A DNA stretch of 47,305 nucleotides from a virus (lineage: Duplodnaviria > Caudoviricetes), in the IMG/VR virus record IMGVR_UViG_3300032216_001609, positions 1-47,305 of that record, one strand, 5' to 3'. Below, in pieces: positions 1 to 47,305 of the stretch. Every line of letters begins with the position of its first letter. Positions within the stretch are counted from its first letter, which is position 1. Position numbers and translations under genes: made by a program. The notes below the pieces were generated by a model. The model searched no databases. It was given only the letters and a program-made list of their open reading frames with translations, and had not been told where the DNA came from.

Positions 1-515
1 CTGCCGTGCGAAGTTTCAAATTTAATAGTAATTTTATTAGTTGCAGCTGCTGTGTTATTCACCTTTGGGTATGATACAGTTAATAAGCAATTAGATAAAG
101 AATTTCCTGTAGCTGGTGAGCTTATCCAATATTTATATGCTGTTTTGATGCCCGCATAATATAATCTATTTGTAAAATTTTTAGAAGATGCATAGTTGGC
201 AGCATTTAAAACACCAGAAGCTTTTCTGGCAGAAAGAGTTGGGTCCCCTAAAATTAAATATTGAATTCCTGCTGTCTTAGGTCTTCTTGGATCAATTATA
301 CTTGTTATTGGAAATAATTTATCAAAAGGCTTATTGCCATCTGGATTTGTATATGTCAAGCTGCCTGCTGGGTTATCTGTTGTTCCGCCTGGGCCTCTTA
401 CTGTAACTCCTGAAATTAAATCATTCATATTATATTCAATCCAACAACCGTCAACCATTGATAGTGTTGTTGATTGATTTAAAGAATTAGAAGTTGCTTG
501 TGTAACTGATAGCAT
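1..515 (-). CDS. Minor tail protein, partial (runs off window edge)
   Basis: ATG at 515 overlaps the upstream stop (TAATG); reads MLSVTQATSNSLNQSTTLSMVDGCWIEYNMNDLI...; lies two genes downstream of the tape measure. Confidence 0.65.
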   Translation of the reverse strand, partial: MLSVTQATSNSLNQSTTLSMVDGCWIEYNMNDLISGVTVRGPGGTTDNPAGSLTYTNPDGNKPFDKLFPITSIIDPRRPKTAGIQYLILGDPTLSARKASGVLNAANYASSKNFTNRLYYAGIKTAYKYWISSPATGNSLSNCLLTVSYPKVNNTAAATNKITIKFETSHG

Positions 516-973
516 TATACTTCTTCCAGATTTATAGAAACATCCCAGAACTCTTGAGCAACATCGCTAGTTTTTTCTTTTACATTTCTTTTTACAACTG
601 TAAAGCTAGCTGAAGTAAAGCACATAGTTAATATTTCATCTCTATCTGAAACTGCATTGTATGATATTTTAACTTTAAATGTTCCTGTGCCTTTGCCATA
701 ATAAAATGACCTTATAGACCCAGCTCCGTAACCGCCATCTACTGTCATTGCATCATTTGTAGGAAGCATAGTCCAACTTGTATTCAAAGTTTTTTTATCA
801 GCAGTAAATATTTTTCTTAAAGTTCCATTAGACATTCTTTGAGTACGTTCAATTCTATTTGTATCTATAGTAAGCGGTGCTCTATTATGCTCTGATAATT
901 TTACCCAAGTTGGGGTGTCTGTTAAAGATGTATCTATATAAAGTGCTGATCCTACTGGAAGTGTCATTGCCAT
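515..973 (-). CDS. Minor tail protein (distal-tail-like)
   Basis: 152 aa, directly after the tape measure with a TAATG overlap; beta-rich, with an RMSNGTLR motif and a terminal LEEV. Confidence 0.65.
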   Translation of the reverse strand: MAMTLPVGSALYIDTSLTDTPTWVKLSEHNRAPLTIDTNRIERTQRMSNGTLRKIFTADKKTLNTSWTMLPTNDAMTVDGGYGAGSIRSFYYGKGTGTFKVKISYNAVSDRDEILTMCFTSASFTVVKRNVKEKTSDVAQEFWDVSINLEEV

Positions 974-3900
974 TATTTAATACTCACATTCTTACTGGTT
1001 CCAACCATTTTAGCATTAAGCTTAGCATCTTGTCCAATTGCTTGTTTGGTCATTGTAACTACTTGTCTTACAAATGCATCTGTATTCATTCCATCTGATG
1101 GATAAATATTTTGAGTTAAATTGATTACAGATCCAGATTGTCCTTGCGATGCTCCAGATACTTTCAATCCGCCCGTTGGCAATTGATAACTTGGATTTGC
1201 AGCTTTTAATGATTGTAAAATGTGAGAAGGGATAATATTTCCTGCTCCCTTTGCTTGGAACAACTCTGGACCGTTTTCTCCGACTAAGAAAGATTCTCCA
1301 GACATAACTCCAAGCTTTCCGCCTGCTGCCATTGAAACTTTTGCACCCAATTTATTTTTAACAGCATCAAATTTATAAACTTGATTTGTTTGCTTATCAA
1401 CTGCATAGTTAGCGTCTTTCCATTTAAATAAATAATATCCTGTTGGATTTTGATCTGTAACAAATTGTTTACTTTGTTTATCAGTTATAGCTTTTTGCGC
1501 TGCTTCTTTAATTGTCCTTGCTTCTACTGTAACTGTTGAATTTCCAAACCCAGTTCCGTTTTTACCTGGAGTGACGCCTGCTTTTGTATTTTTATTTCCA
1601 GTTATTGCATCAACAACAGATTGAAGTGTGGCTCCTCCACCAAGAGCTAGTAAAGATTGACCTATAGTAGAATCCATACCAAAAGATTGTAGCGCAGTTG
1701 CGGCTTGAGCTCCAACACTTATTGGCTTACCCTTTGCATCTTTTGTTGCTGGCATGGTTGCTCCCGCAGCTTTTAATGCTACAAGAATTTGTGCAGCCAT
1801 TCCTTTGCCTTCCCCATTGGCATAATCAGTTACTGATTTTCCTGCAGCTCTTGCATTTAATTCAAGCGTAACCATTGCAGAATTTACATTATCAATTTTT
1901 GTTTTTTGATCTTCTAAAGATGTTGTAACTTTGCCTAGTTGTTCTCCAGCCAGAGCTGATTTATCAGATAAAGCTTGTTGACCCTTGTTCAAAGAATCAA
2001 TTTTTGCTTGAAGCGGAGTATTTTTTAATGTATTAGCATCTTCAATTGCTTTCTTTTGAGCATTGTATTGAAGTTGTTTTTGCAAAGCTTGCATATCCAG
2101 GCTTGATTGTTGAGCTTGAGCTGAATTGCCTGTTGCAACTGCTGCATCATATTCAGCTTTCTTTTTAGCAATTTCATTACCTAAATCTGCTTCTGCTTTT
2201 GCTACATCTAATGCCTTCAGTCTTGCTTCAGTTAATTTATTATTAGCGTCTATTTGTTTTTGCAGTGCTGCAATTGCATCTCTAGAATTTATTTGCTGTT
2301 GTACAGATTGTCCTTTAGCAGCAAGCTGCATAGCCTTTTGCTGTTTAGTTAATCTATCTAAATTAGCATACTGACCTTTTAAAAGACCTTCTTTATTTTT
2401 TGCAATTACAGTTGTTTCAATGACATCTTTCATGTCTTGCAATGCTTTAACTTGTTTTGCATCTAGTTGTGATAAATCTCCAGCAAATCCAGCCGCAAGT
2501 AATCTTAATTTACCCCAAACACTTGTTAGCGTATCTGAAGTTGTAACCATTTTTTTAATGTTAGGATCAGCTTTAGCTAACTCATCAATTGTTGCTTGTG
2601 TTATTTTAGTTTGTGTTCCCGAAGCCTGGTTTATATAATCAAGCTGTTGTTTTTCTGCTTGTAAATAAGTAAGCGCTTGAGTTTTACCTGTTAAATCTTT
2701 TCTTGCTGCTTTTTCTGAATCAGATATTCTTTGCTGTATTCCAGCCTCTACCGAACTCATGGCTGTATTAAATTGAGCAGCTTGAGCAGAACCTTCTCTT
2801 TGTGTTGTTGTGGCAGTGCCATAATCTCTAACTGCAAATAAAGATGAAGTTTTTGCATCAGAAGCTCTATTGAATGCCTTATTACCTGTTGTAGCGGTAA
2901 CTGCAAGATTGGCTTTATTAGACATTTGAAACATTGTATAAATTTTCTTAGTTGCTTCGTCAGCAGCCATTCCGCCAGCAATTAACTGTTCTTTTAATCT
3001 CAATGCCAATGCGATGGCAGATTTATTATCTTTTGATTGATTAATTGCTTTAATTTGATCTGAATATACAGACTTAACTTCTGTTTTTAATTTTTTATAT
3101 TGTTCTATTGTTATGCTAAGCGGTGTTCCTGAATCTTGCAAACTTTCATAAACTAGTTTATTTCTTTCAGCTAAATCTTTTGCATTCTGCATAGCATCTT
3201 TAATTACAGAATTATAATCTTTATATTTTAATCCTGCTTTTTGTGCTGCAGCTGCAGTTAATCCGTAACCAACTGCATTTACTCTTACAAACTCTTGATG
3301 TTGTTTCCAAATTTTTATTCCAGCCATGACAGCTAGTGTTACTCCACCTATTACAAGGTTTGCTCTAGTTCCCATTAATGCAATTTTTCCAAGCATAGAG
3401 GCAAATTTTCCACCGCCAGCTGCTCCGCCTTCTAATGCGGTAGTAGCTTTTGCAGCAAGACCAATTTGTTTTGTTGCCCAAGGCATTCTTGTTCCTATAA
3501 ATCCTGGTGTTTTAGTTCCTGGTGGCATCCAGCCTGGCTCTCTTGCTTCTGGCGGTGTCCATGGTGAACTATTAATAGGTCCTTTTGGTGTTGTTTTGTT
3601 AGCGCCCATAAACATCCAAGGAAGTATGTTGCCAGCTGTTGACAACATTGTTCCTGGAACACCACCAATTTTACTTCCAAGCATTTGTGACAACATCCCA
3701 AGAACTAATGCTCCGCCAGTTGATGCTATTCCATAATTATGTTTTCCTGAATGAACACGTCCTCCCAAAGCATAGTGAGGAATAATTCCTCCGCTATTGC
3801 GTGGAACAAAAAGTTCTGGTCCTTTTTCACCTACAAGGTAAGCTTTTCCAGAATTAACTGGTCCGCCATTTTCTCTTTTAGCATCATAAACTGCTTGAAG

Positions 3901-6900
3901 CTGAAGATGTCCGTGTGCAGCCTTAACAACTTTAAATTTACCTCCCATGTAAACTTCGCTTTCATTTACATGAACTGGACCTGAAGGAGAATGGAATGTA
4001 AGGTCAGGGAATATTTGAGATGCTGGAACAGCATTTCTATTTTTAACAGTTGCTGTTAATTGTATTGGGCCAAATCCTTCGGCAGTATCTTTGTTTGTAC
4101 TCCATGAAGAACGGCGCATAATAAATTCTTTGCCTATTAATTCATTCCATTTTCCTGCATTAATTAAATCACGAATCACAGGAGGCAAACTATTTACATT
4201 TCTTACACCACGATGAAGTGTTCCAGTAAATTTAGTTCTAATTGAGGAAAGATATTGTTGAACAGCTGGATCATCGATAGCCGCATAATCACCTTGCATA
4301 TAATTAAATAATGATGTTTTAGCTCTAGATTCAAGCGTACCAATTGCAAATGCTGGTTCTAATCCAGCTTTCATAAATCCTGAGCCTTGATATCTTATTC
4401 GTGCGCCAAGTTGCTGATTTCTAATTCCCATTGGGGATTGGTATCTACCAATTTGTAATGGTCCATGTAATGGATCGCTATTTACTATATCTTGATAGTA
4501 TGATGCTGGCATTGGATACATTCCAGCTGCTCTCTTTTGAGTTGCATAATCAACTGGCATTTGTCCATTTGGATATTTAGAAAATATTTTTTGATTCATT
4601 GCTTCCACTGCTGGATTAACGCCATGCTTCATCCAGCTTAACGGATTGTCTACTGCTTTAGGGTTGCTAGAATAAAGATGTGGATTTTTAGCCATAAAAG
4701 CATTGCTATTCATTATTCCATAGTTATGTTTTTTGCTTGTTACTGGTCCGCCCAAAGCAAGATGCACCATTGATCTGGTTGCAGCAGATTTGTTGAGCAT
4801 TATAATAAATTTATTTAATCTCATTTTTTGAATATCGTTTAGTGCAGAAGTACTTCCACGTAGATGAGAAACAACATCTGAAGGATGTACGTCTCCTAAA
4901 CCAGCATTGTGCAATATTTCTTGAACAATATTATTTGCACCTATTCCGCTTGGATGAATAACATCTTGAAATCCTGGAAGCAATGGTTTTCCATTTGGGC
5001 CTTTTGCTCTGGACAAGGTCATGCCCATATAATTAATATTATAAGGCATTACTGCTGCATTATGAGCATAATTCATACCATGAGCTATATTTTGATTAAT
5101 TGGAACTACGTGTCCAAAAGCTGATGATGATATATTAATACCTCTCACTGTTTCTGGGGGATAATGTTGCGAAACAACATCAAGTGCATGAGATAAATAT
5201 TTTTTTAATGAATTTGCTGCATTTTGTCTAAGGCTTTCTCCAGAATATAATATTGGAGATTTACCAGCTTTTAACATTTCTTTATTTAATTCTATTAACT
5301 GCTCAGCTCTTATTGATGCAAATTCATGAGGATCAATATATCCTTGCTCACCTCTTGAATTTTTTAAAGCAAGCCCGTAGTTACGGTCTGCTAAAACAAA
5401 AGCAGTTTTTGCATCCATTCCTGATTTCATAAGCTGAGCTGTATCTAATGTTACTGCTCTTGCTCTAATTTTATCTTCATAGGATTGTGCATTTTCATTT
5501 TGATTAAAATCAATATAATCAGCTAATCCTTTTTCAACATCACTTTGAGTTGTAGATATTGGGCCGTAGTTCATTCTAGGCATAGTTACTCTGCCACCTA
5601 CTGCATAGGCCGCACCATTATTAATAGCCTGAAGTAATGGCATATTCTTTTCAGTTGCTTTTTTATTTACTACAAATTCTCCTGGTGTAAGCATTGCAGG
5701 AACTGTATCTGTATTTCCAACTCCAGGAACTACATTCTTAGAGCCTTCGCTTAGATATACTGGGCCACCTGTATTTAAATTTTGTGGTTTTGTTGTTTGA
5801 ATAGAATACCCAGCACCTGAAGTTCTAACTCCGCCTAATGCTGCCGCAATTTTATCAACAATAGTTTTAACATTTCCTTTATGGAACATTTCTTTCATAT
5901 TTGATTTACCGTTTGGCCCTACTACTGGCTGGCCAGTAAGCGGTACGGTTGTAAGATTTATATTTCTTCCCATGGTAGCAGCGATATCGGAAGATGTTTG
6001 AGCAATAAGTTTTTCAATTACAAGGTTTAATTCAACAATTTTTGTTCTTGCTGCATCTGCTGTAAGCTTGCCAGCTTCTAATTCTCCAACAATTGCAGAA
6101 GTTTCTGTCGCTGCAAGCTCTGTAATTTTTGTAATTTCTGGAAGCAATGCCTGATAAGATTGAGAAAGGCTTACTGTTACGGTTCCTGTTGCAGCAACTT
6201 CTTCTTTTAATAATTTAATTTCTTGCTCTGATTGCATTGCAAGTGCGCCAACCATTGAATGCCATTTAGCTGCTTCTCCAGCAACGATGCCTGTTGATGT
6301 TCCATTGATTGATGTGACTCCAGGAATCTTTGGCATATCCCCAGACATGTACGCTTGTGGGTTCTTTCCAATTCTTACATTAACTGGTCCTGGTCCTGGA
6401 ACTGTTCCAAAAATAGTTCCTGGTTGATCCATGCCTGCTGGTACCAAATGAGACATTTGTCTTGAATATGGTTTTCCAACTAATGGATTATTTTTGTCTA
6501 CAACTCTTGCATTTTCTTTTCCTGGCAATATTACGCTATTAGCAACAGTAGTAATTGCTGGATTCATAGCAACCTTTGCTGCATTTGCTTTTACTTCTAA
6601 ATTAGAAAAAGATTCTGAAAGAGTATCTACTGCTGCTTTTAATACATTAGTAGCTTCTGCATCATTATAAAATGTTGACTGTAATCCTTTGCCCGCTTCA
6701 TTTGCTGCAATAATTTCAGGAGTTAATAACTTAAAGCCTTGTCCGCCTTTAATAAGTGATTTAAGATTAAATACTCCTTTAATAACATATCCTACAAAGT
6801 TACCCAACACACCAGTTAACATAATGAGTGGTCCAGCTACTGCTGTAATACCGCCTAAGAAGCCTAATGCTGTTTTAATTGGAGCTGGTAGTTTATCAAA

Positions 6901-8481
6901 GAATTTAACAATTCCATCCACGATTCTTAATACGTAAGTACTAATTGTTAAGAACTGTTTTCCGACTTGAGCAAGATCTGCTTGTACACTAGCTAGCGCT
7001 CTCTTATATTTACCAGATGCGGACTCAGTCATCATGCTTAATTCTCGACTAGATACGTTTGCTAAATCTTGTGAGCTTGCTTTCATTAGATCTAATACTT
7101 TAAGAGTTTGAGATCCTTGTTTTCCTAAGTTTGCAAACAAAGCATTCATTCTTGCAAACTGGAATTTACCAAATAGCTGCTCTATAGCTTGTTGTTTTTT
7201 AAGTGGATCAAGTGTATCTAAAGCAGCTTGTAAATTAAGAATAGTTCCTGTTAAATCACCAGCGTTTTTATTTACAATACCTTTTAGATCAATACCAAAA
7301 CCAGCAAACATATCTGTTGCAACTTTTGTAGGGTTAACAAGTGATGCAAGTGCAGACTTTAATGCATTTGCTCCTGCAGTAGCATCAATGCCTCCTTCTT
7401 TCATTGCAGTTAAATATAAAGCAAGGTCTTTTACGCTTCCGCCCATTGCTTGAATAACTGGACCTGCTTTTGGAATTGCATCTGTTAAATCCTGAAGGCT
7501 TGTAGAAGTTTGGTTTTCTACTGCGTTAAGAAAATCAATTGATTGTGTAAGCTGATCTGTATTTTGCTTAAATGTATTTTGAATTGCAAGAGTTGCTTTC
7601 ATTGCAGACTGTCTATCGATTTCACCAAGAACAGATAGTCTTGTTGTCTGAACAGTTGAAGCAATAAGATCATTTCCTTGCTTACCTGTTGCAGCCATAT
7701 CCGCTGCTAATGCAATTGTATCTTTGTATGCAACTCCATAAGAAGATGCCATTGTTTTTGCGGTAGCAGAAACATCTTTTTGAACTTTAGCTAATTCTGC
7801 AGAAGATGTTGCTGCAAGTCCACCATAAACTTTTGTGAGTCTTACCATTTCGGTATTTGCGTCTAAGAATGCTTTTTGAGCTGCAGCGCCAAATGCTGCT
7901 AATGGAACTGTTAAACCTACTGTAAGCTGTCTACCAGCCCACTGAGTATTTTTACCCCAGTTAATTAATTGACCCGCACCATCTTGCATGACCTTGTTCA
8001 TTATTGAAGCTTCTTGTCTTGCTAAAGCTGTTTTATTTTTTATTTCATCAAGACCTTTTGCAACCTGAATGTTATACTGCATCATGCCTTGTGCATTTTT
8101 ACCTAATGGCTGAACTATTGCTTGCTCAAGCATTACCTGCTGTTTTGCAAGATCTCTAATTAAATTACCTGTATTTTTGGTATGACCCTGCCATACCTTA
8201 AAGTATTGATTTAATTTAAGTTGGCCTTGATCTAAATTTTTACCAAACTTTTGTACATCAGAACTTAGCGTAACAAAGTGTGTTGAGAACTGTCCAGTGG
8301 AACGTAACGTGTCGGAAAACGCTTTGTTCATTACAGCAATTTGATTGCCGAGTTTTGCGTTGGTTCCGACTGTTGTTTCTTGTAATTTTACGAGTTGGGC
8401 AGTAACTGCAGCTAGCTGAGTTCTTAAACTCGAAAAGTCTGCATTGGCGGTAATGTAGGTCGTTAAATTGTTTTCGGCCAT
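973..8481 (-). CDS. Tape measure protein with internal HNH-like and ADP-ribosyltransferase-like cassettes
   Basis: 2502 aa, Ala/Gln/Lys-rich and helical; TP901-type core (GRQLTVGLTVPLAAFG...AVENQTSTSLQDL); hydrophobic segments; DTVPAMLTPGEFVV and LVGExGPELF motifs; follows the tail chaperone. Confidence 0.93.
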   Translation of the reverse strand: MAENNLTTYITANADFSSLRTQLAAVTAQLVKLQETTVGTNAKLGNQIAVMNKAFSDTLRSTGQFSTHFVTLSSDVQKFGKNLDQGQLKLNQYFKVWQGHTKNTGNLIRDLAKQQVMLEQAIVQPLGKNAQGMMQYNIQVAKGLDEIKNKTALARQEASIMNKVMQDGAGQLINWGKNTQWAGRQLTVGLTVPLAAFGAAAQKAFLDANTEMVRLTKVYGGLAATSSAELAKVQKDVSATAKTMASSYGVAYKDTIALAADMAATGKQGNDLIASTVQTTRLSVLGEIDRQSAMKATLAIQNTFKQNTDQLTQSIDFLNAVENQTSTSLQDLTDAIPKAGPVIQAMGGSVKDLALYLTAMKEGGIDATAGANALKSALASLVNPTKVATDMFAGFGIDLKGIVNKNAGDLTGTILNLQAALDTLDPLKKQQAIEQLFGKFQFARMNALFANLGKQGSQTLKVLDLMKASSQDLANVSSRELSMMTESASGKYKRALASVQADLAQVGKQFLTISTYVLRIVDGIVKFFDKLPAPIKTALGFLGGITAVAGPLIMLTGVLGNFVGYVIKGVFNLKSLIKGGQGFKLLTPEIIAANEAGKGLQSTFYNDAEATNVLKAAVDTLSESFSNLEVKANAAKVAMNPAITTVANSVILPGKENARVVDKNNPLVGKPYSRQMSHLVPAGMDQPGTIFGTVPGPGPVNVRIGKNPQAYMSGDMPKIPGVTSINGTSTGIVAGEAAKWHSMVGALAMQSEQEIKLLKEEVAATGTVTVSLSQSYQALLPEITKITELAATETSAIVGELEAGKLTADAARTKIVELNLVIEKLIAQTSSDIAATMGRNINLTTVPLTGQPVVGPNGKSNMKEMFHKGNVKTIVDKIAAALGGVRTSGAGYSIQTTKPQNLNTGGPVYLSEGSKNVVPGVGNTDTVPAMLTPGEFVVNKKATEKNMPLLQAINNGAAYAVGGRVTMPRMNYGPISTTQSDVEKGLADYIDFNQNENAQSYEDKIRARAVTLDTAQLMKSGMDAKTAFVLADRNYGLALKNSRGEQGYIDPHEFASIRAEQLIELNKEMLKAGKSPILYSGESLRQNAANSLKKYLSHALDVVSQHYPPETVRGINISSSAFGHVVPINQNIAHGMNYAHNAAVMPYNINYMGMTLSRAKGPNGKPLLPGFQDVIHPSGIGANNIVQEILHNAGLGDVHPSDVVSHLRGSTSALNDIQKMRLNKFIIMLNKSAATRSMVHLALGGPVTSKKHNYGIMNSNAFMAKNPHLYSSNPKAVDNPLSWMKHGVNPAVEAMNQKIFSKYPNGQMPVDYATQKRAAGMYPMPASYYQDIVNSDPLHGPLQIGRYQSPMGIRNQQLGARIRYQGSGFMKAGLEPAFAIGTLESRAKTSLFNYMQGDYAAIDDPAVQQYLSSIRTKFTGTLHRGVRNVNSLPPVIRDLINAGKWNELIGKEFIMRRSSWSTNKDTAEGFGPIQLTATVKNRNAVPASQIFPDLTFHSPSGPVHVNESEVYMGGKFKVVKAAHGHLQLQAVYDAKRENGGPVNSGKAYLVGEKGPELFVPRNSGGIIPHYALGGRVHSGKHNYGIASTGGALVLGMLSQMLGSKIGGVPGTMLSTAGNILPWMFMGANKTTPKGPINSSPWTPPEAREPGWMPPGTKTPGFIGTRMPWATKQIGLAAKATTALEGGAAGGGKFASMLGKIALMGTRANLVIGGVTLAVMAGIKIWKQHQEFVRVNAVGYGLTAAAAQKAGLKYKDYNSVIKDAMQNAKDLAERNKLVYESLQDSGTPLSITIEQYKKLKTEVKSVYSDQIKAINQSKDNKSAIALALRLKEQLIAGGMAADEATKKIYTMFQMSNKANLAVTATTGNKAFNRASDAKTSSLFAVRDYGTATTTQREGSAQAAQFNTAMSSVEAGIQQRISDSEKAARKDLTGKTQALTYLQAEKQQLDYINQASGTQTKITQATIDELAKADPNIKKMVTTSDTLTSVWGKLRLLAAGFAGDLSQLDAKQVKALQDMKDVIETTVIAKNKEGLLKGQYANLDRLTKQQKAMQLAAKGQSVQQQINSRDAIAALQKQIDANNKLTEARLKALDVAKAEADLGNEIAKKKAEYDAAVATGNSAQAQQSSLDMQALQKQLQYNAQKKAIEDANTLKNTPLQAKIDSLNKGQQALSDKSALAGEQLGKVTTSLEDQKTKIDNVNSAMVTLELNARAAGKSVTDYANGEGKGMAAQILVALKAAGATMPATKDAKGKPISVGAQAATALQSFGMDSTIGQSLLALGGGATLQSVVDAITGNKNTKAGVTPGKNGTGFGNSTVTVEARTIKEAAQKAITDKQSKQFVTDQNPTGYYLFKWKDANYAVDKQTNQVYKFDAVKNKLGAKVSMAAGGKLGVMSGESFLVGENGPELFQAKGAGNIIPSHILQSLKAANPSYQLPTGGLKVSGASQGQSGSVINLTQNIYPSDGMNTDAFVRQVVTMTKQAIGQDAKLNAKMVGTSKNVSIK

Positions 8482-8490
8482 ATACTTATA

Positions 8491-8862
8491 TTACTCCATA
8501 GAGTATCCTAAACCAGCTCCGATACCAAAACCAGCTTCCGCTGCAAAAGATCCTTGTAGTGAAACAACATCATCTGATGATGCATTTATTCCAAGTGCTT
8601 TTCGTTTAATATCTTCGAAGGTTGGATCTCCTTCTTTATTACTGCTTTCATCTAAATCAATACCCTGAATTGAAGCCAAGAATTTTCTTTTTTCCGATTC
8701 AGTTTTTTGCATTGCTTTAAAAGTCTGGACCAATTCTGGCATTGAAAGATTATCTTCTAGTTCTTCGTAATTTTTCCAATTACCTAGTAGAAAAACTTCC
8801 CCTTCTAAAGCGGCTAAATCTAGTTCTGTCCAGCCAGAACCTGGGCCGCTAGAAGGTTTGGG
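8491..8862 (-). CDS. Tail assembly chaperone, frameshifted C-terminal extension (gpT-like)
   Basis: The -1 frame from the slippery site stays open (PSSGPGSGWTELDLAALEGEVFLLGNWKNYEELEDNLS) and joins ORF 8491..8742 (MPELVQ...) in frame. Confidence 0.85.
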   Translation of the reverse strand, partial: PKPSSGPGSGWTELDLAALEGEVFLLGNWKNYEELEDNLSMPELVQTFKAMQKTESEKRKFLASIQGIDLDESSNKEGDPTFEDIKRKALGINASSDDVVSLQGSFAAEAGFGIGAGLGYSME

Positions 8863-9152
8863 TCGTCCATCTTAATTCCACCGCATACTTCAAGAATGCG
8901 ATTGATTGTAGGAACGTCCAAAGTGTCTTCAAATGCGTCTCTGTCTTTTACCAAATCTGGTAGTTGTTTTTCTAATGCTACTGCACAAGCATCAATAAGA
9001 ATTGTAAGAGTTTCATCTTCTGTTGTTGCGTCCGCTGTTTTTCCAATGGCTGCCATAAACTTGCGAAGCTCTTTAATTGTTAAAGGCTTAAGCTTTACGT
9101 TAGCGCCGTTTTGTAGCTGAATTTCTTCAACATCATATACTGTAGTTGCCAA
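8820..9152 (-). CDS. Tail assembly chaperone (gpG-like)
   Basis: 110 aa, TTG start with AGGAGG RBS; lies between major tail and tape measure; LKPLTIKELRKF motif. Confidence 0.85.
   Translation of the reverse strand: MATTVYDVEEIQLQNGANVKLKPLTIKELRKFMAAIGKTADATTEDETLTILIDACAVALEKQLPDLVKDRDAFEDTLDVPTINRILEVCGGIKMDDPNLLAAQVLAGQN
8856..8862 (-). other. Programmed -1 ribosomal frameshift heptamer C CCA AAC
   Basis: XXXYYYZ heptamer in the correct frame near the chaperone 3' end; AGCGGC/GCCGCT and GTTCTG/CAGAAC stems begin 5 nt downstream. Confidence 0.8.
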
Positions 9153-9181
9153 TTTAATCCTCCTAGGATTGTGTCTTAATT

Positions 9182-9210
9182 ATTGTATCATATGCAAAAT
9201 ACAATGGCAA
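9182..9210 (-). promoter_or_regulatory. Sigma70-type promoter for the tail chaperone/tape measure genes
   Basis: TTGCCA-N17-TACAAT with extended TG, immediately after a terminator. Confidence 0.65.
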
Positions 9211-9211
9211 T

Positions 9212-9240
9212 AGAAAACCCCTCAATTTCTTGAGGGGCTC
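9212..9240 (-). terminator. Intrinsic terminator after the major tail gene
   Basis: GCCCCTCAA-GAAA-TTGAGGGGT followed by TTTC. Confidence 0.75.
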
Positions 9241-9259
9241 TACTAATTAATTTAATTAA

Positions 9260-10006
9260 TTATGCTGCAACAACACGGTCTACAATGAAACCATATTCTT
9301 TGCCTGCGTGTGCTGAATCACCTGATGGAAGCAAACGGAATGTTACTGGGAATGTTGATGCTGCGTTACGAGCCAAAGAGAACTGTGACTGTTGTACAGA
9401 AAGAACACGACGTGCATAATATACACGCTCAGTATTTGGAGCTACTGATGTTGTTGGCGCTTGACCAACCGCAATAAGCTGACGCTCTGTTGGTGCTTCG
9501 CCAAGAGCTCCACCTGCAAGACCAAGGGTCTTGGTTGAAGTGTTTCCTGTGCCTGCTGATACCAATGTTTCTGAACGCTGACCAAATACAGCAAGAACGT
9601 TCTCAAGAGTACCTTCTGCCATTTCTGTTGCGATCATAACTTCCATTGTCTCCTTGAAAAGCTTTGCTGAGTCAAGAAGCTGATCTACTGTTACTGAACC
9701 GTATGATGGGTTGTATGTAACCTGAAGACCATTGTTTGTGTAACCTACGTTACGATAGAATGCACCCTTATTTGCTGGTGTACCATCTGTTGCTGCTGTT
9801 GCAGTATCGATAGCATTTAAAGAATCTGTGTAAGAAACGCCTGATGCGAAAGCTGGTACAGACTTATTCTTGTTAGCTACAAACGCATTTACTACGCCTG
9901 CTTCAGCTGCTGGAACATAATCTGCGCTGGTGATGTCTGTTACTGAAAGAAACAGTGGTGACGCACCAACGAGAATATTTCTAGCATTACCTGTGTTTTG
10001 TGCCAT
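9260..10006 (-). CDS. Major tail (tube) protein
   Basis: 248 aa; NILVGASPLF, VGYTNNGL and FPVTFRLLP motifs; own promoter, GGAGG RBS and terminator; lies before the chaperone. Confidence 0.85.
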   Translation of the reverse strand: MAQNTGNARNILVGASPLFLSVTDITSADYVPAAEAGVVNAFVANKNKSVPAFASGVSYTDSLNAIDTATAATDGTPANKGAFYRNVGYTNNGLQVTYNPSYGSVTVDQLLDSAKLFKETMEVMIATEMAEGTLENVLAVFGQRSETLVSAGTGNTSTKTLGLAGGALGEAPTERQLIAVGQAPTTSVAPNTERVYYARRVLSVQQSQFSLARNAASTFPVTFRLLPSGDSAHAGKEYGFIVDRVVAA

Positions 10007-10091
10007 GTTGTAAAACCTCCTGTTAAATAAACATATATATATATTGATTTAATCTAAATCAAAGCTGGCTAGGCTTTTTACCTCATCTCCA

Positions 10092-10120
10092 ATTTTACGG
10101 TATAGTCGATCAAAAGGCAA
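10092..10120 (-). promoter_or_regulatory. Promoter upstream of the major tail gene
   Basis: TTGCCT-N17-TAAAAT. Confidence 0.6.
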
Positions 10121-10121
10121 G

Positions 10122-10631
10122 CTAAATAAATCTGCCGTTTGGCCCTGTAATTCTTGAATACTTGACCTCTAATATTATATCGGCTGATAAAAAGCCTTGA
10201 AGCTCATCAGAGGGGGTTATTGGGGATATGTCTAATAGGTGGGTACTATGAAACTTTAATCTCTGCTCATCTTTGAATTTATTAACATCTTTAGCTGAAT
10301 CATCCATTCTTCTAAATAGGTCTGTCATCAGGTTTCTAATCTCGTATATGTCTGATACTTCTGTAGAATAGACTGTAAATAAAACTTTTTCTGTACATAC
10401 TAACCAGATGTCATCGTAGGATATACCTATTTTATCGTAAACAATATGCTTTTTGCCGCTCAAAAATTGATTAAGTTCTGGCTGCTGTTGAACTGGGATA
10501 ATAGGAATAACTTCCATATTAATATTATCGCTGTAGTAATCATTTGGGTTAAATATCTTTGTAGCCTTTAATTCATTCCACAAAAACTTGCGTAATTCAA
10601 ATATTGAATCTACCTTATAATCTACGATCAT
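10122..10631 (-). CDS. Probable tail terminator / neck protein
   Basis: 169 aa; assigned by synteny (last neck gene before the major tail). Confidence 0.5.
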   Translation of the reverse strand: MIVDYKVDSIFELRKFLWNELKATKIFNPNDYYSDNINMEVIPIIPVQQQPELNQFLSGKKHIVYDKIGISYDDIWLVCTEKVLFTVYSTEVSDIYEIRNLMTDLFRRMDDSAKDVNKFKDEQRLKFHSTHLLDISPITPSDELQGFLSADIILEVKYSRITGPNGRFI

Positions 10632-11416
10632 AATGATCCCCCAAATGCTGCTTGTAGTTGTGCGTCTGCCTCTAATCTTATTTTACCAGGTGTGAAGCTA
10701 TATTGCATTTTTTTAATACCCGATGGTGTCTTTAATGCTTTTGACATTCTTGTATTAAATATGTTTTGAAATCCTGATGCCTTAATTGAGTTATTAACTA
10801 ATTGCCCGCCAAAATATCTTCCATAATGTAATGCAAACTGATGGCTAGAAGAACTTCCTCCAGGGCTTTTAACGGTAACTGAGGTGCCTTTAGGCATAAA
10901 GACTGTTGCACCATTCAATTCGAATACAAGTCGCTCTGCGGACCTTGGGCGGATTATGATAGGCATGCCAGCTTCCATCACAGAAGCTTTATTTGCAAAT
11001 ATATATTTTTTCTTTTGTTTAGCGTTTTTGGAAGGAACGCTAGTCTTAGATAGTTTAAACTCATATCCTATTCTAAATGAAAGTCCGTCCGCATCCATCT
11101 TATTTAGTTTAAATAATCTAAACTGTTCTTGTCCTGTTTTATTCCATTCATATACATGATGCAAAGAATTTGGTTTTACTCTTGCAGAAGAATCTATAAA
11201 CTCTCCAAAATCTTTTTGTATTTGATTAAATATAGTTGTTTTGAATAAATTTTTAAACGATTTATTTGATGTAAGTTTTCCCAAAACATTTGCTTGATAA
11301 TATAAAAATGCTGATATCTGTGCAACGCTACTATCTCGAATAAACCCTGACGGAGTTCCCGCCATCGGTCTTTCTAGTCCGCTTGCTGTTTGTAGGAGTG
11401 CAACACTAGAGTCCAA
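10628..11416 (-). CDS. Neck/tail-completion region protein
   Basis: 262 aa, basic, LHHVYEW motif; lies between the stopper and terminator genes. Confidence 0.5.
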   Translation of the reverse strand: MDSSVALLQTASGLERPMAGTPSGFIRDSSVAQISAFLYYQANVLGKLTSNKSFKNLFKTTIFNQIQKDFGEFIDSSARVKPNSLHHVYEWNKTGQEQFRLFKLNKMDADGLSFRIGYEFKLSKTSVPSKNAKQKKKYIFANKASVMEAGMPIIIRPRSAERLVFELNGATVFMPKGTSVTVKSPGGSSSSHQFALHYGRYFGGQLVNNSIKASGFQNIFNTRMSKALKTPSGIKKMQYSFTPGKIRLEADAQLQAAFGGSL

Positions 11417-11831
11417 TTACCTGATTCTCCGATCTGCGGGCTAAGCAGTTGTAGCCTAAGATTCCGCCAAAAGGATCTGTTATTGGTGTTGTTCCAACTA
11501 GCTCAAATACTGTGGGGGTTTCGGTTGGATAATTAAGTTCTGTCCAAATCACTGTATCTGCTGTATCTCTAATGTTTGTAATTTTTTCTCTGAGAGTTAC
11601 TCTGGCTTCTGTTCTTACTTCAATTGTTTGCTGATTTACGTAATTACTGCCGATAGTTTGTTTATCTGCAGAACGTGATGAGGAGTTTGTAATTATGCCT
11701 TTAGCATAACAAGGAACTGTTCTAGAATACATCCATGATTTTTTAATAGCTCCAGTATCTGGATCTTGTATGTCCTGCTGAATATATACATCCATTTTCA
11801 TATTTAAAATAGAATCAACAAGACTATTCAT
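11406..11831 (-). CDS. Head-to-tail stopper (head closure) protein
   Basis: 141 aa, beta-rich, QDPDTGAIKKSW motif; follows the adaptor. Confidence 0.6.
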   Translation of the reverse strand: MNSLVDSILNMKMDVYIQQDIQDPDTGAIKKSWMYSRTVPCYAKGIITNSSSRSADKQTIGSNYVNQQTIEVRTEARVTLREKITNIRDTADTVIWTELNYPTETPTVFELVGTTPITDPFGGILGYNCLARRSENQVIGL

Positions 11832-11832
11832 T

Positions 11833-12810
11833 TTATATCAATACCATTTTATTAATTACATAAGGAAGTAATAGCTGATCTACATAATTATTGCCTGTTC
11901 CTGCAAAAGTTGCAGAATTAAAATCAAACTGCCAGTCAAATGTAGATATGCTCTTTATATACTTATTTCTCCAAACTTTATCTTTGGAAAAATAATCTTT
12001 TATTAATTCTATGCATGCCATTTCAACTTCATCTGGAACTTCCGCCCAACCGTATATACCAGACACCTTGTATCTTGAATCTTTATTAAATACGCCTGAG
12101 TAATCATTAATAGTTGGTGGCACCATTCCATTAGCAATGTATACACTATTATCAAGCATATTGGCACGATTAACTCTCACGCCAAATCCGCTTTCTGCAA
12201 CCTGAACTGGAATACCCCAATTATTAACATTATTAATAGTATCAATAAGTAGTATGTCGTTTACATATATCTCATGTATATTATTTATTTTATAAGAAAG
12301 AGGAAGTATATCTGTTCCTGCTCCGTAAACTACGTTTACATCATCATATAAATAAAACTTTTGCTGAGTATAATTTTCAATTACTTTACGTGCATATTTT
12401 TCTGCTTCAAGAAGCTCTTGATATGTTTTATGATTTGGATCATTATAATCAGATCCAAAACCAAGGGTATCTGCAGCTTGAGAAATATCTACATACGGCT
12501 TAATAACATACACTTCATGTCTTTTTAAAACTGGAGAACCATCAACTTCATAAGACCATTCCGCACGTAGTTCTCTTGTAGAATTAGTTATGCTTAAGTC
12601 TGGGTAAAAATTATATACTCCGATATCAGTTTCTGATTGTTCCGCTGTTCCAGTGGAAAGTAACGTCCCTGACTCCACAGCTGGAAGATCTTCACTAGAT
12701 TCTGTAATATCATATAGGCGCACTTCGGGAAGATTATCTGCGTATGCAGATTCACCTTTCCAAAATACTCTATGTCTTATTGCTGAGTTTGTGCCTACTA
12801 ATATTTCCAT
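11833..12810 (-). CDS. Head-to-tail adaptor
   Basis: 325 aa; ARKVIENYTQQKF, YGWAEVPDEVEMAC and TGNNYVDQLLLPY resemble gp6/gp15-like adaptors. Confidence 0.7.
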   Translation of the reverse strand: MEILVGTNSAIRHRVFWKGESAYADNLPEVRLYDITESSEDLPAVESGTLLSTGTAEQSETDIGVYNFYPDLSITNSTRELRAEWSYEVDGSPVLKRHEVYVIKPYVDISQAADTLGFGSDYNDPNHKTYQELLEAEKYARKVIENYTQQKFYLYDDVNVVYGAGTDILPLSYKINNIHEIYVNDILLIDTINNVNNWGIPVQVAESGFGVRVNRANMLDNSVYIANGMVPPTINDYSGVFNKDSRYKVSGIYGWAEVPDEVEMACIELIKDYFSKDKVWRNKYIKSISTFDWQFDFNSATFAGTGNNYVDQLLLPYVINKMVLI

Positions 12811-12826
12811 TAACTTATGTTAACGT

Positions 12827-13219
12827 TTAGTTATAGAAGTCTTGAACTTCCTTTGGTGTCGCTAAACGAAAACCCTCCTCTGAATCAAAAATTTTTTGAG
12901 CATCTTCTTCTGACATTGCCACAAAAGGGTGATCCTTTGTAAATGTGTGACCATGAATATCATATCTCATGTTTTCTCTTGTCATTCTAACAAGCACTGT
13001 ATCTTCAGGCTGAGCCTTTGGATCAAACTTTGGAAGAATTTCAATCTCTTCTGTTGCTTCTTCAATTGCTTCAAGTGTACTCTGGTAAACTTCCCAGGTG
13101 ACGCCTTCTTCTGATAATGCTGCAATTATGTCTTTTTTATTTTTTAGGTTTTCTGTATCAACTGCAAAATCTGTTGCAATTACTTTTAATTCGGCTACCT
13201 TTAATGTGTCAAACGACAT
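12827..13219 (-). CDS. Conserved head-module protein with an N-terminal Rho-N/HeH-like motif
   Basis: 130 aa, acidic; FDTLKVAELKVIA...KNKKDIIAAL; AAGGAG RBS. Confidence 0.55.
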   Translation of the reverse strand: MSFDTLKVAELKVIATDFAVDTENLKNKKDIIAALSEEGVTWEVYQSTLEAIEEATEEIEILPKFDPKAQPEDTVLVRMTRENMRYDIHGHTFTKDHPFVAMSEEDAQKIFDSEEGFRLATPKEVQDFYN

Positions 13220-13248
13220 ATTTATTTCTCCTTTTTCTAGGTCCTTTA

Positions 13249-13257
13249 ATTATAGCA
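13249..13257 (-). promoter_or_regulatory. Extended -10 promoter
   Basis: TGCTATAAT just downstream of the capsid terminator. Confidence 0.6.
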
Positions 13258-13272
13258 TTGATAAATTAAAAT

Positions 13273-13304
13273 GAAAAGCCCCCAAAATTAATTGGGGGCT
13301 TTTC
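13273..13304. terminator. Intrinsic terminator after the major capsid gene (potentially bidirectional)
   Basis: GAAAAGCCCCCAA-aattaa-TTGGGGGCTTTTC perfect inverted repeat. Confidence 0.85.
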
Positions 13305-13326
13305 TTGCAAGTCAATTCTAAATTAA

Positions 13327-14376
13327 TTAGGAAGCGACTTTAACGTTCTTTACGACTACCCAAGCATCTGCTTGTTCAATCTGTACGCCGACTCTTGTGT
13401 ACATTGTGTACTCAATTGAGTCCTTGCGTGGCCAGAAGAAGCGGTAAACAGTTACATCACGCTTGATACCAATAACAACGTTATTTGGGAATGTCAAGTG
13501 GACGTCTCCGTGTGAACCTGATGGGCTTGAATATGTACCTGTCTGTGTCTCAGGAAGCAATGGAACTTCAACGATTGGAATACCAAATGCGTATGGAGCT
13601 ACATATCCTGCTGGACCTCCAAGAACTGGAACATCACCACGGATTATGCCTGAAGCAATATCCTGTGGAGTAACGTTCTGAATGTTCTGTGAGTTAGAGT
13701 ATAGGTAATCCTGGATCAAGTTTGATCCTGCAAGGAAGCGAAGGTCTGTACGACGTTGCTTGTACTTACGTGGGAGTGCCTTGAGAGCTGAGTTAAATAC
13801 TGCACGAGAAATTCCCGCACCAGCTGCATCGACTACGTGACCGCTTGTCTTTGCTTTCTTAACTGCACCGTCAAATGACTTGTAAAGAGCATCGCTTGAA
13901 AGTGATGTATCACCGTTAAGGATAACATCTTCAATGTCGTTACCTGCCTGTGTTGCCATCAAACGTGCAATGTGATCTTCGAGATCTGCACCTTCGATGT
14001 TATCTTCTAGAGATTCTGTTGAAAGCTCCCAGTCCATGCGAAGCTTCTTTGTTGTGAGAGAGATCTTTGAGAATGTAACTCCGCTGTTTGCTGCGGTATT
14101 CTCGCCTTCTGATGCAAGCTTTACAAGCTTCTCACCAATCGACATACGATCAATTTCTGTTGTGTCAGCCTTCATGCGAACAGTACGTGCAACCTTACCA
14201 ATTACGGTAGCGTCGAACATATAGTCCAAGAATCTTGCTGATTGTTCTGGGTTAAGAAGACCACCGTTGCCATTTTCTGAAGCAACGTGGACGCCTGTTC
14301 CACCAGTTGATGAGCCAAAACCAGTTGATACTGTTGCACCAGCTGCTGCGGCCTTTTCTAATAATTCATTACTCAT
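13327..14376 (-). CDS. Major capsid protein (HK97 fold)
   Basis: 349 aa; GGLLNPEQSARF, WELSTESLEDNIEG and GNDIEDVILNGD motifs; follows the protease and precedes a strong terminator. Confidence 0.92.
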   Translation of the reverse strand: MSNELLEKAAAAGATVSTGFGSSTGGTGVHVASENGNGGLLNPEQSARFLDYMFDATVIGKVARTVRMKADTTEIDRMSIGEKLVKLASEGENTAANSGVTFSKISLTTKKLRMDWELSTESLEDNIEGADLEDHIARLMATQAGNDIEDVILNGDTSLSSDALYKSFDGAVKKAKTSGHVVDAAGAGISRAVFNSALKALPRKYKQRRTDLRFLAGSNLIQDYLYSNSQNIQNVTPQDIASGIIRGDVPVLGGPAGYVAPYAFGIPIVEVPLLPETQTGTYSSPSGSHGDVHLTFPNNVVIGIKRDVTVYRFFWPRKDSIEYTMYTRVGVQIEQADAWVVVKNVKVAS

Positions 14377-14397
14377 TTTTATTTCACCTACCTTATT

Positions 14398-15750
14398 TTA
14401 GTTAAAGATTTCATTTACGGAACCGAGGAAAGCTCCTGACCATTTTGATTTTGATTTAGTAAAAACCTCAGACCCGCCAAGGTCAGAGGACTTCTTAATT
14501 GCGGTATCGCCTTCTACAGCATCTACTCGCTTTTGAACACCGTCGATAGTGCCCTTTATTTCTGCAACAGCTTCACTAAGTGCGCTGTGCTTTTCTGCCA
14601 ACTCAAGAATTCTAGCATCAACATTTTTGCTAAAAGATTCAACAGATGTCTTAATTTCTGTGACCTGTGCAGCATTTGCTTCAGTAGCCTTTGTGAGTGT
14701 TTCAGAGAAAAAGCCCTTTAGGTCGCCTAACATTTTTGCAAAATCAGGTTCATCAACCTCTGTTGCTGCGGCTGCTTCTTCAACGTGAACGGCAGAGGTC
14801 TCTTCAGTTGCAGCTTCTGCAACATCCAATGATTTGTCAAAAAGATTGACGTTTGATTCATCTGCTGCTGGAGCTTCTACAGCTTCTGCCACAGGTGTTT
14901 CTTCAACGACTGCTGCTTCCGCTACTGGAGCTTCTACAACATTATCAATGTTTGTATCTGACATTTTATTACCTCCTTCTACGTTTGCCTGTTTTGCTAA
15001 TTGTGTTTCAGGCAACGGTAATCTTGACTTCTTAAATGAAGCAAGAATCTTATCTATTTCTTTTGACTTGTTCATATCTGAACTTTCTACCCAACCAATT
15101 AGCGTAGCTGGCTTTCCAGATATTGGTGAATCAAAAGTTTTTTCTGTAGACATAAATACAGAATCACTATCTTCACAATAAAAAATATTTTCGGTAACAA
15201 CTTCTGTTGCTAAACCTTTGTAAACCATTTTCCCGCCAACCTTTTCAATAGAAAAGATATTGCATAGTTCATTAGCTGGTGAATCTACAATTGACAACTC
15301 AATAAGATCATAGTCTTTAATAAATCTAACTGCTTCACCTGTTGCTTTATTAACTTCATTATCTGATTCTTTAATTTTTCCGCCAATTGAAAAACCAGAA
15401 AGAGTGCCATCAAGAACTTTTTCCCAAGTATCCTGTGCACCCTTTGAAATGTATGATGTTACATAAACACCATTGTAAAAAGTTTGAGACTTCTGGTCAT
15501 AGTATGTTTCAGGTTTAAAAGAAACAACTTTACCAACTGCAGTTGACTGATGCATCTCACGGAGATTTCCTCTAAAATTTTCAAAAGCTTTAATGCTTGC
15601 TTCTGCTGTTACGACATCTCCAGTCCGATCTACATTGTCTAATGTAGCAAAACCAGACACGGTTCTCTTCTCACGATTAACCTTTGTAAAGGGTACGGAG
15701 AGATGAAGGCTTTCACCATCGCTTGACCAGTGTGACTTTTCGATGTTCAT
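14398..15750 (-). CDS. Prohead protease fused to a scaffold domain
   Basis: REMH, GFSIGG and ELSIVDSPAN motifs of HK97-type (S78) proteases; acidic, coiled-coil C-terminus. Confidence 0.9.
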   Translation of the reverse strand: MNIEKSHWSSDGESLHLSVPFTKVNREKRTVSGFATLDNVDRTGDVVTAEASIKAFENFRGNLREMHQSTAVGKVVSFKPETYYDQKSQTFYNGVYVTSYISKGAQDTWEKVLDGTLSGFSIGGKIKESDNEVNKATGEAVRFIKDYDLIELSIVDSPANELCNIFSIEKVGGKMVYKGLATEVVTENIFYCEDSDSVFMSTEKTFDSPISGKPATLIGWVESSDMNKSKEIDKILASFKKSRLPLPETQLAKQANVEGGNKMSDTNIDNVVEAPVAEAAVVEETPVAEAVEAPAADESNVNLFDKSLDVAEAATEETSAVHVEEAAAATEVDEPDFAKMLGDLKGFFSETLTKATEANAAQVTEIKTSVESFSKNVDARILELAEKHSALSEAVAEIKGTIDGVQKRVDAVEGDTAIKKSSDLGGSEVFTKSKSKWSGAFLGSVNEIFN

Positions 15751-15757
15751 ATGCTTA

Positions 15758-15786
15758 ATTTTATAGGTTTATCTACTCTAACGCAA
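15758..15786 (-). promoter_or_regulatory. Promoter, likely giving a leaderless mRNA for the protease
   Basis: TTGCGT-N17-TAAAAT, then 7 nt to the ATG; no SD. Confidence 0.6.
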
Positions 15787-15803
15787 ATAGCAGTTGATTA
15801 AAC

Positions 15804-17396
15804 TTATTTGACTTTAGGACCATCGCCTTTAGCATTCCTGCCCTCTCCATTTTTATCTGGAGCATTGACGGCTCTTTGCTGGTCTCTGGTTTTATTTCCA
15901 GTGGACTTAGCCTGTTGATCTGCCGCCTGCTGTGGCTTCAATTCTACGACTTTATCTCCACCTTCGATGGTTGTCATATTCTTTCTAAGTCTAACTTCAT
16001 TAGGAGTAATTACCTGCATTCTCAAATAAATTTCATCAATTTGGCTTTGAGTTAATTCGTCGGTCAAACTAAGTTCATTAAATTTAAGTTGAACAACATC
16101 TGTTTTTTCGGCAATTAAATAATTTAATTTCTTTTCTAGTCTGTCCTGTGCTGGACGGCAAACCTGCTCTTTAAAGGTTTTATCGGCATCTCTAGCTACC
16201 GCCAAATTGACACCTTCGGGTGTTCCTATCTTATTAATTGGAACACGATGAGCAAGTAAAATTTCATCTCTATTTGTTTTACGATAAATGTTAAATGAAG
16301 ATTCTTGCTCTCCTGCTTCGATTGGCTCCATTTTAAATTCAGTTTTTGAATCTGGTGTATCTGCTGGCAATGGGATATAAAGCGATCTATGATTTTTGCC
16401 CTTTAATCCAACCTGGAAAAACTCAAGAAGTTTTCTTTCTGATTCTGGTGAAAGTTTTGCTCCTTTAACTGTAATAATATATCTTGGTACAGCTTTATTT
16501 TCAAAATAATCAAGGTTATATCTTCCAGCAAATTCGTTTCCTGCCAACGCTTGCTGAGCTGCAATAATATCTGGCACACCGTAATAGTTATTCATTGGTG
16601 TGTATTTCTTTAAATGAATAATTTCATTTGGGCGATCTTCTTGTCCTGCAATTGGGCTAGGTGTTTCTAGGTCTCCAAAATTTCTAAAGAAAACTGCCTT
16701 GCCATAAAGTAATTGGATGAAGCCATCACGGAATCTACGCACACGCATTGTTTTAGCTGGTATATGGCCGATGTAGCCTATGTCACCTGCTGTTGTACGT
16801 CCTATCTCAATGTAGCCATTTCCAGTCGCCTCAAGGTCTGTGTAGGCCTTTATAAGGGTCTCTGTGAATGACTCTTCTTCGTTGCAGTCATCAAGCCATT
16901 TATCCAATTGTGTTTTGATTCTATCAATCTTTGAACGAGCTCTATCTAATTGTTTTGGATCATTAATTGCATCCATAGCATCTTTAGCTTTGTCTGTTTC
17001 TGTAAACATATATCCTAGGCCAACGATATTAGAGACCTTTGCATTAATTGCTGCATAATTATATGTAGATATTTCATATATCTTTGATAGATATTCTAAA
17101 TTATATGTTGGCTCAACTAAATCAAAAAGAGCATATCCGCTAATTGCTTGTTGTAATAAATTTTGTTGAGTACTTACTCCGCTTGTTCCGACAAAAGCTT
17201 TTGAAAAATCACGATTTAATTTACGCTTAAAGCTTGTTCCGAGCCCTCTTAATTTTTTAATCTCATCTAACCCAATATTAAATGGGTCTTCATGCTCTTC
17301 CGCTTTTTTAAAAGAAAACCAGTCTGCGGTATTTGATATGTCAATGCTTTGAACGCTATCAATTTCATCTTCCATAAATTCTATTTTACGTGTCAT
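15804..17396 (-). CDS. Portal protein (PBSX/HK97-like)
   Basis: 530 aa; DLEATGNGYIE, NEIIHLK...YYGVP, YFENKAVP, EILLAHRVP and ITPNEVR motifs. Confidence 0.92.
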   Translation of the reverse strand: MTRKIEFMEDEIDSVQSIDISNTADWFSFKKAEEHEDPFNIGLDEIKKLRGLGTSFKRKLNRDFSKAFVGTSGVSTQQNLLQQAISGYALFDLVEPTYNLEYLSKIYEISTYNYAAINAKVSNIVGLGYMFTETDKAKDAMDAINDPKQLDRARSKIDRIKTQLDKWLDDCNEEESFTETLIKAYTDLEATGNGYIEIGRTTAGDIGYIGHIPAKTMRVRRFRDGFIQLLYGKAVFFRNFGDLETPSPIAGQEDRPNEIIHLKKYTPMNNYYGVPDIIAAQQALAGNEFAGRYNLDYFENKAVPRYIITVKGAKLSPESERKLLEFFQVGLKGKNHRSLYIPLPADTPDSKTEFKMEPIEAGEQESSFNIYRKTNRDEILLAHRVPINKIGTPEGVNLAVARDADKTFKEQVCRPAQDRLEKKLNYLIAEKTDVVQLKFNELSLTDELTQSQIDEIYLRMQVITPNEVRLRKNMTTIEGGDKVVELKPQQAADQQAKSTGNKTRDQQRAVNAPDKNGEGRNAKGDGPKVK

Positions 17397-17731
17397 TCGA
17401 CTGCACCATTTCTTAACATTGAATCTTTATATACACCAATATCTAGTGGGTCTGGTGTTAATCCCCATTTAAGTCTTTCGTGCTGATGTTGGAATTCTTC
17501 GTCATCAATCTTTCTGCGTCCTGAAAGAAACTTGGGTGCGCCTTCGTATATACCGTACGAGCTAACTTCTCTAGCCAAAGCATCGATTCTGGACTTATTG
17601 CCTTTTTTGGACGTGATCGAAAGAAAGTTGCCATCGTCGTCTCCAATCCATCTGCCGTCAGGCATTTCCCACACATATATACCCAATGTGGTTTCCTCAA
17701 TAATTTTAGTATTTTTATTTAAGATGTCCAT
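17393..17731 (-). CDS. Hypothetical protein upstream of the portal
   Basis: 112 aa; overlaps the portal start by 4 nt; has its own promoter. Confidence 0.7.
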   Translation of the reverse strand: MDILNKNTKIIEETTLGIYVWEMPDGRWIGDDDGNFLSITSKKGNKSRIDALAREVSSYGIYEGAPKFLSGRRKIDDEEFQHQHERLKWGLTPDPLDIGVYKDSMLRNGAVE

Positions 17732-17739
17732 AGACCATA

Positions 17740-17768
17740 ATCATACCATTAATCAATGTTAAAGTCCA
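17740..17768 (-). promoter_or_regulatory. Promoter for the portal operon, probably leaderless
   Basis: TGGACT-N17-TATGAT with extended TG; 8 nt to the ATG. Confidence 0.55.
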
Positions 17769-17792
17769 GATTTTGTCAACTGTGTGTACAAT

Positions 17793-19595
17793 TTATATGG
17801 ATACTGCATCTGGCTGAACAGAAAGTACAAGGTACGGGGTTGAATTTGTACCTGCCGTTGACTCTGAAATGGTTACCATTGAGTCTGATATTTGCTGAAC
17901 CAGGTTATCGGTGTACAAAAGATAATGTCTTGCAACGGTATAGGGGGTAAATGCACTCGGGTATATGGCTAAATTATTATACATATTTGATCCGCCAGAT
18001 TTGGTGTCGTCTTGATTTTGATTAAATTTTAAATTTGAGGAAATTGCAGACGATAGGACTATTACTACATAATGGGGTATACCTGCTGAAAAGAAATCAG
18101 ATATATTGGTTGATGAGGTTTTATTTATGCCATTAATATATACTGCAGATACCCCCACTTTATTTATAACCCCCTGATTATTCCATTCATATATGCTGGA
18201 AGGACCTGAGAATAAAACATTTTGAGATCCATCTGGGGTAAATATTAATTCAATTGTTCTTGTTGATAAATCTGAATTAATTTTAAATCCGTGTTTATTG
18301 TACATCTTTAATCCATTATTTTTATTATATGACAAAATGGTTTTATTGCTACTTGGTAAAGAATAATCATAATCAGATGATATATAGTATCCAAAATTAT
18401 CACAATAAAAGTTTTTATTGCTAAAGAAATCTATGCTTATAGATCTTAAGATTGGTAAATATTGAGTTGTATCTGATGAAGACATTGTTACCTTTAAATA
18501 AAAAACTCCAGCTCCACTGTTATCATTTTTATTAAAAAATGGAAGAGGAGATCCATTAACACAGTTTTGCCAGCTGGTTCCATCTAAGCTAACTTGAATA
18601 GATATGCCATCTGTATCTGAATCCCAATATATTTGAGAGCTTGTTATTGAAGAGTAATTTGGGACTAGGACTGTATCTACAAAATTAAATGACCCTGAAA
18701 GAGAACTGTCAAAATACAAATATTGTTCATCTACTGATAATTTAATATCTTGATTAATAAAATTTTTCCATGATTTTGATTTTGGATATGAATAATTAAA
18801 TATTGGTTTCATCATATATGTATTCATGCTAAATAGATACCCGCCATCATTGTGCACAATCTGTGAATAATTAACTTCTTTAATTCCCATATTATAATGC
18901 TTTAATATTTGAGCATCGGTTAAATTAAATTTATAAAACCCAACACAATCTAATATAAAATAATTGGCCGAAGGCCCTGATTTAAAAGATACTGAAGAGT
19001 TAGTAAATTGATATTGGTTTAAATTTAAGTAATTAACCTTCTTGCCATTTATATATAAAGATATTCCGCTTGAAGAAAAATGTCCGACAACGTATATACT
19101 TTGAGTATTACTTACTTTATATTGAACTTTATTAGATCCGACTTTAAATATTAAATTTCCATTTTTATAAAAAAATCCTATTTGGTTTGTTGAGTCCCCC
19201 AATATAGTTATTTCATTAGAGCTATAATCTGGAAGAACTGTCCAAAACTCGATGGAGAAAGCGTTATCTGAATAATAAGAGTTTGCAATTCCTGGAACAT
19301 TAAAGTTTAATATTGTATCTGAAACAATTTTTGTTCCTCTGACTCCACCAGCAATTAGTGGCATTAGCTCTGAAGAAGAAGCATTAATTGCATACCCGTC
19401 ATAAGCGTTTCCTGAATAGTCATACATGGGAAGACCACTTAAAGCAGAATAGGAAATACCATGATCTCTTAGGTCTGCATAAGTGGCAAACGTAGATCTT
19501 AAATTATTATAAGAACCAACTGTTCCAGAACGTACTTCATCTAGTAGATAAAAAGATGTTGGCTTATCTTGTAAGACTGTATATTTATATGACAT
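17793..19595 (-). CDS. LamG/concanavalin-A-like virion protein
   Basis: 600 aa; YTVLQDKP..FYLLDE start, FSIEFW, LYING and YKFNLTDAQILKHY; second degenerate copy at the C-terminus. Confidence 0.7.
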   Translation of the reverse strand: MSYKYTVLQDKPTSFYLLDEVRSGTVGSYNNLRSTFATYADLRDHGISYSALSGLPMYDYSGNAYDGYAINASSSELMPLIAGGVRGTKIVSDTILNFNVPGIANSYYSDNAFSIEFWTVLPDYSSNEITILGDSTNQIGFFYKNGNLIFKVGSNKVQYKVSNTQSIYVVGHFSSSGISLYINGKKVNYLNLNQYQFTNSSVSFKSGPSANYFILDCVGFYKFNLTDAQILKHYNMGIKEVNYSQIVHNDGGYLFSMNTYMMKPIFNYSYPKSKSWKNFINQDIKLSVDEQYLYFDSSLSGSFNFVDTVLVPNYSSITSSQIYWDSDTDGISIQVSLDGTSWQNCVNGSPLPFFNKNDNSGAGVFYLKVTMSSSDTTQYLPILRSISIDFFSNKNFYCDNFGYYISSDYDYSLPSSNKTILSYNKNNGLKMYNKHGFKINSDLSTRTIELIFTPDGSQNVLFSGPSSIYEWNNQGVINKVGVSAVYINGINKTSSTNISDFFSAGIPHYVVIVLSSAISSNLKFNQNQDDTKSGGSNMYNNLAIYPSAFTPYTVARHYLLYTDNLVQQISDSMVTISESTAGTNSTPYLVLSVQPDAVSI

Positions 19596-19598
19596 GTC

Positions 19599-20822
19599 TT
19601 ACTTCTCTTCTATAGCTTTTACTCTCGCTGTAAGTTCTTGTACCGCTTTAATTAATGGCGATATAAACTCTTCATATCTGAGCGCTTGTGTGGAGTCTTC
19701 TTGTTCAACCCATCCGCCAAAATCTTCAATGCCAGCATCATCTAAAGCTTTTTTAACTTCTTGTGCAATTAAACCATAGTGTGTTCTTGATCCAGCAATT
19801 GGGGTTTTTATTTCATTGCCATCTTCATCTGTGGTGTAATTAATTCCGCCCACGTTATACTTATAGCTTACTGGGTTTAAAGCATTAATAAAATCAAGTC
19901 CTAAATTAGATTTAGCAATTGTATTTTTTAAATTTTTATCTGACGATACAATTGTTGATGTTTGTATATACATATTTCCCGATGCTATAACTGAAGCTGT
20001 ATATATTGTTCCGTTTGAATAAATATTTTTCCAATAACGAGCTGATCCGCTTGTTGCATCTTTTCCTAAATTATATAAGCCAGTTGAAAGTGGGTACCAA
20101 TCTGAGTTAACTCCAGTTGAAGATGTATTTGGAATGGCTAAAGAAATTCGTGTAGATATTGGATCTAAGGATGGTGTCGCACCCGCTGGTCCTTGTGATC
20201 CAGTTGCGCCAGCTGCTCCAGCTACTCCATCAGCACCTCTTGGGATAACAAAATCTAATTTTACTGCTGAGGATGTTCCTGAATTTGTTACGTTTGCGCT
20301 AGTTCCTGCTGCACCTGTTGTAGTTGAATTTACTTGAATTGTTGCTGCAGCATCACCCTTTGGGCCTGTTGCTCCAGTAGATCCGACAGACCCAGTTGGT
20401 CCAACTATTGATGTTCCCGCTGGCCAAGCTCCAGATGACTTCGGTCCAAAAATAGTTTTTGATGTTGTATTAATATAAAAATCACCATTTGATCCTATTG
20501 AAGAAAATGGATCTATAGTTCCATTTAATACGCTGTTTCCGCCCAAACTTGTTCCTGCACCCCAAGCTCCGCTAGTCTTTGGTCCAAAAATAGCATGGCT
20601 AGTTGTATTGATATAAAAATCACCATCAACTCCCGTTGATGTTATTGGATCAGATGTGCCATTTAATATACTATAGCCCCTTGGTCCTGTTGCTCCTTGT
20701 GGGCCTGGGTTTGCAGCAATAAATGCAGCTATATCATTGCCCAAATACCCAAGATCTCTTGGGACATCTGGAGAGTCTGTATAGCTTGGGAAACGCCATC
20801 CGTTAACACCTGTTGTACTCAT
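19599..20822 (-). CDS. Tail fibre-like protein with collagen-like triplets and a C-terminal peptidase S74 intramolecular chaperone
   Basis: Gly-X-Y runs; two GDFYINTT..IFGPK repeats; SSDKNLK...LNPVSY...GLIAQEV...LIKAVQEL. Confidence 0.85.
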   Translation of the reverse strand: MSTTGVNGWRFPSYTDSPDVPRDLGYLGNDIAAFIAANPGPQGATGPRGYSILNGTSDPITSTGVDGDFYINTTSHAIFGPKTSGAWGAGTSLGGNSVLNGTIDPFSSIGSNGDFYINTTSKTIFGPKSSGAWPAGTSIVGPTGSVGSTGATGPKGDAAATIQVNSTTTGAAGTSANVTNSGTSSAVKLDFVIPRGADGVAGAAGATGSQGPAGATPSLDPISTRISLAIPNTSSTGVNSDWYPLSTGLYNLGKDATSGSARYWKNIYSNGTIYTASVIASGNMYIQTSTIVSSDKNLKNTIAKSNLGLDFINALNPVSYKYNVGGINYTTDEDGNEIKTPIAGSRTHYGLIAQEVKKALDDAGIEDFGGWVEQEDSTQALRYEEFISPLIKAVQELTARVKAIEEK

Positions 20823-20828
20823 TTTTTA

Positions 20829-20837
20829 ATTATACCA
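20829..20837 (-). promoter_or_regulatory. Extended -10 promoter, leaderless
   Basis: TGGTATAAT, then 6 nt to the ATG at 20822. Confidence 0.65.
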
Positions 20838-20841
20838 CCTA

Positions 20842-21453
20842 TTAATTTAATTTACTTGACCTAAACATAAAGTTTGGACACATGTATTTATTGCCACTAA
20901 TTATTGTACTTGATGCGTGATAATATGGTTTTGTTGAGGGGAAAATTAATAAGCTCCCAGGCTCTGGTTTTAGCCTGATCCCTTGTTGGGGAAATTCAAC
21001 TTCTCCACCTTCAAAATCATCATTTAAATATAATACCATTGAAGCTGTAAGTCTAGATTCATCATCATTATCTTCGCAATCTATATGTGGGCCCATTTGT
21101 CCGCCTGGATTATATTTTCTAATTGTGATTTCATTTGGCAAATATCCAAGATCCATGTCAACGTGCTTGGAGTAATCTTCTACACACATATTAAAAATAT
21201 CATCTATTGTTGATAAAATTAAAGCAGATTCTTTTTCTTCTTCAGAAACAAAAGAAAATTTAGCTGGACCAGTTTTAAATTGTCCAAATACGTCGTCTGG
21301 CCTAGTACTAGATACCCAAGGTTGCCAAGAAGATAAAAGTAGCGGGTGTGCTATTTTAATATCTAAATCTTCTATTTTTTTAACAAAAGCTTTTGGGTTT
21401 GCAATTAAACTTTTGTAATAAAAAATTTTATGATCTAAAATTTCTTTAATCAT
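20842..21453 (-). CDS. 2OG-Fe(II) oxygenase, prolyl 4-hydroxylase-like
   Basis: HID...YLNDDFEGGE...H...KY. Confidence 0.88.
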   Translation of the reverse strand: MIKEILDHKIFYYKSLIANPKAFVKKIEDLDIKIAHPLLLSSWQPWVSSTRPDDVFGQFKTGPAKFSFVSEEEKESALILSTIDDIFNMCVEDYSKHVDMDLGYLPNEITIRKYNPGGQMGPHIDCEDNDDESRLTASMVLYLNDDFEGGEVEFPQQGIRLKPEPGSLLIFPSTKPYYHASSTIISGNKYMCPNFMFRSSKLN

Positions 21454-22148
21454 TCTCTTCCTTTTGGCATAACTGGCTTGCCTTCAGGGGTTGCCCATTT
21501 TTTATAAAGCTCTTCTTGCTCTGCTCTAACTTGTTTTAATTCATCTGCCCAAGCTTGTTTTTGCTCTTCTGTATATTCACATCTAGCATCATCCCAAAAA
21601 GAACCGATAGTATATCTTATTCCACCCTTGACTGTTGTTACCATGTGTTCTCTCTGATGCCCTCCAGCAAAGAATGCACCAAGACCGATTTCAGGTTTAA
21701 TTTCTATGCTGCCATCTTTAAACTTTAAATGTCCGCCTTCAAAGTCATTATTTAAATAAATAAAAACTGCATATTTACTTTTTTCAAAAGCTGTTGGATT
21801 TCCATGCTCATCAGAATTATCTGAATGGTAATCTGCAAATGCACCTTCAATCCATCTTTGTGCATGGTAACTGACTTCATTAACCTCAAACCCTAAAAGT
21901 TCTTCTGTTTTACTTTTAATTTTTTCTTTAAGCTGATTAAAATAATCTTCTGGTAATCCAAATTTTAATAGATTAACATCAGATGGCCAGTAGCCCATTG
22001 CTTGAGATCCATAAAAAGAAATTTCATTCCATTTTAAAATTTTATTATCAACTAAAAAATCAAAATAATTAATAATTGATTTGCAAGTTTGTTCGTCAAT
22101 AAAATTTTCTACAATAAAAAATTCATCTCTAATTTTGGGCAATGTCAT
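21450..22148 (-). CDS. 2OG-Fe(II) oxygenase, prolyl 4-hydroxylase-like
   Basis: HSD...YLNNDFEGG...EH...RYT. Confidence 0.88.
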   Translation of the reverse strand: MTLPKIRDEFFIVENFIDEQTCKSIINYFDFLVDNKILKWNEISFYGSQAMGYWPSDVNLLKFGLPEDYFNQLKEKIKSKTEELLGFEVNEVSYHAQRWIEGAFADYHSDNSDEHGNPTAFEKSKYAVFIYLNNDFEGGHLKFKDGSIEIKPEIGLGAFFAGGHQREHMVTTVKGGIRYTIGSFWDDARCEYTEEQKQAWADELKQVRAEQEELYKKWATPEGKPVMPKGRE

Positions 22149-22933
22149 GACTGATACCCTAAATTCTTTCTGTCAGCATATTTCATATTTCTAGGATTTT
22201 CTTTTTCAATTCTGTCCCATTCCATTTTTGACCATCTATATGCACCGTGATGCATCTGATTACTTAACCACTCTTGACTTCCTGGATAAAAATGCTGAAT
22301 AAAGTTTCTAATAAAAAACTTTTCTCCATTGCGAATTGTTCTGACTCCATGAAAATATGGATCTCCTGAAGGGAATACCAATATATCTCCAGCTTTGGGT
22401 TTGTATGGGAAAAATTCATCTCCCACCCAAAACTCAATGTCTCCGCCCTCGTAATCATCGTTTATATATGTAGTGCATGTTAAAAAGAACTTTGGTCCTG
22501 GCATATCTCTTTCTGAAATAATATAATCGGTATGATATTGCATAGTTAATTCGTTACCCATTGTATTAATATTTGAATTATATTTTGAAAAAGATGATGT
22601 CATTAGCTTAGAAGTAGGTGGCAATGTTACATTATATGTATTTATGTAATCTTCAATTGCAGTATTATATGCCTCATAAACTCTATCGGACAAATGTTTT
22701 TCTTCATCATACATTGGACCCAATTCTCGTGGTTCATTTGGATCATGCTTTTGCTGAGAGTAAGTTCCAAAGATTGACCACTCATCCCATTTTCTTAAAT
22801 AGTATTTACCATCAGAAGTTTTTTCTGATCTGTTCATAATGTCATAAAGATTATCTGCATCTGGGAGAAGCCCCTGATAAATCCTAACATTTGGCAATAA
22901 TTCAAAAGATGTATATTCGTAATTATTTGTCAT
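22145..22933 (-). CDS. 2OG-Fe(II) oxygenase, prolyl 4-hydroxylase-like
   Basis: HTD...YINDDYEGG...FHGV...KFF. Confidence 0.88.
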   Translation of the reverse strand: MTNNYEYTSFELLPNVRIYQGLLPDADNLYDIMNRSEKTSDGKYYLRKWDEWSIFGTYSQQKHDPNEPRELGPMYDEEKHLSDRVYEAYNTAIEDYINTYNVTLPPTSKLMTSSFSKYNSNINTMGNELTMQYHTDYIISERDMPGPKFFLTCTTYINDDYEGGDIEFWVGDEFFPYKPKAGDILVFPSGDPYFHGVRTIRNGEKFFIRNFIQHFYPGSQEWLSNQMHHGAYRWSKMEWDRIEKENPRNMKYADRKNLGYQS

Positions 22934-23603
22934 TTTGATCTAACCCTAATTGTGTAATTGTCCAAAAGAAGGGAGCAGTATATCTAGTCCCGCTTGTTAC
23001 TTTAGTTACCCCATGAATATAATTTTTATCCCCTGGGAAAAAATATGCAGCTCTAGGTTTTGGCTTAAACTTTATGTTTTGCAATGGAAAGAATAATTCT
23101 CCGCCTTCATAATCATCATTTAAATAAAATACAGTTCCAATGTCATACCAAGGGAATTCATTTGGTGTTCCTGCATCTGGGCCTTCGTGAAGTTCTTTGT
23201 CTGCATGTGGGAATTGCATTGCTCCGACAGGCCACCTTACAATAGCAGCATCAGTCGGACTAACCTTAACGTTAAATTTTTCTTCTATAATAGGAGTCAT
23301 TCTTTCAATAACAAGTCTTAAAATTTCAATAACTTTGCCTGTTGGATCTGCTTTTAATAAAGTATCTTTTGTTGCAACACGATCTTCCCAAACCCTGTGA
23401 TCATAAATTATATTTCCATTTTCATTCCATTGGGATTCTGTAATATCCCAAATTGTATTATTTTTGGCAAAAGTCAATAGGTAATGTTGTTCTTCTGGTG
23501 TCACCATATCTTCAAGCTCAACAACATTTTCTGAACCATTTCCAAAATAACCTGATGGAGTTATGGTTTCTCTTGCGTATCTAGCTCTTTTTGTTGGTTC
23601 CAT
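22923..23603 (-). CDS. 2OG-Fe(II) oxygenase, prolyl 4-hydroxylase-like
   Basis: HAD...YLNDDYEGGEL...IHGV...RYT. Confidence 0.88.
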   Translation of the reverse strand: MEPTKRARYARETITPSGYFGNGSENVVELEDMVTPEEQHYLLTFAKNNTIWDITESQWNENGNIIYDHRVWEDRVATKDTLLKADPTGKVIEILRLVIERMTPIIEEKFNVKVSPTDAAIVRWPVGAMQFPHADKELHEGPDAGTPNEFPWYDIGTVFYLNDDYEGGELFFPLQNIKFKPKPRAAYFFPGDKNYIHGVTKVTSGTRYTAPFFWTITQLGLDQNDK

Positions 23604-23610
23604 TTTTTAC

Positions 23611-24339
23611 CTATTCATATTTCTTAAGAGATCTGACGGTCTGCTTATATGCCCCGCCATCTTTAGTTCTAAACTTTTTTGCTTGTGCGTCATGCCTTGC
23701 TTGTAAAGCAGGCATACTATAAAACTTTGTTTCCATTTTCCAGTCTTCTCTTTTATATGGGATTAACTGAAGATAGGGTGTTCCTTTGGGGATCTTTCCT
23801 TCAAATCCATCTTTTATAAAAAATGGTATTAAGCCTGGAGTATCCATCTTGTCATTATCTATTATAGCAGAGGTAGTAATAAATGGTAAATCAAATCTAT
23901 TAATTGGATGAATGTACATAACACTATATCCTTCAGGAACAGATGGCGCCCAATTTGGATACCAGTGAAAGTGACTGCTTCTATAACCATGCGGTACAGG
24001 GAATTCATTCATTGGAGCACGAGCTCCTACAAAATCTTCAAATCCAGGTTCTGCTTTTACAAATAGCTCACCGTTATCTGATTTAGTAAAGGTAATGTCA
24101 CAGGGAGTAGTATAAAAATAACCCGTAATAAAAATATCCAGCAGTCCTGGACAAGATTTAAAACTTCTTACAAATCCGCCTTCGGCATTAGGCCAGTACT
24201 CTCCCGTTTGTTTATTAACTTCAAATTTATCTGCTTTTTTAAACCATTCAGGAGTTACATTTTTTGCAGCTTGAGGGTGGTAGTCTTCGCTAATTATATT
24301 GTAAAGTCTATTAGAATGAAAAGTAATTTTATTTGACAT
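23611..24339 (-). CDS. DUF6065-like / dUTPase-fold-like protein
   Basis: PEWFK, KSCPGLLD, HPINRFDLPF, AIIDND and IPKGTPYLQLIP; paralog of 28015..28740. Confidence 0.5.
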   Translation of the reverse strand: MSNKITFHSNRLYNIISEDYHPQAAKNVTPEWFKKADKFEVNKQTGEYWPNAEGGFVRSFKSCPGLLDIFITGYFYTTPCDITFTKSDNGELFVKAEPGFEDFVGARAPMNEFPVPHGYRSSHFHWYPNWAPSVPEGYSVMYIHPINRFDLPFITTSAIIDNDKMDTPGLIPFFIKDGFEGKIPKGTPYLQLIPYKREDWKMETKFYSMPALQARHDAQAKKFRTKDGGAYKQTVRSLKKYE

Positions 24340-25027
24340 TTGTTTTTAGCCTCAATGTTTTTAATTCATGAGACCCTATTTTGTTGCCCCTATGATCTGT
24401 TGCATTTCTATAAAATCCCGCCCATTTTCCTTCTGCATTTAATTTGTCAATAGTAATTCCATATGCTCTTCCATCAAATTTAGTTCCTATATAATTTGAA
24501 CCATCGTATATGTCGACTTCAAATTCATTTAGTTTAGATAAAGATATTGGGATGATAGTTGCAACAGGTGTGCCTGCTGGTATTGTTATAACTTTATTTG
24601 CTTCCGTAATTTTCCAAACTACTGGTATTTCTCCTGAGAAAAAAGATGTGCTTAGTACTGTTGTAAAAGCTTGTCCGCCTGGAATAAAAAAATTAGGGGC
24701 TGGCATAATTAAAGTAGTAACATCTTCTTCGGTTTTAAAAGTAAGTCCAGTGACAAAACTAATAGTTCCGTTTGATCTATTTGAATTACAATATGTTTCT
24801 CCAGATAATATTTTTACGTGATTTGGATTGCTATCTGATATCCCATCCCAAATAAACTGTATATCTTCTGGGAAAGATATGCCCCAGCCTAAAGTATTTG
24901 AAAGGCTTACTGGGAAACAGTTATAGGCATGTCTATTTGCTGTTTGTTCCATCCAGTCTCTTTTTACTGATATTTGCTCTATCTTGGCTGGATTTTGACC
25001 AGTAATGAAGGCTTGTATTTTATGCAT
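24329..25027 (-). CDS. DUF6065-like protein
   Basis: RDWMEQTANRHAYNCFPVSLSNTLGW matches my recollection of the DUF6065 N-terminal motif; IPAGTPVATIIP. Confidence 0.55.
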   Translation of the reverse strand: MHKIQAFITGQNPAKIEQISVKRDWMEQTANRHAYNCFPVSLSNTLGWGISFPEDIQFIWDGISDSNPNHVKILSGETYCNSNRSNGTISFVTGLTFKTEEDVTTLIMPAPNFFIPGGQAFTTVLSTSFFSGEIPVVWKITEANKVITIPAGTPVATIIPISLSKLNEFEVDIYDGSNYIGTKFDGRAYGITIDKLNAEGKWAGFYRNATDHRGNKIGSHELKTLRLKTNVK

Positions 25028-25718
25028 AACCCTCAGTGTACCTTTTTTCTATCTCTCTGTAATCTGGAGTATGTGGTGCTTCTAAATAGTCAAGCATTGT
25101 TACTATTGAATACTTTGTTCCTTTTGTTACTGGCAATGATGCGTGAGAAAATAAATAAGTTGAAGGGAATAGATATAGATCCCCTGCTTTTGGTTTAATT
25201 TTTAAATTAAATTTATCAAAAAACAACTCCCCTCCTTCATAGTCATCATTAATATAGCCTACTGAGGAAAGTACGCAAATATAAGAATAGCCGTGATCTG
25301 AGTGCACTTGAAAATGTTGACCTGGACCATATTTAACAAAATTAAAAGATTCCCAATACTTTAAAGGAGCAACATTAAATTTTTGTCTATAATCTTCAAC
25401 TGGACCAAGCTGAGCTTCTTTTGAGTCTTCCCATATTTTTTCTAATTTGATTTGATCTGGACTCTTATTGGAATCATCTGGGTTATTTTTTTTAATTTTA
25501 AAATCAAAGGCATCTCTGTATTTTAGGTCATTATTAGCATACCCAGTTGTAGCCTGCTTCCATTTATAGGTAGCATGTGGTGCATCTGAATATCCGACGC
25601 CTTCAGCATTGGGATCTAAAGATAAACACTCTTCTAATCTATTAATTAAATTCATATCTTCAGTAAATGTGTTTCTATAAACTAACACACCTGGGGCTAA
25701 AATTTCTGGCTGATTCAT
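25020..25718 (-). CDS. 2OG-Fe(II) oxygenase, prolyl 4-hydroxylase-like
   Basis: HSDHGYSY...YINDDYEGGE...SH...KYS; close paralog of 28744..29433. Confidence 0.88.
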   Translation of the reverse strand: MNQPEILAPGVLVYRNTFTEDMNLINRLEECLSLDPNAEGVGYSDAPHATYKWKQATTGYANNDLKYRDAFDFKIKKNNPDDSNKSPDQIKLEKIWEDSKEAQLGPVEDYRQKFNVAPLKYWESFNFVKYGPGQHFQVHSDHGYSYICVLSSVGYINDDYEGGELFFDKFNLKIKPKAGDLYLFPSTYLFSHASLPVTKGTKYSIVTMLDYLEAPHTPDYREIEKRYTEGYA

Positions 25719-25755
25719 TTATTCTCCTGTTTTCATTATATCTAAAATATTATTT

Positions 25756-26505
25756 TTAGTCAACTAATTTTTCATATGGAAATTTATTTTTAAAATGATC
25801 TATTGCTACACGACTTGATTTGTACATATCTTTAGTCCAAAATGTAGTATGCGTATATCTTGTTCCGCTTTGTATTTGCTTTATGCCATGCATATTTTCT
25901 ATGCTGCCACTAAAAACAAGAAGCATGCCAGTTTCTGGCTTTATACTAAAATCATGTTGTGGAAAAAATAATTCTCCACCTTGAAAATCATCATTTAAGT
26001 ATAGCATTGATGTATAAAGTTTATTTGTAAATAATCTTTTATATTCAGCAATATTATTTTTATCAAAAAAATATTTACATTCTTCTGGAACTTCATCTAT
26101 ATTTATTGAGGTTTCATCAAAATTGGGATCAATAAAATCTACATGCGGTTCTTGTACATTTGGGTATTGCCATTTAACAATTTCCCACAATTCACTATAT
26201 ATATTAAAATCAGGATTAAAAAAGTCTAAAACCTGCTCTTTCATTTTATTTTGAATTGGAACAACTTTTTTAAATAGATCGATATATTTTTCTATGCCTT
26301 CTTCATACAATGCATTTATTTCAATTCTTCTGTTATCCCAATGTCTAGAGTGAGAGAGGTATTCTTCTTCTGATTTAAACATAGACCTAGATCTATTCGC
26401 TTTAGGCCAAAGGTTGCTACTATTTGCATAATCAATTAGCCATTTACATTCTTCTTCAGAAATAAAATTTTTAATTATTCTAACTTTGGGGTTTATGTTA
26501 TCCAT
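25756..26505 (-). CDS. 2OG-Fe(II) oxygenase, prolyl 4-hydroxylase-like
   Basis: HVD...YLNDDFQGGEL...MHGI...RYT. Confidence 0.88.
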   Translation of the reverse strand: MDNINPKVRIIKNFISEEECKWLIDYANSSNLWPKANRSRSMFKSEEEYLSHSRHWDNRRIEINALYEEGIEKYIDLFKKVVPIQNKMKEQVLDFFNPDFNIYSELWEIVKWQYPNVQEPHVDFIDPNFDETSINIDEVPEECKYFFDKNNIAEYKRLFTNKLYTSMLYLNDDFQGGELFFPQHDFSIKPETGMLLVFSGSIENMHGIKQIQSGTRYTHTTFWTKDMYKSSRVAIDHFKNKFPYEKLVD

Positions 26506-26980
26506 TTGTTTTCCTTAAAAATGTTGTTAGGGTATATCTTTCTCCTGAAAGCAACGGCAGTACTTCATGTGTATACCTTTCATCTCCTGGGTGAATAATT
26601 AAATCCCCAGCTTTTGGTTTATAGATATAATTTAAGTTTGGATAAAATAATTCACCACCCTCAAAATTATCGTTTAAATATATAATAACGCCATATTCTG
26701 TTCCTTTACCAGACTCACCGTCGTAATGTCTATGCCAAGTTGTTTCTGGTGTAGTTTTATTAATATGTCTTATCATTTGAACATAAAGCTTATTTTCAAA
26801 AATTAAATTTATTTTTTTAACAATGCTTTTAATTATATCGTGTTTATTAGAATTTGTAATATAAACTTTTACAAGCTCATCTCTGCGTTTCCATTGTGTA
26901 TTTTTATCTAAATACTCTGACATAAAAGAATTAAGTTCTGCATCAGATAAAAAATTATTAATTATTTTAATGTTTTCCAT
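26498..26980 (-). CDS. 2OG-Fe(II) oxygenase, prolyl 4-hydroxylase-like
   Basis: HYD...YLNDNFEGGEL...THEV...RYT; start placed at ATG 26980 (TAATG overlap). Confidence 0.85.
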   Translation of the reverse strand: MENIKIINNFLSDAELNSFMSEYLDKNTQWKRRDELVKVYITNSNKHDIIKSIVKKINLIFENKLYVQMIRHINKTTPETTWHRHYDGESGKGTEYGVIIYLNDNFEGGELFYPNLNYIYKPKAGDLIIHPGDERYTHEVLPLLSGERYTLTTFLRKTNG

Positions 26981-27543
26981 TATCTTAGCCAACTTGCTAT
27001 CGCATATCTAATTCCACTCGTAACTGGAAGTACTCTATGAGTATAAACATAAGATGATGGGAATATTATAAGGTCGCCCGCCTCTGGTTTGTATAAAATA
27101 TTAAATCTTGTAAATTCAATTTCTCCTCCTTCATAATTGTCATTAATATAATAAACAATTGAAGTTCTTCTAAAAGTTCCTCCACCATCATCTGAATGAG
27201 AACTAAAGTGAGCATCTTTACCATACTTTAATATTTTAAATGGTTGATGAGATTTTAAATCTATTTGATGTTCAAAAAAATAATCTTGTTCTGCGTCAAA
27301 TATAGAAGATGAAATTATTTTAGATATATTTTTAATTTCTTCTTTATCTGCAGCTTTAGGGCTAGATGGTATTTCAATAGAAAGAGTGTCTCTAGCTTCT
27401 TTGTTTATATTTACAATTCCGTCAACTTGTTGAACATATTCTTCTCCCCAATCTTCATCTTTTAAATTATATACAAAATCTGTTATATCAACATTAATAT
27501 TTTTATATACAAAAATTCCTGGTGCCAGAAATATTTTATTCAT
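26980..27543 (-). CDS. 2OG-Fe(II) oxygenase, prolyl 4-hydroxylase-like
   Basis: HSD...YINDNYEGGE...THRV...RYA; start placed at ATG 27543 (MNKIFLAPG), overlapping the upstream stop. Confidence 0.86.
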   Translation of the reverse strand: MNKIFLAPGIFVYKNINVDITDFVYNLKDEDWGEEYVQQVDGIVNINKEARDTLSIEIPSSPKAADKEEIKNISKIISSSIFDAEQDYFFEHQIDLKSHQPFKILKYGKDAHFSSHSDDGGGTFRRTSIVYYINDNYEGGEIEFTRFNILYKPEAGDLIIFPSSYVYTHRVLPVTSGIRYAIASWLR

Positions 27544-28018
27544 ACGACATCCTATGATAGGGCCTTCTAAACCACTTAGGAACATCTAGATTAATTTCAT
27601 TGGCCCAAAGTATGCCAAAAGCATATGTTGTATCTTCTAAATCATATTCAAACTGATCTTTATTATCAGCAACTATTGTTTTATTCATAAATTTACCATT
27701 TAAGAATGTAATGGTTTGATATTTAATTGGATCAGAAATGCTATAAGAGTTTAATTTATTATTAAGTTTTATAATTTGAAAATTGCTTGGAAAAATTTTT
27801 TCTATATTTCCATATTTACTATATAAAACAGATTGAACTTGCAATCCAGTTTCTTCCACAATTCTTGCAGATGTTCTATGGAATTTATACATAAGCTCTC
27901 CATCAATTCTATCTTCTGACCAAATTTTAATTTGTTTAGATTTATCCCAGGTATTTAGGTTCAACAAAACTTCTTGATATGTTTTTAGCATATCTTCATT
28001 TATTGGAGTATCTATCAT
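27536..28018 (-). CDS. Hypothetical protein, possibly a degenerate oxygenase paralog
   Basis: 160 aa, translationally coupled on both sides; KYQTITFLN and TYAFGILW echo oxygenase strands, but there is no HxD...H. Confidence 0.5.
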   Translation of the reverse strand: MIDTPINEDMLKTYQEVLLNLNTWDKSKQIKIWSEDRIDGELMYKFHRTSARIVEETGLQVQSVLYSKYGNIEKIFPSNFQIIKLNNKLNSYSISDPIKYQTITFLNGKFMNKTIVADNKDQFEYDLEDTTYAFGILWANEINLDVPKWFRRPYHRMSYE

Positions 28019-28740
28019 AGGTATTCTTTTCTGTGCCAGAGGGTATCTTTGTAAACCCCGCCATTTGGCACTCTAAATTTTTTATAGTTTAATTTAATTC
28101 TATCATAGATCTCGCCTGCTTTATCTATTTTAAAATCTGATTTCCAATTTTCTCTTTTAAATGGAAGGATTTGAACATATGGTGTGCCTGCTGGAATTGT
28201 TCCTTCCCAATCATTTATTAAAAAAAACGGCAAAGAGCCTGGAAGGCTAACTTCATCAGTATCTATAATTCCTGTAGTATTTATAAAGGGAAGATCAAAT
28301 CTATTTGCTGGAGTCATATAAAAAGTACTATAGCCTTTTGGAGTTTGTATTCCCCAATCTCCTACCCAAGCAAATGAATATCTGTAATATCCTATTGGAG
28401 ATTTAAATTCATTTAAGGGGTCTCTTCTAACGCAAAAATCATTATACCTTGTATCTTCAATCTTAACTTGAATTTCATTATTATCGTCTTTATAAAATTT
28501 AATATCACATGGAGTTTTTAATACATATCCAGACATAAATGTATCAAGCAAGGCTGGGCATGCTTTCCAAGTTGGAATTTTGCCGCCTGTTTCTAGCTCG
28601 TAATATTTACCATTTTCATCAATAGCAAATCTATTAGCATCTTTATACCATTTAGGTATATTTTTTGAAGTGCTATCGGGCTTATTAATACTATCTTTAT
28701 TTAACCAATGTCTGTTTGATATAAAAGTAATTATATTCAT
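28015..28740 (-). CDS. DUF6065-like / dUTPase-fold-like protein
   Basis: PKWYK, KACPALLD, PANRFDLPF, TGIIDTD and IPAGTPYVQILP. Confidence 0.5.
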   Translation of the reverse strand: MNIITFISNRHWLNKDSINKPDSTSKNIPKWYKDANRFAIDENGKYYELETGGKIPTWKACPALLDTFMSGYVLKTPCDIKFYKDDNNEIQVKIEDTRYNDFCVRRDPLNEFKSPIGYYRYSFAWVGDWGIQTPKGYSTFYMTPANRFDLPFINTTGIIDTDEVSLPGSLPFFLINDWEGTIPAGTPYVQILPFKRENWKSDFKIDKAGEIYDRIKLNYKKFRVPNGGVYKDTLWHRKEYL

Positions 28741-28743
28741 ATA

Positions 28744-29433
28744 CTACTTTTCTTTACTAAAAGTGTTACCTACAACATGCCCTCTGTCAGTATAATCAAG
28801 CATTGTTACTAAAGAATACTTTATTCCGTCTTCTACTGGCATTGCTCTATGAGGATACATAAAGTTAGATGGAAATATCAATAGATCTCCAGCATCTGGT
28901 TTAATTGTAACTTCTTGTCTACTAAAGAATATCTCTCCGCCCAAATAATTATCATTAAGGTACCCTACAAGGGAAACTGTAGCATTGTATGAATATCCGT
29001 GATCTGTATGTTCTTGAAAGTGTTGGCCTTTGCCATATTTAACAAAGTTCATAACTTCCCAATATTCTAGCTCTGACAAATTATAATTAAAGCAATAGTC
29101 TTTTACTGCTTCATTCATTACATCATAGCAATCCTGCCAAACTTCTTTTAACTCTAAAGTACCTGGATCTGTTCTATGTAAATCACTTTTTCTAAACTTA
29201 AAATCTACACAATCTCTATAGTCTAATTTTTTAAATCCATACCCTACTGTTGCTTCTCTCCATTTATGTGGATTTGAAGTATCAGATATAGACGTTTCAA
29301 GTCTATCAATAATATTAATATTAGTATTTAAAACATTTTTATAAACTACTATACCTGGAGCGATTTCGTATTTATCGCTCCAGGTTTTAGTAATCTGTGT
29401 TGGATCAATTAACTTTGGTCCAGCGCTTGACAT
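28744..29433 (-). CDS. 2OG-Fe(II) oxygenase, prolyl 4-hydroxylase-like
   Basis: HTDHGYSY...YLNDNYLGGE...PH...KYS. Confidence 0.88.
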   Translation of the reverse strand: MSSAGPKLIDPTQITKTWSDKYEIAPGIVVYKNVLNTNINIIDRLETSISDTSNPHKWREATVGYGFKKLDYRDCVDFKFRKSDLHRTDPGTLELKEVWQDCYDVMNEAVKDYCFNYNLSELEYWEVMNFVKYGKGQHFQEHTDHGYSYNATVSLVGYLNDNYLGGEIFFSRQEVTIKPDAGDLLIFPSNFMYPHRAMPVEDGIKYSLVTMLDYTDRGHVVGNTFSKEK

Positions 29434-29456
29434 TTTTTGTCCTATCTTTTAAAAGA

Positions 29457-30782
29457 TTACTTGTTGTGTACAAGCACTCCACTTAAGAAGAACCAGTCAT
29501 AAGGTTCGCAGTTATATTGATATACATTGTATATTGCATCTGTGAGATAGTCAACCTTAGTAATTTCTACTTCGTGTTTTTCTCCTGAAGAATCTACTGT
29601 TACTAATGATTCCCCAATTTCGACGTAATATGCCTCTTTAATCTTATATTCTCCCGCTATGGTTTTAACAAATACTGGTTGAGTAAATGTTACCTTAGTG
29701 TCAATATTATTATTAAAGTACATAATATCTGCTTCTTGAGTTTCTTCAATTGAAACAATTGTTGTTTCCACAAATTCTCCAACTGTTAAGTTTTCAGAAT
29801 TCCAAGTAGAGATCTGATAAGAATCTGCTACTGATGGATCAATTTGATTGATTACAACTGATTTAATTTTATCTCCTACCTGTAAGAACTTAGCTGGCAC
29901 TTGACCATCCATAGTATCTACAAGTGTATTTTCTTCTACGCATGGTGGTCCGAACCAAGGGATGTACGACGCAAAGGACGGTGGTGCGAAGAACCCAGGT
30001 GGTGAGAAGAATCCTGGTGGTGAGAAGAATCCTGGAGGTGCGAAGAACCCAGGTGGTGCGAAGAACCCAGGAGGTGCGAAGAACCCAGGAGGTGAGAAGA
30101 ATCCTGGTGGTGAGAAGAATCCTGGAGGTGCGAAGAACCCTGGAGGGGAGAAGAACCCTGGAGGCGAGAAGAATGAAGGAGGGGAGAAGAAAGTTGTAAC
30201 GCTATTAGACTGTGCTGATGTTAAGCCGTTTCCATTACCGTTTGTAGCATAAACATTGTATGTCTGTGCTGTTCCTTGTTCCTGAGCAACGTTAACTGAT
30301 GTTCCTGTTGCTGTATCTCCTGACTTTCCATCATCTGATGTCCAGTGATAGTTAGTTACCGCTGATCCACCAGTTGCTGGTGCACTCCATGAAACAACGT
30401 CTACTCCAGCTGATGAAGAAGAAGCTGAAGGAGTTCCAACCCGATCAGGTACTGTTGTTGGTGTTACTGAGTTTGATGTTGTAGTAGGACCATTACCAAC
30501 TGCATTAGATGGAGTTATTGTAAATGTGTAAGCAACTCCGCCAGCTAAACCTGTAAAGGCATATGATGTTAAAGTTGTTGTTTGTGTTGTAGTTGCTGGA
30601 CTTGACACTATACTATATAGTGTAGCTGGTGATGATAATGGATCAAGCGTCCAAGTTAGGTTTGCTGACCCGTTATTAAACGCTCCTCCATTAACACCAG
30701 TGGCTGTAAATCCAGTAACAGCGAACGGCTGAAGGAAGTTATCCGAAGCCGAGCTCTTAATACCGATTTTCTTATTTGCCAT
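29457..30782 (-). CDS. Two fibronectin-III domains + (FF[S/A]PPG)12 repeat + C-terminal Hint (intein-like) domain
   Basis: FN3 motifs (LTWT...YTFTITPSNAVG; VSWSAPATGGS..TNY); Hint begins CVEENTLV..DG...LQVGD at aa 281 and ends VLVHNK-stop; GGAG RBS. Confidence 0.85.
   Translation of the reverse strand: MANKKIGIKSSASDNFLQPFAVTGFTATGVNGGAFNNGSANLTWTLDPLSSPATLYSIVSSPATTTQTTTLTSYAFTGLAGGVAYTFTITPSNAVGNGPTTTSNSVTPTTVPDRVGTPSASSSSAGVDVVSWSAPATGGSAVTNYHWTSDDGKSGDTATGTSVNVAQEQGTAQTYNVYATNGNGNGLTSAQSNSVTTFFSPPSFFSPPGFFSPPGFFAPPGFFSPPGFFSPPGFFAPPGFFAPPGFFAPPGFFSPPGFFSPPGFFAPPSFASYIPWFGPPCVEENTLVDTMDGQVPAKFLQVGDKIKSVVINQIDPSVADSYQISTWNSENLTVGEFVETTIVSIEETQEADIMYFNNNIDTKVTFTQPVFVKTIAGEYKIKEAYYVEIGESLVTVDSSGEKHEVEITKVDYLTDAIYNVYQYNCEPYDWFFLSGVLVHNK
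29976..30191 (-). repeat. 12 x 18-bp tandem coding repeat, FF[S/A]PP[G/S]
   Basis: Read directly; variation is synonymous or S/A and G/S only. Confidence 0.97.
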
Positions 30783-30808
30783 TGTTATCTCCTATTTTTT
30801 TAATCTAA

Positions 30809-33037
30809 TTAAGCTGAAAGGTCTCCGACAAGTACCCATGTGTCTGTAGCTCTCTTAATAAGAGTTGCTGATGACCACTGTGCACGAAGCTTGAGTCCTG
30901 GTGTTGCGTTAATTGTAACTCCAGAAGCTGCTGCTACATCTACTGCGCCTGCGCCTACACGAAGTATATCAATTGAAGTACCTATTGGGTATGCAATTGT
31001 AGCATTCGTTGGAACTGTCAATGTAATTGCTGAACCTGAGTTCATTTCAATCATTGCATCACGTTCTGTTAATGCTGAAAGTGTATAAGATACTGTCTTT
31101 GAAGCAATTGTTGTTAAAGATGGAACGCCTACCTTAGTCTGTGTTCCGTCTGAAAGCTGTACACCATTTGCTGACAAGTTGGTTGTTCCAGATACTGTAA
31201 TATTAGCTACAGTATTTGTACCAGTAAATGTTGGGCTTGCTAATGTTGCATATCCTGCAATGCTTGCACCTGCGGGAATTGTTACTGTTCCTGTAAATGT
31301 TGGTGAAGCAATTGGTGCTTTAAGAGCAATTGAGTTTGTAACTGTTGTTGAGAAAGCTGCATCATTTCCAAGAGCTGTTGCCAATTCATTAAGTGTATCT
31401 AATGCTGCTGGTGCTGAAGCTACAAGGTTTGAAACTGCTGTACCAACAAAAGCTGTTGTTGCAACTTGTGTAGTTGCTGTTCCTGCTGTAGCTGTAGGTG
31501 CTGTTGGAACGCCTGTTAATGCTGGTGAAGCTAATGGTGCAAATCCTGCAATTGAAGCTCCTGCTGGAATTGTTACTGTACCAGTAAATGTTGGGCTTGC
31601 AACTGGTGCCTTAAGGGCAATTGCTGTAGCCTGTGCTGTTGAAACTGGCTTAGCTGAATCTGCTGTATTATCAACATTTCCAAGTCCTACCATTGTAGCT
31701 GTAATACCAGAAACTGTGCCAGTAAATGTTGGTGAGGCAAGTGGGGCCTTTAAAGCATCTGCTGTATCAACATAAGATTTTGTTGCAAGAGCTGAAGTAT
31801 CTGCAATTCCGTGTACGTTTGTTGTACCTGAATTATGTGCTGCAACTTTATTTGTAGCATCTGTTGATGCTGCTGCTGTTGCTGCTGATTGAGCATTATT
31901 TGCCTTAGTAGTTGCATCTGCTGAAGCTGCTGTTTGAGCAGCATTTGCCTTAGTGGTTGCATCTGTTGAAGCTGCTCCAATTGCAGCTGCTTGAGCAGCA
32001 TTTGCCTTAGCGGTTGCATCTGCTGAAGCAGTTGAAACTGATGCGGCATCTCCAGAAACTCTAAGAGCTGCTTCTGATGCTATAGCAGCTGCACGGTTTC
32101 CAACTGTATCTACAACTGCTGTATCAACAGTAATTGTAAGTGTATTTGCTGCATCATCATAAGTCTTAACAAGACCAGAACCTACTGAGAGGAAGCCTGC
32201 TGCTTCATCTTGAATTTTTTCTACGATGCTTGAAGTTGTTACGTATGTACTTGCTGCATCTGCAATCTTAAGCCAGTCTGAGTCAGCACGAGCAGTTGTA
32301 AGATATCCTGAAATATTTGCTCCTGCTGGGATTACTACCTGACCTGTAAATGTTGGGTTATTGATAGGAGCTTTAGTAGCTAAAGCTGTTGTTAAAGTTG
32401 TTGAGTAGTTTGCATCGTTGTTTAGTGCTGCTGCTAGCTCATTAAGTGTATCTAATGTTCCAGGAGCTCCATTTACTAAGCTTGATACTGCAGAATCAAC
32501 ATATTGCTTTGTAGCAGTTGTTGTTGAAATTCCAATAACACCAGTTGATTCAATATAATTAATTCCGCTGCCTGCTGAGAATAGTTTTTTAATTTCAAGG
32601 CTATTGATCTGTTGTTTTGGAACCAAAGTGTTTGCATCAAGTGTTGCTACACCAAATGCTGCACCTTTATCGCTTTCTGGAACATATGTTGCATCTGCTG
32701 TATTTTGTAATCCTTGAATTGATGAGTCTACATATGATTTAAGGGCAACAACAGATGAATCAACGTTAATTGATATTGTATTTGCTCCATCATTATATGT
32801 CTTGGTAAGACCAGAACCTAGGGTAAGGGCTGCATTAATTGCATCCTGAGAAATTTCTCCAATTGTTGCTGTGTCAGCTGCTGCATATGAAAGAGAACCC
32901 CATGTACTAGTTCCGTTACCGAACTTAAATTTATTTGTGTCTGTTTCTACACCCATTTCGCCTGCTGCGAGAATTGGGTTTACTGAAGACCAGTCTGCTG
33001 CGAGACCTCTTCTTACTTGAATTCTTACTGTTGACAT
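30809..33037 (-). CDS. Long fibre-like virion protein with an Mtd_N/hyaluronidase-type N-terminus
   Basis: RIQVRRG...NPILAAGEMGVETDTNKFKFGNG; APxASPTFTGTV, DATTKANAAQ and APxxLDTLNELA repeats. Confidence 0.75.
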   Translation of the reverse strand: MSTVRIQVRRGLAADWSSVNPILAAGEMGVETDTNKFKFGNGTSTWGSLSYAAADTATIGEISQDAINAALTLGSGLTKTYNDGANTISINVDSSVVALKSYVDSSIQGLQNTADATYVPESDKGAAFGVATLDANTLVPKQQINSLEIKKLFSAGSGINYIESTGVIGISTTTATKQYVDSAVSSLVNGAPGTLDTLNELAAALNNDANYSTTLTTALATKAPINNPTFTGQVVIPAGANISGYLTTARADSDWLKIADAASTYVTTSSIVEKIQDEAAGFLSVGSGLVKTYDDAANTLTITVDTAVVDTVGNRAAAIASEAALRVSGDAASVSTASADATAKANAAQAAAIGAASTDATTKANAAQTAASADATTKANNAQSAATAAASTDATNKVAAHNSGTTNVHGIADTSALATKSYVDTADALKAPLASPTFTGTVSGITATMVGLGNVDNTADSAKPVSTAQATAIALKAPVASPTFTGTVTIPAGASIAGFAPLASPALTGVPTAPTATAGTATTQVATTAFVGTAVSNLVASAPAALDTLNELATALGNDAAFSTTVTNSIALKAPIASPTFTGTVTIPAGASIAGYATLASPTFTGTNTVANITVSGTTNLSANGVQLSDGTQTKVGVPSLTTIASKTVSYTLSALTERDAMIEMNSGSAITLTVPTNATIAYPIGTSIDILRVGAGAVDVAAASGVTINATPGLKLRAQWSSATLIKRATDTWVLVGDLSA

Positions 33038-33069
33038 TTATGCCACCCCTTATTTTATATTATTTGTAA

Positions 33070-33078
33070 AGTATACCA
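33070..33078 (-). promoter_or_regulatory. Extended -10 promoter upstream of the fibre-Hint-oxygenase gene run
   Basis: TGGTATACT in the intergenic gap. Confidence 0.55.
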
Positions 33079-33093
33079 TTTTTTCAATTACAA

Positions 33094-33450
33094 TTACTGA
33101 ATTGTGCTTGAGTCAAATGATATGTCAAACGATGATGTTGCTGGGGTTCCGCCGTCAGCGAATTTAGTTGCTGTTGTTACAACCCCGTTTGCTTGTACTG
33201 TATAAACAGGACTACCATCATAATCAATAGCTAATCCAATATCCATAAAGTTTATAGCGCCAGTCGTATCTACTACGTCTGTTGTATGTGCAAGAGAATA
33301 GGTAGTTCCATTAATTAGAACCTGTAGTCTTCCTGTTGTTTGATCAAAAGATATCGGGGCGGTGCCTAATACAAGATTAGAATCAAACGTTGCTGTACCA
33401 GCTACATTTAATCCATTTTTTACTCTAAAATTTTTATCTACTGTTGCCAT
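33094..33450 (-). CDS. Small virion accessory protein
   Basis: 118 aa; N-terminus MATVDKNFRVKNGL closely resembles that of 33521..34888. Confidence 0.6.
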   Translation of the reverse strand: MATVDKNFRVKNGLNVAGTATFDSNLVLGTAPISFDQTTGRLQVLINGTTYSLAHTTDVVDTTGAINFMDIGLAIDYDGSPVYTVQANGVVTTATKFADGGTPATSSFDISFDSSTIQ

Positions 33451-33520
33451 TTAAGTTCACATATCCCCTAATTGTTTTGGTGGGGCTTTTAAAAGGAGCC
33501 CCTCAACCTTTATTATTTAA

Positions 33521-34888
33521 TTATTTAATTAATGTTGCGATTACTGTTACTGTAGTATTTGCATTTACAGTGTTAACTGATATTCCAACGTTTCCGCCTG
33601 AATATGTTGCTGTTGTAGTTCCAAGATCTCCATTTGTTCCAACTGTAGCAAATTCTGTAATTGCTATGTTATTTGAAGAATCAAGAGAAAGAAGAACCTC
33701 TGAAATCTGTGTATGAGTTCCTGTTGCAAATTTTACCAAGAGCTTAGCTGATGCGTAAGATGAAGCTGCCCAAGACATAACAGATGCTCCAGTTGATACT
33801 GATGCTAGTACTGCTTGTACTGCCCGCTCAGATACTAGATCATTAATGTTTACAGCTGTAAACTTTGTAGTTCCGTCTAGAACTGCATTACGTGCTGTAG
33901 CTGCGGTTGCTTCTGCTGCAGCTTGTGCTGCGTTAGCCTTAGTGGTTGCATCAGTTGCTGCAGCTGATGTAGCAGCTGATTGAGCCGAATTAGCCTTAGT
34001 TGTAGCATCTGTGGAAGCTGCTGAAATTGCTTCTGACTTTGCAGTAGCAATTGCTGCTGTAAGTGTTGTAGACTGATTTGTATTAGCTGTGTCTACATAA
34101 TCTTTTGTAGTTGCATCTGTTCCAGCTGTAGGTGTTCCAAGACCAGTGATCTTGTTTGTACCCATTGCAAGGTTGCCAGACATTGTATCGCCTGCTTTTG
34201 AAACCTTGCCTGAAACTGTAGTGGCTAGTGTAGCTGCTGTTCCTTCATCTGCTGTTAATGCGTCAGCAATTTCTTTAAGTGTATCAAGAATTGTTGGAGC
34301 ACCATTAATAAGTGCAGAAATTTTACCATCTGTATATGTTCCAGCAGATGTAATTGCTTCTGATTTAGCAGTTGCAATTTCTGATGTTACTGCTGTACGT
34401 GCTGCTGCTACCTTAGAGGTTGCATCAGATGCTGCTGTACTGATTGCAGCTGCTTGTGCTGCGTTAGCTTTAGTTGTTGCGTCTGCTGCTGCAGTTGAAA
34501 CTGAAGCTGCATCGCCTGAAACTCTAAGTGCTGCTTCTGCAGCTACCTTAGTAGTAGCGTCTGTTGCTGCTGCTGTAATTGCAGCTGATTGAGCATTATT
34601 TGCTTTGGTTGTTGCATCAGATGCTGCTGCAGAAATTGCGGCAGTCTGAGCTGATGAAGCTGCACCGTAAGCATCAAATGTATTTGAGTTTACTGTAAGC
34701 TTACCAGAACCATCTACGTTAAATACGCCTGTATCAACAGACTTTACAAGAGTCGCTCCACCAACAAGGTTGAGGATATAGGCATTTCCGCCTGTTTCTG
34801 TAAGTATATTTTGGCCATTGATTGTACCTGTTGTACCTTCAACAATGAGGCCAGATTTAATTCTAAAGTTTTTTACTACTGTTGCCAT
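33521..34888 (-). CDS. Fibre-like virion protein with Ala-rich repeats
   Basis: 455 aa; DATTKANxAQ repeats; KAGDTMSGNLAMG..KITGLGTP..DATTKDYVD fibre motif. Confidence 0.7.
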   Translation of the reverse strand: MATVVKNFRIKSGLIVEGTTGTINGQNILTETGGNAYILNLVGGATLVKSVDTGVFNVDGSGKLTVNSNTFDAYGAASSAQTAAISAAASDATTKANNAQSAAITAAATDATTKVAAEAALRVSGDAASVSTAAADATTKANAAQAAAISTAASDATSKVAAARTAVTSEIATAKSEAITSAGTYTDGKISALINGAPTILDTLKEIADALTADEGTAATLATTVSGKVSKAGDTMSGNLAMGTNKITGLGTPTAGTDATTKDYVDTANTNQSTTLTAAIATAKSEAISAASTDATTKANSAQSAATSAAATDATTKANAAQAAAEATAATARNAVLDGTTKFTAVNINDLVSERAVQAVLASVSTGASVMSWAASSYASAKLLVKFATGTHTQISEVLLSLDSSNNIAITEFATVGTNGDLGTTTATYSGGNVGISVNTVNANTTVTVIATLIK

Positions 34889-34920
34889 TTATATGACTCC
34901 TCTTACTGCTTTTTTTATTA

Positions 34921-35472
34921 TTACGCCTTGATTGCAGTTCTATAATATCTAACTGATATAGATCCGCTTGCAGGGGTGACTCTTAAACTAATTATACCTG
35001 AATTTTCTTCAAATGTATAAGAAAAAATATTTGTATTACTTGATGCAACAATATTTGATTCTGAAATCAAGATATCTGATGCTGTGCAAGTAACAACAAT
35101 TTCAGATGTGTAAACATCTGCACCTTTTGTTACCTGAATTTTATAAGTTGCTGTTTTCCATGTGTTCTTGTCAAATGAATCTATGACTGTTGGGTTTTCA
35201 ATACCATAAACAGCTAAATCATTATTTCCTTCAAGGCCCAAAAGCTCTGAGATAGTGTCTGATTGATTTGATATTCCTGCCACTGCATTTGAAAGGGTGT
35301 TAACCTTGTATGTTAAAGAATTGGAGTCGGATGAGTTAGTTACGCCCACTGCTGTTTCTAATGCTTCAATTGCATCATTGGCATTAGCGTGTTGGGCTGC
35401 GTGTCCTACTAGTTCATCAGAAGCCGATGGATTTGTAAGGTTATCCTTACTTGTTGGAAATGTGGTTGCCAT
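34921..35472 (-). CDS. Virion accessory protein
   Basis: 183 aa; FPTSKD...HAAQHANANDAIEALE N-terminus; C-terminal beta domain similar to that of 33521..34888. Confidence 0.6.
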   Translation of the reverse strand: MATTFPTSKDNLTNPSASDELVGHAAQHANANDAIEALETAVGVTNSSDSNSLTYKVNTLSNAVAGISNQSDTISELLGLEGNNDLAVYGIENPTVIDSFDKNTWKTATYKIQVTKGADVYTSEIVVTCTASDILISESNIVASSNTNIFSYTFEENSGIISLRVTPASGSISVRYYRTAIKA

Positions 35473-35530
35473 CTATTTAAAGCCTCCTGGCTGGTGGTGC
35501 ATGTTATCTAATTATATCTTAAATATATTT

Positions 35531-35731
35531 CTAATTAGCCCACATTTTTAATGGGCAAGTAGCTGCAACCATCTTTGTTTTAACAGCCATAAAACAACCA
35601 CATTTTTTGCATTGTTTTGTTGCATGTATAAACTGTGGACAAGATTTACACGTTTGGTACCTTTGGTTTGCAACTTCTTCAGAAGCATAGATTGTATTTG
35701 GATTAAATACGTCCCATGGTTTTACTGACAT
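35531..35731 (-). CDS. Small Cys-rich metal-binding protein (DUF6171-like)
   Basis: RYQTCKSC...CKKCGCFM...CPLKMW; start abuts the Hint gene stop. Confidence 0.65.
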   Translation of the reverse strand: MSVKPWDVFNPNTIYASEEVANQRYQTCKSCPQFIHATKQCKKCGCFMAVKTKMVAATCPLKMWAN

Positions 35732-38359
35732 TTACTTATTGTGAATTAATATTCCATTAACAAAGAACCAGTCGTATGGCTCACAGTTAAACTGATAAAC
35801 ATTCATAATCTGATCAGTAATATAATCAATTTTAACAATTTCAATTTCTGAAACAGTTCCATTTGAATCTACAGATACAAGATGCTCTCCTAGTTCAATA
35901 TAGTAAGCCTCTTTAATCTTATACTCTCCCGCCAAAGTTTTAATAAACATTGGCTGTGTAAATGTAACTTTAATATCAATATTTCCATTAAAGTATATAA
36001 TGTCAGCTTCTTGAGTTTCATCTACAGAAACAATTGTGGTTTCTATAAATTCACCTGTTGTTAAAGTATCTGAATTCCAAGTTGATAATTGATATGAATC
36101 AGCTATTGATGGATCAATTTGATCAATTTTAATAGACTTAATTTTATCTCCAACTTGCAAGAACTTAGCTGGCACTTGACCGTCCATGGTGTCAACAAGT
36201 GTATTTTCTTCTACGCATGGTGGTCCAAACCAAGGAATGTAGCTCGGGAATGAAGGTGGAGCAAAGAATCCTGGTGGTGCGAAGAACCCTGGAGGTGCGA
36301 AGAACCCAGGTGGAGCAAAGAATCCTGGTGGTGCGAAGAACCCAGGTGGAGCAAAGAATCCTGGTGGTGCAAATACTGGTGGTGTATTGGAGCATGCTGG
36401 TGGAATTCCAAGTTGTGCAATGATTTGAGCAGAAGTCATTCCTTGTGTAGATGCTGTTCCAGTAATAAAAGAATGTCCTGTAGACGGAGTTGGTGTTCCA
36501 TAACCGCCAGAGTAGTTACCGCTTGGGCCATAACAATCCACATAAATTGGATATCCTGCAGCCACATATTGATATCTTGCAACTGTAACTTGGAACGGCG
36601 GCGTTGTAGTTGCTTGATTATATTGAGTACCTGCAATTGGAGATTGTGATTGAATTGTTCCATCAAGTGATGCATTTGAAGTTGATGGATGACTTCCAGT
36701 TACAACAGTAAAGTTGCCATAATTTCCATCTGATGTTGATCCGCCTACATAATTTGGAATAGTATAATATTGAGTTACTGGAGGAGAATATGAATAAAGA
36801 CTTACGTGTAATACTATAGGAATTGCATTAGATGCTACTTGAGTTCCCCCTGATGGATTTTGAGATGCAACTAGTCCATCATATCCTGCATTTGATGTCA
36901 TAGTTACTGCATCATAATATAAAGTATACACAGAAGTTGAGCTGCCTGCACTTCCTCCAACTAAGTTAGGAATTGAATAATAAGTAATTTGAGCTTGAGA
37001 TGTTGCAGAATTACTTGCAGATACTGGGCCAATAGTTCTTAAATCAGTTAGCAAAACAGTTACAGAACATGTTATTGTCATTCCATCGTATGCAGTTGTA
37101 CTTGCTAAATTAAGTGTAGAATCTGATGCAATATTTAATGTAGACCCATTCGCCCGCCAATCATATATATACATATAAATAGATGATGAGTTAGTCCATG
37201 TTCCTGTGCTACATGTAAATACTCTGCCATTCGTAGTTGAAATAGTTGGAGCCACAGTATTTGATGGTGTTGGGGCTATTGGATAAACTATAGATACTGC
37301 TGGACTTGATGTCCATGAAGTTTGTGTATACCGTGGTGCTGTACCATTAACCTTTACAGTAAATGATCCATATGTGGTACCTCCTGCTCCAATTTGAGAA
37401 ATAGCATATGATGTTGCAGTTGGACCACCACTTCCAACCATTCCGCTAGCAATTAATAGTGTCCCGCCATCATAGATTTCCCAGCTGGTTTGATTAATTA
37501 AATGTGTTGACCAGCTTAAAGTTCCGCCAGTTGAATTTGAAGACATGGATGCAGTTAGTGTTGGTTTGTCTGGTTTTAAATCACTTACAGATGCATTCTT
37601 GCCCCCACCTACAACAGTGGTTCCACTAACATTTGATGTGTTCTTTGGATTTACTAGTATTCCTAAAGTACCTTCTGCTGAACCTGTATCTATTACAAAT
37701 TTTACAACATTTCCATTTACGCTATAAGTACCTTTTGTAGCATCTGTATTATTAACAAGGCTTGTAATTTCAGTAAATGAAACATTTGGTCCTTGATATT
37801 GCATATAATAATCTGTTGCAGCTTTTACTTTATTCCATGTCAGCTCAACAATACCATTTGATGTTACATTTACCGTAATGTCTGTTTGTGCTGCTGAATT
37901 TACAACAGGACTTGCTGATGTATAAATTGTTGTCTTATTACTTCCATAAGAATTTGTAGCTGTTACTTTACATCTAATATTATATCCAACATATTTAAGG
38001 GTTTGAGATGAATCCCATAAATCTTCATTTAAATAAAATGAATTATTTGTTGCTCCAGATATGTCTTGCCATGAAGAGCCATTAATACCCTTTTGCCATT
38101 GATATGTATAAGATGTTGGAGAGTTTGTCCATGAGCCTGTTGATACTGAAATAGTTTCTTGAGCACCATAATAAAACGCACCATTTTGCAAAGATAATAA
38201 TGGCAGTGATGTGTTTACTGGTGTTAAATCTGCAACTGTTTTCCAAGTTGATCCGTCATAAATAAATGCAGCCTTAGAGTCCCGCCAGGTAGACCCGTCG
38301 TAGACCTTAATGTTTTTAAATGGGTTCCATGAAGAGCCATTAAAAATATTCAGCGGCAT
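35732..38359 (-). CDS. Ig-like/PASTA-like adhesin-type virion protein + (FFAPPG)7 repeat + C-terminal Hint domain
   Basis: Two Ig-like repeats (STGxWTN...YxYxW); two PASTA-like repeats; Hint from Cys715 to ILIHNK-stop. Confidence 0.82.
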   Translation of the reverse strand: MPLNIFNGSSWNPFKNIKVYDGSTWRDSKAAFIYDGSTWKTVADLTPVNTSLPLLSLQNGAFYYGAQETISVSTGSWTNSPTSYTYQWQKGINGSSWQDISGATNNSFYLNEDLWDSSQTLKYVGYNIRCKVTATNSYGSNKTTIYTSASPVVNSAAQTDITVNVTSNGIVELTWNKVKAATDYYMQYQGPNVSFTEITSLVNNTDATKGTYSVNGNVVKFVIDTGSAEGTLGILVNPKNTSNVSGTTVVGGGKNASVSDLKPDKPTLTASMSSNSTGGTLSWSTHLINQTSWEIYDGGTLLIASGMVGSGGPTATSYAISQIGAGGTTYGSFTVKVNGTAPRYTQTSWTSSPAVSIVYPIAPTPSNTVAPTISTTNGRVFTCSTGTWTNSSSIYMYIYDWRANGSTLNIASDSTLNLASTTAYDGMTITCSVTVLLTDLRTIGPVSASNSATSQAQITYYSIPNLVGGSAGSSTSVYTLYYDAVTMTSNAGYDGLVASQNPSGGTQVASNAIPIVLHVSLYSYSPPVTQYYTIPNYVGGSTSDGNYGNFTVVTGSHPSTSNASLDGTIQSQSPIAGTQYNQATTTPPFQVTVARYQYVAAGYPIYVDCYGPSGNYSGGYGTPTPSTGHSFITGTASTQGMTSAQIIAQLGIPPACSNTPPVFAPPGFFAPPGFFAPPGFFAPPGFFAPPGFFAPPGFFAPPSFPSYIPWFGPPCVEENTLVDTMDGQVPAKFLQVGDKIKSIKIDQIDPSIADSYQLSTWNSDTLTTGEFIETTIVSVDETQEADIIYFNGNIDIKVTFTQPMFIKTLAGEYKIKEAYYIELGEHLVSVDSNGTVSEIEIVKIDYITDQIMNVYQFNCEPYDWFFVNGILIHNK
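36251..36376 (-). repeat. 7 x 18-bp tandem coding repeat, [F/V]FAPP[G/S]
   Basis: Read directly. Confidence 0.97.
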
Positions 38360-38370
38360 TCATATCCCCT

Positions 38371-40017
38371 TTAGTATTGTATGTAAATATCTCCTGCTAC
38401 TGGTGAACCAATAGTAGGTGTTCCTGAAGTTCCATATGCAATTTTATTTGCTGTAGACCCAGAAGATGAGTTATGATATCCATATGTCTGTGCATTAGAA
38501 ATTGTAGCATATGTTGTTGAAGCGTTTGCTTGAGTTAAATATGTTGTTGAAGCGTTTGCTTGAGTTAAATATGCTGAAGCAATTTGTGTTGAAGTTGAGT
38601 AAGCACTTAAATCAACTGATGGCAATCCATTAACAGTTGCTCCGCTAAAATCTACTGTTCCAGTAAATGTAGGTGAGGCTAAAGGTGCTTTTAAAGCTAA
38701 CGCTGATATAGTTGCAGTTGATAACGGCTTATTGGTATCAGTAGTGTTGTCAACATTTGATAAACCTACCATTGCTTTTGTAATTCCAGATACTGTTCCT
38801 GTAAATGTAGGAGAAGCAAGTGGAGCTTTAAGGGCAATTGCTGATGTTAAACCAGCTACCGCTGTTTGATCATTTTGCAATGCTGTTGCAATTTCACCCA
38901 AAGTGTCTAATGTACCTGGGGCAGAATTAATTAAATTATTTATTGCAGTTGAAATTGCTGAATTTCTACTTGTAACTTCAGAAGAAATTGCAGATGTAAT
39001 ATCTGATGTCCGTGCAATAGATGTTGGAATTTCTGAAATTGAAAGTAATCCATTTGCATCAAGTCCTGCATATCCAAATGCTGCGTTTCTTCCGCTTTCT
39101 AATACATAAAGATCAAGAGAGTTTTGAAGTCCAGTTTTTGCAACGTATTTAGAATCTGCATCTGTTTTTGTTACATATGTTGAGCTAATAGAAGAAGATA
39201 GATCGTCTATGCTTCCATTAACTGCAATTAAAACGTCTGTAATTTTTGGATTAACAAGTGTATTAACTTTTGCATCAGTATAATATAAATGATTTGTACC
39301 TTCAGCTAAATCATCTGTAGTTTTTGAAGATAAACTAGTTGATCCGCCAGAAATTCCAGAAACAGCAGTTGTTATGGCTGCATTTCTATTTGTAACTTCT
39401 GTAGCAATTGCTGAAGATATCGCTGAATTTCTATTTGTAACTTCTGTAGCAACCTTAGCATCAGTATAAGTTGCTGATGCATTTGTTGCAGCTGTTTGTG
39501 CAGCATTTGATTTTGTAGTTGCATCTGTAGCTGCTGCAGAAATAGCAGCAGACTGTGCATTGCCTGATTTTGTAGTTGCATCTGTAGCTGCTGCAGAAAT
39601 AGCAGCAGACTGTGCAGCAGAAGATTTTGATGTTGCATCATTTGCTGCTGTTGTTAATGCAGATGCAATTGTTGATGCTAATGCACTAATTGCTCTAGCA
39701 TTTGTAAAATATTGATTTCCACCTTCTGGAATATTTGAAGTTGATATTGCTGCTAATGCATTTGCAACTTCTTGTGAAACAGAAACTTGATCTGGCATTT
39801 GTGATGTTGGAATTTTGCCTGTAGAGTCTAGTGAAGCAACTCCATTTGGAAGGCCAACGCTAAAACCGTATGATGTGGTGGCATTCCATCTGACACCTGT
39901 ACCAATTTTAAATCTATTGGTATCTGATTCAATTCCTAATTCTCCTGATAAAAGAATTGGGTTATTTGCTGCCCAGTTGGAAGCTGAGTCTCTTCTTAAT
40001 TGAATTCTTGTTGTCAT
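38371..40017 (-). CDS. Fibre-like virion protein with an Mtd_N-type N-terminus
   Basis: RIQLRRDSASNW..NPILLSGELGIESDT; TDDLAEGTNHLYYT; APLASPTFTGTV; paralog of 30809..33037. Confidence 0.75.
   Translation of the reverse strand: MTTRIQLRRDSASNWAANNPILLSGELGIESDTNRFKIGTGVRWNATTSYGFSVGLPNGVASLDSTGKIPTSQMPDQVSVSQEVANALAAISTSNIPEGGNQYFTNARAISALASTIASALTTAANDATSKSSAAQSAAISAAATDATTKSGNAQSAAISAAATDATTKSNAAQTAATNASATYTDAKVATEVTNRNSAISSAIATEVTNRNAAITTAVSGISGGSTSLSSKTTDDLAEGTNHLYYTDAKVNTLVNPKITDVLIAVNGSIDDLSSSISSTYVTKTDADSKYVAKTGLQNSLDLYVLESGRNAAFGYAGLDANGLLSISEIPTSIARTSDITSAISSEVTSRNSAISTAINNLINSAPGTLDTLGEIATALQNDQTAVAGLTSAIALKAPLASPTFTGTVSGITKAMVGLSNVDNTTDTNKPLSTATISALALKAPLASPTFTGTVDFSGATVNGLPSVDLSAYSTSTQIASAYLTQANASTTYLTQANASTTYATISNAQTYGYHNSSSGSTANKIAYGTSGTPTIGSPVAGDIYIQY
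38511..38570. repeat. Exact 30-bp tandem duplication (YLTQANASTT x2)
   Basis: atgttgttgaagcgtttgcttgagttaaat occurs twice in tandem. Confidence 0.92.
39508..39616. repeat. 57-bp-period tandem duplication (AQSAAISAAATDATTKS)
   Basis: 52 identical bases repeated at a 57-bp spacing. Confidence 0.88.
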
Positions 40018-40478
40018 TCTAGTGAACTACCTCCATCTACTATATCGCCTGCTACTTCTGTGGAGTTTCCTCCATCCATAATTATATCATTTGGTTCTAT
40101 TTTACCAGTCATTGGGTCCCCTCCATCAAATAAGCTTAATGTTTTCCATGTTGCATTTTCATTATAATCTGACGGAGATCCTGAATCCATTCCAATAACT
40201 TGAGGTAATACAACTGCGGGAGATGCAATTTCATTATATTCAAGGAATGTGATTGGATTCTGCATATCAATTGTATGCACGTCTCCATCAAATGTATGAG
40301 TATGTCTATAAAATGGAGTTGGGTCTGTGCTTGGTGGAGTTAATTCCACCCATTCCGTTCCATTATGTATTCTTAAATTTTTGCTCAAAACATTAAAATA
40401 AATATCGCCCTCTTTATTTATAGCAGGGTCTACCGAGCTGGTAAGTAAATTTAAAGCAACCTTCATTTGTTTTGACAT
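40014..40478 (-). CDS. Virion accessory protein
   Basis: 154 aa; EGDIYFN...NGTEW motif, HTHT, and C-terminal DGG repeats. Confidence 0.6.
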   Translation of the reverse strand: MSKQMKVALNLLTSSVDPAINKEGDIYFNVLSKNLRIHNGTEWVELTPPSTDPTPFYRHTHTFDGDVHTIDMQNPITFLEYNEIASPAVVLPQVIGMDSGSPSDYNENATWKTLSLFDGGDPMTGKIEPNDIIMDGGNSTEVAGDIVDGGSSLE

Positions 40479-40479
40479 A

Positions 40480-41451
40480 TTAACCTATTACTACTACCTT
40501 ATATGATCCTGCAGTTGGTGCAACTGCAAAATTAATTGTTACGTTTGAATTATCTGTATGTAAAACATCTGCAAAAATTTCAGCATATGGTGATGCAGTT
40601 TCATAAATTGTTACTGCAACATCTGTTGTTCCTAAATTGTGATTAACTGTATAGGAAGTTGAAGATGTTCCCAATGTTGTTGCATATTTTCGTACAATGG
40701 CATTATAATGAGATCCATCATTTGTTAATTGCCACTGCTGAGCTGATTCTTTCCATAATATTTCTACATCTGGTGAATCTCCACGCTCTACACGAATTCC
40801 AGCATCTGCTACTGGTGTTCCAGTAAACGCTGAATTAAGATTAATTTTATTATCTTGGATGTTAATTGTTGTTGTATTAACAGCATTAACTTTTCCTGCT
40901 ACGTTTAAATCTCCGCCAACTGTAAGGTTGTTATTAATTGTTACATCATTTGGCAACCCAATTGTTACTGCAGCATTATGTCCACTATTTGGAGAAACAG
41001 ATACTTGATTTGCTGTTCCAACAATTGTTGCTACATAGTCTCCAGTTGTTTGTGTGCTCAATGGAACAATTAAGTCTGCATGACTTGCAGCAGTTAATCT
41101 ACCCTGTTGATCTACTGTAAATGAAACAGTCTTAGATGTAGAGCCGTATGTTCCAGCTACAACCGAAGTATCATTTAGTTTTATTGTATGTGTGCCTGCT
41201 GGGTCATTATAGGTAGCAGTTAAACCTGTTCCCGCTACAACTGTAGAACCAATTACATCTTGAATAACTTCTGTAGAGCCAGAGGTAGGTGTCCACTCTG
41301 TTCCATTGTAGAAGTAAAGTACATTTGTACCAGTGTCGAAATATATTTGACCCGATACTGGATTTGAAGGGGCTGCCCCTAAATTCTGAATTCTAGCATT
41401 GAGTAACTCGTTTTTGTTAAGATCAATACTAACTAAATATTTTTTTGCCAT
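40480..41451 (-). CDS. Fibre-like virion protein
   Basis: 323 aa; GQIYFDT, AGTYG...[20 protein letters not shown] and HNLGT motifs. Confidence 0.7.
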
Positions 41452-41465
41452 TTGCTATCTCCCTT

Positions 41466-41906
41466 TTAGGACAGGTGCGCTGTCCCTGAAAATGGTTGTG
41501 CCATTGTCAGTGTTATTTGATTTAAACCATTATAATCTATTCCAGTTTCAAGAATGTCACCCGCACTTGATTTTATTGTAACGTTTGGGTTGTATCCTAA
41601 ATTATGTTGTATTGTTAAAGAATATATTCCATTGACTGGTCCTACTACTTGTGCTAATTCCCAACTATAGGATAGTGTATTTGAGGATAATGTTATTACA
41701 GCTGCATTTGCCCATGTTGCATCAGATAGTTTAGGGCCATAAAATTTAGACAAAGTCTTATCAAAGTAAAAGTCTCCTTCAAGTCCCAAATTATTTGCTG
41801 GGACTCCGTTGCCATTAAGTATAGTTTTACCTCTTGGACCTTGTGGCCCTGGAGATGATATAACTACATCATTGATAACTTCGGTTACAATTACTTTTTC
41901 AGTCAT
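41466..41906 (-). CDS. Virion accessory protein with a short collagen-like motif
   Basis: PGPQGPRG, GDFYFD..FYGPK (module shared with 19599..20822) and HNLG. Confidence 0.62.
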   Translation of the reverse strand: MTEKVIVTEVINDVVISSPGPQGPRGKTILNGNGVPANNLGLEGDFYFDKTLSKFYGPKLSDATWANAAVITLSSNTLSYSWELAQVVGPVNGIYSLTIQHNLGYNPNVTIKSSAGDILETGIDYNGLNQITLTMAQPFSGTAHLS

Positions 41907-42253
41907 TATACGGTTACCGATCTATTGAGCGTCATAAAGCCCTCAAGGAGTTTTATTTTATTCGCATTAGAATCGACAACCATTACATCATAAGATGATT
42001 TAGGATAAAAGAGTTTATTTGTTTGTGTTGGTGTCATTTTTATAGTCAATTTACCAGAAGGCCCATCGATAATAATTCCACCAGAAGGTGATGTAAGTGT
42101 GACGGCTAATTTATTTCCGCCTTTTGTATCACGTACTTGCATCTTTGCAGATGCGCCACTCAGATCAATCGCATTTCCATCTTCATCTTTATATTCTAAT
42201 ACAAAGCTAAATGTCGCATTTTGATCTACTTCAAAATTCTTTTGTCCTGCCAT
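41906..42253 (-). CDS. BppU-N-like virion structural protein
   Basis: VDQNATF...IDLSGASAKMQVR...YDV...LLEG pattern; AGGAGA RBS. Confidence 0.6.
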   Translation of the reverse strand: MAGQKNFEVDQNATFSFVLEYKDEDGNAIDLSGASAKMQVRDTKGGNKLAVTLTSPSGGIIIDGPSGKLTIKMTPTQTNKLFYPKSSYDVMVVDSNANKIKLLEGFMTLNRSVTV

Positions 42254-42272
42254 TTGCCATAGTCTCCTAAAT

Positions 42273-42312
42273 AGGAATACTCCTGTACTAATTTTAGCAC
42301 AGGAGTATTTCT
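42273..42312. promoter_or_regulatory. 19-bp inverted repeat enclosing an extended -10 (TGCTAAAAT, minus strand)
   Basis: AGAAATACTCCTGTGCTAA-AA-TTAGTACAGGAGTATTCCT; 17 of 19 positions Watson-Crick. Confidence 0.65.
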
Positions 42313-42326
42313 AATTGACTATTTTA

Positions 42327-42566
42327 TTAAGCCTTGTTTGTAAACCCAAAACTCTTATCGTTTGGATTAAGGGCCTTAAGGATTACTGGAGCTACGGCTG
42401 CAACACCACCCATTAATAAATCTTTAGGATTTGTATTACCAGTCATGTATAGAGCTAGTGCTGCTGAAAGAAATGCTCTACCGTATGTTGCTAACCCTGC
42501 TAGAATTTGTTCTTGCATTGTTACCTTCCCATCTTTGTTTAAATCCGCTTTATCGAATTTAGCCAT
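42327..42566 (-). CDS. Holin-like membrane protein with an N-terminal EF-hand loop
   Basis: 79 aa; two hydrophobic helices and an LNPND..FG tail; DLNKDGKVTMQE; GAGGAG RBS. Confidence 0.6.
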   Translation of the reverse strand: MAKFDKADLNKDGKVTMQEQILAGLATYGRAFLSAALALYMTGNTNPKDLLMGGVAAVAPVILKALNPNDKSFGFTNKA

Positions 42567-42623
42567 TTTATCGTCTCCTCGTGGGCAATTTACCCATGAA
42601 TTTTGGTTTTACCCAATACTATA

Positions 42624-42632
42624 ATTCTACCA
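42624..42632 (-). promoter_or_regulatory. Extended -10 promoter for the holin-like gene
   Basis: TGGTAGAAT immediately after the RNR stop. Confidence 0.55.
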
Positions 42633-44567
42633 CTATGCAGAAATATCTACAAGCTCACAATTTCCATCTGAGCTGCAAGCAAGGGTGGCGGTTGGAGAAG
42701 TTCCATCTTCTGTTTCATAAAAAGAAAGATCTTCCCATCTAATATTTGCTGGCATCTTTGCAACAAGAGTATCATATTCTTCTTTAGAAACTTCTTGATA
42801 TGGTGCTTGTTTGTATGTGTGATCAGAATGAGGCAAGAAAGAGATTCCAGACACTTCATCAAAATTCTTGTATACCCAAGCGCCCACTTCCATCCATTCG
42901 TCTTCTTTTACTGAAACTGTAATCGATGGCTTATGCTCACACCAAGCACGTTGATAAACTAGCCAAATATTTAAATGATCAATTGCTGTTAAATCATTTC
43001 TAACAATTGCTCCATCTGGTGCTTTTACTGGAAATGAAAATACATATGTATCATTAGGCTTCATTACATCATCTTCAACTGGAATTCCAACTTCTTTAAG
43101 AAAAACAGAAATTGGGTCTCCCTTTGAGCCACGAACAGTTCTTATGTAATATGGTGAATGCCATGGATGCATTCCTGAAGATACCCCGACCAATTGAGAT
43201 ACGGTTCCTGAAGGCTTTACACATGTAATAGCTGCAGACTCAGGAATCCCAATTTTCCCAGCCTCTTCTTGATTAACTTCTCTTGCTCTATCACGCATTG
43301 ACATCAAAAATGATTCAAGCATTATAAGATCTTCTTTGCCTGACATAAATTTATGTCCAAATTGTCCAGTTAATGAAACACCAAGTAGACGTTCTTCTTC
43401 TGTGTTATCTTTCCAAATTTTTCTTAAATATTTAAAGTCTGTTAAAGTTGATTGCCACGTTCCAAGAATTGTAGCAAGCTCAACTTTACGTTGAATATCT
43501 TTCTTTGTATCGTTTTCACGTAATACGACTTCTGAAAGATTACAAAACTGATAAGGACGTAAAATAATTTCTGAACATGGGTTTGTTCCATAGTGTATCT
43601 CAGGGTCTCTACGACCAAATTTGGCTGCTTGTGCTTGTGCTGCTGCAACATTGTAGATTCCACGTTCTCCAGATTTTGAATCATACAAAGATTTCCATTC
43701 TGCAATAAACTGCTCCATTTCTGGTTTGCGTGAGTAAGCAACAGAATTATTTGACAAAGCTCTTTGTGGACTATTTTCCCACCAGTTACCCGACTTGGCT
43801 TGTGCCATCTCAATATCATTAATATTAGATAATGAAATCATTGCTGAGCGACGGACTCCACCAACTACAACAACTTCACCAATCTTACACATAATATCAT
43901 GACACTCAATTGGTTTAAGATTTCTTCCTGCTGCATTTTTAAATTTTGCAATTGTAAAATCAAAAAGGTTAATTAATGGTTGAGGTCCAGAAGATCTGCC
44001 ACCCATTGTTTTTAATCTAGCTCCTGCTGGTCTAACTTTTGTAACATCAATTGCTGGAATATGTCCTGTCCAAAGTAAAGCTAAAAGCTCACGATATGCT
44101 TTTGCCCATCCTTGCTTTGAATCTTCTACAACAATAACTGTATCTGTTTTTTCAAGTTTTTCTGGAACGGCAGGTAGTTTATTAATATATTTATATTCAA
44201 CAGAAAATCCTACGCCAGTACCGCACATTAATACATACATGGTTTCATCAAAAGAACGTGGTGAATCAACTGGCAAAAATGCACAATTATATCCAGCTAC
44301 ATTGTCTCTTTCTAATGCTGCACCTGAAGTCATTACTGATCTCATAGATGGCATAACATTTCGTTTAAAAACAAACTCTTTTAATTCCGCAACTAGCTTT
44401 TCATTTGGAATATAATTATGATTTGTTTTTAAATGATTAGTCATAAAAGAAAAATATCGATCTACTGTTTCTCCCCATGTTTCTCTTCTTTCTTCTGACT
44501 CTACCCATTTTGCATATCTAGATAAAGCAATAAAGTTTTCATAAGGATTTTCAATAGTTCTTGACAT
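42633..44567 (-). CDS. nrdJ: Ribonucleotide reductase, probably class II (adenosylcobalamin-dependent)
   Basis: YNCAF, GTGVGFS, VVVGGVRRSA, GTNPCSEI, CVKPSGTVSQL and a C-terminal Cys pair (LACSSDGNCE); no beta-subunit gene adjacent. Confidence 0.85.
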   Translation of the reverse strand: MSRTIENPYENFIALSRYAKWVESEERRETWGETVDRYFSFMTNHLKTNHNYIPNEKLVAELKEFVFKRNVMPSMRSVMTSGAALERDNVAGYNCAFLPVDSPRSFDETMYVLMCGTGVGFSVEYKYINKLPAVPEKLEKTDTVIVVEDSKQGWAKAYRELLALLWTGHIPAIDVTKVRPAGARLKTMGGRSSGPQPLINLFDFTIAKFKNAAGRNLKPIECHDIMCKIGEVVVVGGVRRSAMISLSNINDIEMAQAKSGNWWENSPQRALSNNSVAYSRKPEMEQFIAEWKSLYDSKSGERGIYNVAAAQAQAAKFGRRDPEIHYGTNPCSEIILRPYQFCNLSEVVLRENDTKKDIQRKVELATILGTWQSTLTDFKYLRKIWKDNTEEERLLGVSLTGQFGHKFMSGKEDLIMLESFLMSMRDRAREVNQEEAGKIGIPESAAITCVKPSGTVSQLVGVSSGMHPWHSPYYIRTVRGSKGDPISVFLKEVGIPVEDDVMKPNDTYVFSFPVKAPDGAIVRNDLTAIDHLNIWLVYQRAWCEHKPSITVSVKEDEWMEVGAWVYKNFDEVSGISFLPHSDHTYKQAPYQEVSKEEYDTLVAKMPANIRWEDLSFYETEDGTSPTATLACSSDGNCELVDISA

Positions 44568-44620
44568 TTATTATACGACCTTTTCTCCGCCTTGCGGTGT
44601 AATTTATTTGTGAAGTTCTA

Positions 44621-44649
44621 AGTGTATCAAACTTTTATTTAGTGGTCTA
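44621..44649 (-). promoter_or_regulatory. Leftward promoter for the RNR
   Basis: TAGACC-N17-TACACT with extended TG. Confidence 0.5.
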
Positions 44650-44694
44650 GTAGGTAAAATATCAATATATGAGAATTAGTTTTAGTTAACTGAC

Positions 44695-44724
44695 TTGACA
44701 TACTTTACAAAACAATGTTATGAT
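44695..44724 (+). promoter_or_regulatory. Rightward sigma70-type promoter
   Basis: TTGACA-N18-TATGAT with extended TG; AGGAGG RBS downstream. Confidence 0.7.
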
Positions 44725-44751
44725 TATAGTTCGTTATCTCTATAGGAGGAA

Positions 44752-45297
44752 ATGCCAATGGAGAATATAAAACAACAGTTTAGCGATTTAATTCGTGACT
44801 GGACAATAATAGCAGTAACAATGTTATTTTTGTTTGGAAATCAAGCAAACGCTTTAACTGTAAACACTTTAGTGAAAACTGAAGCCCAAACAAAGCAAGA
44901 AGTCTTAGACAAGTTCAGTAATGCAAATTACAGTTCGTCTGAGATGCTTACAGATGAAGAACTGGTAACACTTCTTACAGCTGTAGGATTCGAAGGAACA
45001 GGCCTTAAGAAAGCCTGGGCTATAGCAAAGCGTGAATCTAATGGAAGACCGCTTGCTTACGATGGGAACAAGAAAACAGGAGATAGTTCTTACGGATTAT
45101 TTCAAATTAATATGATTGGATCTCTTGGTCTTGAAAGACTACAGAAATTTAATTTAAAGAGTAACAAAGAGTTATTCGACCCAGTAACAAACGCAGAGAT
45201 AACGTACTATATGACCGATGGCGGCAGTGATTGGTCAAGCTGGAAGGGTATGACCCCAAGAGCACAGGAATTTTTATTAAAATTTCCGACACAGTAA
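44752..45297 (+). CDS. Lysozyme-like lytic transglycosylase with an N-terminal hydrophobic/signal segment
   Basis: AIAKRES, SYGLFQIN, LFDPVTNA and DWSSW motifs. Confidence 0.82.
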   Translation: MPMENIKQQFSDLIRDWTIIAVTMLFLFGNQANALTVNTLVKTEAQTKQEVLDKFSNANYSSSEMLTDEELVTLLTAVGFEGTGLKKAWAIAKRESNGRPLAYDGNKKTGDSSYGLFQINMIGSLGLERLQKFNLKSNKELFDPVTNAEITYYMTDGGSDWSSWKGMTPRAQEFLLKFPTQ

Positions 45298-45307
45298 AGG
45301 AGATGGG

Positions 45308-45517
45308 ATGAAGATACAATATGTATCAACTTACATCTCCATGTCGAAGGATGGATTGGTTGAAAAGCTTTTATGCCCAGTAGACCAATCTTTTCTTTTT
45401 TCTAATTTAGATTTAGAAGACAACATATATTTATATTGTTTAGATTGTAGTTATAAAAAAAATATAGGAATATCTACTTATACAGATATAGTTAAAAAGG
45501 TGCAATCAATTGGATAA
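45308..45517 (+). CDS. Small zinc-ribbon-like protein
   Basis: CPVD...CLDC; AAGGAG RBS. Confidence 0.6.
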   Translation: MKIQYVSTYISMSKDGLVEKLLCPVDQSFLFSNLDLEDNIYLYCLDCSYKKNIGISTYTDIVKKVQSIG

Positions 45518-45632
45518 TATTAAAAAATGTAATTCAAATAGTTGTGAGTGTGGTAAAGAATCGGCTAATATCCCAATTACCGATGCTATGGGTAGAGAGG
45601 TTTTTTGGTTAGATGCAGGAAGACCAGAATAA
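45510..45632 (+). CDS. Small hypothetical protein (40 aa, below the ORF-track cutoff)
   Basis: TTG start after AAGGTG; MDNIKKCNSNSCECGKESANIPITDAMGREVFWLDAGRPE; fills the gap between its neighbours. Confidence 0.45.
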   Translation: MDNIKKCNSNSCECGKESANIPITDAMGREVFWLDAGRPE

Positions 45633-45825
45633 CGAAGTTTCTAGCAACTTAGAAGATAATTTGCCTATGGTAAATTATATTATGCTTCACCGAATTTATG
45701 ACATGCTAACATTGTTATCAAATAAAATTGTTGGCGGAGAAGATACACAAAAAATGGTAAGTTACCATGAGGCGGGATATTTATTAGGTCCAGCGCCTTC
45801 ATTTACACCAAACGAGGAAGAATAA
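45613..45825 (+). CDS. Hypothetical protein
   Basis: 70 aa ORF in a tightly packed run. Confidence 0.65.
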   Translation: MQEDQNNEVSSNLEDNLPMVNYIMLHRIYDMLTLLSNKIVGGEDTQKMVSYHEAGYLLGPAPSFTPNEEE

Positions 45826-45826
45826 A

Positions 45827-46015
45827 ATGGAAAAAGAAAAAGTAGTACTAATGATGCTTGAAAAATTAAATAATGATACAAGATTTGCTGGTGTATCTAG
45901 CGGGGCAGATATTGCAGATGTAGAACAGCAAATTATTAAAAATCAACCATTTCTTCAATGGCAATTAGGATCAATGTATGACCTTCTTGTAGAAAAAGGC
46001 GTCATAGTTCCTTGA
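45827..46015 (+). CDS. Hypothetical protein
   Basis: 62 aa; GAGGA RBS; starts 1 nt after the previous stop. Confidence 0.65.
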   Translation: MEKEKVVLMMLEKLNNDTRFAGVSSGADIADVEQQIIKNQPFLQWQLGSMYDLLVEKGVIVP

Positions 46016-46040
46016 CATTCTTTTAATAATACTTTATACT
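46012..46040 (+). promoter_or_regulatory. Near-consensus sigma70 promoter
   Basis: TTGACA-N17-TATACT. Confidence 0.78.
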
Positions 46041-46046
46041 TTTAAA

Positions 46047-46118
46047 GTATTGGTTGAGTTTAACTCCCAGTATATAAAGCCTCATTCGGATCCGCCTCTG
46101 AATGGGGCTTTATTATTT
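46047..46118 (+). ncRNA. Candidate small two-hairpin RNA
   Basis: Lies between a consensus promoter and a 17-bp stem with a T-rich tail; the next gene has its own -10. Confidence 0.5.
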
Positions 46119-46121
46119 AAG

Positions 46122-46130
46122 TGGTATAAT
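46122..46130 (+). promoter_or_regulatory. Extended -10 promoter (near-leaderless)
   Basis: TGGTATAAT, 9 nt before ATG 46140. Confidence 0.55.
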
Positions 46131-46139
46131 TATAATATC

Positions 46140-46292
46140 ATGCCAAGAGATCATTTTTCTAAAGTAATGCATAGCCCATATTTTCAATCAAGTGGGTATA
46201 AAGATACGCCAAGTGGAAAAGCTGAACAACAAATGATAAATAAATTGAATAAAATTTCAAATTTTTTTAAACGACTAATTAGGAAAAAATAA
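46140..46292 (+). CDS. Small basic hypothetical protein (50 aa)
   Basis: MPRDHFSKVMHSPYF...; stop overlaps the next start (TAATG). Confidence 0.55.
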   Translation: MPRDHFSKVMHSPYFQSSGYKDTPSGKAEQQMINKLNKISNFFKRLIRKK

Positions 46293-47131
46293 TGTTTCAG
46301 GAAAATGCAAACTTTGAACAAATAGCTGAAGAAATTTGGATTTGGCGAAATTTTGTTACTGAAGAAGAAAATAATCAAATTGTTTCAATTATGAAAGAAT
46401 ATGAATCTCGTTTTTCTAATAAAGATCAAGCTTTTAAATTTGAAGATCAGGCCATCGATTGGTATAAAGATAAGACTGGGCCAACCCTAGTAGAATTAAA
46501 GCCTATTTGGGATAGAATCTCTATGGCGTTATATCCAGATCATTATATACATCCTCAACTTTTTGTAAACGTAATGCGTCCTGGTGACGATGGCATGTTT
46601 GTTCATGCTGACAGTCCAGGAATGAACATGGAACACCATTTAACACAGCTAGACAGATGGTCAACATGCTGTAGATTAAGTCATGGCATAGTTACTTATT
46701 TTGGTGACTACACAGATGGACAAATTTTTTATCCAAATATTGAAAAAGATGGTTCTGTAAAAAATAGACCTGGAGATTTTCAAGATTGTCTAGAAGTAGA
46801 TGTAAAGCCTAGAGATCTTGTAGTGCACGGAGCTGGACATCCTTGGGAACATGGAGTTAGACAAATAACAAGTGGCATTAGATATGCTTATTCAAACTTT
46901 TGCATGGAAAAAGAACATGCACCTGGAACATACGAGCTATTTAATCCCGATAAACATCCACATATGATGGATAAACAAGAAATTATTGATTGGAATGCAA
47001 CTGTACATCCTGAAACAACATTTTGTAAAAAGAAATGTATTTGTGGAGATTCAGCAGACTTCCCATATTGCGACAATACTCATAAAATTGTTAATAAAAG
47101 AAAACAAGAAGAGGGCAATTCAGACATTTAG
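46292..47131 (+). CDS. 2OG-Fe(II) oxygenase fused to a C-terminal CDGSH-type Fe-S motif
   Basis: HAD...YFGDYTDG...EHGV...RYA; CICGDSADFPYCDNTH. Confidence 0.8.
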   Translation: MFQENANFEQIAEEIWIWRNFVTEEENNQIVSIMKEYESRFSNKDQAFKFEDQAIDWYKDKTGPTLVELKPIWDRISMALYPDHYIHPQLFVNVMRPGDDGMFVHADSPGMNMEHHLTQLDRWSTCCRLSHGIVTYFGDYTDGQIFYPNIEKDGSVKNRPGDFQDCLEVDVKPRDLVVHGAGHPWEHGVRQITSGIRYAYSNFCMEKEHAPGTYELFNPDKHPHMMDKQEIIDWNATVHPETTFCKKKCICGDSADFPYCDNTHKIVNKRKQEEGNSDI

Positions 47132-47305
47132 TGCAAAAAGTGCAAAAGTGAAAAAATTGAAGTGCGGCGGCGGTAGAAGAACCATTTAATTCAATGGATC
47201 ATTTACTATGAATTGCGGATTATATATCTCATTACCACTATACTCATATAACATATCCATTAATAACTTACACTCTGTATGGCTTTCTAAGTACCATATG
47301 TCACA

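Follow-up and report, generated by a model that had tools for sequence, protein, structure and literature searches.

A candidate tailoring system for proline- and phenylalanine-rich tails of fibre-region proteins in a tailed phage

In this study, we analyzed a 47,305-nt stretch of viral DNA (IMGVR_UViG_3300032216_001609; hereafter the window), in which a gene for a repeat protein is followed by a battery of oxygenase genes. Our analyses suggested, with a probability of about 0.6, that this run is a tailoring system whose oxygenases oxidise the Pro/Phe-rich tails of two fibre-region proteins of 441 and 875 aa. An earlier note on this DNA had proposed a similar idea; the battery does track Pro-rich tails among relatives, but the accompanying proposals of a Hint follower, of X-Pro-Gly chemistry and of nine prolyl hydroxylases were not sustained.

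Layout of the gene run and the candidate substrates

The open reading frames and coordinates reported earlier for the run agreed with ours, as did its layout: the 441-aa FN3-repeat-Hint gene (29457-30782, minus strand) is followed, after a 23-nt gap, by 13 tightly spaced, co-oriented genes with intergenic gaps of -50 to +37 nt. The features are as follows.

35732..38359, minus strand: second candidate substrate, 875 aa, N-terminus unrelated to that of the first; 7 repeat units (36251-36376), IPWFGPP tip, Hint domain (35735-36217)
29457..30782, minus strand: candidate substrate, 441 aa; conserved N-terminal motif and FN3 modules (aa 1-197; fn3 E 5e-6), repeat, IPWFGPP tip, Hint domain
29976..30191, minus strand: (FF[S/A]PP[G/S])12 repeat, aa 198-269
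29943..29963, minus strand: IPWFGPP tip, aa 274-280, abutting Cys1 of the Hint domain
29460..29942, minus strand: BIL-like Hint domain, 161 aa; Cys1, block-B T-x-x-Q replacing His, His-Asn-Lys end
28744..29433, minus strand: A229, 2OG-Fe(II) oxygenase of A/F type, core battery
28015..28740, minus strand: D241, dUTPase-fold protein with a conserved KxCP cysteine
27536..28018, minus strand: U160, oxygenase-fold protein without HxD...H, predicted inactive, WFGPP-linked
26980..27585, minus strand: B201, oxygenase with a near-complete prolyl-4-hydroxylase (P4H) pocket (R65, F127, R139, W199), WFGPP-linked
26498..26992, minus strand: C164, small oxygenase whose orthologues trail the long WFGPP-Hint paralogue in a second lineage
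25756..26505, minus strand: E249, oxygenase with a conserved insertion past HxD, WFGPP-linked
25735..25763, minus strand: sigma70-like site TTGACT-17-TATAAT (11/12), between E249 and F232, 17 nt ahead of F232
25020..25718, minus strand: F232, oxygenase, core battery, 45% identical to A229
24329..25027, minus strand: D232, DUF6065, core battery (Pfam E 9e-27; 59/59 fully visible batteries)
23611..24339, minus strand: D242, dUTPase-fold paralogue of D241
22923..23603, minus strand: G226, oxygenase, core (59/59 fully visible batteries)
22145..22933, minus strand: H262, oxygenase, core (53/59)
21450..22148, minus strand: I232, oxygenase, core (59/59)
20842..21453, minus strand: J203, oxygenase, core (57/59, weak assignments counted)
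19599..20822, minus strand: S74-chaperone tail spike containing short Gly-X-Y stretches, immediately past the battery; alternative substrate

The repeat, previously given as twelve FFxPPG units, does comprise 12 hexamers, of which only ten are FF[S/A]PPG, the end units being FFSPPS and FFAPPS. The units differ at third codon positions in the 441-aa gene, so this is a maintained peptide repeat rather than a recent DNA duplication. The second protein ends in the same repeat-Hint module, as had been noticed, and its Hint is 78% identical to that of the 441-aa protein. The IPWFGPP tip was invariant in 24/24 aligned members, and in 10 of 16 pairs of unrelated proteins within one genome at least the last five tail residues were identical. 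The FN3-type family was estimated at about 690 stored stretches in one N-terminal-domain scan and at about 1400 in another; no match to it was found among 50,697 cultured phage records.

The run had been described as free of internal terminators; two weak terminator-like matches are present on the minus strand (25939-25927 and 24153-24135), both within coding sequence. The sigma70-like site before F232 scored 11/12 in 11 of 19 close relatives (the window copy counted), and promoter-like sites of at least 11/12 stood ahead of A/F-type genes in 13/146 and 12/82 cases and ahead of no other oxygenase group. In view of this internal site and the weak terminator-like matches, the run need not be a single transcript, and the host-type promoter sequence suggests that the core set may be expressed separately. 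At its downstream end the run continues, across a 19-nt gap and with no break, into the S74-chaperone tail spike.

Battery and tail composition among relatives

Of 190 distinct complete FN3-type proteins, 182 were compared, the other 8 having too little downstream DNA. All 114 proteins with a tail proline fraction of at least 0.2 were followed by the battery, as was 1 of the 68 below that value (67 without), the lone exception being a frameshifted copy (L192). For loci fetched by the N-terminal domain only, a search blind to both tail and enzymes, the same four counts were 65/0/0/39. Conversely, the reverse search from 77 DUF6065 loci, 13 of which were too short to be informative, found an F(x)PP repeat upstream at 63/64 informative loci. 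The co-occurrence with repeat proteins that the earlier note had proposed as a check was thus observed in both directions. A different HxH...H family followed 51/58 single-Pro tails and 3/3 Asn/Tyr tails, and was found after 2/115 PP tails; an adjacent oxygenase was absent from the remaining 7/58 single-Pro tails and from 6/6 pure Gly-Ala-Phe tails. The number of independent events is small: 7 trait changes were counted on the N-terminal-domain tree, of which well-supported branches force only 3, and independent pairs gave 3 changes in the same direction, 0 opposite and 1 without difference (p 0.25). The evidence tying battery to tail is co-occurrence of adjacent genes, a pattern that linkage alone can give.

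Pro-Gly was entirely missing from 52/115 battery tails and occurred three or more times in 44/115, the window tail having 10 PPG. X-Pro-Gly is therefore not the conserved feature of battery-linked tails, and collagen-type chemistry on it is not supported.

The IPWFGPP tip was associated with particular add-on genes. B201, U160 and E249 together were present at 11/11 IPWFGPP loci vs. 0/104 other battery loci; a metagenome motif scan, some contigs of which overlap the earlier loci, found B at 18/18 loci with enough DNA and U too at 17. The WFGPP lineages do not form a single clade, which was rejected on the G226 tree (p-AU 2e-83). In the window, the core genes from F232 to J203 were 57-88% identical to those of a lineage without the add-on set, whereas the Hint was nearer to the other WFGPP lineage (58% vs. 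37%). C164 lies 6-7 nt behind the long WFGPP-Hint paralogue in 7/7 distinct proteins of the other lineage, whatever the repeat, and is absent from the battery of five close relatives (L002, L003, L005, L009 and L015). B-like paralogues also trail Thr-Pro repeat proteins without WFGPP. The WFGPP link comprises about two lineages and may stem from one transfer of a linked block.

Oxygenases, dUTPase-fold proteins and the Hint domain

The count of nine HxD...H...R/K oxygenases was borne out, 9/9 passing the PF13640 cut-off with an intact iron triad. Their pairwise identity was 19-45%, and conservation within orthologue groups was 100% for His1 and Asp, 98-100% for His2 and 97-100% for the 2OG-binding Arg or Lys. 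Their nearest solved relatives were peptidyl hydroxylases. The proline pocket of the algal P4H consists of Arg93, Tyr140, Arg161 and Trp243, as described in the relevant part of PMC2847220. With positions placed by motif offset rather than superposition, R65, R139 and W199 of B201 were conserved in 100% of 41 sequences, with Tyr replaced by Phe in 98%; the other eight enzymes had no equivalent of Arg161 or Trp243 (Trp being Met or Phe), although A229, F232, E249 and G226 retained a conserved upstream Arg. Only B201 thus keeps the pocket that the label of prolyl hydroxylase, earlier applied to all nine, implies. The gene formerly listed as the one unknown, U160, could be assigned an oxygenase fold, the double-stranded beta-helix of P4H/PHD type, without metal ligands: its model (pLDDT 80) was closest to P3H1 (Z 9.9; 136 aligned at rmsd 2.8) and then to a PHD (Z 9.4), whereas sequence-profile comparison on its own did not reach significance, and no invariant His or Asp of an iron triad was present among 14 aligned members.

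The three DUF6065/dUTPase-fold-like genes were likewise recovered as D232, D241 and D242. D241 and D242 had no Pfam match, but their profile matched that of D232 (hhalign 88.5%, E 2.7e-6). Each of the top 14 VIA-align matches of the D241 model was a dUTPase or a dCTP deaminase (best Z 9.1, with 123 aligned at rmsd 2.8), and the best Foldseek E was 1.4e-3. The close D241/D242 family carries [GA][IV][IV]DxD (117/117), G[TS][PV]xxQ (106/117) and RxxxGGxY (115/117), which are dUTPase-like and may correspond to the catalytic motifs of the trimeric dUTPase/dCTP deaminase fold; each occurred in 0/149 D232-type proteins. The Cys motif was kept in 107/117 D24x and 147/149 D232 sequences. In a halovirus, homologues of D241/D242 sit next to genes for thymidylate synthase and DNA polymerase; in cyanophage S-RIM4, they are found close to ribonucleotide reductase. 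Bacterial DUF6065 was fused with a JmjC/cupin hydroxylase domain in 2/4 long ORFs scanned, and a repeat like that of the phage tails was found within 1.5 kb at 0/18 bacterial loci read.

The Hint domain resembles BIL Hints in its profile match (2lwy, E 6e-8), Cys1, terminal His-Asn and lack of a +1 nucleophile, as far as these are described in the passages of PMC7664689; it differs from them in having Gln at block B, in capping the low-complexity tail of a phage protein and in being optional across its family. Since a +1 Cys, Ser or Thr is absent, cleavage rather than splicing would be expected; the window has Gln instead of His at block B (T-F-T-Q), which makes self-cleavage itself uncertain. 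Among 157 related Hints, this residue was Gln in 90, His in 47 and Glu in 17, and position 1 was Cys in 113/157 and Ser in 38/157; several inteins without the block-B His are still functional, according to the part of PMC7664689 on this residue. Hint cleavage would keep the tail attached to the FN3 part. The Hint had been proposed as a necessary RiPP-like follower; it was absent at 62/115 battery loci and present at 45/67 non-battery loci. The Hint may still act as a follower for the WFGPP set only.

Comparison with known systems, alternatives and implications

To our knowledge, no substrate has been demonstrated for phage 2OG-Fe(II) oxygenase arrays, which have been on record since 2010 or earlier. 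The array closest in gene content is that of cyanophage Syn9, which combines about ten diverse tandem dioxygenases with a dUTPase-fold protein bearing a conserved Cys, as described in passages of PMC2938197. According to the same passages, the Syn9 array differs in containing tryptophan halogenases and a JmjC member and is read as secondary-metabolite synthesis; neither family was found among our 13 genes by Pfam, PHROG or NCBIfam match. These passages name no repeat substrate for the Syn9 array, and their predictions of collagen-like and tail-collar substrates concern only other operons (beta-hydroxylase plus sulfotransferase). The P4H of chlorovirus PBCV-1 (PDB 5c5t), a viral 2OG oxygenase, uses -Pro-Ala-Pro-Lys- repeats as its substrate for proline hydroxylation (PMC3634087), and it matched the A/B/F enzymes weakly by profile. 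It is a single enzyme of a eukaryotic virus, without an FF-PP substrate or Hint cap, whereas the phage run has nine, with the P4H pocket in B201 only.

Some RiPP clusters combine repetitive cores with oxygenase tailoring. The phage run is alike in placing a gene-encoded repetitive peptide beside tailoring-type enzymes, the set of which varies with the peptide; it differs in that its candidate substrates are fibre-region proteins of 441-875 aa. A shared leader is lacking, because the same tail sits on two unrelated N-termini; the FN3 N-terminus is also found at non-battery loci and is absent from the second tail protein. No protease family was detected among the 13 genes (Pfam, NCBIfam) and no exporter in the run, and I232 matched the YhhC model weakly (E 0.006), far below the cut-off.

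It is unlikely, in our estimate, that the battery serves to synthesize or alter small molecules or nucleotides while the Pro-rich tail merely shares the same recombining block, the small-molecule part being how Iyer et al. read the Syn9 array in the passages on it (PMC2938197). Such a role would fit the three dUTPase-fold genes, the [GA][IV][IV]DxD motif in all 117 close D241/D242 members, homologues in nucleotide-metabolism neighbourhoods of cultured viruses, the sigma70-like site inside the run, the few independent changes on the tree, the P4H pocket missing from eight enzymes and the 18/18 bacterial DUF6065 loci without such a repeat within 1.5 kb. However, 0/114 PP-rich tails lacked the battery despite turnover of repeat unit, cap and accessory genes, tail chemistry and enzyme families switch together, a second locus also has C164 behind a WFGPP tip, and the nearest solved relatives are peptidyl hydroxylases.

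Two further alternatives keep protein as the substrate. That the virion targets are mainly other fibres, such as the S74 spike, which has Gly-X-Y stretches, or the long fibres encoded upstream, the FF-PP tail being structural or adhesive and unmodified, is in our judgement improbable: the run does carry on into the spike gene, and co-encoded hydroxylases elsewhere are predicted to target collagen-like and tail-collar proteins (passages of PMC2938197), yet some batteries precede a large gene, e.g., ribonucleotide reductase, in place of the spike, a locus with long collagen-like fibres before a LamG gene (L062) shows no oxygenase over its visible 5.5 kb, and the battery tracks the proline content of the tail. 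We consider it very improbable that the enzymes target host proteins for hydroxylation at an early stage of infection, with no relation to virion assembly. A Pseudomonas P4H does hydroxylate EF-Tu (reported for PDB 4iw3), and host-type promoter-like sites stand ahead of A/F-type genes and no other oxygenase group, but this leaves the tail-specific gene sets unexplained.

Under the tailoring reading, both tail proteins would be virion appendages, judging from their position among fibre genes, and oxidation of their tails would probably be hydroxylation. The core set (A/F, G, H, I, J and DUF6065) would act on the Pro-Pro repeat of F(x)PP type, with a chemistry that is probably not plain collagen-type 4-hydroxylation, since the core enzymes lack the P4H pocket; the add-on set of P4H-like B201, inactive U160, E249 and C164 would act at or near the IPWFGPP tip. 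The Hint would be an optional cap, probably cleaving at Cys281 and leaving IPWFGPP as the new C-terminus. Modification may adapt this sticky aromatic end to adhesion, assembly or shielding. A wider and distinctly more tentative version, which we find doubtful, is a clade-wide modular peptide-tailoring code, in which interchangeable aromatic tails (PP-rich, single-Pro, Asn/Tyr, His/Gly and Gly-Ala-Phe) have matching oxygenase sets; here, Hint cleavage would expose IPWFGPP, on which B201, the pseudo-enzyme U160, E249 and C164 would build a modified or cross-linked end group.

Both the FF-PP repeat and the IPWFGPP tip are short enough to be synthesized as candidate substrates, and the locus predicts which enzymes pair with each. 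Natural negative controls are provided by relatives that lack the add-on set and by Gly-Ala-Phe tails that have no oxygenase. If the modular code were true, virions would bear RiPP-like chemistry, from which new oxygenase reactions on peptides could be drawn. If the tailoring reading is true, the eight oxygenases whose pockets are not of the standard type could serve as new biocatalysts for peptides, and many genes counted as auxiliary metabolic would be virion-modifying enzymes.

Gene run and genome setting

ORF and domain analysis of the window recovered every item of the gene layout listed in the earlier note. The features considered here are as follows.

20842..30782 region (minus strand): FN3–(FF[S/A]PP[G/S])12–Hint gene (441 aa) and, 3' of it, 13 genes named by length, in the order A229, D241, U160, B201, C164, E249, F232, D232, D242, G226, H262, I232, J203
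29943-29963: WFGPP tip, directly before the Hint domain
35732..38359 (minus strand): second tail protein, 875 aa, with an unrelated N-terminus
46292-47131 (plus strand): tenth, divergent oxygenase-like gene (279 aa), outside the cassette

The nine oxygenases of the run are only 19-45% identical to one another, so the array is old and diverse; the sister lineage has six. The tenth gene shows 17-26% identity to the nine, and its C-terminus resembles a CDGSH iron-sulfur finger (Pfam E 3.5e-5, below the cut-off). The run extends past 20842, with a tail spike gene beginning 19 nt further on. The top promoter-like match in 19 kb (11/12), a region with 85 such matches observed against 82 expected, sits between E249 and F232. 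Of 19 close F232 relatives, 11 keep it at 11/12 and four more at 10/12; core genes F to J may therefore have their own transcription, separate from the upstream genes. Sites of at least 11/12 were found upstream of 13 of 146 A-type and 12 of 82 F-type genes, and none before B, C, E, G, H, I, J, D232 or U genes.

The record is linear and 43% complete (CheckV), and its minus strand carries a siphovirus-type structural module with portal, maturation protease, virion structural protein and tape measure. Among cultured records, the 600-aa LamG protein matched Streptomyces phages only (77 records, best 26% identity), and in Comrade (Stanwilliamsviridae) the LamG homologue lies two genes before the portal, as in the window. 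This kinship suggests an actinobacterial host. Unlike the window, Comrade has an endolysin and a ribonucleotide reductase before the LamG homologue and lacks the fibre-plus-oxygenase block.

Association of the enzyme battery with Pro-rich tails

Loci were collected with the whole protein (56), LamG (18), E249 (28), the N-terminal FN3 region (two scans, with the best 80 taken of 577 and of 477), DUF6065 (best 80 of 574) and an alternative HxH enzyme family (best 80 of 444). A total of 190 distinct complete FN3-type proteins were obtained, 182 of them with enough downstream DNA. With the threshold for a Pro-rich (PP) tail fixed at 20% Pro, the battery, i.e., the A/F-type, G, H, I and J oxygenases with DUF6065 (D232), followed 114 tails of at least 20% Pro and was missing from none, and below 20% it was present at one locus and absent from 67, the lone exception being a frameshifted PP copy. 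A classification that placed L126 and L192 among the PP tails and L319 among the others by hand was recounted at fixed thresholds, with 178-181 of the 182 loci concordant. When restricted to loci found with the N-terminal domain only, the counts were 65, 0, 0 and 39 in the same order, and in the reverse direction 63 of 64 informative DUF6065-anchored loci had an F(x)PP repeat upstream. The co-occurrence and adjacency proposed in the earlier note were thus borne out. An X-Pro-Gly substrate rule was dropped, since Pro-Gly is missing from 52 of the 115 battery tails; the constant feature of these tails is F(x)PP. Phe alone was also ruled out as the target, because pure Gly-Ala-Phe tails had no adjacent oxygenase (6/6).

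The independence of this association is weak: in a quick tree built from 96 N-terminal domains the battery label changed seven times, three of them forced by strong branches, and the independent pairs comprised three in the same direction, none opposite and one without difference (p 0.25). The tail and battery genes are adjacent, and a recombining block in which both travel together could give the same co-occurrence picture. Yet the repeat unit, the cap and the accessory genes (sulfotransferase, Asp/Asn beta-hydroxylase, radical SAM) all turn over while the core was lost from no PP tail, a retention that linkage explains less well.

D241 and D242 may be enzymes of nucleotide metabolism lying within the run, as suggested by homologues adjoining thymidylate synthase and DNA polymerase in halovirus HRTV-7 and lying near ribonucleotide reductase in S-RIM4, and by distant members just before ribonucleotide reductase in non-PP phages. 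The halovirus homologues form an unannotated dUTPase-fold family conserved across HF1/HF2-like haloviruses, with 50 records including L462 (Halorubrum tailed phage 7, gp38); the thymidylate synthase neighbour was seen in the one record read. In bacteria, none of the 18 DUF6065 loci read, out of 20 fetched, had an F(x)PP-type repeat within 1.5 kb; an unpublished genome and a phage-like contig were set aside. DUF6065 is tied to hydroxylases by its fusion to a JmjC/cupin domain in two of four long bacterial ORFs scanned:

L468:1471-3165: bacterial DUF6065–Cupin_8/JmjC fusion
L469:574-2220: bacterial DUF6065–Cupin_8/JmjC fusion

Species genomes scanned with the DUF6065 alignment yielded six loci, all on phage-like contigs in MAGs. 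The short contigs with the battery (L253-L258, G002) had been binned with MAGs from unrelated groups of bacteria, and look like phage contigs rather than host genes.

Other tail types were accompanied by the HxH...H family, which followed 51 of 58 single-Pro tails and 3 of 3 Asn/Tyr tails, and also lay 3' of His/Gly/Tyr tails on non-FN3 Hint proteins. Searches of Pfam, NCBIfam and PDB gave no match for this family, and comparison with the A/B/F oxygenases gave only a weak profile match; its members are labelled oxygenases from their motifs and from a lead to PF13759 in the ESM Atlas (score 0.96, 57% of that cluster). These proteins of ~215-230 aa carry W-H-x-H...H motifs (L095:7374-9280, L108, L134, L143 and others) and occur in one to four tandem copies behind single-Pro, Asn/Tyr and His/Gly tails. 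In L277-L301 (e.g., L279:3630-4760), a gene with (HGYGGF)-like repeats and Hint precedes two dUTPase-fold genes and members of the HxH family.

Hint domain, IPWFGPP tip and add-on genes

The Hint domain of the window resembles bacterial intein-like (BIL) domains, with Cys1 and a His-Asn-Lys end, so normal splicing would be impossible, and its block-B His is replaced by Gln. Cleavage is nevertheless plausible, since PMC7664689 gives cleavage as the usual outcome for BILs and reports several functional inteins without the block-B His. The Hint domain had been taken as an obligatory follower, a role ruled out by its occurrence independent of the tail/battery pairing: 53 of the 115 loci with a battery have it, as do 45 of the 67 without, and it changed 21 times on the N-terminal-domain tree. 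On many PP-tail proteins, short Cys-rich tips (e.g., several CxxC/CC motifs) replace Hint (L110, L118, L123, L130, L225-L243 and others), and in L111 a radical SAM/SPASM gene adjoins such a tip.

All 11 battery loci with a tail ending in IPWFGPP before the Hint Cys carry the add-on genes B, U and E, against 0 of 104 other battery loci. A metagenome scan for the tip motif gave 45 loci, of which 11 were uninformative and some lay on contigs repeating earlier loci; A was followed by B in 18 with enough DNA (U too in 17 of the 18), and the long WFGPP-Hint paralogue was followed directly by C164 in nine and by an unrelated 394-aa gene in seven. Close relatives (L002-L006, L010-L014) carry this 394-aa gene, which the window does not have at that position. 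B-like paralogues also lie 3' of Thr-Pro repeat proteins without WFGPP, a single distant homologue of E249 was met in a different, unrelated setting (L167), and C164 is missing in five close relatives.

The tip was found after both FFxPPG and PPFF repeats and in two gene orders, and a single clade of tip carriers was rejected on the G226 tree (p-AU 2e-83). The window is a mosaic: F232 to J203 of the core share 57-88% identity with a tip-less lineage, and its Hint is 58% identical to the other tip lineage vs 37%. The tip/add-on link rests on about two lineages and possibly reflects one transfer. IPWFGPPC was invariant in 24 aligned members, which are 56-88% identical to the window segment. All 58 distinct WFGPP tips use CCT for the first Pro and 57 use GGA for Gly, unlike the remaining degenerate codons of IPWFGPPC, which vary; the fixed codons may reflect shared descent or a DNA/RNA-level constraint.

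Enzyme folds and the proposed tail modification

D241 is predicted to adopt a dUTPase fold, and profile comparison related it to DUF6065. The AlphaFold model of U160, on which its fold assignment is based, showed a prolyl-hydroxylase-type beta-helix (Z 9.9 to P3H1); sequence-profile comparison with the A/B/F oxygenases was not significant, and ESM Atlas gave no usable match. Since this hydroxylase-type fold carries no metal ligands in the aligned members, U160 is likely a pseudo-enzyme; its gene adjoins B in both gene orders observed. Four residues surround the target proline in algal prolyl 4-hydroxylase (P4H) and PHD2, as PMC2847220 describes, and in a comparison by motif offset B201, alone of the nine, keeps three of them, with Phe in place of Tyr. 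In the remaining eight the iron and 2OG ligands are intact and the pockets differ, which narrows the earlier description of nine prolyl-hydroxylase-like enzymes to one with a P4H proline pocket.

PMC2938197 treats an array of the same type in Syn9, dUTPase-fold cysteine protein included, as secondary metabolism; for other operons it predicts substrates of collagen-like and tail-collar type. PMC3634087 describes a viral P4H whose substrates are Pro-rich repeats. Within a literature search covering few subscription journals, we found nothing on these tails or matched enzyme sets, on DUF6065, freshwater actinophage oxygenases or bacteriophage virion hydroxyproline, or joining jumbo phage, dioxygenase and sulfotransferase; for phage RiPPs and prolyl hydroxylase, the matches listed concerned recombinant collagen or PP1 by title.

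We favor, at a probability of about 0.6, a system in which the core enzymes oxidise PP-rich aromatic tails, the add-on enzymes act on the tip and Hint is an optional cap. The core enzymes would modify the tail on both fibre-region proteins, and Hint cleavage would expose the IPWFGPP tip; virion location, cleavage, chemistry and purpose are each an inference here. Because two unrelated N-termini of the window bear the same tail end, as they do in 10 of 16 related pairs, the recognition element would be the tail, not a leader.
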